A stretch of DNA of 64,000 nt from Candidatus Sumerlaeia bacterium (lineage in GTDB: Bacteria > Sumerlaeota > Sumerlaeia > JADFCW01), in contig JAOAGV010000001.1 of the NCBI GenBank assembly GCA_026415575.1, forward strand, positions 49,399-113,398. Reading direction: 5' to 3'. The position numbers and the translations under genes are program-made. The notes under the pieces were generated by a model, which was not told the origin of the DNA, did not search any database, and saw only the letters and a list, made by a program, of their open reading frames with translations. Shown in pieces: positions 1 through 64,000 of this stretch; position 1 is the stretch's first letter; every line of letters starts with the position of its first letter.

Positions 1-2104
1 CGGTCAGTCCGATGCGGTCGCGCGCCACGACGGCCGCCGGTTGGAAATCAAAGTTCTCCACGGTCAAGTCTGCTTGGGTCGAACCCGCGCCCACTTGAAG
101 CAGGCGGTCGGTGCGATACACGCGATTGTTCGACTCGCTGACCTCGCGCTGCTGGTCGAGCCGGTCCACCACAACACCCACGCGGTAAAGCCCGTCGGAA
201 ACACCGGCCATCAAGCGCCCGTCCACGGTGCTGAGTTGAAATGCACCGCCCGGCGCAAGCGAGGGCATCAAAACGGAGTTGCAGGCAAGAGTATCCAGCG
301 AGCTGAATGAAGCCTTATTGGAGAGCCAGATTTCGAGCCAGCAGGGGGCAGAAGCCACGCCGCCCAGATTCTGCACGGCGCCGGAAAACACGAGGGAGCC
401 GTCGCGCGCGACCGTTTCGGGCTGAAAGTCGAATGCCAGCGGCGCCAAATCCGGCAGCACGGCGACCAATGCCCGATGGACATTCAGCCGCCCATAGCCA
501 TAGGCATTGCTATAGCCGCTGGCATCATAATTGGCGGCGGCAGGGTCAATTTTGTCTGCCGATTGTTTCAACACCTCGGCTACCTGTGTGCGCATCAGAG
601 TGGGGGCAACCGACAAGACCAGTGCAGCGGCGCCGGCCGCCTGCGGTGTGGCCGCCGACGTCCCCGAAAACCATGTGTATCCGCCCAGCGAACTGGCTGC
701 ATAGACCGGATTGACAAAACCCGAATCGCCGCTGGGCGCCAGCAAAAACACACCGTATCCTGTCGCATAATTGCTGTAACCCGCGCGGACGTCCTGGTTG
801 GTGCTGGCTCCGATTCCCAGCACCATGGAATGGCTGGCCGGAAAACCAATTGTGCTTGTGCTTCCGGCGTTTCCAACAGCCGCGCAGATGACGCAGCCCA
901 GACCGCCACGGCCTGTTGTGGCCGCGTATTGGATGGCGGCACCGATGGTGTCATTCGGCAGCGAGCTCCAGCTCATCGAAAGCACGTCGGCATGGACGCC
1001 GGCATAGCGAATGGCCTCGGACAGCCGGCTCAGCGTCGGATTGGTTTCGCCGAGGACGCGGCAGGGAAGGATTTTGCAGCGCGGCGCCACACCGGCCACG
1101 CCCTCGGCGTTGTTGGCTTCGGCTGCGGCCATGCCCGCACAGGGCGTCGCGTGATAGTCGGACAAGCTGTCGGGCCGCGGATTGTTGTCGTTGGCGTAAA
1201 AGTCCCAGCCCGTGACATCGTCCACATAGCCATTGAAGTCGTCATCGAGGCCGTTGCCGGCGATTTCGCGCGGATTGTTCCAGATGTTGTTGCGCAAATC
1301 CGGATGATCTATGTGCAGTCCATCGTCAATGATGGCAATGGCGACCGCGGGCGAGCCCAGCGTGGTATCCCACGCCTCGACAGCGTCAATGTCGGCGTCG
1401 GGACGGCCGCCCGACTGGCCGGTATTGTGCAGATGCCACAGCAGGCCAAAATCCGGATCGTTGGGAAGAAACGAACGCCGAATTTCAACCTCGAAATTCG
1501 GCTCAGCCCACTGAACGCATCCCGATTGCACGGCGCGTGCAGCCGCTTCCATCGCGGCAAACGGCCCTCCCTGCCCGAGCCGCAACCGCACAATTCGGTG
1601 GTCGCTTGCGGTGCGTTCCACCAAGACCGGCCGAAACGAATCTAGAGCGCGAATGAGGCCGACCCACTCATTTTCATCGCGCAGGCACGCCATCAGCTCG
1701 TCGTTCAGCGTCGCCCGCAAACCCGACGGCGGATGGGCCAACACCGCATAGACGCCGCGCACTTTGCCTTCGGCTTGCCACGCTTCGGCCATGGCAAGCC
1801 ACTGCCGGCGCTCCAGTGCCTGCGGCCAGCGCAGCACAAACCGACGTCCGTCGCGCGATGCCGCTTGAATCGCCGGCAACGGCAACAACTGAAGTTCCGG
1901 CGTCAGGCGATTTGCCAAGAATTGTATTGCCTGCGCCCCGCTGGTTTCCACGACCATCTCTCCGCGCAGCCAGCAAAACGGAACACTGGTTCCATCGCTG
2001 AGGCGAAGGCAGTAATCCGGGTCTGCGTCGGCTTGGGCATAGCTCATTGCAAGCACGGCCAGCCCTACCATCAAACACACAATACGGTCTGCGGTGGTAC
2101 GCAT
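1..2104 (-). CDS. S8 (subtilisin-like) serine peptidase, partial (C-terminus beyond window edge)
   Basis: Reverse-strand translation from ATG at 2104 gives a signal peptide (MRTTADRIVCLMVGLAVLAMSYAQA). Catalytic motifs appear in the D-H-S order of S8: AIAIIDDG, DYHATPCAGMAAA and FSGTSAATPQAAGAAAL. The frame stays open to position 1 with no stop, which explains its absence from the ORF track. Confidence 0.75.
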   Translation of the reverse strand, partial: MRTTADRIVCLMVGLAVLAMSYAQADADPDYCLRLSDGTSVPFCWLRGEMVVETSGAQAIQFLANRLTPELQLLPLPAIQAASRDGRRFVLRWPQALERRQWLAMAEAWQAEGKVRGVYAVLAHPPSGLRATLNDELMACLRDENEWVGLIRALDSFRPVLVERTASDHRIVRLRLGQGGPFAAMEAAARAVQSGCVQWAEPNFEVEIRRSFLPNDPDFGLLWHLHNTGQSGGRPDADIDAVEAWDTTLGSPAVAIAIIDDGLHIDHPDLRNNIWNNPREIAGNGLDDDFNGYVDDVTGWDFYANDNNPRPDSLSDYHATPCAGMAAAEANNAEGVAGVAPRCKILPCRVLGETNPTLSRLSEAIRYAGVHADVLSMSWSSLPNDTIGAAIQYAATTGRGGLGCVICAAVGNAGSTSTIGFPASHSMVLGIGASTNQDVRAGYSNYATGYGVFLLAPSGDSGFVNPVYAASSLGGYTWFSGTSAATPQAAGAAALVLSVAPTLMRTQVAEVLKQSADKIDPAAANYDASGYSNAYGYGRLNVHRALVAVLPDLAPLAFDFQPETVARDGSLVFSGAVQNLGGVASAPCWLEIWLSNKASFSSLDTLACNSVLMPSLAPGGAFQLSTVDGRLMAGVSDGLYRVGVVVDRLDQQREVSESNNRVYRTDRLLQVGAGSTQADLTVENFDFQPAAVVARDRIGLT

Positions 2105-2171
2105 CCACGAAGTTGCAGGTGGTCGAACGGCGGCATCGCTGCCTGACTGTGGAACCTTGTTCATGCGGGAG

Positions 2172-3266
2172 CTAGCCGATGAAGTCGCGCGGGTCGGGTG
2201 GTTTGCGGGTTACGCGCGGTTGGTGGTCGGCGTCGGCGGGACGCTCAACCCCCGTACCTTCGCGCAAGATAATCTCTTCGAGTGTCATCTTCTTGGGGCG
2301 CGGGACAAAACCGGGTGCCATCGCATATTGCAAAAGCCGCTGCCGGAGCATTTGTAGATCAAAAGGCTTGGAAAAGAAATCATTGGCGCCCAAGCGCTTG
2401 CAATACTCGATGTCGCGCGGCGAACACTTGGCCGAAATAAATAGGATGGGCGTATTCCGGTAACTTTGATTCTGCCGCAAGGATGCACACAACTGGTAGC
2501 CGCTCATCTTGGGCAACATTGCATCGAGAATAATGAAGTCCGGCTGATAATTAATGATTCGCTCCACCGCGCTCAGACCGTCGGGCGCCGTCGTCACCTC
2601 GAAATCTTCGCGAAGAACCAGCGACAGCATGCTGCGCAAGTCCTCATCGTCCTCGACGATCATGACGCGCGGGCGCGTGGGGGCAACCGCACGCGGCGGC
2701 GGTGGAGGCGGGGACGGCGGCTCCGGCGTGGTGGCGGGCGCGGACGGCTGCGGTCCCGTTACCGGCCGGGAAACCGCCGGGCGGGGCGGCGCTGCCGGTT
2801 CGGCTTTGGGTGGCGCAACAGGAGAAATATCCCCGTGCGCCGCCCAGAATTTGGACAGCTGCTCGATGGTATAGCGTTTCGGCCGCACTCGCGCGCAGGC
2901 CCGCTCAAGTGCATACGCGATCGTTTTGACCAAACGATCCGGATCAAACGGCTTGGTCAGATATAGTGTCGCGCCCGCCTCGTACCCTTTCATAATTTCT
3001 TCTTTGGCCCGCTTGGCCGAAAGAAACAACACAGGGACAGCGTGCAATTGGGGATGCTTTCGGATGGCCTTGCAGGTCTGGAAACCATCCATCAGAGGCA
3101 TGATCACATCGAGGACAATGAAATCCGGCTCCGCCAGTTCGATCTTGTCGAGCGCATCCAACCCGTCATAGGCTTCGACCACTTCATAGGTAGGGCTGAG
3201 CGTGAGGCGCAAAAGCGTCCGGACGTCTTCTTCGTCATCCACTACCATGATGCGAAATTTGTTCAT
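2172..3266 (-). CDS. response regulator with two tandem receiver (REC) domains joined by a Pro/Ala-rich linker
   Basis: Two CheY-like modules (MVVDDEEDV...DFIVLDVIMPLMDG...LSAK and VMIVEDDEDL...DFIILDAMLPKMSG...ISAK). The start is moved to MNKFRIMVV (ATG at 3266), which has GGAGG 8 nt upstream. There is no output domain. Confidence 0.85.
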   Translation of the reverse strand: MNKFRIMVVDDEEDVRTLLRLTLSPTYEVVEAYDGLDALDKIELAEPDFIVLDVIMPLMDGFQTCKAIRKHPQLHAVPVLFLSAKRAKEEIMKGYEAGATLYLTKPFDPDRLVKTIAYALERACARVRPKRYTIEQLSKFWAAHGDISPVAPPKAEPAAPPRPAVSRPVTGPQPSAPATTPEPPSPPPPPPRAVAPTRPRVMIVEDDEDLRSMLSLVLREDFEVTTAPDGLSAVERIINYQPDFIILDAMLPKMSGYQLCASLRQNQSYRNTPILFISAKCSPRDIEYCKRLGANDFFSKPFDLQMLRQRLLQYAMAPGFVPRPKKMTLEEIILREGTGVERPADADHQPRVTRKPPDPRDFIG

Positions 3267-3537
3267 CGCCGTTGCCTCCTCTGTTGCAAAACATATCTGG
3301 CCTTTTGCACCGGATTTGTTTTGAAAACGCCGCCTTGCCTTGCAGAGCCAACTGATTTCCTGCCACAAGAAACCTTCGCCGTCCATAATTTTTCGCGTGC
3401 ATAAAAAGACCGGGAGATTTCAAAAAGAACCTCGCGCAAGGAGGCGGGTGCATCTCCCGAAATTGAGAGACACTTCCCGCGAGCGCAAGCAAGACCGCCG
3501 CGGGATGCCGGAATAATCCCCCTCGCACAGCGCCAAG

Positions 3538-3684
3538 GACTTTGGACTGCGGCAGCCATGTTGCCGCTTTGCTGAAATCGTCCGTCGTCAGACAAAGCGT
3601 TTGCACTGTGGAAAACCGCCCCGCTTGGCGGGGTTGATCTTGGCGAAAAAGAAAGCGGCAGCGCGGCTGCCGCAGTCCAAAGCG
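3538..3684. repeat. MITE-like palindromic element, copy 1 (about 146 bp, about 30-bp terminal inverted repeats)
   Basis: The left end TTTGGACTGCGGCAGCCATGTTGCCGCTTTG is matched at the right end by its reverse complement, AAAGCGGCAGCGCGGCTGCCGCAGTCCAAAGC. The internal part is conserved with copies at about 13.9 kb and 25.5 kb. The element lies in a 580-bp intergenic gap. Confidence 0.7.
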
Positions 3685-3849
3685 TACGCCGGAGCGGCAA
3701 CGGCGAATGTGCCCAAACCGCGTGTCAACGCATTACACCAACCTCAATAATCCTTGCCCCGATCTTCGACAAAGTACAGAAATAAACAGTGCATAAACAT
3801 TCGGCTGTCGCAATGGCAGCGCACATTCTTTCGCAGGGAGGAATTGACC

Positions 3850-4959
3850 ATGCCCGCAAATCCCACGGAACCGGTCAAAATCGGTATCATCGGTTCGCAG
3901 TTCGTCGCCGAAATTCATGCGGCGTCGTTCAAGGCCATTCCCGATGCGGCCGAACTTGTGGCTGTCGCCTCGCCCAGTGCAGGCCATGCCGAATCGCTGG
4001 CCGCCCGCTACGGCATTCCGCGTGTGTTTCGCGACTACCGCGACATGTTGTGCGAGGCCGACATCGAGATGGTGACCATCGCGGCGCCCAACCGGCTTCA
4101 CGCAGAAATGGCAATTGCCGCCGCCGAAGCCGGCAAGCATGTTGTTTGCGAGAAGCCCCTTTGCATGACACTTGAAGAAGCCGACCGCATGATCGAAACT
4201 TGCCGCGCCCGCGGCGTTCTTCTGCTCTATGCCGAGGAACTTTTCTTCACACCCAAATATGTCAAAGCCAAGGAGATGGCCGATCAGGGCGCTTTCGGAA
4301 AAATCTATCTGGTCAAGCAGAGCGAAAAACATTTCGGGCCGCACTCGCCGTGGTTCTGGGACGTCGAACAATCGGGCGGCGGCGTGTTTTTCGACATGGG
4401 CTGCCACGGCGTCGCGTTTGCCTGGTGGTTTCTGAACCGGCCGGCCATCCGCAGTGTGTTCTGCCAGATGGGAACCTATGTGCACGGCGACAAAACGCGC
4501 GGCGAGGATAATTCCATCTGCATTATCGAATTTGACGGCGGGGCGGTGGGGCTCATCGAGGACAGCTGGGCGCGCCGCGGCGGCATGGATGACTGCATCG
4601 AGGTCTATGGTGAAGGCGGTGTAACCTACGCCGACTTGATGATGGGCAATGCGCTGCCGACCTACAGCGAATACGGCTACGGCTATGCGGTCGAGAAAGC
4701 ACCGACCACACGCGGCTGGTCGTGGCCGGTCTTCGACGAACTCTGGAACTATGGTTTCCCGCAGGAGATGCGCCACTTTTGCCGCTGTGCGCACGGGATC
4801 GAAAAACCGTTGGTCACCGGCGAAGACGGCCGCGTGGTAATGGAAGCGTTGCTGGCCGGCTATCAATCGGCCGGCACGGGGCAAAAAGTGGCCCTGCCAT
4901 TCCGCCCGACAGGCGTGGCCAAACCGATTGACTTGTGGCGAAGTCCCGTGCGGGTTTGA
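3850..4959 (+). CDS. Gfo/Idh/MocA family NAD(P)-dependent oxidoreductase
   Basis: N-terminal Rossmann motif KIGIIGSQFVAEIHA, then EKPLCMTLEEADRM. The start is moved to MPANPTEP (ATG at 3850), which has AGGGAGG upstream. Confidence 0.85.
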   Translation: MPANPTEPVKIGIIGSQFVAEIHAASFKAIPDAAELVAVASPSAGHAESLAARYGIPRVFRDYRDMLCEADIEMVTIAAPNRLHAEMAIAAAEAGKHVVCEKPLCMTLEEADRMIETCRARGVLLLYAEELFFTPKYVKAKEMADQGAFGKIYLVKQSEKHFGPHSPWFWDVEQSGGGVFFDMGCHGVAFAWWFLNRPAIRSVFCQMGTYVHGDKTRGEDNSICIIEFDGGAVGLIEDSWARRGGMDDCIEVYGEGGVTYADLMMGNALPTYSEYGYGYAVEKAPTTRGWSWPVFDELWNYGFPQEMRHFCRCAHGIEKPLVTGEDGRVVMEALLAGYQSAGTGQKVALPFRPTGVAKPIDLWRSPVRV

Positions 4960-4999
4960 GGTTTGTTGCACGGGAAACTAGCCGTTCCTATACCATGCA

Positions 5000-5269
5000 A
5001 ACACATCCACAGATTGCGCGGATTGCGCAAGTTGCGGGGCAGGCGCTTTTTAACAGGACTGTGTTAGGGGGAGATTTGGGAATAAAAACTGGAAGCATAA
5101 AGCCCATTAAGGCGAAATATCCATAAACTTAACTGCACCCCTTTAGCTGAATTCTAACATAACGCACAACAAAACCGAATGTGACATTCATCGGGATTAT
5201 ACAAAGACTTCACGCCAGATTTATTTATTCTTAGCTCACAATCTTTATAGGAAAGAAAGGGAAAGGGCT
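5000..5269 (+). promoter_or_regulatory. AT-rich (about 38% GC) leader/promoter region upstream of the tandem secretin genes
   Basis: A sharp GC drop relative to the flanks over a 270-bp non-coding stretch, ending at the RBS GAAAGGGAAAGGG before the ATG at 5270. Confidence 0.35.
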
Positions 5270-6937
5270 ATGAGGTTTGCCATGGTCTCTGCACTCTTTG
5301 TCGCTTTGCTTGCGCCCGCAGCGGCGGGTGAACCCAATCCTAGTGTTGAAAAACCGACTGCTCCTGACGAAATCCCCTCCAACGTTGTCAAAGTTCTGCG
5401 CACGACCAACAAGGCGCAGATCAACCGGTATGTCCCGAAGGTTTATGCATTCAAGAATGTAAATCCCTTCAGTGTGGTTCGCTTTTATCGGCGAGTGATA
5501 GAACTCGAAGAGGGACGGTTTGCAACATTTGTCGCTCCGGATGGGAAGAGCGGGTTGGTCTTGGTGGTTGTGCCGGAATACCAGATCGAATCGCTGGACA
5601 AGCTCATGACGTCGCTGGACCGGCCGGACCTGACCACATCGGGCGACGATTATTACAAATACATCCAGTTGCGCCACCGCGCCGCCGACGACGTGGGGTT
5701 TCTGGGGGCTGTCTGGAGCCAAGGAACGCGCAGCAGCAGCCGTCCGCCGGGCGGCTCGCGGGTCTCGGACGTTGAGTTTTATTGCGATCTGGAAACCAAC
5801 GCCATCTTTGTGCAAGGCCCGCAAAGCATTGCCGACTCGGTGGAATCCGCCGCCCGGGCGCTTGATCTGCCGGTGCCGCAAGTTCTGATCGAGGCGACGC
5901 TCTATGAGCTGGACTTGAACAACGACAATGCCATCGGCTTCGATTACTATGCGTGGAAAAACGGTCCGGGCCGCAATCTGTTTGCCGTTGGCGCTTATGC
6001 CGAATACGAAAAAGTCAACGAGCTGCAGGGGGGAGTGCCGCTTTACAACAGCGGTGTGAACAGCTTCGGACTTCCTGAAAGCCGCTTTCGCAGCCGCGGG
6101 GCCAACGCCGCCTACTTTCTCGATATTCCTTCGGCGTATCTAGACTTTTTAGTGACCAAGGGCGTGGGCCGGATCATTACAACAGGCCGCATTCTGAGCA
6201 AGATTCCGACGACATATAAGTCGGGCTTGAACGCCTTCGGACAGGCGACGTTTGATCCCGAAACGGACCGCCCCGCGCTCGCCGCCGCTCCCGCCGAGTT
6301 TCGCGCCAATGACGAGGTGCTTTACTACAAGGTCGAGACCGGTCCGACGCCCCGCGCCGGCGCGCGCGCACCGGCAAGTGTCCTCGACCCCTACGGCGAC
6401 GACCCAACCTATCCCGACAACCGCACGGTGGTCGGCAAGGCAGTGCCGCTGCGGGCCGGCGGCACGACGGTGAACCAGCGCACGCTGGCCGCCGTGGAGG
6501 TCGGAACGTTGCTGCAAGTGACCCCCCGCATTGCCGAGGAAGACATGTCGCTCCGGCTGCGAATGGAGGTCTCCAGCCTTCTGGGATTTGACGGCACGGG
6601 CAATCCACGCATCAGTGCCCGTCGCGTGGAAACTGACGTGCGCGTTCGCGACGGCGAAGAGGTCGTTTTCGGCGGCATCGAGCGGACATCGCGGATGCAG
6701 TCCACGCGCAAGATGCCGCTTCTGGGTTCGCTGCCCGGGATCGGCTGGGCGTTCGGACACGAAATGGGCGGCAGCAAAAAATGCGTAGTGGTGGCCGTGA
6801 TCCGGGCCGTCCGGCAGTCGGGCGGTCTAACGGCGGAGGCTGCCGAAGTCGCCCGCCAAGTCGGCGATGAGGCGCCCGCGCCTCTGCCACCCAACCGGTT
6901 CGGTTTTGATCAGTGGTGGATTGACAATACGCGGTAA
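5270..6937 (+). CDS. secretin-family outer-membrane channel protein (GspD/PilQ-like), paralog 1
   Basis: A signal peptide, then a secretin-N-like region (VVKVLRTTNKAQINRYV...). The secretin domain begins QVLIEATLYELDLNNDNAIGFDYYAWKNGPG. The C-terminal motif is KMPLLGSLPGIGWAFGHE. Confidence 0.75.
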   Translation: MRFAMVSALFVALLAPAAAGEPNPSVEKPTAPDEIPSNVVKVLRTTNKAQINRYVPKVYAFKNVNPFSVVRFYRRVIELEEGRFATFVAPDGKSGLVLVVVPEYQIESLDKLMTSLDRPDLTTSGDDYYKYIQLRHRAADDVGFLGAVWSQGTRSSSRPPGGSRVSDVEFYCDLETNAIFVQGPQSIADSVESAARALDLPVPQVLIEATLYELDLNNDNAIGFDYYAWKNGPGRNLFAVGAYAEYEKVNELQGGVPLYNSGVNSFGLPESRFRSRGANAAYFLDIPSAYLDFLVTKGVGRIITTGRILSKIPTTYKSGLNAFGQATFDPETDRPALAAAPAEFRANDEVLYYKVETGPTPRAGARAPASVLDPYGDDPTYPDNRTVVGKAVPLRAGGTTVNQRTLAAVEVGTLLQVTPRIAEEDMSLRLRMEVSSLLGFDGTGNPRISARRVETDVRVRDGEEVVFGGIERTSRMQSTRKMPLLGSLPGIGWAFGHEMGGSKKCVVVAVIRAVRQSGGLTAEAAEVARQVGDEAPAPLPPNRFGFDQWWIDNTR

Positions 6938-6965
6938 CGCACAGGCGGAGAAAGGAAAAGGAACA

Positions 6966-8762
6966 ATGCGCGGCGAAAAGAACAAATCATTCTGTTCGGC
7001 AGGTTGGACATACGGGAGGCGACTCTGGAAACCTGCATGGACGGTCGTTGCTGCTCTGCTGGTCGCCCTGAGCGTGGTTCACTACGGTGCCGTTATTATG
7101 TTTGCGGCACAATTCGATGAGAGCACCGGCGTCAATACGCGTCGCGGCGATCCCAGCCCCACGGCGGCCGAGAGCAACCTGGACGACTATACCTTTCAGG
7201 ACGAGCAGATCAATCTGGCCCCCGACAGCGGCGTGGTTAAAGTCCTGCGCGTCAACCAGAAGAATCTGATCAACGACTACGTGACGGAGATGATTCCGTG
7301 TCGCAACGTCAGCGTGCGGGAGATTCGCCATCTGATGCGGCAGGTTTGCGGGGCCGAAGGCGGGCGCGCCGAAGTCGTTCGCGACAAAAACCAAAAGGAA
7401 TACTTCATTCAGGTGATCTGCCCAAGGTTCCAACTGCCCTACCTGCGCGAAGCGATTGCGGCGCTCGACCAACCGTGGGTTCGCTACATGGACGACGGTG
7501 CGTCGGTCACCTACTACACGGCCAGATTTCGCGACATCCGCGCCGTGGACCGCCTCGCCACAATCTGGGCCGGCGACGGCGAAAGCCAAATTGACCTCGC
7601 CCGCAATGCTGTCCTTCGCTGGGACGAACCCTATCGCGTGAAGGAATACCGAACCCAAGGCGTGGTCATGGTGGATATCCCCGTCAATCAGGTGTTGCTC
7701 GATTTAAAAATCTACGAGATCAATGTAACCAACGACATCAAGTTGGGTTTGGACTACATTGCGTGGAAAAACGGCCCGGGACGCAATCTTGCAGAGTTGA
7801 TCGCCGCCGGCATGGAAAACCGCGAGCACTTCGCCAACGCATCGAGCATCTACAATCCGGTCTATCCGCGCGTGGTCAATCCCGGCCCCCGCGATTTGCA
7901 TCTGACGCGCGAGTTTGCCACCGGGCAATACCACGCTTTTGCCAACTATCTGATGACCTCGGCGTATCTGGATTTTCTGGTCTCCAAAGGCCGCGCAAAA
8001 ACGCTGGCTGCCACGCAGCTTCTGGCCACCAGCGGGCAGGGGCGCAACGCCGGCACCTCACCCGCACGGTTTGAGGCCGTGGACGACATCGCCGGCTTTG
8101 AAATCCACCCCAACGACGCGGGTGTCGAGACGGGAACCGGCGCGCGCCCGACGCGTCTGGCTACCACAATGGGACAGCTGATCGTGGACGGGGCCACGTC
8201 GCGCGCCATTCGCGACGACGACGGCAATCCGACGTTCACGTATTCCCCAAATCCGATCACCGTGGATACGCCCGTCCACAGCCGGACGCTGCAGTATGGA
8301 CTGCGCGGCAAAACTGGCCTTTTTTTTGAAGTGATTCCCCACGTGGCACTCGATGCCTGCGAGTTGGAGATCGTCGCCGGTGCATCGAGTCTCGCGGGCA
8401 CCGGCCCCGACGGGCTGCCGATTCTGGCGCAGCGGACAATCTCGGCGCAGATCAGCGTGCCCAATGGCCAGCCGATTGTGCTCAGCGGTCTGTCGCGCGT
8501 CACACGAGTCCACAACAACGCACGCATGCCGATTCTGGGGAAGATTCCGATTTTGGGCTATGTCTTCGGCGGCGAGATGGGCGTGCAGCGGGAAACACAG
8601 GTTGTTTTTATCCTCACGCCGACGATTATTGCGGCCTCGGATTCCGCCGTGACCTTGGGACATCAGGCGCGCGAGGCCATCGCGCGCGTCAAGGGCGAAA
8701 TCAAGACGATGCCGCCGCGCCATCCGCTGGGATTCGACCAGTGGCTGCTGGGGGAAGAGTAG
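6966..8762 (+). CDS. secretin-family outer-membrane channel protein, paralog 2
   Basis: The same architecture: VVKVLRVNQKNLINDYV; QVLLDLKIYEINVTNDIKLGLDYIAWKNGPG; ARMPILGKIPILGYVFGGEMGVQRETQVVFILTPTII. The shared C-terminal tail (GFDQWLL versus GFDQWWI) shows a tandem duplication. Start at the MRGEKNK ATG at 6966. Confidence 0.75.
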   Translation: MRGEKNKSFCSAGWTYGRRLWKPAWTVVAALLVALSVVHYGAVIMFAAQFDESTGVNTRRGDPSPTAAESNLDDYTFQDEQINLAPDSGVVKVLRVNQKNLINDYVTEMIPCRNVSVREIRHLMRQVCGAEGGRAEVVRDKNQKEYFIQVICPRFQLPYLREAIAALDQPWVRYMDDGASVTYYTARFRDIRAVDRLATIWAGDGESQIDLARNAVLRWDEPYRVKEYRTQGVVMVDIPVNQVLLDLKIYEINVTNDIKLGLDYIAWKNGPGRNLAELIAAGMENREHFANASSIYNPVYPRVVNPGPRDLHLTREFATGQYHAFANYLMTSAYLDFLVSKGRAKTLAATQLLATSGQGRNAGTSPARFEAVDDIAGFEIHPNDAGVETGTGARPTRLATTMGQLIVDGATSRAIRDDDGNPTFTYSPNPITVDTPVHSRTLQYGLRGKTGLFFEVIPHVALDACELEIVAGASSLAGTGPDGLPILAQRTISAQISVPNGQPIVLSGLSRVTRVHNNARMPILGKIPILGYVFGGEMGVQRETQVVFILTPTIIAASDSAVTLGHQAREAIARVKGEIKTMPPRHPLGFDQWLLGEE

Positions 8763-8838
8763 GATTTTGGATTTCGATTTGCGATTTTGGATTGACGGCC
8801 ACGCCGTATCACCTTTTTTCCGCTTTGGGTGAAAATGG

Positions 8839-9444
8839 CTATGGGGCGATTCGGACGCGGCGGCCCTCGATGCGGACCTTGCCTTGGGCGATGAGCGTGA
8901 TTGCGCGGGGGAGCAGTTTGTGCTCCTCCTTGAGAATTCGCGCCGACAGCGTCTCAACCGTGTCGTCTTCTTCGACCGGCACGGCCGCCTGCAGGATGAT
9001 CGGACCGTGGTCCACCTGATCATCCACGAAATGGACGGTGCAGCCGCTGATCTTGACGCCGTATTCGAGCGCCTGCCGCTGGCCTTCCAGTCCGGGGAAC
9101 GACGGCAGAAGCGCCGGATGGATGTTGATGATGCGGTTGGGGAAGGCTTCGAGCAGCGGCGCTTTGACGATGCGCATATAGCCGGCGAGGACAATGAGAT
9201 CAATGCCGCGCGGCTTGAGAAAATCGGCGATGGCTTGGTTGTGCGCCTTGTTGGTCGGAAAGTCCTCGCGGCGAAACACGGCTGTCTCGATGCCGTGGGC
9301 GCGGGCGAACTCAAGCGCTTTGGCCTGCGGGTTGTCGCTCACAAGCACATTGACGACGGCGGGCACTTCGCCCGCTTCAATTTTTTCGACGATCGAGGCG
9401 AAGTTGCTGCCCCGACCCGATGCCATAACGGCAAGGGTAAGCAT
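8839..9444 (-). CDS. purN: phosphoribosylglycinamide formyltransferase
   Basis: The sequence LTLAVMASGRGSNFASIV...IDLIVLAGYMRIV...NIHPALLPSFPG is the classic PurN. Confidence 0.9.
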   Translation of the reverse strand: MLTLAVMASGRGSNFASIVEKIEAGEVPAVVNVLVSDNPQAKALEFARAHGIETAVFRREDFPTNKAHNQAIADFLKPRGIDLIVLAGYMRIVKAPLLEAFPNRIINIHPALLPSFPGLEGQRQALEYGVKISGCTVHFVDDQVDHGPIILQAAVPVEEDDTVETLSARILKEEHKLLPRAITLIAQGKVRIEGRRVRIAP

Positions 9445-9461
9445 GGTTGCATCTTCCTATT

Positions 9462-9677
9462 TCATCTTTCGTCAGGAATTATACCAGTATCTTTAAAAAT
9501 CTGTCGAAGCAGTCCGATACTAATTGTCCGACCACCATGCATCGGCACCGTGGTGCGACGGCCATCGGGGTGAATATATACAGCGTGACTACCCTTTTGA
9601 CGATCCAAAACAAAGCCGTGCGCTTCCAATAAGCGAACAAGTTCATTAGCGCTTAGGCGTGGAAATCGCGGGCTCAT
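9462..9677 (-). CDS. hicA: HicA-family toxin (mRNA interferase)
   Basis: 71 aa. LVRLLEAHGFVLDRQKGSHAVYIHPDGRRTTVPMHGGRTISIGLLRQI is the YcfA/HicA fold signature. It overlaps the hicB stop by 4 nt. Confidence 0.85.
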   Translation of the reverse strand: MSPRFPRLSANELVRLLEAHGFVLDRQKGSHAVYIHPDGRRTTVPMHGGRTISIGLLRQIFKDTGIIPDER

Positions 9678-9895
9678 ACGGCCACAGCAACCTTTTCGGT
9701 TCGCACTTCGACCGGTATGGGCTCACCATGCTGCAACCGCGATTCGATATGCGCCTCGATGGCCTCTCGAATGTTGGCAATCGCCTCGTCCTCAGTTTCG
9801 CCTTCCGTATAGCAGCCTTGCAGCGCAGGGCAAATCGCCACGATTCGACCGTCCTCATCTTTCTCCAAAACCACTGTAAAAAGGTATTCTTTCAT
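9674..9895 (-). CDS. hicB: HicB-family antitoxin
   Basis: 73 aa. YLFTVVLEKDEDGRIVAICPALQGCYTEGETEDEAIANIREAIEAHIE is UPF0150/HicB-like. It sits directly upstream of hicA. Confidence 0.8.
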   Translation of the reverse strand: MKEYLFTVVLEKDEDGRIVAICPALQGCYTEGETEDEAIANIREAIEAHIESRLQHGEPIPVEVRTEKVAVAV

Positions 9896-9932
9896 AATCC
9901 CACCTCGATCGAATGCTTGGGATATGCCGGCG

Positions 9933-10976
9933 CTATTGGATCAATACTTCCCGCTTCCCCCTTTTCACCTCGCCGATCACAAACGGATTTTCGCCCGCCT
10001 TGTCGCAGATTTCAAGCGTTCGTTCGACAGAATCCGGCGGAACGATGGCGACCAGACCGATCCCCATGTTGAACGTGTGAAACATCTCGCTGTTCTTGAC
10101 CGGGCCTAATCGGGCCAGCTGGCGGAAGATGTTTGGCACGGGCCAGCGGGTGGAGTCAATTTCGACGCCGAGACCTTCAGGCAGAAGACGGCGGAGATTG
10201 TCGGGCAGCCCGCCGCCGGTGATGTGCGCAAGGGCATGCACGGGCACGCCTTCGCACAAGGCCAGTGCCGCGCGCGTATATATACGGGTGGGGCGCAAGA
10301 GAACGGCACTGAGAGGTTCGCTTTCGCCGTCGAGCGGCCCGTCGAGTTTCATCCGGCGTCGGCTGAACAAGATTTTGCGGGCCAGCGAGTAGCCGTTGCT
10401 GTGCAGGCCGCTGGAGGCCAAGCCGACGAGGACATCGCCTGCGGCAATCGCGCTCCCGTCGAGGATTTTCGACCGCTCGACCACGCCGACGCCAAATCCG
10501 GCAAGATCCAGATGCCCTTTGGCATAGAGGCCGGGCATTTCGGCGGTCTCGCCACCGAGCAGTGCACAGTCGGCCTGCCGGCAGCCTTCGAGAATGCCTT
10601 CGAGCACGGCGTTCCATTGCGCGCCTTGCAATTTGCCCGCCGCGTAGTAGTCGAGGAAAAACAGCGGCTTTGCTCCGCAGCAAATGATGTCGTTGACCAC
10701 CATGGCGACCAGATCAATGCCGATGGTGTTGAGCGTGCGGGCCTGGAGCGCAACCAGCAGTTTGGTTCCAACGCCGTCAGTCGAAGCGACGAGGCAGGGC
10801 TCGCGCCACGCGGAAAGGTCGAGCGGAAATACGCCGCTGAACAAGCCGATGCCGGGGACCCTCTGCGCGAGGCCGGCAATCAAGCGGTCTTGTTTTTCGA
10901 TGTTCACACCGGCTTGTTTGTAGGAGATTGTTCGGGTTGTTTTGGCCACGTTGTCCATCCTGTCGGTATTGTCCAT
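9933..10976 (-). CDS. purM: phosphoribosylformylglycinamidine cyclo-ligase (AIR synthetase)
   Basis: SYKQAGVNIE...GIGLFSGVF...VASTDGVGTKL...DLVAMVVNDIICCGAKPLFFLDY. Confidence 0.9.
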   Translation of the reverse strand: MDNTDRMDNVAKTTRTISYKQAGVNIEKQDRLIAGLAQRVPGIGLFSGVFPLDLSAWREPCLVASTDGVGTKLLVALQARTLNTIGIDLVAMVVNDIICCGAKPLFFLDYYAAGKLQGAQWNAVLEGILEGCRQADCALLGGETAEMPGLYAKGHLDLAGFGVGVVERSKILDGSAIAAGDVLVGLASSGLHSNGYSLARKILFSRRRMKLDGPLDGESEPLSAVLLRPTRIYTRAALALCEGVPVHALAHITGGGLPDNLRRLLPEGLGVEIDSTRWPVPNIFRQLARLGPVKNSEMFHTFNMGIGLVAIVPPDSVERTLEICDKAGENPFVIGEVKRGKREVLIQ

Positions 10977-11011
10977 TTACACCGCCATTTTCATCCCAAG
11001 CAGCAGCGGCT

Positions 11012-12421
11012 TTATCGCTCCGCGGCCACCCGCACGGCCCGGGCCTCCAAAATCTCCTTGAAATGATTGCGGGGGCGGCCGCCCGGATAATGACCGCTGA
11101 AACAAGCCATGCAAAATCCTCCTTGATTGTCAAACACCCTCTCAAGTCCTTCAATGCTGAGGAACTGGAGCGAGTCGGCGGTGATATAGGCACGCATGGC
11201 TTCGAGATCGCGCGAGCTGGCCAGAAGTTCCTCCCGCGAAGGCGTGTCAATGCCGTAGTAGCACGGGTTCTTCCATGGCGGACAACTTAGGCGATAGTGG
11301 ATTTCGGCGGCGCCGGCCGACCGAAGCATTTTGACAATTTTCTGCGCCGTCGTGCCCCGCACGATCGAATCATCCACCACCACCAACCGCTTGCCCACCA
11401 GCAACTGCTGCAGGGGGTTGTATTTGATCTTGGCGCCGAAGTCGCGGATAGACTGCCGCGGTTCGATAAACGTGCGCCCGACATAGTGGCTGCGAATCAG
11501 CCCGATCTCGAACGGGATGCCTGTTTGCTGCGAGTAGCCGAGGGCGGCGGGATTGGACGAGTCGGGAACGGGCACCACCATATCGGCCGCCACCGGATGC
11601 TCGATGGCCAGCTGGCGGCCGAGGCGCTTTCGCATTTCATAGACGCTGCGGCCGGCGATCACGCTGTCGGGCCGCGCAAAATAAATGTGCTCGAAAATGC
11701 AAAACGACGGCTCGATGCGCGGCTGAATGGGAAACTCGCTGCGGACCCCCTCGCCGTCAATGGTCACCAGTTCGCCCGCCTCCAGTTCCCGCACCAACTG
11801 CGCCCCGATGATGTCGAACGCGCAGCTTTCCGAGGCCACCACATAGGAGTCGCCGAGGCGGCCGAGGCACAACGGCCGGAACCCGCGCGGGTCTTTGACC
11901 GCAATCAACCGACCGGGCCGCAGAATAAGAAAGGAATACGCCCCTTGCATCTGGCGCAAAGCATCTTTGAGCGCTTCGAGAAAATCGCTTTCTCCGCTTC
12001 GGGCAATCAGGTGGAGGAGAATTTCGGAGTCCATGGCGGTCTGGAAGATGGCGCCTTTTTTTTCGAGGCGTTCCTTCAGTTCCGCCGCGTTGGTCAGGTT
12101 GCCGTTGTGGGCCAGAGCCAGCGAGCCCCCCCAGTAATTGGCCATGAGCGGCTGGGCGTTGCGCGAGGCGCTCGAACCGGTGGTCGAGTAGCGCACATGA
12201 CCAATGGCGGCGTGGCCCTTGAGGCCCCCGAGAGTGCCGCGCGTGAAAACTTCCTGCACCAGTCCCTGGTCGGCATAGTGATACAGACGCTCGCCGTCGG
12301 TCGAGCAAATACCGGCGGTTTCTTGTCCCCGATGCTGGAGGGCATAGAGTCCGAGATAGGCGAGATTGGCCGCTTCGGGATGGTTCCAGATGCCGAAAAT
12401 ACCGCAGAATTCCTTACGCAT
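11012..12421 (-). CDS. purF: amidophosphoribosyltransferase
   Basis: CGIFGIW N-terminal Ntn nucleophile, then a PRTase domain (LVVVDDSIVRGTT) and C-terminal Fe-S cysteines. GAGGAG RBS. Confidence 0.9.
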   Translation of the reverse strand: MRKEFCGIFGIWNHPEAANLAYLGLYALQHRGQETAGICSTDGERLYHYADQGLVQEVFTRGTLGGLKGHAAIGHVRYSTTGSSASRNAQPLMANYWGGSLALAHNGNLTNAAELKERLEKKGAIFQTAMDSEILLHLIARSGESDFLEALKDALRQMQGAYSFLILRPGRLIAVKDPRGFRPLCLGRLGDSYVVASESCAFDIIGAQLVRELEAGELVTIDGEGVRSEFPIQPRIEPSFCIFEHIYFARPDSVIAGRSVYEMRKRLGRQLAIEHPVAADMVVPVPDSSNPAALGYSQQTGIPFEIGLIRSHYVGRTFIEPRQSIRDFGAKIKYNPLQQLLVGKRLVVVDDSIVRGTTAQKIVKMLRSAGAAEIHYRLSCPPWKNPCYYGIDTPSREELLASSRDLEAMRAYITADSLQFLSIEGLERVFDNQGGFCMACFSGHYPGGRPRNHFKEILEARAVRVAAER

Positions 12422-12595
12422 GTCGGTCTTCGCTCCTCGACCGAGCCCGCGGCCATTTCGATGTCAGGAGAAGAAAAAGAAATTACCGCGGCGCCCGCCG
12501 CGCGCCCTTGGAAAGCCATCGGCAGGAACAATGAACGGCGAAATTCGGCTTATCAAATGAATTCCGTTGAGGCCAAACGCACCCGTTTGGCGGGG

Positions 12596-13570
12596 TCACT
12601 TCTTTGCCGCGACGGCCTTGTCCTTGTCTTTTTTGGGCTCCAGCGCCTTGGCAATCTTCTCGATAATGCCGCGAACGACCTCGGCTTGGTCGCTTTCCAG
12701 CCCCAGAATCAGCAGACGGTCTTTCTGAAACACCAGAGTCTTTTTGCCATTCTTGGCCGTAAATGTATGCCACGGCGACTCGTTGGCTATCGAGGCCATG
12801 TCCTTTTTGACGGATTCTGTGAACTGCGCAAGCGCCTTGGCGCTGTCTTCGGGCGCAACATACCGGGCGACCAGAATGCCTTGCTCGCCGCCGGACAAAT
12901 CATAGCCGGCATAGACTGCTTCGGCTTTAGCCGGTTTGTTGGCATTGGCTTCGAGCAACAAAATGTTGTCGGTGCCCATGAACCAGATCTGATCGAGCGG
13001 ATGGCGGTCGTGGATGTAGAGAATACCGTTGGCGCGGAGTTTCTCCTTGGGCAGCGCGCGCACCAGTTCAGGCAGTGGATGTTGGCCCGGAATCTCTTGG
13101 GCGATGGTCTTGGCCACGGCAATCAGGTTTTCTTTCGCGGCGCCCTCTTCACCGACATCTTTCACTTCGATGCAATAAGAGCCGCGCCAGAGAACGACCA
13201 TGCCGGGCGAGTAGGAAGCCTCGTCGGGGATGGCAATGATCTCGCCATCGCGCTGGCGCAAGGCCGAATACAAGCCGTAGGCGTTGTCGGAATTGCTGAG
13301 GCGATAGACGGCGACCTCGAACTCCTGTTTGCCCTTGGTCAGTTTCATGTGCTCGGAATCCACATAGGCAAAGCCCATGTGAATGTCGGCGAAACCGTCA
13401 ATGAGGTCGTAGAGTTTTTCGCCGACGACTTTCTGGATGTCGCCCTGACGCACCCAGTCGGTGATTTGGACTTTGGCAAGCGAGAACGGAACCGGGTCGG
13501 CGGCGCGGCTGGGGGCGCCGGCTGCAAGTAAGCCCATAGCCAGACTGGCGGTTGCAATCCATCGTTTCAT
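12596..13570 (-). CDS. secreted hypothetical protein, paralog of 46327..47235
   Basis: Signal peptide MKRWIATASLAMGLLAAGAPSRA. It shares ordered motifs with the 46327 lipoprotein (LYDLIDGFA/LFEAIDGMA; GILVARYVAPE...AKALAQF/DVLVARYKVGE...QKALEAF). Confidence 0.6.
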   Translation of the reverse strand: MKRWIATASLAMGLLAAGAPSRAADPVPFSLAKVQITDWVRQGDIQKVVGEKLYDLIDGFADIHMGFAYVDSEHMKLTKGKQEFEVAVYRLSNSDNAYGLYSALRQRDGEIIAIPDEASYSPGMVVLWRGSYCIEVKDVGEEGAAKENLIAVAKTIAQEIPGQHPLPELVRALPKEKLRANGILYIHDRHPLDQIWFMGTDNILLLEANANKPAKAEAVYAGYDLSGGEQGILVARYVAPEDSAKALAQFTESVKKDMASIANESPWHTFTAKNGKKTLVFQKDRLLILGLESDQAEVVRGIIEKIAKALEPKKDKDKAVAAKK

Positions 13571-13800
13571 TTTCTTTGCCTCCTGAAGCAGTGTTCACCG
13601 AAACGAAACTGTATCGGGACAAGCCCCTCGGCGTCAATAAAAGTTGGCGGGGATGAGCCGAAATCTGATTGCGGATTGCGGGGGGCTTCTCACAAAATCG
13701 GCAAAAGGTCGTTCGATCATGCTGTGGTTTTTTGACTGGAACAGCCAAAGGGGAAAGGCCTCGACCGCGCCCTTGTCATTATACACAAATCGGCCTCTGC

Positions 13801-14046
13801 TTTGGACTGCGGCAGCCACGCTCCCGCTTTTTCCCTTTGGACTGCGGGAGCCATGCTCCTGCTTTTTCTTTTACCAAACTCAACCCCCTGCCGGCAATCT
13901 GCTTTGGACTGCGGCAGCCACGCTGCCACTTTCTTTTGTGCCAAGTTCAAACCCGCCAAGCGTCGGTTTTCCCTTCAGTAACGACGCTTTGTCTGACAAT
14001 GGGCGCTTCCAGCAAAGCGGTAGCAGGCTGCCCGCATTCCAAAGCC
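13801..14046. repeat. MITE-like element cluster: one full inverted copy (about 13901..14046) plus two extra terminal-repeat half-copies (13801, 13835)
   Basis: TTTGGACTGCGGCAGCCACGCT occurs three times. The reverse complement of 13901..14046 aligns along its whole length to copy 1 at 3538..3684. Confidence 0.65.
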
Positions 14047-14379
14047 CATGGAGGGATTTTGTCGGGATCAGGCGTCGGTCTTGCTTGCGCTCGCAGAAAG
14101 TGTCTCCTGATTTCGGGTGATGCACCAAAGCGCAAAGGCAGCGCGAAATAATCGTCATTCGCCTTATCTATTAGAGCGTTGCATTTGCGCCCTAAAGGGC
14201 CGGAAAGGGTTTTCCGACCTATGGCTTGGGGCCAAGTCAGCTTGCCCTTTCTCTTCAAAAAGATTGCCCGCAGCAAAAAATGCGGCGTCTTCTCTTTGCA
14301 CATTCTTTTTGCGTGTGGCCAAAGGCCACGGTAGAAAGTCCGGTCAGGTGTTCGCGAAACTCTTGCAGGAGAATCTACA

Positions 14380-15009
14380 ATGCGAATTCTGGACATTTCC
14401 GTTCCTCTGCGCGACGGCATGGTGGTCTGGCCGGGCGACGTGCCGTTTCGGCGGCATCAGACCGTCTCGATGGCCTGCGGCAACGACTATAATCTTTCAG
14501 CCATCACCACCAGCGTGCACGCCGGCACGCACATGGATGCACCGCGACACTTCATCGCAGGCGGTGCCACGGTGGAACAGCTGGACTTGTCGCCGTTTGT
14601 GGGGCCGTGCCGCGTGGTCGAGATCGCCAATCCTCTTGCAATTGATCTGGGTGACATCGAGCGCCTCGATCTCAAGGGAGTCGAGCGGCTGCTGTTTAAG
14701 ACGCAAAACTCCGCGCTGTATGAGCGGCCGGAGTTTGTCGAGAATTACGTGGGGCTGGCGCCCGACGCCGCGCGGCATCTGGCGAAGATCGAGACGCTGA
14801 AACTGGTGGGTGTGGACTACTACTCGATTGCGCCGTTTGGCAGCGCGGCCGTGCCGGTTCACGAGGCGATTCTGGGCCGCGGCATCGTGGCGCTCGAAGG
14901 GATTAACCTGCGCGAGGTCGAACCGGGGGATTACGAGCTGATTGCCCTGCCGCTGCGAATCGAAGGGAGCGACGGCTCGCCCGTCCGTGCGGTGCTGATC
15001 CAGAGATGA
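14380..15009 (+). CDS. cyclase-family protein (kynurenine formamidase-like)
   Basis: ILDISVPL...SVHAGTHMDAPRHF...GVDYYSIAP matches the putative cyclase signature with the HxGTHxDxPxH metal site. Confidence 0.8.
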   Translation: MRILDISVPLRDGMVVWPGDVPFRRHQTVSMACGNDYNLSAITTSVHAGTHMDAPRHFIAGGATVEQLDLSPFVGPCRVVEIANPLAIDLGDIERLDLKGVERLLFKTQNSALYERPEFVENYVGLAPDAARHLAKIETLKLVGVDYYSIAPFGSAAVPVHEAILGRGIVALEGINLREVEPGDYELIALPLRIEGSDGSPVRAVLIQR

Positions 15010-15052
15010 AGGCCGACGGCTTTACCTTGCCGGTTTGGTGGGATGCAGCCGG

Positions 15053-16369
15053 TCACAGCGTCCACGGCTCGCGCATCGGACGCCTGAGCATGGCGTTGGC
15101 CTCGTTGTCGCCGATGAACTGTTCCTTTTCCGGATCCCAACGCAGCTTGCGTTTCAACGTAATGGCAATATGGCCGATGTGGGCGATGGTGATGGTGCGA
15201 TGGCCAACCTCGGCCGGTGCGTAGCAGGGTTTGCGCGATTTGACGCAGTCGAGAAAGTTGCGCTGTTCGCCCAAAGGTTCCTTGTAGAGGTGAATTTCGT
15301 TGGGTTCAATTTTGGAGTCGAGAATGCTTTTGGGTTCGGCTTCCAGCGGCTGGTTCCAGCCGCTATTGCCCACCCAGCCGTCGGTGCCTTCGAAACGGAT
15401 GCCGGGTTTGCTGGCCGAGACCGTCAGGGTAACACCGTTGGCATATTTATAGTGGATGTCAAAATCAGTGGCGGTGTTGTAAAGCCCCTCCTTGGGAAAC
15501 ACAGCGGTTCCTTCGACCTCGACCGGTCCGGTCAATTCCGTGTCGTTACCCCATTGGGCGATGTCTATGAGATGGGCGCCCCAGTCGGTCAGCTGTCCGC
15601 CGGAGTAGTCGAGAATCCAACGAAAGTTCCAATGGCAACGGGCGGGACAGTAGGGGGCTTCGGGCGCCTGCCCCAGCCATAGATTATAATCAAAGCCCTT
15701 CGGCGGATCGCACACGTCCATGCTGGCCGGACGGACGGAGTGGCCGCGCGGCAGTGTCACTTGGATATGCCGCAATTTGCCGATGCGTCCGTTGCGCACC
15801 AGTTCGGCCGCGCGATAGTAACATTCATAGGAGCGGTTCTCGGACGAAGTCTGGAAGATGCGGTTGTGTTTGGCCACGGCGTCGGCCAGTACGCGGCCCT
15901 CGTGGACCGTCAGCGACAGCGGTTTCTCGCACTCGACATCCTTGCCCGCGCGCACCGCCATCACCGCCGGAATGACGTGCCAGTGATCGGGTGTCGAGAT
16001 CATTACGGCATCAATGTCCTTGCGTTCGATAATCTCGCGGAAGTCGTTGTAAGAGGCGCAGCCTTTCCATGCGCCTTTGGCCAGCTCTTTCGCGTAGTGC
16101 TGTTCGACCATTTCGCGGGCCTTTTCGCGGCGCTCCGTGTCCACATCGCATACGGCCACGGCCATCGCGTCGGGTTCGACCAGAAAGCGCTTGAGGTTGC
16201 GGTTGATGCCGTGATCGCCGGTTCCGATGAAGCCGATGGTAATGCGATCGCTGGGGGCGGCTTTGGCGGCACGGCCGAGTGCCGAGGCCGGAATAATGGC
16301 AGGCGCGGACAGAACAGCGGCACTGCGTTGGAGAAATGCTCGGCGTGAAACAGTGTTCTTTCTGCCCAT
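15053..16369 (-). CDS. Gfo/Idh/MocA family oxidoreductase, TAT-exported
   Basis: MGRKNTVSRRAFLQRSAAVLSAPA is a twin-arginine signal. ITIGFIGTGDHG is the Rossmann motif, then ECEKPLSLTVHEG. Start moved to the ATG at 16369 (GAAGGAG RBS). The longer track ORF is an upstream read-through. Confidence 0.85.
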   Translation of the reverse strand: MGRKNTVSRRAFLQRSAAVLSAPAIIPASALGRAAKAAPSDRITIGFIGTGDHGINRNLKRFLVEPDAMAVAVCDVDTERREKAREMVEQHYAKELAKGAWKGCASYNDFREIIERKDIDAVMISTPDHWHVIPAVMAVRAGKDVECEKPLSLTVHEGRVLADAVAKHNRIFQTSSENRSYECYYRAAELVRNGRIGKLRHIQVTLPRGHSVRPASMDVCDPPKGFDYNLWLGQAPEAPYCPARCHWNFRWILDYSGGQLTDWGAHLIDIAQWGNDTELTGPVEVEGTAVFPKEGLYNTATDFDIHYKYANGVTLTVSASKPGIRFEGTDGWVGNSGWNQPLEAEPKSILDSKIEPNEIHLYKEPLGEQRNFLDCVKSRKPCYAPAEVGHRTITIAHIGHIAITLKRKLRWDPEKEQFIGDNEANAMLRRPMREPWTL

Positions 16370-16419
16370 GGCGGGTACTCCTTCAATACAATTGGTTTGG
16401 GTCGCAGCGGTGTGCGCCT

Positions 16420-17790
16420 TCACGGCTGCCTCATCCAGTCGGGGCCGACCTCCGAGGCGGCAAGCGGTTTTTCGCGGAGTGCCGCGCCGACGGGACCTGC
16501 GCCCTCGCGGCCGCGCCATAGGCCGTCGCCGCCACGTTGGGCAAAGGCCGCCTCCGAACGGATTCCTGCCTCGCCCACAAGGCCGGGCTCGAGGCCCTGC
16601 ACCACGTTGCCTTCCCATGTCATGCGGAGCGGCACAGACTTCAGAAGGATCGCCGTTCCTTTGTTGCCGATGACCAAGTTGTTGCGCAGGATGCAATCTT
16701 CGGGCGGGAGACTGTTGCGGCTGCTGTCGGCCGAGCCGATTTCGATCGGACTGCGGCAGTTGACAAAAGTGTTGAATTCGATGACGGCGCGCTTGACCTG
16801 AAAATAGCCGTTCAGCGGGGAGTTGCGCACGCCGTTCATGATGGAAAGGGCCGAGCGGGTCCCGTCGCCGCGCAAATCGGCGAAGTAGTTGTGCGCCACG
16901 CGATGCTCTTCGCCGATGACGCGCACGCCGCCGGTTTCCTTGATGTTGTGGCCGAAGAAAAAGTTGCCCTCGACCACGCAGCGGTTTCCATGCCGCAGCG
17001 TCAGTGTGCCCTGACACCGCTCGAACGTATTGCAGCGGTATATGTTCTCGCAGGACTTGTTCGAGATGGTTTCGATCTCGCCGTTGCACTCCTCGAAATA
17101 GTTGAATTCAACGGTGGTGCGGGAGTTTTGCATCGAGGAGTCGCTGTCGCCGATGCGGATGATTTCCGCGCCGTTCTTTGGGAATTCCGGCCGGCGGCCG
17201 AAATAGTTGTGGTCAATCCGGTTATAGTTGGGCTGGTCGGAAAGCCAGACGGCCAGGACCGGGCCGCGGGTGGTTTTGCCGGAGAACCAGCAATGATCCA
17301 CGCGATTGTGTTCGCCGTAGATTTGTACCCATTTGTTTTCCTGCGCGGGGTCGGCGGGATTGTAGTCCAAAATGGCGCATTGCGTGACGCGGCAATGGCG
17401 GGCCGGATAGTCGGAGCGTGTGCGAAACTCGATGGCGTCGGTGCGGTTGCCGCCGTCGCGAAACACAAGGCCTTCAACGACGAGGTGGCTGCCGCCGATG
17501 TGGAGCCGTGACTGGCCGCAAAGGATGGTTTTCCCCGGCGTTTCGGCGCGCAACGTGATCGGCTGCGATGCGGTGCCGGTGGCGCGAAAGGCGAGGTCGG
17601 CGTCGCGCCAGAGGCCGTTGGCGAGGATGATGCTGTCGCCCGGGGCGGCTTTTTTAACCGCCTCATTGAATTGCGAAATATCGGCCGCGCGATAGTCGGC
17701 GGCGCCTGCGGGCTGGCCGATTGAAAGGCACACCCATGCGATTGCCGACACCCAGCCTTTGGTTCCGGCTTTCACTTTTGCTGGGTTCAT
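16420..17790 (-). CDS. polysaccharide lyase family 6-like (chondroitinase B / alginate lyase type) right-handed beta-helix protein, secreted
   Basis: Signal peptide. Repetitive beta-helix motifs (IDHNYF, NYFEECNGEIETISNKSCENIYRCNTF, VEGNFFFGH, IEFNTF), as in PL6. Confidence 0.7.
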   Translation of the reverse strand: MNPAKVKAGTKGWVSAIAWVCLSIGQPAGAADYRAADISQFNEAVKKAAPGDSIILANGLWRDADLAFRATGTASQPITLRAETPGKTILCGQSRLHIGGSHLVVEGLVFRDGGNRTDAIEFRTRSDYPARHCRVTQCAILDYNPADPAQENKWVQIYGEHNRVDHCWFSGKTTRGPVLAVWLSDQPNYNRIDHNYFGRRPEFPKNGAEIIRIGDSDSSMQNSRTTVEFNYFEECNGEIETISNKSCENIYRCNTFERCQGTLTLRHGNRCVVEGNFFFGHNIKETGGVRVIGEEHRVAHNYFADLRGDGTRSALSIMNGVRNSPLNGYFQVKRAVIEFNTFVNCRSPIEIGSADSSRNSLPPEDCILRNNLVIGNKGTAILLKSVPLRMTWEGNVVQGLEPGLVGEAGIRSEAAFAQRGGDGLWRGREGAGPVGAALREKPLAASEVGPDWMRQP

Positions 17791-17835
17791 CTTTTCCGGT
17801 TTCCTCCATCCTGCTTGCCGGTTGGTTTGGGCGCG

Positions 17836-18534
17836 CTAGTAGGTCAAGGTGGCCGGTTTCGGTTTTGGCGTGGGCTTGGAGTCAAACATGCCGCAGAGAA
17901 TCTCGGCGCGGTCCATGTTGCGCTGGCAACTTTCCATCATGGCGGAGATGACGGAGATCGTGCGGTCGAGGCGGCTGAGTTCGAGCACGTATTTGGCATC
18001 TTTGTCTTTGCTGTAAGAACCCACGCGGCTGGCGCTTTGGCGCAACTGTTCGATGAGCTTGGCGGTTTCTTCCATGCCTTCCTGACAGGCGGAGAAAGCG
18101 GCGGCTTGGGGTGCGCCCGTTTTTTGATAGTAATCGCGGGCAAGTTTTTGACGCTGGCTCATTTGTTCGCGGCATTCTTTGGCAATCTTGGCGATTTCAT
18201 CTACTTTTTCGTTAAACTTTTCGGCGGAAAAAGCGACGAGGCCCTCGACCGGTTTGTCGCCCGGCGAAAGGAACAAACCTTCGTATTGGTACTTTTCCAC
18301 TTCGGCACGTAATTCGGCCAGAAGCAACCGCACCCGCAACATCTTGCTTTCATAGGCGGGTGCCGGAGTGGCTGCGGGCACCTTAATCTTGCCCGTTTTG
18401 CCAGCGGCTGGGGCCGTTTCCGTCGTGGGGCTGGTCGGGCTTTTGGCTCCCAACGCGGAGAGCGCGACCATAGCCATTGCAGCAGCCGCGAAGACACAAA
18501 GAAGTGTTCGTGATGTGTTCTTTGGGGTTTTCAT
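17836..18534 (-). CDS. hypothetical secreted protein, largely alpha-helical
   Basis: Signal peptide MKTPKNTSRTLLCVFAAAAMAMVALSALGA. No recognisable domain. Confidence 0.5.
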   Translation of the reverse strand: MKTPKNTSRTLLCVFAAAAMAMVALSALGAKSPTSPTTETAPAAGKTGKIKVPAATPAPAYESKMLRVRLLLAELRAEVEKYQYEGLFLSPGDKPVEGLVAFSAEKFNEKVDEIAKIAKECREQMSQRQKLARDYYQKTGAPQAAAFSACQEGMEETAKLIEQLRQSASRVGSYSKDKDAKYVLELSRLDRTISVISAMMESCQRNMDRAEILCGMFDSKPTPKPKPATLTY

Positions 18535-18820
18535 TGCTGGCCTCCCCTATAGGGTGTGATATTTGACACCGGCGCAAGGCGGTTGCCCGGCGTTGCGCGC
18601 GATTGACCTTCATGGCGGCACGATTCCCCGGTTTGTTCGTAATGATTCTTTCCTGCATCCCTTCACCAATCCTGCGCATGACATCGGCATGTCCTGTGCC
18701 ACGATCATTGATTCACTTTGGTATTGACATTCGGCCAATCGCAAGCGCTATTTTCTTTCCAGTTGTTTGGCCGCACGGTTGAAAAGCTTCAGTCTTTTTC
18801 CCGCTTTTTTTGTCCCCTGT

Positions 18821-18908
18821 GGAGGGGTGGTCGAGTGGCTAATGGCACGGGGCTGTAAACCCCGCGAGCGAGAGCTCTACGGAGGTTCGAATCCTCCCCC
18901 CTCCACCA
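18821..18908 (+). tRNA. tRNA-Tyr (anticodon GTA), with long variable arm and encoded CCA
   Basis: GGAGGGG acceptor stem pairs with CCCCTCC. Anticodon loop CTGTAAA. T-arm GGAGGTTCGAATCCTCC. 3-prime ACCA. Confidence 0.85.
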
Positions 18909-19003
18909 TATAATCTCAACGGACAAGATTGACGCCGTGGACAGTGTGGACGGTGCGCACGTCCATGAGTCCCGGCCATAATGTCCACCCCATCCGCCCC
19001 CTT

Positions 19004-20149
19004 TTACACCTTGACCCAACATCGCGCCCGATCGGATTCGAGCGCGGCCGCAATGAGTTCCTGAACCCGCACGCCGACCTCGAGGCCCGGTTCGGCTTTG
19101 GCACCGGCGGCGATGGCCGACAGGAAATTGTGCACGCAGGCCACATGCGAGCGCATCCAGCCGACAGGGAATTTCACCCCCGGCCAACCTCCCGGTGCAG
19201 GATAGCGATGGACGCTGGCGATACGCTTCCAGCCGCGTTCGCCGCCAAAAGGCTGATCGGGCGCGGCGGCGTCGAATACCTCCACCCAGTTGGGGTCCAT
19301 GAGATTGAAGCGAAGGGCGCCGCGCGTGCCGTGGATTTCGACGCGCAGTTCGTCCTCGATACCCGCGGCGATTTTGCTGGCCTCGATTGTGCCCAAAGCG
19401 CCCGAGGCGGTGCGAACAAGCATGACGGCGTGATCTTCGGCGTCCACTTTGACAAGAGACGCAACAGGCGTGCTGTGGGCGTGGGCAAAAGCAGGCCTTT
19501 GGGCGAATGCAATCATAGTCGAGCAACCGATTTCCACCGGCTCGCCGAGAAAATGCCGCAGCAAATCCAGCACGTGCGAGCCAAGGTCCTGAATCACTCC
19601 GCCGCCCATCGCGCCCGACAGTTTCCACTTCAGCGGGGCGTTGGGATCGGCGCTGCCGGAGTGCAGATACGCGGCACGGAAGCAAAGGGGCCGTCCGAGA
19701 AATCCCGCATCCACAAGGTGTTTGGCGCGCAACGTCGCCGGCAGAAAGCGGTAGTTGAAGGTCATCTGATGGACGCCGCGGTAGCCGTCCAGCGCCGCTG
19801 CGATGCGGCGTGCCTCATCCACGTTGGCCGCCAAAGGCTTTTCGCAATAGACGTGCTTGCCGTGTGCAAGGGCTGAAAGGACCGGCTCGACGTGCAAACT
19901 GTTGGGCGTGCAGATATGGACAGCATCAATGTTGGCGTTTTCGGTAATGGCGCGCCAGTCGGTCGTGGCGAAGTCAAAGCCGACGGCTCGCTGTGCCGCC
20001 TCGGCGGTCTCCGGACGGCTGGTGCAAACGCCCGCAAGGCGCGTCTCAATGGGCGGCGGATCGTAATACAACGCCATGTTGCGATACGCATAGGCGTGCA
20101 CCTTGCCGATTGAACCAAAACCAATGATGCCGATGCGAAGACAGACCAT
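19004..20149 (-). CDS. Gfo/Idh/MocA family oxidoreductase
   Basis: RIGIIGFGSIGKVHA...YCEKPLAANVDEARR. Confidence 0.85.
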   Translation of the reverse strand: MVCLRIGIIGFGSIGKVHAYAYRNMALYYDPPPIETRLAGVCTSRPETAEAAQRAVGFDFATTDWRAITENANIDAVHICTPNSLHVEPVLSALAHGKHVYCEKPLAANVDEARRIAAALDGYRGVHQMTFNYRFLPATLRAKHLVDAGFLGRPLCFRAAYLHSGSADPNAPLKWKLSGAMGGGVIQDLGSHVLDLLRHFLGEPVEIGCSTMIAFAQRPAFAHAHSTPVASLVKVDAEDHAVMLVRTASGALGTIEASKIAAGIEDELRVEIHGTRGALRFNLMDPNWVEVFDAAAPDQPFGGERGWKRIASVHRYPAPGGWPGVKFPVGWMRSHVACVHNFLSAIAAGAKAEPGLEVGVRVQELIAAALESDRARCWVKV

Positions 20150-20189
20150 TTTTGCATTCTCTTTTCGAGCGATTTGGGATGTCGTGCGA

Positions 20190-21308
20190 TTAGTTTTCTT
20201 TCATTTTGGCCAAATGACTTTCATTCACATCCACTCCCAAGCCCGGTCCTTCCGGCACCATGAGCTGTCCGTCTTTCAATTCAAAAGGCTGCTTCAAGAT
20301 GCTGGTGCCCAGAAATTGAAGGCCGTTGAGTGCGGCGGGCGTTTTCAGCCCATAGGCGCCGTAGATGGCCAGCGAGGCGGCCAGCGCCACGTCGGGATCG
20401 CACAAGCCGCTGCCCAGCCAGATCAGGCCGGCGTCCTCGATGATTTCGATCTGGCGTCGCTGCGACAGCAGTCCGGCGCAGCGTGCCGGCTTCATAGCCA
20501 CGCCGTCCATCATGTCGAGCCGGATGAACTCGATCAGATCGTCGGGCGAAAAAACGCCTTCGTCCATGATGATCGGCAGCGCACCCTGCTTTTTCAACTC
20601 GCGCCAGCCGCTGATGCGATTGGGACGCAGCGGTGATTCGAGCACGGCGACGCCGATGTCGGCCAATTTCGGCGCCACAGCCATGGCCGTCGCCGTGTCG
20701 TAGCCGCCATTGGCATCGGCCCACAGAAAACCGTCGGGGGCAAGGCGCTTGACGATGCGGCACATTTCGACGTCGAACTTCGGATCGGGTGCGACCTTGA
20801 CATTGAACGTGCGGTAGCCGCGCTGAAATCCCTCGGCGACCAATGCCTCGACCTCGTCGAGCCTGCGGGCGTTCAGCGTATAACTTATGGTGATCGGCCC
20901 GCCGCGCGGCCGCCCCCACAGCTGCGCCAGTGAGCAGCCGAGGCTCCGGCCAATCAGGTCGTGCAGGGCCATATCAATGCCCGCTTTGGTCAGCGGCATA
21001 CCGGTCGAGAATCCCGGCGCGATGATGCGGTCCATGGCTGCATGGACACCGGCAAGATCAAACGGATCGAGGCCGATAAGTTCCGGCGCGAGATAGCGTC
21101 GGATAACAATTTCCGACGCTTCCATTGTCTCGTAGCTCCAGCGATGACTGGGGACGCTCTGGCCCCAGCCGACCGTGCCGTCATCGGCGGTGATTTTGAT
21201 GGTAATGGCCGGCCGGCCGTAGGGCACCCCCCTTGGCCCCTCGAAAAACTTGAAGTAGCCGACGGTGGGATAGCGGATGGGGAAGGTTTCGATGCGTTCG
21301 ATCTTCAT
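20190..21308 (-). CDS. enolase-superfamily enzyme (mandelate racemase / muconate lactonizing enzyme family)
   Basis: MR/MLE N-terminal capping domain, then a TIM barrel with metal-ligand regions (FLWADANGGY, IIMDEG). About 370 aa. Confidence 0.8.
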   Translation of the reverse strand: MKIERIETFPIRYPTVGYFKFFEGPRGVPYGRPAITIKITADDGTVGWGQSVPSHRWSYETMEASEIVIRRYLAPELIGLDPFDLAGVHAAMDRIIAPGFSTGMPLTKAGIDMALHDLIGRSLGCSLAQLWGRPRGGPITISYTLNARRLDEVEALVAEGFQRGYRTFNVKVAPDPKFDVEMCRIVKRLAPDGFLWADANGGYDTATAMAVAPKLADIGVAVLESPLRPNRISGWRELKKQGALPIIMDEGVFSPDDLIEFIRLDMMDGVAMKPARCAGLLSQRRQIEIIEDAGLIWLGSGLCDPDVALAASLAIYGAYGLKTPAALNGLQFLGTSILKQPFELKDGQLMVPEGPGLGVDVNESHLAKMKEN

Positions 21309-21329
21309 GGCTGTTCCTGGAATGCGGTG

Positions 21330-22706
21330 TTATTGTTCATCTTCATCTGAGCGTTTTTTCTTTTTTGCTTTCCTCGACTTATCGGCGACCCACTCTTTGC
21401 TGCCGCGAATGGGTTGGCCCATTTGGGCGAGCCATGCGGCAAATGTTTGCTTTAGTTCTGCCATTTTGTCGGGATGGGTTTTCGATAAATCCTTCGACTC
21501 CTGCGGATCGTCCTTGAGGTTGAAGAGTTCCTCGCGGCCTTCCTGAAAGACATATTTCCAGTCGTCCTTGCGAATGGCCCAGCGTCCGACACCGTCATGC
21601 CAGCACAGATAGTCGTGAATTTTGCCGACTTCGCCGCGCGCGGCGGGCAGCAGATTTTTGCCGTCGAACATCCCCGTCGGCGCAGGCAGCTCGCAGGCGG
21701 CCAGCGCTGTCGGCAGAATATCGAAGGACATCACCGGCGTGTTACAGGTTGATCCGGCGGGCAGACGGCCCGGCCAGACCATGCAGAAGGGTGTGCGGAT
21801 GCCACCTTCCCACATGGAGGCTTTGAATCCGCGCAGGGGCGAGTTGTCGGCCCTCATTCCCGCCGCTCCGCCGTTGTCGGTCAGGAAGAACAGAAGCGTG
21901 TTGTCCCATGTGCCTGTTTCTTTCAGCGCGGCCACAATCCGGCCCACGCTAAGGTCAAGGTGCTTAAGCATGGCCATGAGGATGTTTCGCGTGGGATCGC
22001 CGGTGTTGTACTGTTTGACATCCTCTTCCGGGGCCTGCGCGGGCGAATGCACCGAGTTGAAGCAGACATAGGCGAAGAACGGCCGGTCGCGGTGCCGTCG
22101 GATGAACGAAATAGCCTCGTCGGCGATGCGGTGGGGAAGATAGCCCTCGTCGTCAATGGGATCGAGGCCGCGCCGCAGCAGATTGTGCTCGGCCGTTCCC
22201 TCGCGCTTGAGATTAAAATAGTCGTGGGCGCCATGGCCGAGAAAGCCGTAGAACTCGTCGAAACCGCGCCGGACCGGATTGTATTCGGGCGTGATGCCCA
22301 GATGCCACTTGCCGAAGCAGCCGCAGGCATAGCCGTGCTCTTTCAGATACTGGGGGAAAATTTTTTCGGTCAGAGGCAGGCCCTCGCGCGACGAGGAGGT
22401 CGTATAGAATCCCGACCGCTGCTGATAGCGGCCGGTCATGATGCCGGCGCGCGTAGGCGAACAGGTTGCGCCCGATGTGTAGGCCTGGCCAAACGTCACG
22501 CCCGCTTTCATCAAGGCGTCAAGGTTGGGCGTGGCCACTTCTTTTTGGTGCAGCGGATTATGCGATACATCCGCATAGCCCTGATCGTCGGAAAGAAGAA
22601 TGACAATGTTTGGCCTGCGCGCCGTTTGACCGGTGCTGCGCAAGGTCGCAATGGCCGCCGCGGCGCCAAATAGACGGCCCAAAGCCTGCCGTCGTGTCAA
22701 ATGCAT
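21330..22706 (-). CDS. arylsulfatase (S1 formylglycine-dependent sulfatase), TAT-exported
   Basis: MHLTRRQALGRLFGAAAAIA is a TAT signal. SDDQGYAD...CSPTRAGIMTGRY is the C-x-P-x-R FGly motif, then GKWHLG. Start moved to the ATG at 22706 (AGGAGG RBS). Confidence 0.9.
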   Translation of the reverse strand: MHLTRRQALGRLFGAAAAIATLRSTGQTARRPNIVILLSDDQGYADVSHNPLHQKEVATPNLDALMKAGVTFGQAYTSGATCSPTRAGIMTGRYQQRSGFYTTSSSREGLPLTEKIFPQYLKEHGYACGCFGKWHLGITPEYNPVRRGFDEFYGFLGHGAHDYFNLKREGTAEHNLLRRGLDPIDDEGYLPHRIADEAISFIRRHRDRPFFAYVCFNSVHSPAQAPEEDVKQYNTGDPTRNILMAMLKHLDLSVGRIVAALKETGTWDNTLLFFLTDNGGAAGMRADNSPLRGFKASMWEGGIRTPFCMVWPGRLPAGSTCNTPVMSFDILPTALAACELPAPTGMFDGKNLLPAARGEVGKIHDYLCWHDGVGRWAIRKDDWKYVFQEGREELFNLKDDPQESKDLSKTHPDKMAELKQTFAAWLAQMGQPIRGSKEWVADKSRKAKKKKRSDEDEQ

Positions 22707-22944
22707 GGCTGCCTCCTGTAGGATGAAATGAAAAAAACGTCGTGCCGCAACCCGCCGCTGATAGAGGTAGTGCGTGTCGGCGGGCTTTGGCAATGAAATT
22801 TCCTTGCGGCTGCGCTGCGTTTCCGGTAACGCAGCCTGTCGGCTGGAGAAAGCGGGGCAGATTTCAGTCGGCGTCATCGCCGCCAAAGAGGCAAAAACCT
22901 GTCGCAGGTCGTTTCCCGCCGTGCGACACGAAGGATGGAACAGC

Positions 22945-24369
22945 ATGGCCGAGTTGATGCTTTCCGATCAAGGCGCGCCGCGCGAGCGAATGACCGGCTA
23001 TCACTGGTGGGTGCTGGCCGTGGGTTCGATGAGCTGGCTGTTCGACTGCATGGACGCGCGGTTGTTTGCGCTGTCGCGCCAGCCGGCGTTGACGCAGTTG
23101 CTGGCGCCCGTGACCGCCGGCATGGCGCCGGCCGACGCGGGATTGACCGTGTTGAAATTCGGCGATGTGGCCACGGCGGCCATGATGGTCGGCTGGGCCG
23201 TGGGCGGACTGTTTTTCGGCATCGTCGGCGACAAGTGGGGCCGCGTGCGCACGCTCTCGACCAGCATCCTCGTCTATTCGTCGTTCACGGGGCTTTCCGG
23301 CTTGTCGCAAACGTGGGTGGATTTCTGTGTGTGGCGGTTCCTGATGGGCTGCGGCATAGGCGGAGCGTTTGCAACGGCCGCCACGCTGATTGCCGAAACA
23401 TTGCCGGCCCATGTGCGGGCGCTGGCGCTGGGATCGTTTCAGGCGTTGTCGGCTTTGGGCAACATTCTGGGGTCGGCCGTGAGTGCATGGGTGATTCCGC
23501 CGAACCAGCCGGTGAACTTTCTGGGCCTCGGCTGGCATGTTCCCGGCTGGCGGTTGATTTTTGGCTTCGGCGTTCTGCCCGCGTTTCTGATCTTTCTGAT
23601 CATGCGCACCATCCGCGAGCCGGAGCAGTGGCATCAGGCGCGCCGGACGGCCAAGGCGCAGCTGGACCGCCAGATGGGCGACCTTAAAAGCATGATGACG
23701 CATCCGCGCTGGCGGCGGGCGGCGATTGTCGGCGTGCTTCTGGCGGTCGCCGGAGCCGTGGGGCTGTGGGGCGTGGGCTTTTATACGCCGGAGCTGATCT
23801 CGGAGGCGCTCAAAGGCGCGACGCCGAAACAGGAGAACTTTGTTCGCGGCTTCGGATTGATGATTCAGGACTGCGGCGCGCTGGTGGGGATTTTCTTCTA
23901 CACGTTTCTGGCGTTGTGGATGGGCCGGCGGGCGGCGTTTGGAATCTGTTTTGTGCTGGCCTATGCCGTAGTCACGTTTGTTTTTCTGAATCTAAACTCG
24001 GCGCGCGACGCCTTTTGGATGACGCCGATGGTGGGCTTCGTCACGCTGAGTGTGTTCGGCGGCTACTCGATCTATTTTCCCGAGATTTTTCCGACGCGGC
24101 TGCGGGCAACCGGCACGGCGATTTGCTACAATGTAGCGCGGATTCTGACAGCGGCGATCATTTTCATGCAGGTGCCGATGAAGGGCTTCTTCAACAATCT
24201 GTTCGCCGACCAAAGCCATCCGGTGACGAAGTTTTTCGTTTCGATCGGCGCACCGACACCTTTCCGCGCCGTCGCAGTGGTGATGTGTCTGATTTATTTT
24301 GTAGGCCTGATTACGTTGTTCTGGGCGCCCGAAACCAAAGGCAAGCCGCTGCCGACCGATGAAAACTGA
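22945..24369 (+). CDS. MFS transporter
   Basis: Twelve predicted TM helices and MFS motifs (GDKWGRVRTL, LMGCGIGGAF). Start at the MAELML ATG at 22945. Confidence 0.8.
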   Translation: MAELMLSDQGAPRERMTGYHWWVLAVGSMSWLFDCMDARLFALSRQPALTQLLAPVTAGMAPADAGLTVLKFGDVATAAMMVGWAVGGLFFGIVGDKWGRVRTLSTSILVYSSFTGLSGLSQTWVDFCVWRFLMGCGIGGAFATAATLIAETLPAHVRALALGSFQALSALGNILGSAVSAWVIPPNQPVNFLGLGWHVPGWRLIFGFGVLPAFLIFLIMRTIREPEQWHQARRTAKAQLDRQMGDLKSMMTHPRWRRAAIVGVLLAVAGAVGLWGVGFYTPELISEALKGATPKQENFVRGFGLMIQDCGALVGIFFYTFLALWMGRRAAFGICFVLAYAVVTFVFLNLNSARDAFWMTPMVGFVTLSVFGGYSIYFPEIFPTRLRATGTAICYNVARILTAAIIFMQVPMKGFFNNLFADQSHPVTKFFVSIGAPTPFRAVAVVMCLIYFVGLITLFWAPETKGKPLPTDEN

Positions 24370-24404
24370 GAGCAGTCCGACGAGCCGGACAGGTCGGACA
24401 GGAG

Positions 24405-25451
24405 ATGCAACCCATGACCCACTCGCAATGGAACACCCTGCTGGCAGTACTCCGCGGCGAACTTCTCTCGCCCCCTCCCGTCGCGTTCATCATGGACAGT
24501 CCGTGGTTACCCAACTGGGCGGGCATGACCCTGCTCGACTACTTCAGCAGCGAGGAGCAATGGTTTGAGGCGAACCTCAAAGCGATGACAGAATTCCCCG
24601 AAGCCATTTTTCTGCCCGGCTTTTGGGCGGAGTTTGGCATGTGCACCGAGCCGTCGGCCTTCGGCGCCAAGTGCGTGTTCCCGGAAAACGAATTCCCGCA
24701 CGCCGCCAAGATCATCCAGTCGGTCGAGGACATTGACCGCCTCAGCCCGCCCAACCCGAAAACCGACGGCCTGCTGCCGCTTGTGATCAAGCGTCTGCAA
24801 CACTACCGGCCGCGAATCGAGGCGGCGGGGCATTCCATCCGGTTTGCGGTTTCACGCGGCCCGCTCAACGTCGCCTCGTTTCTCATGGGCATTACGGAAT
24901 TCCTGATGGAGATCAAATGCAATCCGGAGAGGATTCATCAGCTGTTGCGCCTGACGACGGTTTTCATTGCAGACTGGATTGCCTATCAGCGCGAGTGCTT
25001 CCCGACTATTGACGGTGTGCTTCTGCTCGATGACATCGTGGGGTTTCTCGGCGAAGAGGATTTCAAGGAATTCGGCCTGCCCTATCTGAAGGAACTCTAT
25101 GCAAAGTCCGGCGTCTCAGTCCGGTTTTTTCACAACGACGCCCCCTGCCGCAGTTCGGCTCCCTATCTGCACGAAGCGGGGATCAATCTTTACAACATGG
25201 GAATCGAGTCCGCGCTGGGCGATGTGCGCGATTGGGTGGGCCCCGAAGTGACATTGATGGGCAACATTCCGCCGAGGGATGTGCTGGCCGCCGGCACCCC
25301 GCGCGACGTGGCCGATGCCGTTGGCCGTCAATACGCCTCCCTGCCCGACCGCCGCCGTGTTCTTTTCTCCTGCGGCGGGGGGTTGCCGCCCGGAGTCTCC
25401 ACCGAAAACCTTCGCGCATTTCTGTCGGCCGTCGCAAAGGCGGGCGCGTGA
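24405..25451 (+). CDS. uroporphyrinogen decarboxylase (URO-D) family protein (MtaA/HemE-like fold; likely not HemE itself)
   Basis: Length and motifs (FIMDSPW, GFLGEEDFKEFGLPYLKEL, FFHNDAPCRS) fit the URO-D/methyltransferase family. The genomic context is sugar catabolism. Confidence 0.65.
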   Translation: MQPMTHSQWNTLLAVLRGELLSPPPVAFIMDSPWLPNWAGMTLLDYFSSEEQWFEANLKAMTEFPEAIFLPGFWAEFGMCTEPSAFGAKCVFPENEFPHAAKIIQSVEDIDRLSPPNPKTDGLLPLVIKRLQHYRPRIEAAGHSIRFAVSRGPLNVASFLMGITEFLMEIKCNPERIHQLLRLTTVFIADWIAYQRECFPTIDGVLLLDDIVGFLGEEDFKEFGLPYLKELYAKSGVSVRFFHNDAPCRSSAPYLHEAGINLYNMGIESALGDVRDWVGPEVTLMGNIPPRDVLAAGTPRDVADAVGRQYASLPDRRRVLFSCGGGLPPGVSTENLRAFLSAVAKAGA

Positions 25452-25512
25452 TTCCCGTCAAAGACCCGACTTGGGCAGGACGAACGAAAAAAGTTTTATC
25501 CCTGATTGAGGT

Positions 25513-25656
25513 TTTGGACTGCGGCAGCCATGCTGCCGCTTTGCTGAAATCGTTTGTTGTCAGGCGAAGCGTCGGCGCTGAGGAAAGAACCCGCGCTTGG
25601 CGGGTTTGAATTTAGCACGAAAGAAAGCGGCAGCATGTCTGCCGCAATCCAAAGCG
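25513..25656. repeat. MITE-like palindromic element, copy 3
   Basis: TTTGGACTGCGGCAGCCATGCTGCCGCTTTGCTGAAATCG...CGCGCTTGGCGGGTTTGAA...AAAGCGGCAGCATGTCTGCCGCAATCCAAAGC is collinear with copy 1. Confidence 0.65.
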
Positions 25657-25825
25657 GCCGACGATTTGTGCATAATGACAAGGGCGCGGCCTCAGGCCCT
25701 TTCCTTTTCGCATCTCCAGCCGAAATAAGGCCAAAGCATGCTCGAACGACCTTCTCCCGATTTTGGGAGATGCTCCCTCCTTGGCCTTTGCAAGAGATTG
25801 GCTGTGAAAGAATTCAGAGAAACGC

Positions 25826-27202
25826 CTAACTTTCACACTCTTTCGAGTGCTCTCGCCACAGGCCTTTTCGTTTTTCGCGCGCCTCGGCTTCGTATTGCTC
25901 GAAACGCTTGCGGTGGCGGTAGGGGTGCGAGCGGTCGGCGCGGGCATAGCCGTCGCGGATCATGCGCGCGTTAAGAAACTTTTTGTTGCTCAGGTGGACG
26001 TAGGCGGGACCAGAAGCGCCGTCGGCGAGCGGCCCGTGGTCGTTGCTGAGTTCAAGCCCGCTGCTGCGAACCATGCGCTCAAGATGTTCGATTGCCAGTT
26101 CCTGCGCGCGAGATTTGCTTTCGACAGAAGGCCACGGGGCGACGCCGAGCAGCGTGATGGTGCGTCCATCGCGCAGCAACAGTTCGGCAGGACTCAGGAC
26201 GGTTTTCAGTTGAGCCTTTTTCTTCGGGAATTGCTGTTTCACCGTGACGCGTGTCCCATACGAGTTTTCCCGCGGATCCACAGCGCGGCGAATTTGCACA
26301 CTACCGCTTGCGGCTGCGGGGCCTGCGCTCCAGCGCCGGATACGTTCCTCGAAATCTTCGGGCGAGGCGGACCGCTCGATGAACTCAAGGTTCGGCAGCC
26401 CGATCGCGTTGAACAATTCGCCGCCCTCGCGCATCCGATTCTCGATGGTTGCGCGGAATTCCGGGTTGATCTCGTAGCCCACAGAATTGCGGCCGAGTCG
26501 GTGCGCCGCCAGCGAGGTCGTCCCGCTGCCGAGAAAGGGATCGAGCACGGTTTCACCGGCAAAGGTGAACATGCGAATGAGCCGGCGCGGCAGTTCGAGC
26601 GGAAAGGCGGCCGGATGCTCTCCCTGACGGACGCCGCTGAAATTCCAGTGGCCGTAAAAATACTCGTTCCACTCCTCAGTCGTCAGGCGCGCGGCTTCTT
26701 TGGCGGCAAGCGAGGGCGGAGGGGGCGCCTTGCCGGGTTTTTTGAAAATCACGATGAACTCATAGTCAATCTTGATGATGCCATTGCGCGGAAACGGAAA
26801 GGAACCCATGATTGCCGCGCCGCCCGACGTATTGCATGTGGTAACCTTTTGCCAGATGATTGCGCCCATATAGTCGAGACCGAGTTTTTTTTCGCAAAAG
26901 CCGACAATTTCCTCGCGGATGGGAATTACTTTGTAGCGTCCATAGTGGGCGGCGCGGGCGAACTGGTCGCCGATGTTGACGCACAGCCGGCAGCCGTCGT
27001 GGAGCACGCGCGCACATTCTTCCCACACCAGATTCAGATTGTTGATGTAGGCGCGATAGTCATCGTGAAAGCCGATCTGGTCCGCCGCGCCGTAATCTTT
27101 GATCTGCCAATAGGGCGGCGAAGTGACGACCAGATGAACGCTCCGGTCGGGCAGTTCCGGCATCGCGCGGGAATCGGCAAAGATGATTTTGTGCGTGGAC
27201 AT
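25826..27202 (-). CDS. DNA methyltransferase (beta-class, SPPY motif: probable N4-cytosine MTase) fused to a C-terminal SNase-like (thermonuclease-fold) domain
   Basis: Motif IV TSPPYW precedes motif I DPFLGSGTT, which is the beta permutation. The C-terminal 150 aa (TVLSPAELLLRDGRTITLLGVAPWPS...GPAYVHLSNKKFLNARMIRDGYA...EAEAREKRKGLWR) aligns to staphylococcal nuclease topology. The canonical VDTPE metal site reads VAPWP. Confidence 0.8.
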   Translation of the reverse strand: MSTHKIIFADSRAMPELPDRSVHLVVTSPPYWQIKDYGAADQIGFHDDYRAYINNLNLVWEECARVLHDGCRLCVNIGDQFARAAHYGRYKVIPIREEIVGFCEKKLGLDYMGAIIWQKVTTCNTSGGAAIMGSFPFPRNGIIKIDYEFIVIFKKPGKAPPPPSLAAKEAARLTTEEWNEYFYGHWNFSGVRQGEHPAAFPLELPRRLIRMFTFAGETVLDPFLGSGTTSLAAHRLGRNSVGYEINPEFRATIENRMREGGELFNAIGLPNLEFIERSASPEDFEERIRRWSAGPAAASGSVQIRRAVDPRENSYGTRVTVKQQFPKKKAQLKTVLSPAELLLRDGRTITLLGVAPWPSVESKSRAQELAIEHLERMVRSSGLELSNDHGPLADGASGPAYVHLSNKKFLNARMIRDGYARADRSHPYRHRKRFEQYEAEAREKRKGLWREHSKECES

Positions 27203-27551
27203 AAAGGCGGCAAGTAATCCTCACTCTCAATCTGTTACCTTGCAAATGAAATGGTGAATTCGTGTCCCGAGCGATTCAAGTGTGAATGCGCGACTGCACC
27301 GTCAGTTTTCCAAGATACTGATAGTGCCACAAAAACGGGGGAAGAATCCGACAGTTATTACTATATGCATTGTGTGGAACACGGAGAGTGTTTTTGTGGG
27401 TTTGGCATTTTTATCTTGCACTCTGCGGTTACTTGATGCCAATCTTTATTAGAGCCATAATGAAATACGCTTTACGGGGTAGGCAACATAGGAATTTGCA
27501 CTTTGGGCAATACCCAGTATCTACTTACAAACCACAGAAAGGAGTAAGAAT

Positions 27552-28070
27552 ATGGCGTATTGGCTATTCTACGTTATGGACTTTGTAAGCGAATCAGGTG
27601 GCTTTAAGAAACAAGTGCAATGGGGGGTTGCAGCACAACAATATCCTACCCCTGATTGGGTAGGCGCATACCAGAATATGCCGCTCCTGCGCAAAATCAA
27701 GTGCGGCGATTGGCTCGTCGCAGGACGCTCTTGTCGGTTTGCGGGCTATGCGCAATCTCTGTCAGACTTTTATCAGGGCGGCCGCTCGCTTGACATACCT
27801 TGCCCCTATGATCCGGACTACCACTTTGAATTTTACGAACGTGTGGATGTGGAATGGTATGTAGTGCCTGGGTATGAAGACTACGAAAACTGGTTGGATT
27901 TGCACGATTTCAAGAAGGCACTCCTGAAGGAACAGCAGAGAACAGGAGGAAGTCGATCCTATAGTCCCATTGATTTCCCCATGGGGAGATGCCTTAAGCA
28001 AATTAATGCGGGTCTGTTCAAGGAACTGCGCAGGCGACTCGACGAAGCCGGCGCACGTCCCATTGGCTGA
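27552..28070 (+). CDS. hypothetical protein, possible PUA-like (EVE-type) modified-base-binding domain
   Basis: N-terminal MAYWLF and KIKCGDWLVAG resemble the EVE hallmarks (M-x-YWL...MK-x-GD). The gene has about 42-50% GC. RBS AAAGGAG. It ends at a TGA in the same frame as the downstream HNH ORF. Confidence 0.5.
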   Translation: MAYWLFYVMDFVSESGGFKKQVQWGVAAQQYPTPDWVGAYQNMPLLRKIKCGDWLVAGRSCRFAGYAQSLSDFYQGGRSLDIPCPYDPDYHFEFYERVDVEWYVVPGYEDYENWLDLHDFKKALLKEQQRTGGSRSYSPIDFPMGRCLKQINAGLFKELRRRLDEAGARPIG

Positions 28071-28142
28071 AGAAGGCGCGATGTTCGCCGCTAACGTAGA
28101 CCATCTCTTACATGCTGGGACAGACTTGACGATACCAAGCCA

Positions 28143-28427
28143 ATGCCGGCGCATCACTGCTTCTTTCTGGTCACCAGACCGGTGCGTAGCTCGCGAAATC
28201 GCCTTGCTGCAAAAGAACGTGCGAAATGGTGTTGTGAGGTGCCGGGATGCCGGATCCCAACGTTTATGCAAAGGAACCATGGAAAACCCTATCTTGAAGC
28301 CCACCATCTCGACCCTCTGGGAGAAAAGGGGGCCGAACACCTGTCGAATATTGCCGTCGTAGACGCTTGGCACCATGCCTTATTGACATATGGTCCCCTA
28401 AAGGACGCTAAAAAAGTCGCCGGGTAA
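28143..28427 (+). CDS. HNH endonuclease domain ORF (possibly the severed C-terminal half of an EVE-HNH Type IV restriction gene)
   Basis: WCCEVPGC...YLEAHHLDPLGEKGAEHLSNIAVVDAWHH has the C-x2-C, the catalytic His and the N...H-H of the HNH motif. There is no convincing RBS. It is in the same frame as 27552..28070. Confidence 0.55.
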   Translation: MPAHHCFFLVTRPVRSSRNRLAAKERAKWCCEVPGCRIPTFMQRNHGKPYLEAHHLDPLGEKGAEHLSNIAVVDAWHHALLTYGPLKDAKKVAG

Positions 28428-28640
28428 CTAAGAAACGTAAGGCGTGCAAAAAGATAGGTGGAAAACGGCCGCAAAACACGGGACCTGTCCGTCTGCTCGG
28501 CTCTTTTTTTCTCTTGAACGCTTTTCTGTCCCTGCGCCAGCATAGCGGCCTCGAACGCGGGATTCGGCCGGGGGGCGGATTTCCCGTTCTAAGGCCCGAT
28601 GGAACAAAGGGCCATCGTGTCCAGAAAGGAGGTGATCCGA

Positions 28641-29240
28641 ATGCGAAAAGGTTTTACCCTGATTGAGCTGTTGATCGTGGTGGCCATCATCGCTATCCTT
28701 GCGGCGATTGCCATTCCGAACTTTCTCGAAGCGCAAACGCGGTCGAAGGTCTCCAGAGCCATGGCGGATATGCGCACACTGGCCACAGCGCTCGAATGCT
28801 ACGCCGTGGACCAGAACGGCGATTATCCATTCGACCTCGACAGCCGCGGATGGCCGTGGTATATCACCGATGTCCTATCTACGCCAATTACTTATGTAAC
28901 CAATGCGGCCTCGCTTCACGATCCGTTTCGGATGCATTTGAATCAGAACGATGCCAGCTGGCGCTTTCGGTATGTGAACTATCGCGCCAACTACGGCAGC
29001 AAACCGTGGCCGCCGTGCTGGTGTCCGGGGCCTTATTACACGCGATGGGTTGCCAGCACGCCCGACAGCACGGTTGACCAAGGTATCGAACAATGGGGAT
29101 TGTGGAAGCTCAGTTCGGCTGGACCCGACCGGACGGCCAATTCGAGTTTTTTCGTGGGCGATTTGGTCTATGATCCGACCAACGGAACAATTTCCGGCGG
29201 CGATGTCATCCGCTCGCAAAAGACCGGTCAGCGGAAGTAA
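28641..29240 (+). CDS. prepilin-type N-terminal cleavage/methylation domain protein (pseudopilin-like)
   Basis: MRKGFTLIELLIVVAIIAILAAIAIPNF is the class III signal peptide and methylation motif. RBS AAAGGAGGTG. Confidence 0.8.
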   Translation: MRKGFTLIELLIVVAIIAILAAIAIPNFLEAQTRSKVSRAMADMRTLATALECYAVDQNGDYPFDLDSRGWPWYITDVLSTPITYVTNAASLHDPFRMHLNQNDASWRFRYVNYRANYGSKPWPPCWCPGPYYTRWVASTPDSTVDQGIEQWGLWKLSSAGPDRTANSSFFVGDLVYDPTNGTISGGDVIRSQKTGQRK

Positions 29241-29392
29241 CGCTTCGGCTGGCTCATTTTGTCGCGTTCCCGCTTCTGCGCGAAGGCGCAAAAAGTAAAA
29301 ACAAAGAGGTTGAATTCGGCGCCCTCCTGCGGAAGGTGGGAACAGATGTGGAATAGGCATTTTGTTTGGGCTATTACAAAAAGGGGGCAATC

Positions 29393-30688
29393 ATGAAACG
29401 CAGGAAAGAGTTGAACTTGAGCCGGCGCGCATTTACCAAATCCGCCGCACTGGCCGCAGGCACAGCCATGGTCGGCACACCGCTGCGCGCCGCCACGTCC
29501 AAACCCAAAACGCTGAAGATCGGCTGGATTGGTGCGGGCGACCGCGGGGCTGCCGATATTCGGTTCTGCCTCGATGCCGATGACAACATCGAGGTCGTCG
29601 CCATCGCCGATCTTTTTCCCGATCAAGTCAAGGTGGCGCTCGACAAGGTTGGCAAAAAGTTTCAAGACCGGATCAAAGTAACCAAGGATACAACCTTCTT
29701 CGGCTTCGACGCCTACAAAAAAGTTCTCGAAATGCCCGAAGTGGATATTGTGTTCCTGACCACACCGCCGTTTTTCCGGCCGGTGCAATTCCGCGCCGCC
29801 ATTGAGGCGGGCAAGCATTGCTTCGTGGAAAAACCGGGCGCCGTGGACCCTGTGGGCGTTCGTTCCATTCTCGAAACCACCGAGATGGCGCGCAAGAAGA
29901 ACCTCAGCGTCGTTGTCGGCATGCAACAGCGCTGGATGCCGCAATATCAGGAAATCGTCAAGCGGGTCCAAGACGGCGAGATCGGCGAAATTCGCCATGT
30001 CGGTGCCTATTGGATCGGGACAATGATGACGTGGCACTGGCAGCCGCGCGAGTCGGTCAAGAGCGACCTCGAATGGCAGATCCGCTGCTGGCCGCAGCTG
30101 ACATGGCTGTCGGGCGATTGCTGCGTCGAGCAATTGGTGCACAACCTCGATGTCTCGAACTGGGTTTTGGGCACAACGCCGCTGCAGGTAGTGGCCGTCG
30201 GGGGACGCCTCGCGCGCGTCGGCGACCAGTATGGCACCGTCTATGACCACTTCGCCTTCGACTTCGACTACCCGGGCGGGCTGAAGGGTCTGGGCATTAA
30301 TGCCCAAATTGAAAAAGTTACCAACAAGGTCTGTAACACGATTACCGGCAGCAAAGGCGAAGCCTCGGTCTCGCGCGGACACGGCTTCCTCATCGGCCCG
30401 AAAGGACGCTATGAATACAAGGGCTCCATGGACGGCGACGGCCCGATGCATCAAGCGATGTGCGAGGGCATTCGCAAGGGCGAACCGGTGAATCAGGGAC
30501 AGATTCTGTGCGAGGCCACGTTGACCGGCATCATCGGCCGCATGAGTGCATATTCGGGAAAACCGGTCGGCTGGGAATGGGCGCTGAAACAATCGAAACT
30601 GGATTTGACGCCCAAACAGGAGCTTTCGTTCGACAAACCGTTCCCCATGCCGCCGGTTCAGATGCCCAGCAATACGGAATTGATTTAA
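29393..30688 (+). CDS. Gfo/Idh/MocA family oxidoreductase, TAT-exported
   Basis: The TAT signal is SRRAFTKSAALAAGTAMVG. The Rossmann motif is KIGWIGAGDRG, followed by CFVEKPGAVD. Confidence 0.85.
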   Translation: MKRRKELNLSRRAFTKSAALAAGTAMVGTPLRAATSKPKTLKIGWIGAGDRGAADIRFCLDADDNIEVVAIADLFPDQVKVALDKVGKKFQDRIKVTKDTTFFGFDAYKKVLEMPEVDIVFLTTPPFFRPVQFRAAIEAGKHCFVEKPGAVDPVGVRSILETTEMARKKNLSVVVGMQQRWMPQYQEIVKRVQDGEIGEIRHVGAYWIGTMMTWHWQPRESVKSDLEWQIRCWPQLTWLSGDCCVEQLVHNLDVSNWVLGTTPLQVVAVGGRLARVGDQYGTVYDHFAFDFDYPGGLKGLGINAQIEKVTNKVCNTITGSKGEASVSRGHGFLIGPKGRYEYKGSMDGDGPMHQAMCEGIRKGEPVNQGQILCEATLTGIIGRMSAYSGKPVGWEWALKQSKLDLTPKQELSFDKPFPMPPVQMPSNTELI

Positions 30689-30714
30689 CCGCGGCGGCGA
30701 TGCGGACGGAACGA

Positions 30715-30862
30715 AGCAGGATGCGGTCGGGGTGGAACCCGACCCTCCAAGGTGGGTTTTTCTCCAGCGTCTGAAGTTAAAACAGGATACTACAGGGCAT
30801 ATTACACGGTGCTGGCAGGCCATACGGTCGGGGTGGAACCCGACCCTCCACGGATGGGTGCC
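30715..30862. repeat. pair of direct REP-like hairpin repeats (CGGTCGGGGTGGAACCCGACCCTCCA), about 100 bp apart
   Basis: Two near-identical 35-40 bp units at about 30721 and 30823. Each contains an imperfect GTCGGGG/CCCGAC palindrome. They lie in an intergenic region after the oxidoreductase. Confidence 0.5.
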
Positions 30863-30940
30863 TTTCACGATGTTCGATACAAGGGTTTGCCTTCAAGGGC
30901 ATCAGCCGCGTGAAAGCCTGCCTGCATAGGGCGCACGGCG

Positions 30941-31545
30941 CTAAGTCGGCACTTTGTGGTGGGCAGGCCATGCGTTTTTGGGCGCGTGGGGCGGTCCCGG
31001 ATTGAAGGTGAACCGCACAATATTGTCGGGATTAACCAACGTAACCCCGCCTTCGGGCCGTCGGGCCCACAAGACCGGCGCCGCGAACATTTGCGAGATG
31101 ATATGGCGCTGGTCGAGCTTGGGCAGGACGCGCGACTGGATTTCCACAAAAAAGCGCTCACCGCTGACCAGTTCCAGCTCCAGATACCCCGTCATCGGTT
31201 TGCCGACTTTCCGCTCCTGCTCTCGGACAAACTTCTCGTCTTTTTCCGCCTCGAAATGTTTCCAAAACTCCTCCTCGCTGGTCAGACGGAGTTCCTCGAC
31301 CGGCGGCGGCATCGGCCAGTCGGGATAGCCGTCCATGATCAACTCGACGGCCGTGATTGTCTGTGTGGAGTAGGCGGTCAGCGAATATTTGCCGGCGATA
31401 ATCAGATGGCTCTGCGAGAACAACTTTGCCGGCTGCATGCCCTCAAGAATTTGCCGGACAGCCGCCGGGTTTGTCTGCACGAACTCCGCAATCCGTCCGT
31501 TGACCAGATGAATGCGAATCTCCAACGAGGGGGGAACGACATCCA
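30941..31545 (-). CDS. hypothetical protein with internal two-fold repeat
   Basis: Start chosen at MDVVPPSLEIRIHLVNG. LEIRIHLVNGRIAEFVQ and LELELVSGERFFVEIQ are internal repeats. No known domain is recognised. Confidence 0.45.
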
Positions 31546-31668
31546 TGGGCGATGGGTCCTTTCCGCAGTATTTAGTTCGCAAATCATGGGCAGTGTCAGC
31601 GCAATCCGGCTGCGGGGGCAAGCAAAAAAGCCATCCGATTTGTCTTACCCGCCCGACCCGTCCGACGT

Positions 31669-32532
31669 TCAGCGATAATGCACCCACCGCGCAACGGCGG
31701 CAGGAATACGCAACAGAACAGTATTGCTGCGCGACAGTTCGCGCACCACAACCACCGGGCCGCTGGCTGCTCCGGACGGCACCACAAACACAATTGTGCG
31801 GTCGCCCCAAGAAACAATCGTGCCGACGGCGCGGCCATCCAGTTCGATGCGGCTTGTGCCCTGAACGGCGCCGAAGTTGTAGCCACGTACCGTGACGTGT
31901 GTTCCCGGCGCCGCACGAGACGGAGAGAGACTGGAAATGACCAGCGTGGTCGGCGGGCCAAACGACGCCTCGAACGGCACGATCAGATCATCGGCGCTCA
32001 TGACACCGTCGCCGGCCAACGACACCAAAGTCCACCGGTCAAAGGCATCTCCGTACAGATCGAGCGTGACGGTTCCCGACCACGGATGAACCAATCCCAG
32101 CGGCGAGAAGAGATAATAGGGATTGCCCCACGGGTCGGTCGGTGTGCCGGGGTCATAGCCGGCGCCGTCCACTGAAAATCCGCCTTGTTGAAAATTCACA
32201 TAAGGACCACCCCAACGTCGAGGGGGGAAGCGCACGTCCACACGCTGAGCAACGAAATTGCCGGTTTGCAGGCTGAGCGCCCGCGCCCCGCCCCCATACA
32301 TGATGTCGTCAAAATAGTACAGGGTTTGCGATTCGAGAAGGTCGTTGAGGTCTTCGAGCGGAAAGAAATAGCCGGTGTCCAGATATGCAGCGATTTCGGC
32401 GTCGCGCAACGCCGCCATGTCCGTCAAGGCGGCAACTTCGCGCGCACCCAATGGGCCGGGACCTTGAGGCAATCTGGGCGCGGCAGCCAGACAGAGTACC
32501 ACTGCGGCCGAAGCGGCAACGCGTGCCACCAT
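31669..32532 (-). CDS. secreted protein with C-terminal IPT/TIG domain
   Basis: Signal peptide MVARVAASAAVVLCLAAAP. The C-terminal VISSLSPSRAAPGTHVTVRGYNFGAVQGTSRIELDGRAVGTIVSWGDRTIVFVVPSGAASGPVVVV is an IPT/TIG beta-sandwich. Confidence 0.55.
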   Translation of the reverse strand: MVARVAASAAVVLCLAAAPRLPQGPGPLGAREVAALTDMAALRDAEIAAYLDTGYFFPLEDLNDLLESQTLYYFDDIMYGGGARALSLQTGNFVAQRVDVRFPPRRWGGPYVNFQQGGFSVDGAGYDPGTPTDPWGNPYYLFSPLGLVHPWSGTVTLDLYGDAFDRWTLVSLAGDGVMSADDLIVPFEASFGPPTTLVISSLSPSRAAPGTHVTVRGYNFGAVQGTSRIELDGRAVGTIVSWGDRTIVFVVPSGAASGPVVVVRELSRSNTVLLRIPAAVARWVHYR

Positions 32533-32636
32533 GCATCGCTCTTTTTTGCGCTTCCGACACATTGCGCTTGCGCCCTTCATACAGCCAGTAAATATTTGCC
32601 ACAAATCGGATTGCAAGTCAACGAAAGGAGAACAAA

Positions 32637-33089
32637 ATGATTCTCGAACCTTTGGAAAATGCCGACCGGTACGCTCCGCTGCATCCGGCCTTCCCGGCCG
32701 CCTTTGAGTTTCTGCGACGGCGCGATCTGCCGCTGTTGGCTCCGGGCCGCCATGAGTTGGACGGTGGGCGCCTCTACGTGCTAATCGAAAAAAAACCGGG
32801 TCGCGGAAAGGACGCGGCGCGTCTCGAATCCCATCGCCGCTATATTGACATTCAATACACCCTTGCCGGCAACGAAGTCATCGGCCACCGCCCGACCTGC
32901 ACGTGCACGCGCGTGACGGAGCCGTATAATCCGGAACGCGACATCGAGTTCTTCGGCGATGCGCCGGAGATATGGGTTACGCTCCCGCCCGGCCGCTTTA
33001 CCATCCTCTATCCCGACGACGCACATGCGCCGCTGGCCGGCGAAGGCGATGTGCACAAGGCGGTGGTAAAAGTTCTGCTCGAAAATTAA
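32637..33089 (+). CDS. YhcH/YjgK/YiaL (DUF386) family protein
   Basis: 150 aa. HRRYIDIQYTLAGNEVIG...ILYPDDAHAP is the cupin-like DUF386 signature. Confidence 0.7.
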   Translation: MILEPLENADRYAPLHPAFPAAFEFLRRRDLPLLAPGRHELDGGRLYVLIEKKPGRGKDAARLESHRRYIDIQYTLAGNEVIGHRPTCTCTRVTEPYNPERDIEFFGDAPEIWVTLPPGRFTILYPDDAHAPLAGEGDVHKAVVKVLLEN

Positions 33090-33116
33090 GCCATGTTTTC
33101 CATCCCCTCCATCCTT

Positions 33117-34784
33117 TTACATCCCATCCTTCAGCGGCGGAGCCAGCGCCGGCCACGGGCCGGGCCGCGGGATGACCACGATGCGCAACCGGCCAAAATC
33201 TTTGCTCGGATAGCCGGCGAGAAACTGGTCGAACTCCGGCTGCACCGGGTAGTGCAAATTGCGCAGCACATACCAGTATTCGGCGCGTTCGCGGTCTTTC
33301 GGAAAAAAGCGCTCGGTGTTGCGGTCGTGCATCCACAGCAAATACCAATAGCGAAAATCAATACCCCGCGCCGGATCGAGCTGCTCCTCGCTCAACACCA
33401 CGGTGCGGCCGGCGGAGTGGCCGGCTACAAAGCGCATGGCCTCGCGCTGGTGGCCAAAGCTGATGTACGAGCCGACACCTCCGCCTGCGCGATCCAAACG
33501 CAGAAGGAGGACGACCTCAAAGAAAATCTGGCATGCCAGCCACGCCGTCAGCAGTACGGCCGGAACCCATGAAAGCCGTCGCGTCCGTCCTCCCATCTTC
33601 AACCTCTCTGCAACTTTCACTCCCAACCATGCCACCGCCAAAAACGGCACCGGATATACCACCAAGAAATACGGGGGAACGACGGGAACGCGAAGTGCCA
33701 AAAAGACCGCCAGCGGCACCAGCGCCCAGCTGAGCAGGAAGAGAGAAAGTCGGGAAGAGAGCGGCGAAAGTACAAACCAGAAATCCTGCCTTGTGTCCTT
33801 GCCGTCCACCACGTTCACGCTGTCCATTCCGTCCCTTGTGTTCCTGTGTCGCCCCGCCCCGCGTGCCGCATTCACAGCCAGTGCAGAAAGTGCGGCCACC
33901 CACGCGACCCCCGCCAAAAAGCGAATGGCCCTATACGGCCCCAGATTGGCCAAAAACTCGCCGTGTTTGGCCTGAAGGAAATTGCAGTGGGCGAAATCGG
34001 TGACAGAGAAAAACCAATATACAAGCGGCTGAAAACCAAAAGGCCGGTATTCGCCTGTGCCGTGAAAAATTAACTGGGTGATGATTTGCAGGTCTGAAAA
34101 ATGGCGGTCAGCCTGCTCAAGCGCATAGGGGAAATAGGGCAAAAGGCCAAGGGCCAGTCCGCATCCCAACGCCGCCCAATCCACCGGCGGGCGAAACAGT
34201 GCCCATGCCACAAGCAATTGAACCCATAGAAGCGAGGCCGAAAAGTGAAATTGCATCGCCGCGGCAATCAATAGGGCCAGCCAAAAGAGCGTCTTCGGCT
34301 TTCGCTCGATTGCCCAGCGCAGCAAAAGATAAAAAATGACAGGGCAGAGAATCTGTACGAGACTGTGGCCCCACAGGCGCCGCGAATACTCGATGGCCGT
34401 CGGCGATACCGCCATCATTGTCCCGGCCACCCACCCGACCGCCGGCGAAAAAAAGCGCACGCCCGTCCGATAGACTATATAGACGGCGAGAGTGCCGAGC
34501 AGCGCAAAGCAGGCGGCGGCAAATCGAGGATCACTGGTTACCAGAAACGCCGGTGAGATGACATAAAGGAACAGCGGCGAGTTGTAAAACTGGAAGCTGG
34601 TCTTGATGCCCAACAGCGGCGGCAATCCCGCATGAACAAACCGCACGACAAACAGACACGCCGCGCCTTCATCCATCTCGAAGGCCATCAAGTCCAAACG
34701 AATCAGGCGCAAGGCGGCGGCAAGGCCAAGAAGTGCAGCAAGTCGAGCAGAGGAGGAAAACCTTCGCATGCTCGCCGATGTCAT
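33117..34784 (-). CDS. GT39/ArnT-like (PMT family) membrane glycosyltransferase
   Basis: About 13 TM helices. An N-terminal DE-containing loop (FEMDEGA) and the overall architecture resemble ArnT/PMT. The start overlaps the upstream gene stop (ATGA). Confidence 0.7.
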   Translation of the reverse strand: MTSASMRRFSSSARLAALLGLAAALRLIRLDLMAFEMDEGAACLFVVRFVHAGLPPLLGIKTSFQFYNSPLFLYVISPAFLVTSDPRFAAACFALLGTLAVYIVYRTGVRFFSPAVGWVAGTMMAVSPTAIEYSRRLWGHSLVQILCPVIFYLLLRWAIERKPKTLFWLALLIAAAMQFHFSASLLWVQLLVAWALFRPPVDWAALGCGLALGLLPYFPYALEQADRHFSDLQIITQLIFHGTGEYRPFGFQPLVYWFFSVTDFAHCNFLQAKHGEFLANLGPYRAIRFLAGVAWVAALSALAVNAARGAGRHRNTRDGMDSVNVVDGKDTRQDFWFVLSPLSSRLSLFLLSWALVPLAVFLALRVPVVPPYFLVVYPVPFLAVAWLGVKVAERLKMGGRTRRLSWVPAVLLTAWLACQIFFEVVLLLRLDRAGGGVGSYISFGHQREAMRFVAGHSAGRTVVLSEEQLDPARGIDFRYWYLLWMHDRNTERFFPKDRERAEYWYVLRNLHYPVQPEFDQFLAGYPSKDFGRLRIVVIPRPGPWPALAPPLKDGM

Positions 34785-35332
34785 CGGAAATCATCATCCG
34801 CCGGATCGTTGCCGAACCAGCCGAGACCAAAGTCCAACGTCTCTTCGATGTCGAGGGCTGCTTCGAGACCGATGATAAGAAAGTGGACCGTCCCCCCGAA
34901 CTCATAAAAGCCCCGCTCGGTTTCGCCCCCCTCCCAATACAAGCCGTCGAAGCCGCCTTCGCTGCTCCACTCGTGCCAGAAGGGCAACCGCCGTCCGCGC
35001 AGGCCAATCCGCACCGAGTCGTAGGCGCCAAATCCGGCTTGCAGGCTCTTGGTCGGGCGCACATTCACGCACAAGCCCAAACCCAAACCCACGTTGCATT
35101 TTACGATGTCCAGAAGGTCGGCCACGCGGCTGGGAAAGTAGCGCAGGAGATGATACAATGGACCGCGATGGGGATACGAAACGGGTGACGGTTGCGGCGA
35201 AGCAGGTTCTGTGGCTGCGGCGGATTGCACTGCCGGAAAGCCAACAGACATCGGCGATGTGGCCGCTGCACCGACCGGCAGAACCGCCAGCACAAACAGC
35301 AAGAACGCGACGCTACGCGCTACCAAACCCAT
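34781..35332 (-). CDS. hypothetical secreted protein, translationally coupled to GT39-like gene
   Basis: Start chosen at MGLVARSVAFLLFVLAVLPVGAAA (signal peptide). Its stop overlaps the start of 33117..34784. Confidence 0.45.
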   Translation of the reverse strand: MGLVARSVAFLLFVLAVLPVGAAATSPMSVGFPAVQSAAATEPASPQPSPVSYPHRGPLYHLLRYFPSRVADLLDIVKCNVGLGLGLCVNVRPTKSLQAGFGAYDSVRIGLRGRRLPFWHEWSSEGGFDGLYWEGGETERGFYEFGGTVHFLIIGLEAALDIEETLDFGLGWFGNDPADDDFR

Positions 35333-35457
35333 GCATTGTCCATCCGCATTTTGACTCACGCCAAAATTCTGATTGAAATCCACCGCTGCTTGCCTTTCTC
35401 GTATGGTCGAAAGCGATTGCACTGCAATTGCCCAACCCTTGACGAGATGCTAAGACC

Positions 35458-36054
35458 ATGATGGCGAACCGGACAATCAAAATCTTGACCGCTCTTGCCA
35501 TGGCAGCGCTGAGTGGCTGCCAGCTGTGGCCGCCCCGCACTGTTTTCATCCGGCCGATCAGCCTCGGCCACCCCGAGAATCCTCACGCGTTGTTTATCGA
35601 GGGCAAGGCGTTTCTGGCGCAAGGCGAGCCGCGGAAGGCCGCCCTCAAGTTTCAGGCCGCCCTTTCCCTGCAACCCGACTTCGAGGAAGCGCGCATCGGT
35701 CTGGCCCATGCCTACCGTGCGGGCCGCAACTATCGCCGCGCCGAAGCACTCTACCGGCAGATGCTCGAACGCGCGCCCAAAAATGTCGCCGTGCTGGAAG
35801 GACTGGCGATCTGCGAGCGGTATTTGAAGCGCCCCGATCAAGCACGCGCCCATTTTCAGCAGGCGCTGGCGCTGGACCCCAAATCGGTTTCCACTCTCAA
35901 CGCCTATGCGGACTTTCTCTATAACCGAAAGGAATACGCCGAAGCCCTGAAGTATTGGGAAGAGTCCGTACGGTTGGACCCCAGTCAGGGCGCCCTGCGC
36001 GACTTGGTCGCAGACTTGCGGCGTTATGTGGCCAAGTATGGAAAAGGGCAGTGA
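35458..36054 (+). CDS. TPR-repeat lipoprotein
   Basis: The lipobox is LSGC. Three or four TPR units follow (AHAYRAGRNYRRAEALYRQMLE...). Confidence 0.75.
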   Translation: MMANRTIKILTALAMAALSGCQLWPPRTVFIRPISLGHPENPHALFIEGKAFLAQGEPRKAALKFQAALSLQPDFEEARIGLAHAYRAGRNYRRAEALYRQMLERAPKNVAVLEGLAICERYLKRPDQARAHFQQALALDPKSVSTLNAYADFLYNRKEYAEALKYWEESVRLDPSQGALRDLVADLRRYVAKYGKGQ

Positions 36055-36094
36055 GTTGTGGGTTGTGCGTTGTGGGATAGGAACGTTTGGAGTT

Positions 36095-36125
36095 CCGCTG
36101 TCAGGCGGTTTGTTTTGAATCTCCG
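36095..36125 (+). terminator. possible weak intrinsic terminator after TPR gene
   Basis: CCGCTGTCAGGCGG is a short GC stem-loop, followed by TTTGTTTTG. Confidence 0.3.
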
Positions 36126-36175
36126 AAGGCTGCGGGCATGACGCGGCGTGTTTTGTTTTCCCCGGGCGTCAACGG

Positions 36176-37786
36176 ATGCGGATTGTCTTAATCAGCCCTT
36201 ATGACGAACGCTGCTATGGCATGCGGCATGTGTTTGCTTTCCTCCGCCAGCAGGGCCACGAGGTTTGGTTTATCGTTATGAAGCAATACCTCAGCAAACC
36301 GGCCACGCTCGAACAGCTGGCGGCAGTTCGCCATCCGCCGCCCGGTATGTTCTCGGCCGTGACCGAGACGCTCGAGGACGCTTCATATATCTGCTGTTAT
36401 ACCGAACCGATCACGGCGACCGAATACCAGTTGCTTCTGGGCAAGCTGGCCGAAATCCGGCCCGACCTGATCGGCATTTCGATGACCACGCCGACGGCGG
36501 CGGCCGGCCGCGAAATCGCCGACCAAATCCGCCGCGAATTCCCGAAGGTCCCCATTGTCGCCGGCGGCATTCATCCGACCATTGCGCCCGAACAATGCAT
36601 CGAGTGGGCTGACCTTGTGTGCATCGGCGAGGGCGAGTATGCGATGGCCGAGATCGCCGCCGACCCCGACCGTCCGGACATCGCAGGCGTCTGGCGGCGA
36701 AAGGCCGACGGCGGGGTGATTCGAAATCCCATCCGGCCTCTCGAACAAAACCTCGATCGGTTTCCTTTTCCCGTGTGGGGCGAAAACGAATGCCGCATAG
36801 ACTGGAATCAAATCCTGCCTCTGCCGGCGGACAACCGTCCCTACTTCCGCGGCATTTACTTCATCATGACGCAGCGCGGATGCCCGTTCTCCTGCTCGTA
36901 TTGCTACAATCACGTGCTCAAGGCCCAGCATCGGGGCGAGAACTACCTGCGGCGCCGGTCGGTTGAAAATGTCCTGCAGGAAATTGAAAAGTCCCGCCAA
37001 CTGTTCGGCCTGACTCATGTCATGTTTCAGGACGACGTGTTCGTGAAGGACTTGGAGTGGATCGAAGAGTTTGCCGACAAATACCCGCGAAGAATCGGCC
37101 TGCCGTTCGGCGGCTATGCTCACCCGGTGCTCAGCACCGAGCCGATGCTGGCCCGGCTGGCCTCGGCGGGGCTGAAGGTGATTCAACTTGGCGTGGAAAG
37201 CGGCAGCCGGTATATTCTGGAGAAAGTGTATAACCGGCGCCACGGCCACGAGAAGCTGATGCAGCTGGCCAAGGCGGCCGAAAAATACGGCATCGCCTTG
37301 AACTACGAGCTTTTGTCCAACTGCGACTACGAAAGCGAAGCCGACTGTCTGGAGACGCTGAAACTCCTGACGCAGCTGCCCAAAACTTATCTGACCCGCG
37401 TGATGGGGCTGGCGGTGTTTCCGCCCTTGCGAATTGCGCAGCTGGACTTGCCCAAACCTTGTTTGTCCGAACGCACCTTTGAGTTTTGGAATCTGCTTTA
37501 TCTGCTCACGCACTACCCGCACATGGACGGCGAACCGCTTTTGGCCCTGAGTCAGGACCCTCACCTCCAAGCGCACCCGGAAATCCTCCGCGACATTGCG
37601 GTGGCGTTCAAGCAGTTGGAGCAGCAGATTCGTTCAGACCGGGCGGAAATCGAACGCCTGAAAGCGGAATGCGGCGAGGTCTCGCTCAAGGGACTGTGGC
37701 GTCGCCTCCGCCGGTATATGGCGGCACGGATGCCTCGGTCTGTGGCGGAAAGGATTCGGACCATATTGGGCCGGAAGGGCGGCTAA
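36176..37786 (+). CDS. B12-binding domain-containing radical SAM protein
   Basis: An N-terminal cobalamin-binding-like domain, then CPFSCSYC (CxxxCxxC) and a radical SAM core. 536 aa. Confidence 0.85.
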   Translation: MRIVLISPYDERCYGMRHVFAFLRQQGHEVWFIVMKQYLSKPATLEQLAAVRHPPPGMFSAVTETLEDASYICCYTEPITATEYQLLLGKLAEIRPDLIGISMTTPTAAAGREIADQIRREFPKVPIVAGGIHPTIAPEQCIEWADLVCIGEGEYAMAEIAADPDRPDIAGVWRRKADGGVIRNPIRPLEQNLDRFPFPVWGENECRIDWNQILPLPADNRPYFRGIYFIMTQRGCPFSCSYCYNHVLKAQHRGENYLRRRSVENVLQEIEKSRQLFGLTHVMFQDDVFVKDLEWIEEFADKYPRRIGLPFGGYAHPVLSTEPMLARLASAGLKVIQLGVESGSRYILEKVYNRRHGHEKLMQLAKAAEKYGIALNYELLSNCDYESEADCLETLKLLTQLPKTYLTRVMGLAVFPPLRIAQLDLPKPCLSERTFEFWNLLYLLTHYPHMDGEPLLALSQDPHLQAHPEILRDIAVAFKQLEQQIRSDRAEIERLKAECGEVSLKGLWRRLRRYMAARMPRSVAERIRTILGRKGG

Positions 37787-38337
37787 CGCTGCCGGTCGGC
37801 TTCCGATTGAGCGGTCGCGCGCGCGAGACTGTCCGAAAGGCATTTCAGCACGTCGCGAAACTCAACCTCGTTTCGGCTGTCCACTTCAACCAGCTTTTCG
37901 TGGGCCTGGATCATGTGGACAATTTGCTCCACGCGGGACAGCGAAACCCGGCTCGATTCATCCACAATAATCTCCTGATCCGCCGCCGGGGACGGCATTT
38001 GCTCGCGGATTTCCATAAGATGATTAAGGCCAAGTTGCGTGAGGATCTTAAGAAGCCGCGCGCTGGCATTGACAGCGATCATCTTGCCCAGTCCCTGCGC
38101 GGACTGCCGTTGGGCGAGGCCGGCCAGCACGCCCAGAAACGTGCTGTCCATGTGCTCGCAGCGTTCGAGGTCGAGCACAAACACGCACGGACCCGACTGG
38201 GCTTGGCACAAATCCGCGGCTTTGGTCAGATAGGCGCTGTTTTGGTGCGAACAGCGGCCGATCAAACGAAGCACGGCAACCTTGCCGCCCACCGGAGCAA
38301 ATTCAATGGTCGCCGACGACGTAAGCGGTTCAACCAT
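37783..38337 (-). CDS. STAS-domain protein (anti-sigma-factor-antagonist-like)
   Basis: VAVLRLIGRC...VFVLDLERCEHMDSTFLGVLAGL resembles SpoIIAA/STAS. Start chosen at MVEPLTS. Confidence 0.55.
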   Translation of the reverse strand: MVEPLTSSATIEFAPVGGKVAVLRLIGRCSHQNSAYLTKAADLCQAQSGPCVFVLDLERCEHMDSTFLGVLAGLAQRQSAQGLGKMIAVNASARLLKILTQLGLNHLMEIREQMPSPAADQEIIVDESSRVSLSRVEQIVHMIQAHEKLVEVDSRNEVEFRDVLKCLSDSLARATAQSEADRQR

Positions 38338-38761
38338 GCTCCTGCACTCCCTGCAAAAACTGAATCCAACATTGGCGGCGGCGCGGGCCGTCAAACTCGC
38401 CAAAGAAGATGCCTTGCCACGTTCCCAATTGCAACCGTCCATTTTCGACCGGCACCAAAACGGAACAGCCGACCAGAGACGACTTCAGGTGGGCGTCGGA
38501 ATTGCCTTCGCCATGCTCAAACGGCCAATTGCGCGGGACGATTTTTCCCAGTCCCATCAGCAGGTCGTGGCCCACGTCGGGGTCGGCGTTCTCATTGATC
38601 GTAACGGCGGCGGTGGTGTGGGGAACATAGACCAAACAGGCCCCGCGGCGCAGGCCGGCCTCGGCCACGGCCGCCTGCACCTGCGCGGTCAGGGGAATCC
38701 ATTGCTCGCGCTGCGACGAGCGAACCTCGATGGTTTTCAAAGCAACCTCCACACTGCGTTG
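38330..38761 (-). CDS. YjbQ/UPF0047 family protein (GTG start proposed)
   Basis: ACLVYVPHTTAAVTINENADPDVGHDLLMGL...NSDAHLKSSLVGCSVLVPVENGRLQLGTWQGIFFGEFDGPR is the YjbQ signature. There is no in-frame ATG at a sensible position. The GTG at 38761 has GGAGGA 13 nt upstream. Confidence 0.6.
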   Translation of the reverse strand, partial: QRSVEVALKTIEVRSSQREQWIPLTAQVQAAVAEAGLRRGACLVYVPHTTAAVTINENADPDVGHDLLMGLGKIVPRNWPFEHGEGNSDAHLKSSLVGCSVLVPVENGRLQLGTWQGIFFGEFDGPRRRQCWIQFLQGVQEHG

Positions 38762-39119
38762 GATTTGTCCTCCGGTGCGGCTGCGCGCATGCCCAAAGGC
38801 CAAAATCCGGACTGCGCTGCCTGCCGGGGCGTTCTGAACGCAATTCCAGTGAATGAAAAGACGGCCGACGCTTGTCAACGGCAAAGCCGGTCGGCGGGTT
38901 GGCGGGCTTCCGCAGGTCGCCCGCCCCTCCGTTTTCATTCCACAACCCGCAACTCACCGCCTGGCAACGCTCCCCTTTTCATTTGACAACGCTGCACTGC
39001 CACGCGACTTAGTAGGCCGTCTTTTGGGACGATAACCGACAGCCTGCGGAAAGATTTTGCATGGGCTGCAAGGGCTTTCGCGCTAAAGCCTAACAAATCC
39101 ATGAGGAGGAATTCTGACA

Positions 39120-40127
39120 ATGGCAGCAAGAGTTCAGATTAACGGCTTCGGCCGCATCGGTCGTCTGGTCTTCCGCGCCGCGCTCGGCTGCAAGGACATC
39201 GAGGTCGTCAGCGTCAACGACCTGTTTCCGCCCGCTGCGCTTGCGCATCTTCTCAAGTATGACACCATCCACGACAAACTGGACGCCGAAGTGAAGGCCG
39301 AGGAAGGCGCCATCCTGGTCAACGGCAAGCGGATCAAGGTCACCGCAATCAAAGACCCCGCCCAACTGCCGCACAAGGACGACGGGATTGACATCGTGGT
39401 CGAGTCCACGGGGCTTTTCACCAAGCGCGAGGGCGCGCAGCTTCACCTCAACGCAGGAGCCAAAAAGGTCGTCATTTCAGCGCCGGCCACCGACGAAGAC
39501 ATCACGCTGGTCATGGGCGTCAACGACCACAAATACGATCCGGCCAAACACCACATTATCTCGAATGCCTCCTGCACCACAAACTGCCTCGCTCCCATCA
39601 CCAAGGTGATGATGGAAAACTTTGGCGTCAAACGCGGCCTGATGACCACCATCCACAGCTACACCAACGACCAGGTGGTCATTGACTTTGCGCACAAAAA
39701 GGACATGCGGCGTGCGCGCGCGGCCGCCCTCAACATGATCCCCACCACCACGGGTGCCGCCAAGGCCATCGGCTTGGTCATTCCCGAACTCAAGGGCAAG
39801 CTGCACGGCCTGGCCATTCGTGTGCCGACCCCCAACGTCAGTCTGGTGGACGTGGTATTTGAAACCGAAAAGCCGGCAACCAAAGACGCGATCATTGCGG
39901 CGATGGACGCGGCGGCGGCCGGTCCGCTCAAAGGCCTCCTCTATGTCAGCAAAGAGCCTCTGGTTTCGAGCGACTTCAACCATTCGAGCTACAGCTCGAT
40001 TCTCGATGCCGACTGCACCTACATCATCGGCGATACGCTGGTCAAACTGATGGCGTGGTATGACAACGAGTGGGGCTATTCCTGCCGCACGGTGGACCTG
40101 TTGTCCATGATAGCCAAATCGCTGTAA
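39120..40127 (+). CDS. gap: glyceraldehyde-3-phosphate dehydrogenase
   Basis: VQINGFGRIGR is the Rossmann motif. ASCTTNCLAP contains the catalytic Cys. Strong RBS GAGGAGG. Confidence 0.95.
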   Translation: MAARVQINGFGRIGRLVFRAALGCKDIEVVSVNDLFPPAALAHLLKYDTIHDKLDAEVKAEEGAILVNGKRIKVTAIKDPAQLPHKDDGIDIVVESTGLFTKREGAQLHLNAGAKKVVISAPATDEDITLVMGVNDHKYDPAKHHIISNASCTTNCLAPITKVMMENFGVKRGLMTTIHSYTNDQVVIDFAHKKDMRRARAAALNMIPTTTGAAKAIGLVIPELKGKLHGLAIRVPTPNVSLVDVVFETEKPATKDAIIAAMDAAAAGPLKGLLYVSKEPLVSSDFNHSSYSSILDADCTYIIGDTLVKLMAWYDNEWGYSCRTVDLLSMIAKSL

Positions 40128-40293
40128 GCGCGCAAGACATCACCGGAGTGCGGGCGGTTGGTGGTTCCCACTTTTGCGGGTAGGCGCAATTCCCACCTCT
40201 TTCCGGATAACGGCAACCTGAAAGAGACCCACGAAGGCGCGAACGGCAAACCGCCCGCACTCCCAACTTATTTGGGAGAGACAAACAACGATC

Positions 40294-41049
40294 ATGAGAA
40301 CCCCATTTATTGCCGGGAACTGGAAAATGTATATGACGCGCAAGGAGGCCACCGACCTCGTGGAGGGTCTGTTGACCGCCTTGGCCAACGTGCGCGATGT
40401 CGAGGTCGCCGTCTGTCCGCCGTTCACCGCGCTCGAGACAGTCGGAAAACTTCTGGCCAAGCACAACCTTGCCTTGGGCGCCCAGAACTGCTATTGGGAA
40501 GACAAGGGCGCGTTCACGGGCGAAATCTCGCCGGCATTCCTCAAAGACCTTCGCTGCAAATACTGTATTGTCGGCCATAGCGAACGCCGGCAGTATTTCG
40601 GAGAGACCAACGAAACGGTCCGCAAGAAAATCCTCGCTCTCTACCGCCATGACATTCTCCCAATCGTATGTATCGGCGAGACGCTGACCCAGCGCGAGGA
40701 AGGCCAGACCGAGGAAGTGGTTCTAACCCAGTTGCGCGAGTGTCTGGCCAACCTGCCGCCCGACCGCATGGCCGCTACCACCATCGCTTATGAGCCGGTC
40801 TGGGCCATCGGAACGGGCAAAACGGCCACGCCGCAGCAGGCACAGGAGGTTCATGCGTTGATTCGCGCGGAACTGGTGAGATTGTTTGGGCAAGAGGTGG
40901 CCGACGCCGTCCGCATTCAATATGGCGGCAGCGTCAAGCCCGACAATATAAAGTCCTTGATGGATCAGACGGACATAGACGGGGCGCTGGTCGGTGGCGC
41001 CAGCCTAAAGGTGGATTCTTTTGCCCCAATTGTGAAGTTTTATGAATAG
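40294..41049 (+). CDS. tpiA: triosephosphate isomerase
   Basis: IAGNWKM...CIVGHSERR...AYEPVWAIGTG. Confidence 0.95.
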   Translation: MRTPFIAGNWKMYMTRKEATDLVEGLLTALANVRDVEVAVCPPFTALETVGKLLAKHNLALGAQNCYWEDKGAFTGEISPAFLKDLRCKYCIVGHSERRQYFGETNETVRKKILALYRHDILPIVCIGETLTQREEGQTEEVVLTQLRECLANLPPDRMAATTIAYEPVWAIGTGKTATPQQAQEVHALIRAELVRLFGQEVADAVRIQYGGSVKPDNIKSLMDQTDIDGALVGGASLKVDSFAPIVKFYE

Positions 41050-41131
41050 TGGACGGGCGGGATAGAGTGGACGAAACAATGGAAGGGCCTTCGTCCATGT
41101 TGTCCGTTCTTCCCCTCGCAGGAGTACAACC

Positions 41132-42154
41132 ATGAACCGAATCGGCGTTCTCAGCGGCGGGGGCGATTGCCCCGGCATCAATGCGGTCATCCGCGGCATC
41201 GTGCTGCGAGCGGCCAAATACGGCGCAGGCGTCGTTGGCTTTCGCCGCGGCTGGCAGGGTCTGCTCGACGGCGGCCGGACCACCCTGCTGGGTCTGGACG
41301 ACGTGGAGGAAATCCACAGCCTCGGCGGCACCATTATCGGCACGTCACGCACCGATCCTTTTGCCCCGCCCGACGGGGCGGATCAGGTGATGAAAAACTT
41401 TGCCCGCCACGAGTGCGCCGGACTGGTTGTCATCGGCGGCGAAAAAACCCTTGCCCACGCCTATCGTTTCCATCGTCTCGGACTGCCCGTCGTGGGCGTG
41501 CCCAAAACCATAGACAACAACGTCGGCTCGACCGACTGCACATTCGGCTTTCTTACAGCGGCCAACACCGCCACCGAGGCCATTGACCGGCTTGTTACCA
41601 CCGCCAAGTCGCAAGGCCGCGCCTTGGTCGTGCAGGTCATGGGGCATAATTCCGGCTGGCTGGCCCTGTTTGCCGGAATTGCCGGCGGCGCCCATCAAGT
41701 GTTGATCCCCGAAGTGCCGTTCGACGTCGCCCAAGTCTGCGACCGCGTAAAGAAACGCTTTACCAACGGTAACGACTTTGCCGTGGTGGTCGTGGCCGAA
41801 GGCGCGAGGCCCGCCGATCCCAAATCTTTGGACATCACCGAACCGCCGTCGCCCGACGGACGCGAGGACGGCGTGGCCAAAGCACTGGCCGAGGCCATTA
41901 CGCGCCAGACGGGCATCAAGGCCCACCATGTAGCCTTGGGCACGCTCCAGCGCGGCGGCAGCCCCAGTGCCTTCGATCGTGTGTTGGGTATGCGGATGGG
42001 TCTGAAGGCGGCCGAATTGGTTCAGGAAGGCAAATTCGGCATGATGGTGGCGCTGCGATGCACGGACATCGTTGCCGTCCCGCTCGAAGACGCCGTCCGT
42101 CAATCCAAGACGGTTCCCGACGCCTTGTGGCGGGAAGTAGTCCAGCTGATTTGA
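41132..42154 (+). CDS. pfk: 6-phosphofructokinase (ATP- or PPi-dependent)
   Basis: IGVLSGGGDCPGINAVIRG...GVPKTIDNN...MGHNSGWLAL. Confidence 0.9.
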   Translation: MNRIGVLSGGGDCPGINAVIRGIVLRAAKYGAGVVGFRRGWQGLLDGGRTTLLGLDDVEEIHSLGGTIIGTSRTDPFAPPDGADQVMKNFARHECAGLVVIGGEKTLAHAYRFHRLGLPVVGVPKTIDNNVGSTDCTFGFLTAANTATEAIDRLVTTAKSQGRALVVQVMGHNSGWLALFAGIAGGAHQVLIPEVPFDVAQVCDRVKKRFTNGNDFAVVVVAEGARPADPKSLDITEPPSPDGREDGVAKALAEAITRQTGIKAHHVALGTLQRGGSPSAFDRVLGMRMGLKAAELVQEGKFGMMVALRCTDIVAVPLEDAVRQSKTVPDALWREVVQLI

Positions 42155-42371
42155 TGCCGCTGCGGTCGCGCTTTGTGATTTAGAGCCTATCCGGAAAACT
42201 TGGCTTGGCCCGTCTCGGCCAAGATGCTTGGGTGTCACGCCCAAGCCACGATCAAATGGTTTTCGGATAGACTCTTAGCCAATACAAAAGAAAACAGCCC
42301 CACCGGGGAGGATGCAGCTCGGGCCACTCCCGCAGCACCCCTTCCCGGAGGGGCTTTCCCTTTAGCCACGC

Positions 42372-42827
42372 TCAGTTTTCGGTCAGCACAAACTGATCAT
42401 ATTCCAATTCAAAGCGCAGTTTGTGTTTGGCTTCTTCCTGCGCCAAAGCCAAAAACGTCGTGCGAACATTGGCATCTTCGGCCTGATTGGCCAAATCCGT
42501 ATAAAGTCGAAAGGATGCCTTCTCGCGCTTCATGGCAAGGATCAGGGCTTGCTGATACGTGAACTCCGGCTGGGGTTCCTGATCCACCACGTAGTCGGCG
42601 ATCTTGAGGTCCATGACTTTTTCCGGCCGCGCCAGAGTGAGCTTGCCTTGTTTGACCGCAAGCAGTTTGGCCTTGTGGCCCAATTCCTCGCGGGAGAAAT
42701 CGCGGAACATTTGCTGGACGTTGGGGTTGGCCATCTTGGCGGCCAACTCCGTGTAGAATTGCGCGGCTTCTTCTTCTTTGGCGATCGCAAAGTCCAGAAT
42801 CTCCTCGATGGTATTGGGTTCGCTCAT
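42372..42827 (-). CDS. ferritin-like / rubrerythrin-family di-iron protein
   Basis: Two ExxH-type helices (EEEAAQFY..., LAQEEAKHKLRFE). Start moved to the MSEPNT ATG at 42827 (GAAGGAG RBS). Confidence 0.65.
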   Translation of the reverse strand: MSEPNTIEEILDFAIAKEEEAAQFYTELAAKMANPNVQQMFRDFSREELGHKAKLLAVKQGKLTLARPEKVMDLKIADYVVDQEPQPEFTYQQALILAMKREKASFRLYTDLANQAEDANVRTTFLALAQEEAKHKLRFELEYDQFVLTEN

Positions 42828-42900
42828 GGCTTTCTCCTTCGCGTTGAAATGGGCCGAACAGGAAGAATCGAAGCGCGGGACTTGCCCACCTTGGCTTTTT

Positions 42901-43473
42901 TCACCAGTTTTCCGCAAGCAGTTCAAAATGCGCCTGCGGATGCGCACAGGCCAGACATGTCTTGGGCGCTTCAATGCCTTCGTGCAGATAGCCGCAGTTG
43001 ATGCATCGCCACACAACCGGCCGATCTTTCTTGAACACCGTGCCGTTTTCCACGTTTGCCAGAAGCCCGAGGTAACGTTTTTCGTGCTGCTTTTCGGCCA
43101 CGGCAATAGCCTCGAATACTTGAGCAATCACTTGGAAGCCTTCTTCGCGGGCAACTTTGGCAAACGTCGGATACATGTCCGACCATTCATAGTGTTCGCC
43201 GCCGGCCGCGCTTTTCAGGTTCTCGGCAGTCGTGCCGATTTTGCCCGCCGGAAACGCGGCCTGAATCTCGACTTCGCCGCCCTGCAGGAATTTGAACAGC
43301 CGCTTGGCGTGTTCCTTTTCCTGATTGGCCGTCTCCTCAAAAATGTTGGCGATTTGCACGAACCCTTCCTGCCGTGCCTGACTGGCGGCATAGGTGTAAC
43401 GGTTTCGCGCCTGCGATTCGCCCGCAAAAGCGGTCAGCAAGTTTTTTTCGGTTCGCGACCCTTTCAGCTCCAT
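42901..43473 (-). CDS. rbr: rubrerythrin
   Basis: A di-iron four-helix bundle ([41 protein letters not shown]) and a C-terminal rubredoxin-like CINCGY...CLAC. Confidence 0.9.
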
Positions 43474-44756
43474 GGGTTTTCTCCTTTGATGATGGAATGG
43501 TTTATGGGTGAAGCGGAATAACCCGCCAGTTCGACCGCACGCCGCAGAGCGGCGATATCAAACCCTTTGCCGACGATTCGCGCCTGCCCTCCCGCCAAAT
43601 CTATCTCGGCCGCCCGCACACCGGCGCAGCCGGTCAGCGCCTCGCGCACTGTCTGCGCGCAGTGGCTGCAGGTCATGCCTTCGATCCGCAGCGACACGGC
43701 CATTTCCGAATCCGCAATTTCTGCAGGCCGACGCCTTTCCCGACGGACATAAGGCCGAAGCAGTGCATGGGCGAGAATGGCGATCATCGCGAAGGCGAAG
43801 AGATTGCTCATCCATAAGGGCATCATCGCATGTTCGCCATGAGTTGTCATGGGGTGGGGCAGGCTGGTCAACCAAAAGTCCAGCAAAACTCCGCTGGCCA
43901 GCGCGCAGAAAGCCACCGTGGCCAGATAAATCCCGAGGGTCTTTTTTCCCATTGTTTTTATAATCACAGCCAGCGTGGCCATATTGGTGGCCGGTCCGGA
44001 TATTAGAAAAACCAGTGCGGCGCCCGGAGAAACGCCTTGATGCACCAACGCGGCTGCAATCGGAACCGAACCGGTGGCGCATACGTAAATCGGGATTCCC
44101 ACGCCCAGCATGACCAGCTTGGGCCACAGTCCGGTTCCGCGCAATCCGGCAAAGTAGTCGGCCGGGATTGCCGCCGCGATGATACCGGCAAGAATCAGCC
44201 CAATGATCAAAGGCCGTCCTATGTCGCGGGGAAGGTCCACGAATCCGTAATCCCATAGGCGGCGCAACTTGCCGCTGTTTTCCGGCAAAGAGCAGGCCGC
44301 TGCGGGCGAATCGGTCGCCTTGGATTCTTCCCGTTCGTTATCGCTGACAAAAATCCCCACCAACCAGCCGCCCAGCAGCCCCGTCAGGAATGCGGCAATG
44401 GGCCGGAGAATTGCAACGGTCAGGCCCAGCAGGCTGTAGGTTATAAAAATGCTGTCCACGCCCGTTTGCGGCGTCGAAAGAAGAAAAGCGGTCGTGGCTC
44501 CGCGACTGGCACCACGGCTGCGCAGCGAGGCCGCAAGGGGAATCACCCCGCAGGAGCACAGCGGCAGCGGTACGCCAAACAGCGCCGCCTTGGCCACCGG
44601 CACGATTCCCCTGCCCCCCAAATGCCGGCCCACCGCCGAAGGCGAAACAAGGACGGACAACAGGCCGGCGAAAAAGAAACCCAGCAACAGGTAGGGAGAG
44701 ACTTCCGCCACCATGGCCCAGAATTCCATGCCTATGGATTGCAGGATTTGCGACAT
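43464..44756 (-). CDS. predicted permease (COG0701-type) with C-terminal heavy-metal-associated (HMA) domain
   Basis: Multi-TM with paired CxC/CATG motifs ([10 protein letters not shown]; [11 protein letters not shown]). The C-terminal [12 protein letters not shown] is an HMA. An alternative start is at 44729. Confidence 0.7.
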
Positions 44757-45661
44757 ACGCCTCCACCTCTTCCGCTTAGCAGCAAAAACTTTGCCGGGTC
44801 GCCGCCGACTTCCATCGCCCAGTGGGCCAAAGCAAAATCATAGCGCACCGGGTCGTCGGGCACAAGGCGGCGGAAGGCCGCCGTAATCTCCAGTGCCGCT
44901 TTCAAATTGGCCTGTTTGCGTCCGGTCAATCCCAGTGCACGTCCGATCTGAAAAATGTGCGTGTCCAAAGGCATCACGAGACGGGACTTTGGAATGAAGT
45001 CCCAGCCGCCCGGGTCCACGCTGTCACGGCGGACCATCCAGCGGAGGAAAAGATTCAGGCGTTTGCAGGCGCTGCCGTTCTCGGGCGAGGGAAGAAGCCC
45101 TTTGAGTGGCCGGCCGCCGGCTCGCTCCAAGCGGGCGACAAAGGCCGACAACGCGGGAAGAATTGTTGCATCGTGCTCCAGCGCCGCACTTCCTTCAGCG
45201 GCTTTCCCAGATGCCGGCAAATCCTCCAATTCCCGCCGATTGTCATTGCGTACGCCTTCGGTAAAACAGTGGCCCAACGTTTCCCATTGGCGCAGGACTT
45301 GCCCCACAGCCCAGAGCAGAGCTGCCAGACCTTCGCCGCTGAGTGTGCGATGCTGAAAACCGGCGAATTGCTGACGGAGGTCTTCCTCACCCGTCTTCCG
45401 AAGGAAACCTGCCGGTGATCCGTCCATTTTCTTTAGAACCACGGCGACACTTTTGTGGATCTGATTGATATTGCCCAAAGCCAGCAATGCGGCAACCAAC
45501 CCGGCCACCTCGCGGTCGGCCGGATTGTCATATTGGTATAGAAACCCCACGGGGTCGTTGCCAACAGCCTCGCGGCGATTATATCGGCGATAGAGGGTTT
45601 CCAGCATTCGCCGGTTGAGAAATACAGGCGCGGCAGGGTTCACAACGTGCCTCTTTTCCAT
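44732..45661 (-). CDS. DUF2400/TIGR02757-like hypothetical protein
   Basis: WDFIPKSRLVMPLDTHIFQIGRALGL motif. About 300 aa. Confidence 0.55.
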   Translation of the reverse strand: MEKRHVVNPAAPVFLNRRMLETLYRRYNRREAVGNDPVGFLYQYDNPADREVAGLVAALLALGNINQIHKSVAVVLKKMDGSPAGFLRKTGEEDLRQQFAGFQHRTLSGEGLAALLWAVGQVLRQWETLGHCFTEGVRNDNRRELEDLPASGKAAEGSAALEHDATILPALSAFVARLERAGGRPLKGLLPSPENGSACKRLNLFLRWMVRRDSVDPGGWDFIPKSRLVMPLDTHIFQIGRALGLTGRKQANLKAALEITAAFRRLVPDDPVRYDFALAHWAMEVGGDPAKFLLLSGRGGGVCRKSCNP

Positions 45662-45817
45662 GCCCTTTACGGCGACATGGGCTCGCTACGAAGTTCAAAC
45701 TGTATGGAGCAGGACATAACCTTGGAAAGCATTGTATCTCGCATTGGCCGTACACAATAATCTCTCACTGAAACGGGGGGGAAAAACAACAGAAGCTTGA
45801 ACTTCGCGCCGTTTCCA

Positions 45818-46237
45818 TCAATCCGGTAGTGCGGCCAATTCGCTTTCGTTCTTGCATGCCGGGCACAGGCCGAAAAACTCGACGCGATGACCGGTGACCT
45901 GAAATGCGGTCACGGACCGAAGGTCGTCCTCCTTGACCGGAAATGGCCGAATCGGCAGATCGTCCACCCGTCCGCAGTGTTTGCAGTGGATGTGATAGTG
46001 GTTCTCTACGTTGCCGTCGAAACGCCGCTGGGAACCCGCCAACTCGATTTTCTGCACCAGCCCATACTCCGCCAGCAACTCCAGATTGCGATAGACCGTG
46101 CCCAAGCTGATATGGGGCAGTTTCTGACGGACGAGTTGGCAGACTTCGTCGGCGGTGGGATGCGAAACGACTTTACGCAGCTCTTCAAGAATGACTTGTC
46201 TTTGGCGTGTGATCCGAAACTTCCCTTTCGGCGTCAT
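45818..46237 (-). CDS. Fur-family transcriptional regulator (PerR-like given rubrerythrin context)
   Basis: A winged helix, HYHIHCKHCGRV and CPAC zinc sites. 139 aa. Confidence 0.85.
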   Translation of the reverse strand: MTPKGKFRITRQRQVILEELRKVVSHPTADEVCQLVRQKLPHISLGTVYRNLELLAEYGLVQKIELAGSQRRFDGNVENHYHIHCKHCGRVDDLPIRPFPVKEDDLRSVTAFQVTGHRVEFFGLCPACKNESELAALPD

Positions 46238-46326
46238 TGTTTATGCCCAACCTTCCCCTTCATCATTCCGGATTGATGACGGAATCCCGGCCTCATGCTT
46301 CCAGTGGTTTTACCCGCGTTCCTGAC

Positions 46327-47235
46327 TCAGCGTTTCGCTGCGCCGGCAAAGCGTTGCAACAAATCAGCCACGGCGGCATCCTTCTGATAGCCTACTACCA
46401 CCACAATTTGCGTTTCGATCTGGAACACCCCCACCGTACCCATCCATTGGTCTTCGTAGAAAAATCCAGAGAATGCCTCGGCGGCGTCTTTGGGGGAACG
46501 ATCCTTGACCGCTGCGCGAAACGCCTCCAACGCCTTCTGCGCCGCTGCTAAATCGGCAAATGGTGCGCGATGCACCTCCACCGTTCTTTCCCCGACTTTA
46601 TAGCGCGCCACCAAAACGTCGCGCATAAACTCCATCCCAAAAGCCGCGTCGGGAACCCAGCGCTCCGAACGGGGCACGCGGCCCTCGGACGGCAAACCCG
46701 CCAGCAGTTCGTTGAGCGGCGGGCCGGCGGGAATCTTGGCAACCAGCGAGCGGGCCGCGCTTTCGAGCGCGGAACGCGCACCTTCGGCCGCACTGCTCAT
46801 TTTGACAAAATACCGCCCGCGCGCAAACTCGATCGAGTCCTCGGCCACCGCCGCCTCCTCGCCAATGTCCAAAAACTCGCCGCCTTCTCCAACATGGGTT
46901 CGACTGTAAATGCCGAATGCGCCCAATGCCGACCCCATGTCATAGATGTGCGTTTCGATTGTTTCCTCGGCCGACTTCAACGAGGCCCAGTTCAACACCG
47001 CCAGTGCTTTGCAGCCGTAACTGATGTATTCGGGCGCCATGCCGTCAATGGCCTCGAACAAGTTATCGCGGTTGAAAAACGCCGGCTTGCCCACCGCGCG
47101 GTATCCGGCGGGTGCCACCGCCTGTTGGGCAAGCGCGGCCAGCGTCGGGCCGCCGGCGATCTTTCCTTTGCCGTTAAAATGACTGCAACCGGCTGCCAGC
47201 AAACATCCCGCCAAAAACACGCAAACTCGTTTCAT
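46327..47235 (-). CDS. lipoprotein, paralog of 12596..13570
   Basis: Lipobox LAAGCS. Ordered motif matches to the 12596 protein. Confidence 0.6.
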   Translation of the reverse strand: MKRVCVFLAGCLLAAGCSHFNGKGKIAGGPTLAALAQQAVAPAGYRAVGKPAFFNRDNLFEAIDGMAPEYISYGCKALAVLNWASLKSAEETIETHIYDMGSALGAFGIYSRTHVGEGGEFLDIGEEAAVAEDSIEFARGRYFVKMSSAAEGARSALESAARSLVAKIPAGPPLNELLAGLPSEGRVPRSERWVPDAAFGMEFMRDVLVARYKVGERTVEVHRAPFADLAAAQKALEAFRAAVKDRSPKDAAEAFSGFFYEDQWMGTVGVFQIETQIVVVVGYQKDAAVADLLQRFAGAAKR

Positions 47236-47333
47236 TGCTTCCCCCTCCCACGGGAAAGACCCTCCCCTGAGGTTCTCGCTTTCCCATGGTTGTTTGCTTT
47301 GTAGAAAACCTTTTTCTGCTTACAGCCTTTCGC

Positions 47334-48491
47334 TCATGCAACGACCGACAGGCGCGCGTGGGCTTCCCGAATGATGCTGCGCACCGGCAGCCCCATCGGG
47401 CATTTCGACTCGCACAGGCCGCAATCGCCGCAGGCGGCCGCCGTTTGCTGCGGCTGAATTTCTGCATAGCGCTCGGCCGCCAGTGCCGCCAGCCCCTGCT
47501 GCTCGTAGTAATAGCTGTAGTCGCGCACGATCGCCTGAACATCTACTCCACGCGGGCAGCCTTCGCACAGACCGCACAGCGTGCAGGTGCCGTCGGCCAT
47601 TGCCACTGCGCGCGAGCCCGCGTCGGCTTTTTGCTGTGCGGCTTTGCTGACCGCCGCAAACCATCCGTCCACCTCTTCGCGCGTATTCAGCGTCCGCAGC
47701 ACCGTGGTCACACCCGCCGGAAACAGCGCCGAAACCACTTGCTCAGGAGTTGCCTGTGCCTTGCCCCGGCCCATCTGCGTCTTCATGGCCATAATGCCGA
47801 CGTTTTCCTGATTGGCGCGCTGCAAGGTCTTGCGGAACAGGTTGACGTTGTTTGGCGTAATGACCGACAGAATCGTGCTATACCACTTGGCATCCAAGCC
47901 GGCCTCCATGCTTTCCTGCAGGCTCTGGTGCGTGGTGAGATTGTAGAACCGCACTTTGCCGGCCTTGCGGAGCGCCTCAAATTTGGCGAGTTCTTTTTCG
48001 CTCTTGATCTGTTCGGGCGTCCAAACCGGCAGACACAGAATGTCCACGTGGTCGGTATTCAAAACCTTCAACTGGTCGTCAATGCTGTCGGGCAGGCCTT
48101 TTCCGTGCTCGCCCTTCAGCATAATCCACACCTTGTCGCGGTTGCCGGGCTTTTTCAAAAATAGCCCCAAGTTCTTGTTCGCCTCGCCGTTCAAGTAGCC
48201 GTTGCTGGTATGGACGAGGTTGACACCGCGCTCTACGGCCATCTCAAGGATGGGCAGGTGGTCCGGCGACAGTCGAATGCAGCCAAAAGTAAGGCGGCTG
48301 ACATTCAGACCGGTCTTTCCGAACGGCTGATAGACCATCCCCGATTGCTCGTTGCGGCGTTCCAACTTGGTTTCGGCAGCCAGTACGGGGCCGGCCAAGG
48401 CAGCGGCCAAGCCGGCTGCGGTGCGGCCGACAAATTCGCGTCGGTTGATCCCGTTACGTGATACTGGTTTCCTCATGGTGCACTCCTTCAC
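47334..48491 (-). CDS. aldo/keto reductase with TAT signal and C-terminal 2x[4Fe-4S] ferredoxin-like domain
   Basis: NRREFVGRTAAGLAAALAG is the TAT signal. An AKR barrel follows (YQPFGKTGLNVSRLTFG), then CTLCGLCEGCP and CGDCGLCESKCP. Confidence 0.8.
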   Translation of the reverse strand: MKECTMRKPVSRNGINRREFVGRTAAGLAAALAGPVLAAETKLERRNEQSGMVYQPFGKTGLNVSRLTFGCIRLSPDHLPILEMAVERGVNLVHTSNGYLNGEANKNLGLFLKKPGNRDKVWIMLKGEHGKGLPDSIDDQLKVLNTDHVDILCLPVWTPEQIKSEKELAKFEALRKAGKVRFYNLTTHQSLQESMEAGLDAKWYSTILSVITPNNVNLFRKTLQRANQENVGIMAMKTQMGRGKAQATPEQVVSALFPAGVTTVLRTLNTREEVDGWFAAVSKAAQQKADAGSRAVAMADGTCTLCGLCEGCPRGVDVQAIVRDYSYYYEQQGLAALAAERYAEIQPQQTAAACGDCGLCESKCPMGLPVRSIIREAHARLSVVA

Positions 48492-48778
48492 GATAGTTGA
48501 TGGATCGTATGATCCTTACAAAAAAGTAAAAATTTTGCACGAAAAGGGGAGCGGCTAAAAGCAGCGAGGGATAAAACTTTGCAAAATCCTCGATTTTTTT
48601 TGCGGGATTTTAAACCCGCAATTGATAACTATTCTTATCTGAAGAGACATGTCAAATGCATTTTTACCCCACTGACCGACATCCTTGCACCATCGCCCTG
48701 ACTTTGCGCTTGCGCCACATTCGCTTCCTAACCTACAGTCGGAATCAGAAACGAGACGGAGATCGAAAGAGGAGTCTC
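48492..48778. promoter_or_regulatory. AT-rich divergent promoter region with two palindromes (GCGGG-ATTTTAAA-CCCGC; GATAA-CTATTC-TTATC)
   Basis: It lies between the divergently transcribed AKR and NfeD genes. GC drops sharply, and there are perfect inverted repeats at about 48598..48615 and 48622..48637. Confidence 0.3.
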
Positions 48779-50299
48779 GTGAACCGCTTACCACATACAT
48801 CCTTCGGCGTCGGCGGCATCATCGCCTCTGCGGCGCTGCTGGCCTGCTTTTTGGCCCCGAGGGCAATGGCCGCACCCGATACAACGGCCGCTGCTTCTCC
48901 TGCAAAGACCACGGCCACGGTTGCGGCGACTTCGCCCACCCCCGCGGCTGTGACCGCCGCGTCCACCGCGCGCACCACGGCCACGCCGCCCCCACCGCTA
49001 TTCAGTTCCGGCGAGGGGAAGTCCTATGTGGTCGTCTCGGTGGACGGAGGCATGTTGAGCCAGCACGGAACCGTGGTGCTCAAGCGGGGGATAGATTTTG
49101 CGCGCAGCCGAAAAGCCTCGCTGGTTGTCCTGCGCATCCAGACGCCGGGCGGTCTGGTCAGCGTCATGCTCGGCATGCGCGATGCGCTGATTGAATGTCC
49201 GCTGCCAACGCTGAGTTTTGTGAACAAGGCCTATTCGGCCGGTTCGCTCCTCGCCTTGGCCACCGACCGGATCTATATGCACCCGATGGGGCACATCGGC
49301 GATGCCATCCCGATCCAGCTGGGATTGGGCGGGGCACAGGAAATGCAGGGCGACCTGAAGGAGAAAATTCTTGCGCCCATGCGCAAGGAGTTTGCGACAA
49401 CGGCCCGCTATAAGAAGCATCGCGAGGATTTGGCCATCGGCATGGTGGACCTCGACTACGAAATTCCGGGCCTCAAACCGAAAGGGCAGATTCTTGTGCT
49501 GGATGCCCCGACGGCGGTGCGCGAGGGCTTGGCGGTCAAGGTGGTCGAGACCATTGAGGAAGCCGTCGCCGACGCCGGCCTGACCGGCGCCACCCGTATA
49601 GACTATGAGCCGACGCGCGCCGACCGCCTCGCCAGTTTTCTCAGCAGCCCCATCGCTAACATGATTCTGATTATCGTGGTGATCGCCGCAATTGTCATCG
49701 AGGTCAAGACCCCTGGATTTGGCGTGGGCGGCATCGTGGCCCTCATCGCGTTGTTCCTTTTCTTCTGGGCGAACTGGTATGCCAATCTCGCCCACTGGCT
49801 GGAAATCCTGCTGTTCCTTTCCGGTGTGGGGCTGATGATCGCCGAACTGTCCATTCCGGGTTTTGGCGTGCTGGGTGTATCCGGCTTATTGTGTATTCTG
49901 GCCAGCCTGTTTCTGGCCATGTTTCGTTTCCCGCCCCAAGGGTTTGGATTCACGTATGACCGGATCGGGCCGGCCGTGCGCAACATGGCGTGGGCGTTGG
50001 TGCTGGGCGTGGGAGCACTGGCCCTGATTGCGGAAGCCTTGCGCCATTCGAGGTTGTGGCAAAAGATTTCTCTCGGCGACGAAATGGAAGCAAAGAAAGG
50101 TTTCGCCGGCGTGCCGGATTTGTCGCAGCTGGTCGGCCGCGAAGGCACCGTGTTGACCGATTTGCGGCCCGTGGGAACGGTGGTCGTCGGCGGCCGGCGG
50201 CTCGACGCCGTAACGCAGGGCGAATTCCTCGAACGCGGCACGCCGGTCAAAATCATTCGAATCGAAGGCGCGCAAGTGGTAGTGGAAAAGCAGGCATAA
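48779..50299 (+). CDS. NfeD-family membrane-bound serine protease (ClpP-class) with C-terminal NfeD OB-fold
   Basis: A ClpP-like domain (LVVLRIQTPGGLV, SAGSLLALA), then a multi-TM region and C-terminal VGREGTVLTDLRPVGTVVVGGRRLDAV...IIRIEGAQVVV. A GTG start at 48779 with AGAGGAG upstream is proposed. The ATG at 48656 is an alternative. Confidence 0.7.
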   Translation: MNRLPHTSFGVGGIIASAALLACFLAPRAMAAPDTTAAASPAKTTATVAATSPTPAAVTAASTARTTATPPPPLFSSGEGKSYVVVSVDGGMLSQHGTVVLKRGIDFARSRKASLVVLRIQTPGGLVSVMLGMRDALIECPLPTLSFVNKAYSAGSLLALATDRIYMHPMGHIGDAIPIQLGLGGAQEMQGDLKEKILAPMRKEFATTARYKKHREDLAIGMVDLDYEIPGLKPKGQILVLDAPTAVREGLAVKVVETIEEAVADAGLTGATRIDYEPTRADRLASFLSSPIANMILIIVVIAAIVIEVKTPGFGVGGIVALIALFLFFWANWYANLAHWLEILLFLSGVGLMIAELSIPGFGVLGVSGLLCILASLFLAMFRFPPQGFGFTYDRIGPAVRNMAWALVLGVGALALIAEALRHSRLWQKISLGDEMEAKKGFAGVPDLSQLVGREGTVLTDLRPVGTVVVGGRRLDAVTQGEFLERGTPVKIIRIEGAQVVVEKQA

Positions 50300-50408
50300 G
50301 AAATGAAGGATGAAGGATGAGGGATGACGGATTGGAGTTGTCCGTTCCGTCCATTTTCCCCCTCGTGTTCATGTCGCTTCTCTCTCCGTTCACGCAAAAG
50401 GTAGGACC

Positions 50409-50891
50409 ATGCTTACACTGATTCTCACCCTGCTGATTCTGGGATTGCTGCTTTTGCTGGCCGAAGTGTTTGTGCCGGGTCTGGTGTTGGGCATTGGCGG
50501 TTTCATTTTGTTGCCCATTGGCGTGGTCTTGTCGTTTCATCACTACGGCGCTGCAACGGGGTCGTGGGTTTTTGCAGGGACCGCCGTAGGCGTGCTGGCT
50601 GTCTTTGGTCTGGGCATGGCGATTTTCCCCCGCACACGTATGGGGCGGAAGGTTTTTCTCAGCGAGCGCGTGGTGGCAGGACCGACCGAGCAGGCCGCCG
50701 AACAGGAACGAAAACGCTTGATTGGCCTCGAGGGCAAAGCCATGACGGATTTGCGGCCGGCGGGAATTGGTCTGATCGAAGGCCGCCGCTGGGACGTAAT
50801 CACCGACGGCAGTTATATTACACAAGGCGAGCCGTTCTGTGTGGTGCGGGTGGAAGGGCCGAGTATCGTGGTCCGGCCAAAAGAAATGTAG
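50409..50891 (+). CDS. short NfeD-like protein (membrane anchor + OB-fold)
   Basis: An N-terminal hydrophobic region, then LIGLEGKAMTDLRPAGIGLIEGRRWDVITDGSYITQGEPFCVVRVEGPSIVV. Confidence 0.75.
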   Translation: MLTLILTLLILGLLLLLAEVFVPGLVLGIGGFILLPIGVVLSFHHYGAATGSWVFAGTAVGVLAVFGLGMAIFPRTRMGRKVFLSERVVAGPTEQAAEQERKRLIGLEGKAMTDLRPAGIGLIEGRRWDVITDGSYITQGEPFCVVRVEGPSIVVRPKEM

Positions 50892-50950
50892 AAGCCTCGA
50901 ATCGAACGACCCACTGAGGTGGGAATTACAAACCAAAGGAGGATCGAACA

Positions 50951-51970
50951 ATGCCAGAGTGGGACCAGATCGTTCCAGTTGCCGTGGTGGTGGCAATCAT
51001 CGCCTTGTTTTTGTTCCTCGCGTGGGCGGTGCCGTTGCGGTTGTGGATTGCCGCGATTGCCGCGCGGGTGCCCGTTAGTTTGTTGTCGCTCATTGGCATG
51101 CGGTTGCGGCGTGTCAACCCCCGCGCCATTATCGAGCCGCTTATTATGGCGCACAAGGCGGGGCTTCATCTGACCACCTCGATGCTCGAAGCGCACTATC
51201 TGGCCAACGGCCATGTGGACTTGGTCGTTCTTGCCCTCATTTCCGCCGACAAGGCAAAAATCCCGCTGACATGGGAACGGGCCACGGCCATTGATCTGGC
51301 CGGCCGCGACGTTTTTGACGCCGTGCAGCGCAGTGTCCTTCCCAAGGTCATTGACTGCCCCGATCCGGCCAAAGGGCCTTCGACCGTTGCCGCCGTTGCC
51401 AAAGATGGTATTCAGCTGAAAGCCAAGGCGCGCGTGACCGTGCGCTCCAACCTCGACCGCCTGATCGGCGGCGCCACCGAGGACACCATCATCGCGCGCG
51501 TGGGCGAAGGCATTGTCACCACGATCGGTTCGGCCGAAACGCACAAACAGGTGCTTGAAAACCCCGACCTGATTTCCAAGCGCGTGCTGCAAAAGGGCCT
51601 CGACGCCGGAACCGCCTTTGAGATTCTTTCGATTGACATTGCCGACGTGGACGTGGGCGAGAACATCGGCGCCAAACTCCAAATTGACCAGGCGCAAGCC
51701 GACAAACAAATCGCCCAAGCCCGCGCCGAGCGCCGCGCAGCCGAAGCCCGCGCCATCGAGCAGGAAAACCTCGCCAAGGTTCAGGAAATGCGCGCCCGAC
51801 TGGTTGAGGCCGAAGCCGAAGTGCCGCGCGCCATTGCCGAGGCTTTCCGTTCCGGCCGGCTGGGCATTATGGACTACTACATGCTGCGCAATATTCAGGC
51901 GGACACGCAGATGCGCCAGTCCATTGCCGGCGAGCCGGAGTCGCCGACACGGCCCAAAGGAGTCGTATAA
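50951..51970 (+). CDS. floA: flotillin-like protein FloA (SPFH domain)
   Basis: UPF0365/FloA signature: [28 protein letters not shown]...[10 protein letters not shown]. The C-terminal Ala/Glu-rich coiled-coil is present. Confidence 0.85.
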
Positions 51971-51973
51971 ACG

Positions 51974-52654
51974 ATGGATGACTTGATTGTCCTCCTTATC
52001 TGGCTGGTGATCTTTGCCGGCGCCGGTATTTGGAAACTGCTGGCGAAACTTCTCGGCAGCGCCGAAGCCATCGGCAAAGCAGTGGAAGCGGGCAAGCAGT
52101 CGAAGGGGCTTCTCGACGTCCTGTTGAGCGGCGATCCGGACAAGGTGGCCGAGCTTCTTAAGGAACAAGCCGAAGCGAAGCCGCCGGCCGCCACGGTCGT
52201 CGAAGAAGCCGCCCCGCCATTGGCCAAAGCCGAAATGACACCGCGAATCGAGCGGCCCGCCCCGATGCGGCCCAAACCCGCTGCGGCCCCGCGGCGCGCT
52301 GCCGTGGAAACCGCCCCTGCGCGTCCGCCCCAAGCCGCGCCCGTCCGGCGGCTTCGCCGCGTTGCCGAGACCAAGGCTGCCGCGGGCCGTCCCCGCACAT
52401 GGGAGGAAGAAGAGGCACCGGGCGACGAGGAAGCCTTTGAGGGCGAAGGACCGGCGCGTACGTTGAGGCCGGTTGCCGTCCCTGCTGCCATTGCCCCCGC
52501 GGCTGCACAGCCACCTGTGCCGGCGCCTGTTCTCCAGCCCGTGGCTGCCAATGTACGCCAGTGGCTCAAGGGCGGCCGGCAAAGGCTGCAAGAGGCGTTC
52601 GTGATCAGCGAAATCCTTGGTCCTCCCAAAGCTCTGGCGCGTCGTGTGCGATAA
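51974..52654 (+). CDS. hypothetical membrane-anchored Pro/Ala-rich protein (YqfB-position gene)
   Basis: An N-terminal TM (LIVLLIWLVIFAGAGIW), then low-complexity PA-rich sequence. The start lies 4 nt after the floA stop. Confidence 0.45.
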   Translation: MDDLIVLLIWLVIFAGAGIWKLLAKLLGSAEAIGKAVEAGKQSKGLLDVLLSGDPDKVAELLKEQAEAKPPAATVVEEAAPPLAKAEMTPRIERPAPMRPKPAAAPRRAAVETAPARPPQAAPVRRLRRVAETKAAAGRPRTWEEEEAPGDEEAFEGEGPARTLRPVAVPAAIAPAAAQPPVPAPVLQPVAANVRQWLKGGRQRLQEAFVISEILGPPKALARRVR

Positions 52655-52762
52655 GGGCGGATCCGTCTTGCCGGGGCTGAGCGCTGCAGAAAGACGTTGC
52701 GCGCATTCCGCTGCTTGTGCAAACCCCAAAACAATTTCAGTCTAATGCACAAAGGTTGGTAA

Positions 52763-54214
52763 ATGTCCAGAAGCAGCAACACAAACAGCAAAACTGCCAT
52801 TGAGAATTCGGTCGTCCGTGAGAGCAATGAGACTGTTTTGGGCCTGACCCCGCGCGAAATTGTCGCCGAACTGGACCGCTATATCGTGGGGCAGACCGAG
52901 GCCAAGAAAATGGTGGCGATTGCTTTGCGCAATCGCGCCCGCCGCCGCAAACTCGAACCCTCGCTTCGCGACGAGGTCAATCCCAAGAACATTCTCATGA
53001 TTGGCCCGACGGGCTGCGGGAAAACTGAGATTGCGCGGCGACTTGCCCGATTAGCCGGCGCGCCGTTCCTCAAAGTCGAGGCAACCAAATACACCGAGGT
53101 CGGCTATGTCGGCCGCGACGTCGAAAGCATGATCCGCGATCTGGTGGACGTTGCCATCAACATGCTGCGCGAGGAGCGCCGCGCCGAGATTATCGAGACT
53201 GCACGCCGCCGGGCCGAAGACCGTGTCCTCAATCTGCTCCTGCCGCCGCGGCCGAGGGCGTCGCGCCGCCCCTCAGTAGAATCACCCGAATACGACCGCG
53301 ACGAGAACGAGGTGCTCACAGCCACCGAGCGATACAACCGCACGCGCGAAAAACTCCGCACGCAACTTCAACAGGGATTGCTTGACGACCGCATCGTCGA
53401 GGTGGAAATGCGCCGCTCGGGCTCGCCTGTTGTCGGCGGCATGATGATCGGCAATCCGGCGGAACTGGAAGTCGAGTTGCGCAACATGATGGACCGTCTG
53501 ATGCCGCAGCAGCCCAAGAAGGTCGAAATGTCGGTTCGCGAGGCCCGCGACTACTTCACTGATGAAGAAGCCGACCGGATGCTCGACATGGACAAGATTA
53601 TCCGCGAAGCGCTCAAACTCGCCCAGGAATCCGGCATCATCTTCGTGGACGAAATGGACAAGATCGCAGGCCGCCACGGCGGCACAGGCCCCGATGTCTC
53701 GCGCGAGGGCGTTCAGCGCGACATTCTCCCCATTGTCGAAGGCTCGACCGTCTTCACCAAATACGGCTTGGTCAACACCGAGCATATTCTCTTTATTGCG
53801 GCCGGTGCCTTTACCATCAGCAAACCGTCGGACCTCATCCCGGAGCTGCAGGGCCGCTTTCCCCTGCGCGTGCAACTCAAGCCGCTGACCGTCGAGGATT
53901 TCCGACGCATTCTGACCGAGCCGAAAAACGCCCTGACGCGGCAATATCGGGCGTTGCTGGCCACCGAAGGCGTTTCGGTTGAGTTCACCCCCGACGGCAT
54001 AGACGAAATCGCCCAGACGGCATTCCGCGCGAACGAGCAATCGGAGAACATCGGCGCCCGGCGGCTTTACACGGTCATGGAAAAGGTGACCGAGGACTTG
54101 TCCTTCAATGCGCCGGAACTGGCCGGCAGCAAAGTGGTAATTGACGCTGCTTACGTGCGCGCCCACGTCGGCGACATCGTCAAGAACGTGGACTTGAGCA
54201 AGTTTATTTTATAG
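52763..54214 (+). CDS. hslU: ATP-dependent protease ATPase subunit HslU
   Basis: [17 protein letters not shown]..., [15 protein letters not shown] (Walker A), [10 protein letters not shown] (Walker B). The N-terminal extension is uncertain. No hslV lies upstream. Confidence 0.9.
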
Positions 54215-54393
54215 CCCGCTTCTTGGAGCGTATTCCCTAAATTCGTTCGTTTCCGCTGGGGCAAACCATCCCCTATTCTTTGCTCTTTTGCCTTTTTGGG
54301 CGAGAAGCCAAAAGAAGAAACCTATTGAAAACGGGGCCTGCCTTCGGCATACACAACGCGGGTTTGGCGGGAAAACGATTTTTGCCGCCCGCG

Positions 54394-56061
54394 ATGGCGG
54401 ATTCGACAATCATGGCGCGAAAAGACCCCGACAATTTGAGCCTGTTTGACCGGCTGACCGAATGGCTGTGGGCAGACCATCACGACCGCCCGTGGTATGT
54501 GCGATGGCTGCTGGGCGAATTGCGCGTCTTCTACTTTGTTTTCAAAGGATTTGGCCAACATCAGTGTGCATTGCAGGCCAGCGCGCTGACCTTTGTTACC
54601 TTGCTGGCAATCGTGCCCATGCTGGCGCTGGGTCTGGCTATGAGCACAGGGCTGGGACTTCATCAGGCGCTGCGCGAACACTTGGGGGCGACGGGCTCGC
54701 AGCCGTCGCCGGCGCCCACTCGGGCAACCACGACAACCGTACCGGCAGTCGTGCCGCCTGCCTTGCCGGCATCCACAGCACCGACCAATCCAGCAAAAAC
54801 GCCACCTGTTGCCACGACCGCTACGCTGCTTGCCGGTCCGGCCACGACGGCGTCGGCGGGCCTTGTCAGCGTCCCACCCCCACAGGAAAGCCCTGCGGAG
54901 CGGAATTTTCTGGAACTCCTTCGGGATTCGCTGACCACGCAGTTGACGGCCGATCAGCGCGAGGTGCGCGACCGTATCCTCGACTATGTGCGGAAGACGA
55001 ATTTTTCGGCGCTGGGGGCGGTCGGCATTATCTTCCTGATTATTACGTCAATTTCAGCGCTGGGCACGATCGAGCACGTATTCAACCAGATTTGGCAGTT
55101 GCGGCGCGCGCGGTCGCTCCTGCGCAAATTCACCGATTATCTCAGCGTGGTGGTGATTTGTCCGCTGCTCTTTGCGGCAGCCATTGCCATGACGCCGACG
55201 ATCACGCGGAATGCCGTGCTGAACAAGTGGATGCACAGCCATGCCGCATCGCTGGCTTCGACATGGTTTGTCCATCTGGCGCCGTATCTGAGCGCGTGGA
55301 TTGCGCTGACGCTGTTGTATTGGTTTTTGCCGAACACGCGCGTCAAGTTGCGGTGTGCGCTGGCCGGCGGTTTCATTGCGGGGATCATCTGGCAGCTGGC
55401 CTTTTTGGCCTACACGAAGTTTCAGGCCGGCATGAACGCCTACAACGCCGTGTATTCGACTCTGGCGGCCCTGCCGTTTTTTCTGTCGTGGCTTTACACC
55501 AGTTGGCTGATCGTCTTGTTTGGGGCCGAGGTGGCCGCGGCTTATCAGAACGCCGAGACGTATGCGCGGAATCGCGTGACCTGCAAGGTCAGTCCGTCCG
55601 AGCGTCTGCGCGTCGGCCTCAACTTGGTTCTGGCAATCTGCTCGCGATTCCGCCGCGAGGAACCGCCGTGGACGGCGGACCATCTCAGCCGCTACTTGGA
55701 GTGTCCGGCCAGCCTGGCCGACGAGTTGCTGAGCGATCTGGCGCGCGCGAAGATCGTCATGCCGGTGGGCACGAGCCTGTTGCCGGCCTATCAACCCGCG
55801 GTGCCGCTGAACCATATTACGCCGGCCCGCGTGATTGAGGCCCTGCAAGAAGGCGAAGGGGAGGGGAGCATCGGAACGGCGACGCCCGAATCTATTTATG
55901 CAAAAACAATCATGGAGCAATGGCGGCAGGGATTGTGGCGCGATTTGGGGCATGTGGGCTTCGATGTGCTGGTCGAGGAACTGCCACCCAAGGGAAGTTC
56001 TGTGTTGGAACCCGCAAGTTCGCCGCCAAAATCCGAGCCTCCAAAACCGGAGACGAAGTAG
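54394..56061 (+). CDS. YihY/BrkB family membrane protein with Ala/Pro/Thr-rich insert and C-terminal extension
   Basis: ALTFVTLLAIVPMLAL...; WLIVLFGAEVAAAYQN is the YihY core. Confidence 0.7.
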   Translation: MADSTIMARKDPDNLSLFDRLTEWLWADHHDRPWYVRWLLGELRVFYFVFKGFGQHQCALQASALTFVTLLAIVPMLALGLAMSTGLGLHQALREHLGATGSQPSPAPTRATTTTVPAVVPPALPASTAPTNPAKTPPVATTATLLAGPATTASAGLVSVPPPQESPAERNFLELLRDSLTTQLTADQREVRDRILDYVRKTNFSALGAVGIIFLIITSISALGTIEHVFNQIWQLRRARSLLRKFTDYLSVVVICPLLFAAAIAMTPTITRNAVLNKWMHSHAASLASTWFVHLAPYLSAWIALTLLYWFLPNTRVKLRCALAGGFIAGIIWQLAFLAYTKFQAGMNAYNAVYSTLAALPFFLSWLYTSWLIVLFGAEVAAAYQNAETYARNRVTCKVSPSERLRVGLNLVLAICSRFRREEPPWTADHLSRYLECPASLADELLSDLARAKIVMPVGTSLLPAYQPAVPLNHITPARVIEALQEGEGEGSIGTATPESIYAKTIMEQWRQGLWRDLGHVGFDVLVEELPPKGSSVLEPASSPPKSEPPKPETK

Positions 56062-56154
56062 GCGTTCAAAGTGCATTCATATAAACCCGTGGTTTAGGCC
56101 TTTTTACACCGGTATCCAGTTTGGTTCAGTCACATAACACAGAGGAGGACCAAC

Positions 56155-57162
56155 ATGAACCGAAGGCAGTTGGCAATTGTCGGGTTTGCATATCTGGCCG
56201 GATTGGCCATGGGGGCAGCGCCACTTGTGCCCAACGGCTCGTTTGAGGATGGCACAACCACGCCGACCGGCTGGCGACTGTCCGGCGGCGTCGGCACATG
56301 GGAGACCGAGGGGCATACGGGCAAGCGCAGCGTCAGCGTGACGGGCGACGGGACAGGCAGCAACACGTGGATGTGTCCGGGCGTTGTGCTGACCGCGGGC
56401 AAGATCTATCAGATCGAGTTTTGGACCAAGTCGAGCGCCGACATTTCCGGCGAGTTTGTCATTTCGGGCACCAATGCCTGTAACTTCGACTGGGATGTGA
56501 AGGCACCGCAATGGGTCAAGCGCACAACGATTGCGCGTGTGCCGCCCGTTCAGCCGGAAAAGCAATTTATCCGCTTCGGCCACTGGCGGGCAAAAGGCAA
56601 GGTATGGTTTGACGACGTCAGCGTCCGCGAGATGACGGTTGAGTTCGCCGCGAAAGGCAAGATGGTTCTCGGTGGCGGCGAGAGTGTCGCCAACGGACAA
56701 TACACATTTGTCGCCCCGCTGAAAGAGGGAACAAACGTTTCGCGCCCGTTGCAGGAACCTTCGCCGGCGTTTGACAGCGACCGGTGGCGTCTGAGCGGCG
56801 ACGCGAAACTGTTGTTTGTCCATTCGGTCAGCGATCCTGACGGAAAGGCATGTCCGTTCAGTGAAGGGCGGATCAAGGCATCGGTCATCCATCACCGTTC
56901 AGGGGCGTGCGCGGTGGCCGTCAGCCGCGACGGCAAGGAGTGGGCGGAACTCGGCGAGATCGCCAAGGATGGCGAGGGCGAGTTTGCCCTGCCGCCGGCG
57001 CTCAGCGGGGCCGAAACTGTGTATGTTCAACTGATCCCCAAGAAGAAGGAAGGGGACACGCGCGCGCCGTCGCTCGAAGTCAACGGCTACGGGTTTTCCG
57101 CGCGGCTTGGACGCACACTCCCAGATATGAAAGGCGCGACCAAGTTTGTACCGGTGAAATGA
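56155..57162 (+). CDS. secreted CBM-like (carbohydrate-binding module 4/9-type) protein, paralog of N-terminus of next gene
   Basis: Signal peptide. PNGSFEDGTTTPTGWRLSGGVGTWE...YQIEFWTKSS...GHWRAKGKVWFDDVSV. Confidence 0.6.
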   Translation: MNRRQLAIVGFAYLAGLAMGAAPLVPNGSFEDGTTTPTGWRLSGGVGTWETEGHTGKRSVSVTGDGTGSNTWMCPGVVLTAGKIYQIEFWTKSSADISGEFVISGTNACNFDWDVKAPQWVKRTTIARVPPVQPEKQFIRFGHWRAKGKVWFDDVSVREMTVEFAAKGKMVLGGGESVANGQYTFVAPLKEGTNVSRPLQEPSPAFDSDRWRLSGDAKLLFVHSVSDPDGKACPFSEGRIKASVIHHRSGACAVAVSRDGKEWAELGEIAKDGEGEFALPPALSGAETVYVQLIPKKKEGDTRAPSLEVNGYGFSARLGRTLPDMKGATKFVPVK

Positions 57163-57282
57163 TTGCGCCCCTTCAAGGTTGTTTGGGTTTGGTTCAGTCC
57201 TATTTGGGTCATATACGAATCAGCCAGCTGAAGTTAGGACTGCAAACCTGAACCAAAGTCTGATTTGCAGGAGGGATGAGCC

Positions 57283-60200
57283 ATGCGTCGGCGAGTGGCG
57301 GGATGGTTTGTTGTTGCCCTATTGCTGGTGCGATTGGCACAGGGCAATATGAGCATTCCAAACCCTTCCTTCGAGGACGGCACCACTGCACCGTTGGGCT
57401 GGCGGCTTTCCGGCGGTGTCGGCCAATGGGAGAACGAAGGCCGCACCGGCGGGCGCTGCGTCAGCGTGACGGGCGATCGCAAGTCGTCGAACTTCTGGTC
57501 GTGCCCGGTGCCCTTTGAGCCCGGCAAAATCTACAAAGTTGAGTTCTGGACCAAATCGTCGCCCGACGCCGCGGGCGGCAACGTGATTGCCGCCGGCAGC
57601 CTCTGCAACTTCGACTTCCCTCATGCGCGCGAGTGGACCCGCCGCTCGATGGTCTTCCGCGTCCCCGACCGCTCCGACCGGCCGGTGCTTCGGCTGGGCC
57701 ACTGGCAGGCAAAAGGGAAGGTGTGGTTTGATGATGTCAAAGTTGCCGAAGTGCGTGCGGTTGAGGCCAATTTTCTGGAGCCGCCGGGTTTCCGCATTCC
57801 GCTCGCGGAAGGCGAACAACTTTCACGCACACAGTATGTGTTTGTTGCGCCCTTGAAACAGCGGATGAACTGGGCGCGGCCTTTGATGGCATGTAGTGCC
57901 GGATTCAACTCCAACCGTTGGCTTCTGGACGACGATGCCGAGATTGTTTTTCGCCATGACGGGATCTCGGCCGTATCGCGGGATAATCCCGATGATGTCA
58001 CGCAGTCACCGCTCATCCACAAGCGTGTCGAGGTGGACGTGGGCTACCATGTGAGCGGCCGTTGCGCGGTCGAGGCAAGTTCGGACGGAAAAGATTGGAC
58101 GCTCTTGGGCACACTGGAAGGCGTGAAGACCGCGGAGTTCCCCCTGCCCAAGAGCCTGGATGCGGCCGCGCATGTTTGGATTCGATTATCGGGCAGGAGG
58201 AACGACGGCGATAACCGACCGTGCTCGATGCAGATTCATGGCTACCGCTTTTCCGCTACTCTTGCCGGCCTCGATCTGGAATCTCGCCGCAAATCCATTG
58301 ATTCTGCCTTGGCTCCATTTCCGCAAAGGGAACACTCTCCCACACGGACAGGGGCTACGTTTATTGTGCAGGAATCGCGCCATTGGCCGGAGCAGGATGC
58401 TGCAGGCAAAGCCGCCCCTCCCGGCCGTCTTGTCCATGTGGGAGCGCCAGTACTTGGAGGGCGCAATCCCGTGGACTTCTTGATTAACACATCCCGATAC
58501 CGATTCGTCGCGATCCTGTCCGTTGATGGCAAAGAGCAGACCTATCCTAGCCCCAAGGATGTTGCGTATGACGCCGGGCGGCCGGGCGAGCATCAAGCCA
58601 AAGTTGTGCTCCTCGATGCGGCCACCAGCAAGCCCTTATACGAAGCCTCGTGGGACTATCGTATCCCGTCCTTGTATGATTCCGGTTTCGGATACGCGGT
58701 TCAATCGGGCGAGAATTGCGACCTGTGGTGGGCTGAAGCGCCCTACAAGATCAGCCGGCAATGTCCCCCGCCCCAAGCGCATCAGCCGATCGCCATTTCT
58801 GCGGCAAAAGGCGAGTATGAGCCGTTTCAATTGATTCTTTCGCCCAAGCGCAACCTGATGCGCGTGTCCGTCAAGGTGTTGGCACTGCAATCGGACAAGG
58901 GCGCAAAGATTCCCGCCGATGCAATCACCGTCTGCCGCGTCGGCTATGTTTTTGTCTCGTCTCCGACCGACGAAATCGGCTGTGCGGGCGACTGGCCCGA
59001 TCCGCTGCCGCCGTGCGACAAGCCGTTCGATCTGCGCGCCAGCGACGGCAATCAGCCACTGTGGATCACGGTCCGCGTCCCGCGCGATGCGGCGGCGGGC
59101 GATTATCGCGGCGCGATTGAACTTTCGGCCGAAGGCGGATGGAAGGCGTCGGTGCCCTTTACGCTTCACGTCTGGGACTTCGAGATACCCCGTGAAAATC
59201 ATCTCAAAACGGCCTTCGGGTTTTCGACCGGCAATGTGAGGCGTTATCATAATCTCAAAACGGAAGAAGAATGGCGGCAGGTGGTTGACCTTTATTTCAA
59301 AAACTTCGCCGAGCACCGAATCTCCCCCTACGACTTCGCGCCGTTTGATCCGATTGAGGTGCGCTTTCCCGAAGACCCAAGCGGCACGGTCAAACTCGAT
59401 TTCACGCGGTTCGACCGCCAAGCCGAAAAGTATCTCGGCCCCGACTACAGATTTACGACCTTTCGCTTGCCCCTTTCGGGTATGGGCGGCGGGACGTTTC
59501 ATTCACGCCAAACGGGCCGCATCGGCCGCTTCGAACAGGGGTCGCCCGAATACGAACGCCTCTTTGCCAGCTACGTGAAACAACTCGAATCGCACCTGCG
59601 CGAAAAAGGCTGGCTCGACAAGGCGTATATCTATTGGTTCGACGAACCGAATCCGAAGGACTACGAATTTGTTCGCAACGGTATGGAGCGCATTCATCGT
59701 GCCGCGCCCGGACTGCGCCGCATGTTGACCGAGCAGCCGGAAAAAGAATTGGACGGCGCCGTGGACATCTGGTGTCCGCTCACGCCGCACGTAACGCCCG
59801 AACTGGTGGCGCGCGAGGCCGAAAAAGGACGCGAAATGTGGTGGTATATCTGCACCGGCCCCAAAGGCCCCTATTGCACGCTGTTCATTGACCATCCGGC
59901 CATTGAGTTTCGCATGTGGTCGTGGCAGACGTGGAAGACCGGCGTGAAAGGACTGCTCATCTGGCAGAGCAATTACTGGACCAGCGACGCCGCCTATCCG
60001 CCGCCGCAATTTCAGAATCCGTGGGAAGACCCAATGTCCTATGTGAGCGGCTACGGCACTCCGCGCGGGACAAAAAAACACTGGGGCAACGGCGACGGCC
60101 GTTTCCTCTATCCGCCCAATCGCGATCCGATGAACGACAAGAGCACGTATCTCACGGGGCCGGTCAACTCCATCCGCTGGGAAATGCTGCGCGAGGGAAT

Positions 60201-60630
60201 CGAGGATTACGAATATTTCTGGCTCCTGCGCGATCTGCTTGAAAAAAGCCGCACAACCGTCCCGCCTGCGAAAGAAAGTAGCACAACCATCCCGCCAGTG
60301 CCAGCAGGCCGCGCTGCCGTGATGGACCGCCGGCGGCCCGCCGGTGCTTTTGCTTCCTCCACCAGTACCCTTGGGACTTCCGACAGCCACGCTGCCGCTT
60401 TATCCAATCCGCGAAACTCAAAACCCGAAACCGACTCCTCAATCCAAAATCCAAAATCGAACATCCAAAATCCCCAACTCGCCCGCGCCCGGGAACTCCT
60501 TTCCATCCCCGACTCCATTACGCGCAACCAGACCCATTTCACCAAGGACCCGCTGGACCTCTATCGCTATCGGGAGGAAGTGGCAAAGGCGATTGAAGCC
60601 CTGATCCAGCAGGGATACACGGGCGATTGA
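57283..60630 (+). CDS. large secreted protein: N-terminal CBM-like domain + DUF4091 (GH123-like glycoside hydrolase-type) domain
   Basis: The N-terminal 330 aa parallel 56155..57162 motif by motif. The C-terminus has AYIYWFDEP and SIRWEMLREGIEDYEYFWLL, the DUF4091 hallmarks. Confidence 0.7.
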   Translation: MRRRVAGWFVVALLLVRLAQGNMSIPNPSFEDGTTAPLGWRLSGGVGQWENEGRTGGRCVSVTGDRKSSNFWSCPVPFEPGKIYKVEFWTKSSPDAAGGNVIAAGSLCNFDFPHAREWTRRSMVFRVPDRSDRPVLRLGHWQAKGKVWFDDVKVAEVRAVEANFLEPPGFRIPLAEGEQLSRTQYVFVAPLKQRMNWARPLMACSAGFNSNRWLLDDDAEIVFRHDGISAVSRDNPDDVTQSPLIHKRVEVDVGYHVSGRCAVEASSDGKDWTLLGTLEGVKTAEFPLPKSLDAAAHVWIRLSGRRNDGDNRPCSMQIHGYRFSATLAGLDLESRRKSIDSALAPFPQREHSPTRTGATFIVQESRHWPEQDAAGKAAPPGRLVHVGAPVLGGRNPVDFLINTSRYRFVAILSVDGKEQTYPSPKDVAYDAGRPGEHQAKVVLLDAATSKPLYEASWDYRIPSLYDSGFGYAVQSGENCDLWWAEAPYKISRQCPPPQAHQPIAISAAKGEYEPFQLILSPKRNLMRVSVKVLALQSDKGAKIPADAITVCRVGYVFVSSPTDEIGCAGDWPDPLPPCDKPFDLRASDGNQPLWITVRVPRDAAAGDYRGAIELSAEGGWKASVPFTLHVWDFEIPRENHLKTAFGFSTGNVRRYHNLKTEEEWRQVVDLYFKNFAEHRISPYDFAPFDPIEVRFPEDPSGTVKLDFTRFDRQAEKYLGPDYRFTTFRLPLSGMGGGTFHSRQTGRIGRFEQGSPEYERLFASYVKQLESHLREKGWLDKAYIYWFDEPNPKDYEFVRNGMERIHRAAPGLRRMLTEQPEKELDGAVDIWCPLTPHVTPELVAREAEKGREMWWYICTGPKGPYCTLFIDHPAIEFRMWSWQTWKTGVKGLLIWQSNYWTSDAAYPPPQFQNPWEDPMSYVSGYGTPRGTKKHWGNGDGRFLYPPNRDPMNDKSTYLTGPVNSIRWEMLREGIEDYEYFWLLRDLLEKSRTTVPPAKESSTTIPPVPAGRAAVMDRRRPAGAFASSTSTLGTSDSHAAALSNPRNSKPETDSSIQNPKSNIQNPQLARARELLSIPDSITRNQTHFTKDPLDLYRYREEVAKAIEALIQQGYTGD

Positions 60631-61013
60631 CGGTTTAATCACACCGCAATACACAAATACCAACCTAAAGCGGAAGTCCGACCACCGACCGACCAAATCT
60701 TCTATAATGGCATTGCCATAATACGGGAGTACCATCTATGCACGGGCGCGATTTTGCGGCCCTTTGCATTTACATCGCTCGGCGCAGATGCTCGAGCGCA
60801 GAGTAATGTTCCCCGCGAGGTCACAGGCAAAGCGGCAGCACGGCTGCCCACGGTCCAAAGTGAAAAAGAAGTTGCCGCCCTGCGCTATGCCCTTTATGTT
60901 TGCGGCCAGTGATTGGAAAAGGTGCGCGGCAGGAGAGTCGCGCCGAGGGACTTGCTGTATTCCTGTGCCTCTGTGGTGAAAAAAACTCTGATCGAAGGGA
61001 GAAAAAAGTCGTT

Positions 61014-63530
61014 ATGTCGAGCCAGATCATCATGACCGTGCATCGAGGGTCCAAGCATCCGAAGTTCGCGTACGTTCTGATTTCTGTATTGCTTGCGGTT
61101 TGCGCACCGCCGGTGTCGGCAGCTGTGCAATCGCTGACGCCGGACGACTCGCCCGCGCAGCCGGGAGAGTGGGGATTCCGGCCATTCGAGGGAAGTGCGA
61201 CAGAGGTCAATCCGCCGGCGTTTTGCTGGCGGCCACAGAAAGGCGCGGCGACGTATATACTGGAATGTTCGCCGACGTCGGATTTCTCGCAAGAAGGTTC
61301 GGCAGGAGCCTCACCTTCCCCGACCTTCTATCGCGCTGAAAAGATTTGGTTGAACGTCCACTGCCCGCCGCGGGCTTTCAAACCGGGCACCTATTACTGG
61401 CGCTATGCGTTTGTGGATGAGAAGGGGCAGCGGTCGGCGTGGAGCAAAGTGCGGTCCTTCACAATTCCCGAAACGGCGGCTGAGTTTCCCATGCCGCCGA
61501 TGGACGAACTCATCGCGCGCATTCCAAAAGAGCACCCCCGTCTTTTCCTGCGACCCGAAGACCTCGCCCGGCTCAAAAAAGACATCGAAGGGCCGCTCAA
61601 AGAGCGCTGGGCGGCATTGCGCAAGGAGGCCGACCGGTTGGCGGCCAATCCCCCGCCGTCGGACGAGCCGCTGAAATATGAACCGGGCTGGAAGCGCGGT
61701 AGCGAGGAGTGGCTGGCGCGCTGGTGGGGCAACCGCGAGAAGGTCATCCGCACGCTGAACGGCGCGGCGACGCTTGCGTTTGTCTATATGCTGACGGGCG
61801 AGAAAAAATACGGCGAAGTGGCGCGAAAGCTGATGCTCGATGCCGCCGCGTGGGACCCCAAAGGTTCGACCAATCACTACTACAACGACGAGGCCTCGAT
61901 GCCGGTGGTTTATTACATGTCGCGCGCTTATACTTGGGGCTATGGAGCGCTGAGCGAGGCCGACCGGGAAAAAATCCGCGCTTCGATGAAAATCCGCGGC
62001 CAGGACATCTTCAGCCACCTTCGGCGCTCGCCACACACGTGGCGGCCCTACGACAGCCATCACAACCGCGCGTGGCACAAATTGGGCGAACTGGCCATCG
62101 CCTTTATGGGCGAGATTGACGAATGCCCGATATGGTTGGAGCACACAGTCAACACGTTCTTCTGCTGCTATCCGGTGTGGTCGGACGATGACGGCGGCTG
62201 GCACGAGGGAACATCGTATTGGAGCAGCTATCAGTACCGCCACACGTGGTGGCTCGACGTGATGAAGTCGGCCCTCGGCATTGATGGCTTTAAGAAACCG
62301 TTCTTCCATCGCGCCGGCTATTTTCCGCTCTATGCGATGCCGCCCGGAACCGAGTGTGGCGGATTCGGCGATCTGGCGCTCGAACGGACGCCCCGCTCGC
62401 ACGGAGGGCTCATGGCCATTTTTGCCCGCGGAGCACAGAACGGGCACTGGCAATGGTATGCCGACCAGGTGGGCGGCGAGATCGAGTCGGGCTACTTGGG
62501 CCTGCTGAGGGCACAGCGGCCGGCGCCAACGCCGCAGCCGCCGACCGATCTGCCTTCGTCAAAAGTCTTTCGCGGCACCGGTGTGGCCATGCTCCATACC
62601 AACCTGCTGGATGCGACAAAGGATGTTCAGGTGTTTTTCAAGAGCAGCCCCATGGGTTCGCAGAGCCACGGTTTCGAGGCGCAGAACTCCTTCATCCTTG
62701 CGGTCTATGGCAAGCCGCTGCTGATTTCGAGCGGGCGGCGCGACTGGCACGGCAGCCCGCACCACACACAGTGGATGTGGGAGACCAAGTCGCAGAATAA
62801 CATTTTGGTGAACGGCAAGGGTCAGATCAAGCACACGCGGACGGAAGTCGGCGGCAGGATCACCGCCTTTTACACCAGCAGGGAGTTTGACTATGTGGTG
62901 GGCGACGCCAGCGAGACCTACGGCGAGGCGATCAAACGTTACACGCGAACGATTCTCTTCGCAAAACCCGATGTGATTTTGATTTACGACCAACTGGTTG
63001 CGGCAAAACCCTCAACATTTTCGTGGCTGCTTCATGCCGTCGAGGCAATGAAATTCAAGGATCAGTCGGAGATTATCGCATCGAATGGTGCCAGTCGCGC
63101 GCGGGTCAGCATCCTGCAACCAACCGGCTTGAAGCTGTCGCAGCATGACAAGTTTGATCCGCCGCCGCAGAAGTGGCGCGGATGGAAACAGTACCACTTC
63201 GCTGCCGAAACGACGGAGCCGCAGGAGGCCGTCCAGTTCATCACGGTCATCCGGCCCTATAGCATTAAAGCCGGTGGGGCGGCCGGGGATAAGAGTGCCC
63301 TGCCCGCCACCGGCGAGGCGGTAAAAAAAGTGCCGAACGGCTGGTTGTGCGAGATCAAGGGCGAAAAGGGCACCACGGTGGAGGTGCTTTTGCGCGCCGG
63401 CGAGACGGGTGGGCCTGTTTCGACCGATTCGTGGAAAAGCGACAGCAATTGCGCCGGGCGGCGGTTGGATGCCGGCGGAAGAGTCCTTGCCACATTTACC
63501 GCTACAAAGGCGCTTCTGGCAGGCAAGTAG
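61014..63530 (+). CDS. heparinase II/III-like (DUF4962 + Hepar_II_III) polysaccharide lyase-like protein, secreted
   Basis: Signal peptide. An alpha/alpha toroid region (WDPKGSTNHYYNDE, RAWHKLGE), then a beta-sandwich C-terminus. Start at the MSSQII ATG at 61014 (AAGGGAGA RBS). Confidence 0.7.
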   Translation: MSSQIIMTVHRGSKHPKFAYVLISVLLAVCAPPVSAAVQSLTPDDSPAQPGEWGFRPFEGSATEVNPPAFCWRPQKGAATYILECSPTSDFSQEGSAGASPSPTFYRAEKIWLNVHCPPRAFKPGTYYWRYAFVDEKGQRSAWSKVRSFTIPETAAEFPMPPMDELIARIPKEHPRLFLRPEDLARLKKDIEGPLKERWAALRKEADRLAANPPPSDEPLKYEPGWKRGSEEWLARWWGNREKVIRTLNGAATLAFVYMLTGEKKYGEVARKLMLDAAAWDPKGSTNHYYNDEASMPVVYYMSRAYTWGYGALSEADREKIRASMKIRGQDIFSHLRRSPHTWRPYDSHHNRAWHKLGELAIAFMGEIDECPIWLEHTVNTFFCCYPVWSDDDGGWHEGTSYWSSYQYRHTWWLDVMKSALGIDGFKKPFFHRAGYFPLYAMPPGTECGGFGDLALERTPRSHGGLMAIFARGAQNGHWQWYADQVGGEIESGYLGLLRAQRPAPTPQPPTDLPSSKVFRGTGVAMLHTNLLDATKDVQVFFKSSPMGSQSHGFEAQNSFILAVYGKPLLISSGRRDWHGSPHHTQWMWETKSQNNILVNGKGQIKHTRTEVGGRITAFYTSREFDYVVGDASETYGEAIKRYTRTILFAKPDVILIYDQLVAAKPSTFSWLLHAVEAMKFKDQSEIIASNGASRARVSILQPTGLKLSQHDKFDPPPQKWRGWKQYHFAAETTEPQEAVQFITVIRPYSIKAGGAAGDKSALPATGEAVKKVPNGWLCEIKGEKGTTVEVLLRAGETGGPVSTDSWKSDSNCAGRRLDAGGRVLATFTATKALLAGK

Positions 63531-63534
63531 GAGT

Positions 63535-63801
63535 TTATTCAACCGGGTTTAATTCGACGGTTTTCCCGTTGGTCCACAGTTCATATTCGCTCAGGTCCAA
63601 ATCATCGTTCCATGAGATTCCGTAGCCGCCCGGATCCACGCGCACAGCTTTAAAAAAGCCGGGGTCTTTCAGCAAATGGAATTGTGGTAGGTGCAAAAGA
63701 GCTTCACAATTATAATATCTTTCTACTCCATTCTCAAAATACACGCGCAATTTAAAAGGGGGCACCGCCTCGACTCTTTTAATTCGTGGGATTCGGTCCA
63801 T
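63535..63801 (-). CDS. DUF2442 domain protein
   Basis: IKRVEAVPPFKLRVYFENGVERYYNCEALLHLPQFHLLKDPGFFKAVRVDPGGYGISWNDDLDLSEYELW is the DUF2442 pattern. An alternative start at 63867 is immediately after the upstream gene stop. Confidence 0.6.
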   Translation of the reverse strand: MDRIPRIKRVEAVPPFKLRVYFENGVERYYNCEALLHLPQFHLLKDPGFFKAVRVDPGGYGISWNDDLDLSEYELWTNGKTVELNPVE

Positions 63802-63868
63802 GAGTTGTTTACTCCAATCCCGGCAGTTGCCGAAATTCTTGTCGCGTCCACATGTCAAGAATCTCACG

Positions 63869-64000
63869 TTAATATTGGCCAGCCCATTCTTTTACCAATC
63901 GTTGAGCGCGGATCGGAAGATCACCTTCCAGCATCTCCAAAGTCTCGATGGCAAACACTCCGTTGAATTCGTTGTATATGGCATGAAAATGTGGAACGCC
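63869..64000 (-). CDS. DUF4160 domain protein, partial (N-terminus beyond window)
   Basis: The reverse translation HFHAIYNEFNGVFAIETLEMLEGDLPIRAQRLVKEWAGQY* is the DUF4160 C-terminal pattern. It lies in an AT-rich segment. Confidence 0.5.
   Translation of the reverse strand, partial: GVPHFHAIYNEFNGVFAIETLEMLEGDLPIRAQRLVKEWAGQY

Follow-up and report, generated by a model that had tools for sequence, protein, structure and literature searches.

The gene at positions 25826..27202 (– strand) of the window, by which we mean the whole 64-kb stretch of DNA analyzed here, encodes an unremarkable member of a long-form subfamily of MjaI/MthZI-type methylases that is large and known to databases, but biochemically uncharacterized. 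The explanation that we favor as a whole, and hold to be reasonably probable, is that of a solitary long-form methylase producing m4C at CTAG, with a dead staphylococcal nuclease (SNase) domain as a DNA-binding module. The polypeptide is built from a ~260-residue methylase domain, a linker, and a ~130-residue SNase-fold domain devoid of metal ligands and catalytic residues. As a solitary enzyme it would mark the genome without restriction, while the dead SNase domain would most likely serve as an accessory, non-catalytic module for DNA binding, either holding the sequence that flanks the target or increasing the affinity of the enzyme for it.

The coding region is a complete, single and uninterrupted ORF of 458 codons plus a stop codon, and the deposited protein P0001, “DNA methyltransferase [Candidatus Sumerlaeia bacterium]”, is a 100% match to its product. 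A frameshift or a separate C-terminal gene is ruled out by the continuity of the ORF and by the collinear homologues. The GC content of the gene is 0.595 versus 0.59 for the window, and no signal peptide was found in the window protein. Residues 1–258 (26429..27202, – strand) form the beta-class N4/N6 amino-methyltransferase (MTase) domain, as delineated by alignments with PF01555, PDB 2zie and the pFZ1 methylase. Pfam PF01555 (N6_N4_Mtase) matches residues 22–253 with an E-value of 2.9e-41 and 142.3 bits (gathering cut-off 26.7). The closest solved structure for this domain is that of TTHA0409 from Thermus thermophilus HB8 (PDB 2zie, 2zif and 2zig), with 2zie aligned to residues 3–257 (E 4.5e-55). 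TTHA0409, a putative modification methylase, is a beta-class dimeric enzyme that resembles the window protein in the MTase domain, but it comprises only 297 residues and lacks the C-terminal SNase-like domain. By sequence, the solved structures next closest to the N-terminal part are those of M.PvuII, M.RsrI, MboIIA, CcrM and the rotifer N4CMT.

The catalytic motif IV, S28-P-P-Y31 (27110..27121, – strand), lies in the context T27-S-P-P-Y-W32; it has the SPPY form of N4-cytosine enzymes and is invariant in 120 homologues. The SPPY motif is also present in N4CMT (PMC10406627). The AdoMet-binding motif I, F223-L-G-S-G-T-T229 (26516..26536, – strand), contains columns D221, P222, F223, G225 and T228 that are invariant or nearly so. 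The order from motif IV to motif I (F223-L-G-S-G227) is the permutation of the beta class, and both motifs are conserved across the 120 homologues. The window protein is thus a complete beta-class amino-MTase, predicted from these motifs to methylate DNA.

The MTase domain is followed by an inter-domain region (residues 259–329; 26216..26428, – strand), which in the full-length AlphaFold2 model consists of a short strand and helices at residues 271–298 and then a low-confidence linker at ~300–329. The pLDDT is 86–90 for residues 271–290 and 48–64 for residues 291–330. Residues 330–458 (25829..26215, – strand) constitute the SNase-fold domain, in which the Ca2+-binding and catalytic residues are replaced. 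Pfam SNase (PF00565) matches residues 400–450 with 37.8 bits (gathering cut-off 21), and two NCBIfam thermonuclease models give weak matches over the same C-terminal stretch. A C-terminal profile built from 38 family members matched only thermonucleases in the PDB (E ~5e-6), and hhalign of the family against Staphylococcus aureus nuclease returned probabilities of 89% in global and 93% in local mode. The domain is modeled with a pLDDT of 85–98 in the full-length model and a mean of 93.5 in the domain-only model. Foldseek against the PDB recovered staphylococcal nuclease only, among the 50 matches listed (TM 0.70–0.76 over ~130 columns, probability 1.00). Because the profile matches, hhalign, the structure models and Foldseek agree, the C-terminal domain is a genuine SNase fold, comprising an OB barrel and three helices, and not a mere OB barrel.

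The active site of this fold is lost. We mapped the SNase residues by global profile alignment and counted the family columns over 120 sequences. The window domain retains none of the staphylococcal nuclease (PF00565) residues D21, R35, D40, T41, E43 and R87, and it further differs from that enzyme in lacking a signal peptide and in being fused to a methylase. D21 is replaced by P338 (P in 112/120), D40 by A355 (mostly K, A or R, and D in none), T41 by P356 (P or E), E43 by P358 (E in just 7/120) and R87 by S397 (R in just 12/120). R35 corresponds to T350 in the window protein; its family column is R in 83/120 and K in 6/120, and it forms the exception to an active-site loss that is otherwise family-wide. 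The degenerate metal site thus characterizes the family as a whole. The metal ligands and catalytic residues are gone, so that DNA cleavage by the SNase mechanism is not expected, and the C-terminal domain is predicted to be catalytically dead as an SNase. In addition, neither a PD-(D/E)XK nor an HNH domain was found in the window protein with Pfam and NCBIfam, leaving the dead SNase fold as its sole nuclease-like domain, and the polypeptide does not carry the intact nuclease site that defines a Type IIC/IIG combined enzyme.

These results bear out much of the initial annotation. It had described one protein with an MTase and a C-terminal SNase-like domain, which the continuous ORF, Pfam and the fold model confirm. 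Its assignment of a complete beta-class amino-MTase is backed by PF01555, the motif order and homology to the pFZ1 methylase, and its reading of TSPPYW as pointing to N4-cytosine agrees with the invariance of SPPY and its occurrence in the characterized CTAG m4C enzymes (PMC5867850). SNase topology, proposed from residue ~310 onward, was recovered by the HHpred-type profile check, the structure prediction and the superposition alike. The degenerate metal site also stands (D21, D40 and T41 are P338, A355 and P356 here), and its loss extends across the 120 homologues. The register of the proposed alignment does not: SNase D19-G-D21-T pairs with L336-S-P-A339, and the “RDGRT” segment pairs instead with the Y27-K-G-Q turn of SNase.

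The fusion is widespread. The 120 listed homologues are 412–481 residues long and, the self-entry P0001 excepted, 51–82% identical to the window protein, with a query coverage of at least 94% in 119 of them. Many carry a precomputed PF01555 and PF00565 pair, and some are named “thermonuclease family protein” by their sources. In a scan with one genome per species, at least 598 species-level genomes encode relatives, which span many bacterial phyla and the Archaea (Methanosarcinaceae, Halobacteria and Methanothermococcus); nearly all of the best 80 of these at least 598 relatives are matched to residue ~434 or further, that is, through the SNase-like domain. The long form is found mainly in uncultured lineages. 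The PADLOC MTase_II profile PDLC03259 (423 positions) aligns to residues 1–437 with an E-value of 3e-149; as it spans this range, the long architecture is already modeled in a defence-system database. The suggestion that an MTase–SNase fusion is not a standard restriction-modification (R-M) architecture is therefore at odds with our homologue survey, in which the fusion proved very common by the count of listed homologues and genomes, the PDLC03259 profile and the MjaI-family partner described below. The annotated plasmid and phage collections gave MTase-domain matches only, and no record there covered 80% or more of the query. No paper describing the MTase–SNase fusion was found in the literature searched, nor was any description or test of a role for the inactivated nuclease domain.

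A profile of the SNase domain by itself matched 995 representative clusters at E ≤ 1e-10. The short top matches, where checked, were mostly fragments of the same fusion. The top matches with 4–7 repeats did not provide a new context for the domain: P0151 has no Pfam SNase match, and the rest are ordinary multi-SNase proteins. Five proteins from outside the window (P0121, P0122, P0152, P0155 and P0198), of 582–1113 residues, contain 3–4 tandem Pfam PF00565 stretches; some of them also carry a fused PQQ beta-propeller or Lcl C-terminal domain. These are probably multi-nuclease proteins that are secreted.

In most genomes, the long-form methylase supplies the modification activity of an R-M system consisting of two genes. 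In our first look-ups, a PF09568 RE_MjaI gene was located beside or near the methylase in two of four homologues on longer contigs. Among 80 species-level loci, which represent the best 80 of the at least 598 relatives, an RE_MjaI sequence lies just downstream of the methylase in 64; it is full-length in 53 and partial or split in 11. The endonuclease is co-oriented and directly downstream in 62 loci, with a median gap of 64 nt. In 13 of the 80 loci, all of these 13 with adequate flanks, no endonuclease was found, and the three further loci without a match have flanks too short to judge. P0006 shares 74% identity with the window protein, and its gene is adjoined in its locus (L086) by an RE_MjaI gene (4373–4846, 157 aa) that covers positions 1–126 of the 164-position profile and so appears C-terminally truncated. 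This methylase and endonuclease pair is surrounded by a toxin-antitoxin-rich island (2821–4128 and 7492–8242 of the locus; BrnT/BrnA twice, HicA/HicB), a typical defence or mobile-island context.

Several loci retain only parts of the endonuclease. Locus L004 contains a 25-residue N-terminal remnant (6304–6378), the RE_MjaI matches in L013, L044, L057 and L066 cover only 18–40% of the profile, and several loci have two-piece matches. The P0010 gene adjoins an IS200/IS605-type transposase gene, and no endonuclease is found there. The truncated L086 gene, the 11 partial or split matches, the L004 remnant and the endonuclease-free loci together suggest that endonuclease decay is recurrent, leaving orphan methylases. 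Orphan CTAG methylases are described as common in Halobacteria (PMC5867850, citing Blow et al.), and the long-form family thus resembles HVO_0794 and its many halobacterial counterparts in that orphan copies occur in the group.

The window copy appears to be such an orphan. An adjacent PF09568 endonuclease, present in the 64 loci and next to P0006, is absent here, and no trace of RE_MjaI was found anywhere in the 64-kb window by tblastn or by six-frame HMM search with filters off. Since there is no endonuclease within 64 kb and the base composition is host-like, the window copy is a putative solitary methylase: on the scale of the 64-kb window, the cognate restriction enzyme has either been lost or was never there. 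A Sumerlaeota relative (L006) that is 82% identical has the methylase beside the same pseudopilin gene, likewise without an endonuclease. Candidates for an alternative partner nuclease were rejected. The 556-aa downstream ORF that overlaps the MTase stop codon in L006 encodes a HEAT-repeat protein, and the 560-aa neighbor in L001, which has no Pfam match, is unrelated to this HEAT-repeat ORF. Likewise, the divergent 172-aa neighbor in the window has no Pfam, NCBIfam or PADLOC match to mark it as a cognate endonuclease.

This 172-aa ORF belongs to a low-GC segment of ~1.3 kb (27213–28505; GC ~0.50 versus 0.59 for the window), situated between the methylase and the pseudopilin gene and missing from L006. 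The segment contains ORFs at 27552..28070 and 28143..28427 (+ strand). The sole homologue of the 172-aa ORF is its own deposited entry; the ORF is followed by two in-frame stop codons and then by a McrA-like HNH segment (PADLOC mREase_IV, E 1.9e-5; PDB 6ghc McrA, E 0.0015), in which the second zinc/catalytic motif CPNCH has become DAWHH. The HNH-like segment was rejected as an MjaI-type partner, as its similarity lies with Type IV enzymes of the McrA type rather than with MjaI. By its sequence, the low-GC segment resembles the decayed remains of a Type IV (methyl-dependent) restriction gene, beside the solitary methylase.

The sequence specificity of the family is best approached through the Methanothermobacter plasmid pFZ1, in which a 355-aa methylase adjoins an annotated “MjaI family restriction endonuclease”. 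Judging from the organism and from the 11-kb size of the plasmid, we take the pFZ1 methylase to be M.MthZI. The window protein aligns with it at 34% identity (E 3e-42), and only over residues 2–275; as the alignment is limited to this range and the tails are unrelated, the window protein is a long form of the MjaI/MthZI-type methylase. The 80-residue C-terminal tail of the pFZ1 methylase was considered as a reduced SNase-like domain and discarded (hhalign probability 0.2%). The endonucleases that partner the long-form methylases are 42–50% identical to the pFZ1 MjaI-family enzyme. In the literature, MjaI and MthZI are assigned to CTAG and M.MjaI is listed as an m4C enzyme (PMC5867850; PMC11033074). 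M.MthZI, M.MjaI, M.BfaI and HVO_0794 (Zim) of Haloferax are characterized beta-class CTAG m4C enzymes of 303–364 residues (PMC5867850). The window protein shares with them PF01555, the beta motif order and an SPPY motif IV, and its family shares with the M.MthZI and M.MjaI group the partnership with MjaI-family endonucleases. In contrast to these characterized CTAG methylases, which lack an SNase-fold domain, the 458-residue window protein has ~200 extra residues, comprising the linker and the dead SNase domain.

The base composition of the window points weakly in the same direction. CTAG occurs at 7 sites versus 62.6 ± 7.0 expected from dinucleotide-preserving shuffles, and, with the expectation taken from a trinucleotide Markov model, its observed-to-expected ratio (O/E) of 0.14 is lower than that of any other of the 256 tetranucleotides. 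In the fetched homologous loci, the CTAG O/E is 0.23 with an endonuclease and 0.40 without. CTAG is rare in many prokaryotes, so the depletion is consistent with CTAG restriction and is no proof of it. Together, the sequence comparisons suggest that CTAG is the probable target of the window methylase, giving C(m4)TAG. Five of the seven CTAG sites fall within 4.5 kb (1642–6140). The sites at 1642 and 2172 coincide with the stop ends of ORFs 476..1645 (+ strand) and 2172..3386 (– strand), and no sign of a special function or of an origin-like cluster was found at 1642–6140. The second most under-represented tetranucleotide in the window is GTAC (37 sites, O/E 0.42), the reported target of the m4C system M.MjaV (PMC11033074). 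A tRNA gene at 18821–18905 (+ strand) is the sole Rfam match at the gathering threshold in the 64 kb.

It is conceivable, though in our estimation unlikely, that the enzyme is not a CTAG m4C methylase at all and instead modifies another sequence or adenine N6, the solitary copy then acting as an epigenetic regulator through a different motif. No neighboring endonuclease pins down the specificity of the window protein, which shares just 34% identity with the pFZ1 methylase; TTHA0409, the closest solved structure, bears only the name “Putative modification methylase”, and JGI annotations of homologues say “adenine-specific”. These JGI names, however, are automated generic labels. The SPPY motif is invariant, and the motif VIII–X region is almost invariant family-wide, including members paired with MjaI-family endonucleases, which themselves remain 42–50% identical to the pFZ1 enzyme; the CTAG depletion in the window is, moreover, extreme. 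We therefore retain CTAG as the probable target.

With respect to the C-terminal domain, an accessory DNA-binding module is, by analogy, the most likely role. The contact residues of SNase are partly kept: at the equivalent of R35, which contacts phosphate in SNase, 89/120 homologues have R or K, and Y428, the equivalent of SNase Y115, is Y, F or H in 119/120. K or R at positions 407, 416, 429, 431 and 433 is conserved in 108–117/120, and the median net charge of the SNase-fold domain is +5 versus +1 for the MTase domain. The domain is also kept in solitary copies and so is independent of the endonuclease. A functional analogy is offered by CcrM from Caulobacter, which methylates adenine in GANTC. 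In CcrM, according to PMC6787082, an N-terminal beta-class amino-MTase precedes a C-terminal accessory domain that binds DNA non-specifically; unlike the general arrangement, the C-terminal sequence is not shared, as that of the window protein has no match to CcrM. The initial annotation had offered a DNA-binding OB-fold appendage and a non-canonical nuclease as two options for this domain, and the basic positions, the retained SNase contacts and the dead site make the former the better of the two.

Under the latter option, an active C-terminal nuclease would turn the protein into a combined restriction-and-modification enzyme (Type IIC/IIG-like), which we regard as very improbable. The SNase fold is complete, and the acidic residues D388 and D423 are nearly invariant (113/120 and 109/120). 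D388, however, pairs with SNase D77, outside the known metal and catalytic residues of SNase, and the invariant L351, G353, A370, L404, N406 and N411, the last of which aligns to SNase N100, look like core or turn positions. Across the 120 homologues, mostly P, K or A takes the place of the D21 and D40 ligands and of the general base E43, and R87 is lost too. A non-canonical nuclease is unlikely because the family as a whole has lost the catalytic positions, bar the R35 equivalent, and because a separate endonuclease gene exists in most systems (a dedicated one in 80% of loci); furthermore, the solitary copies are stably kept, and an unpartnered nuclease would be hazardous.

A stronger competitor, which we still judge rather unlikely, is that the dead SNase fold serves as a scaffold for protein interaction or oligomerization without binding DNA, like the SN-like domains of Tudor-SN. 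Such a scaffold might stabilize the beta-class methylase dimer, or contact the MjaI-family endonuclease and thereby coordinate modification with restriction. The SN-like domains of Tudor-SN (SND1) and the extended Tudor proteins differ from the window domain in being eukaryotic, only 13–18% identical and embedded in other domain contexts, and they have no link to DNA methylation. The domain and its conserved scaffold positions are kept in the endonuclease-free copies (the window, L006 and 13/80 loci), and the short-form CTAG methylases pair with MjaI-family endonucleases without any SNase domain, both of which argue against the scaffold reading. The conserved basic positions and the kept phosphate and base contacts of SNase better suit nucleic-acid binding, and DNA binding thus remains our preferred role for the domain.

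Our analysis corrects the impression of an exotic architecture, in that a methylase joined to a dead SNase domain is a common form among MjaI-type (CTAG) methylases of uncultured Bacteria and Archaea, already captured in databases through Pfam domain pairs, a PADLOC profile and NCBI names. The repeated loss of the endonuclease makes this family a natural setting in which to study the conversion of R-M systems into orphan epigenetic enzymes. As a more specific and speculative proposal, which we put forward with low confidence, the long-form family may have exapted a dead nuclease whose SNase cleft still grips a strand or the phosphate backbone next to CTAG, in a manner similar to the DNA contact of the C-terminal domain of CcrM. 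If this proposal is true, the domain would confer higher affinity or processivity, favoring the survival of the methylase as a solitary genome-wide epigenetic marker after endonuclease decay, and it would represent the first described role of an SNase fold in DNA methylation.
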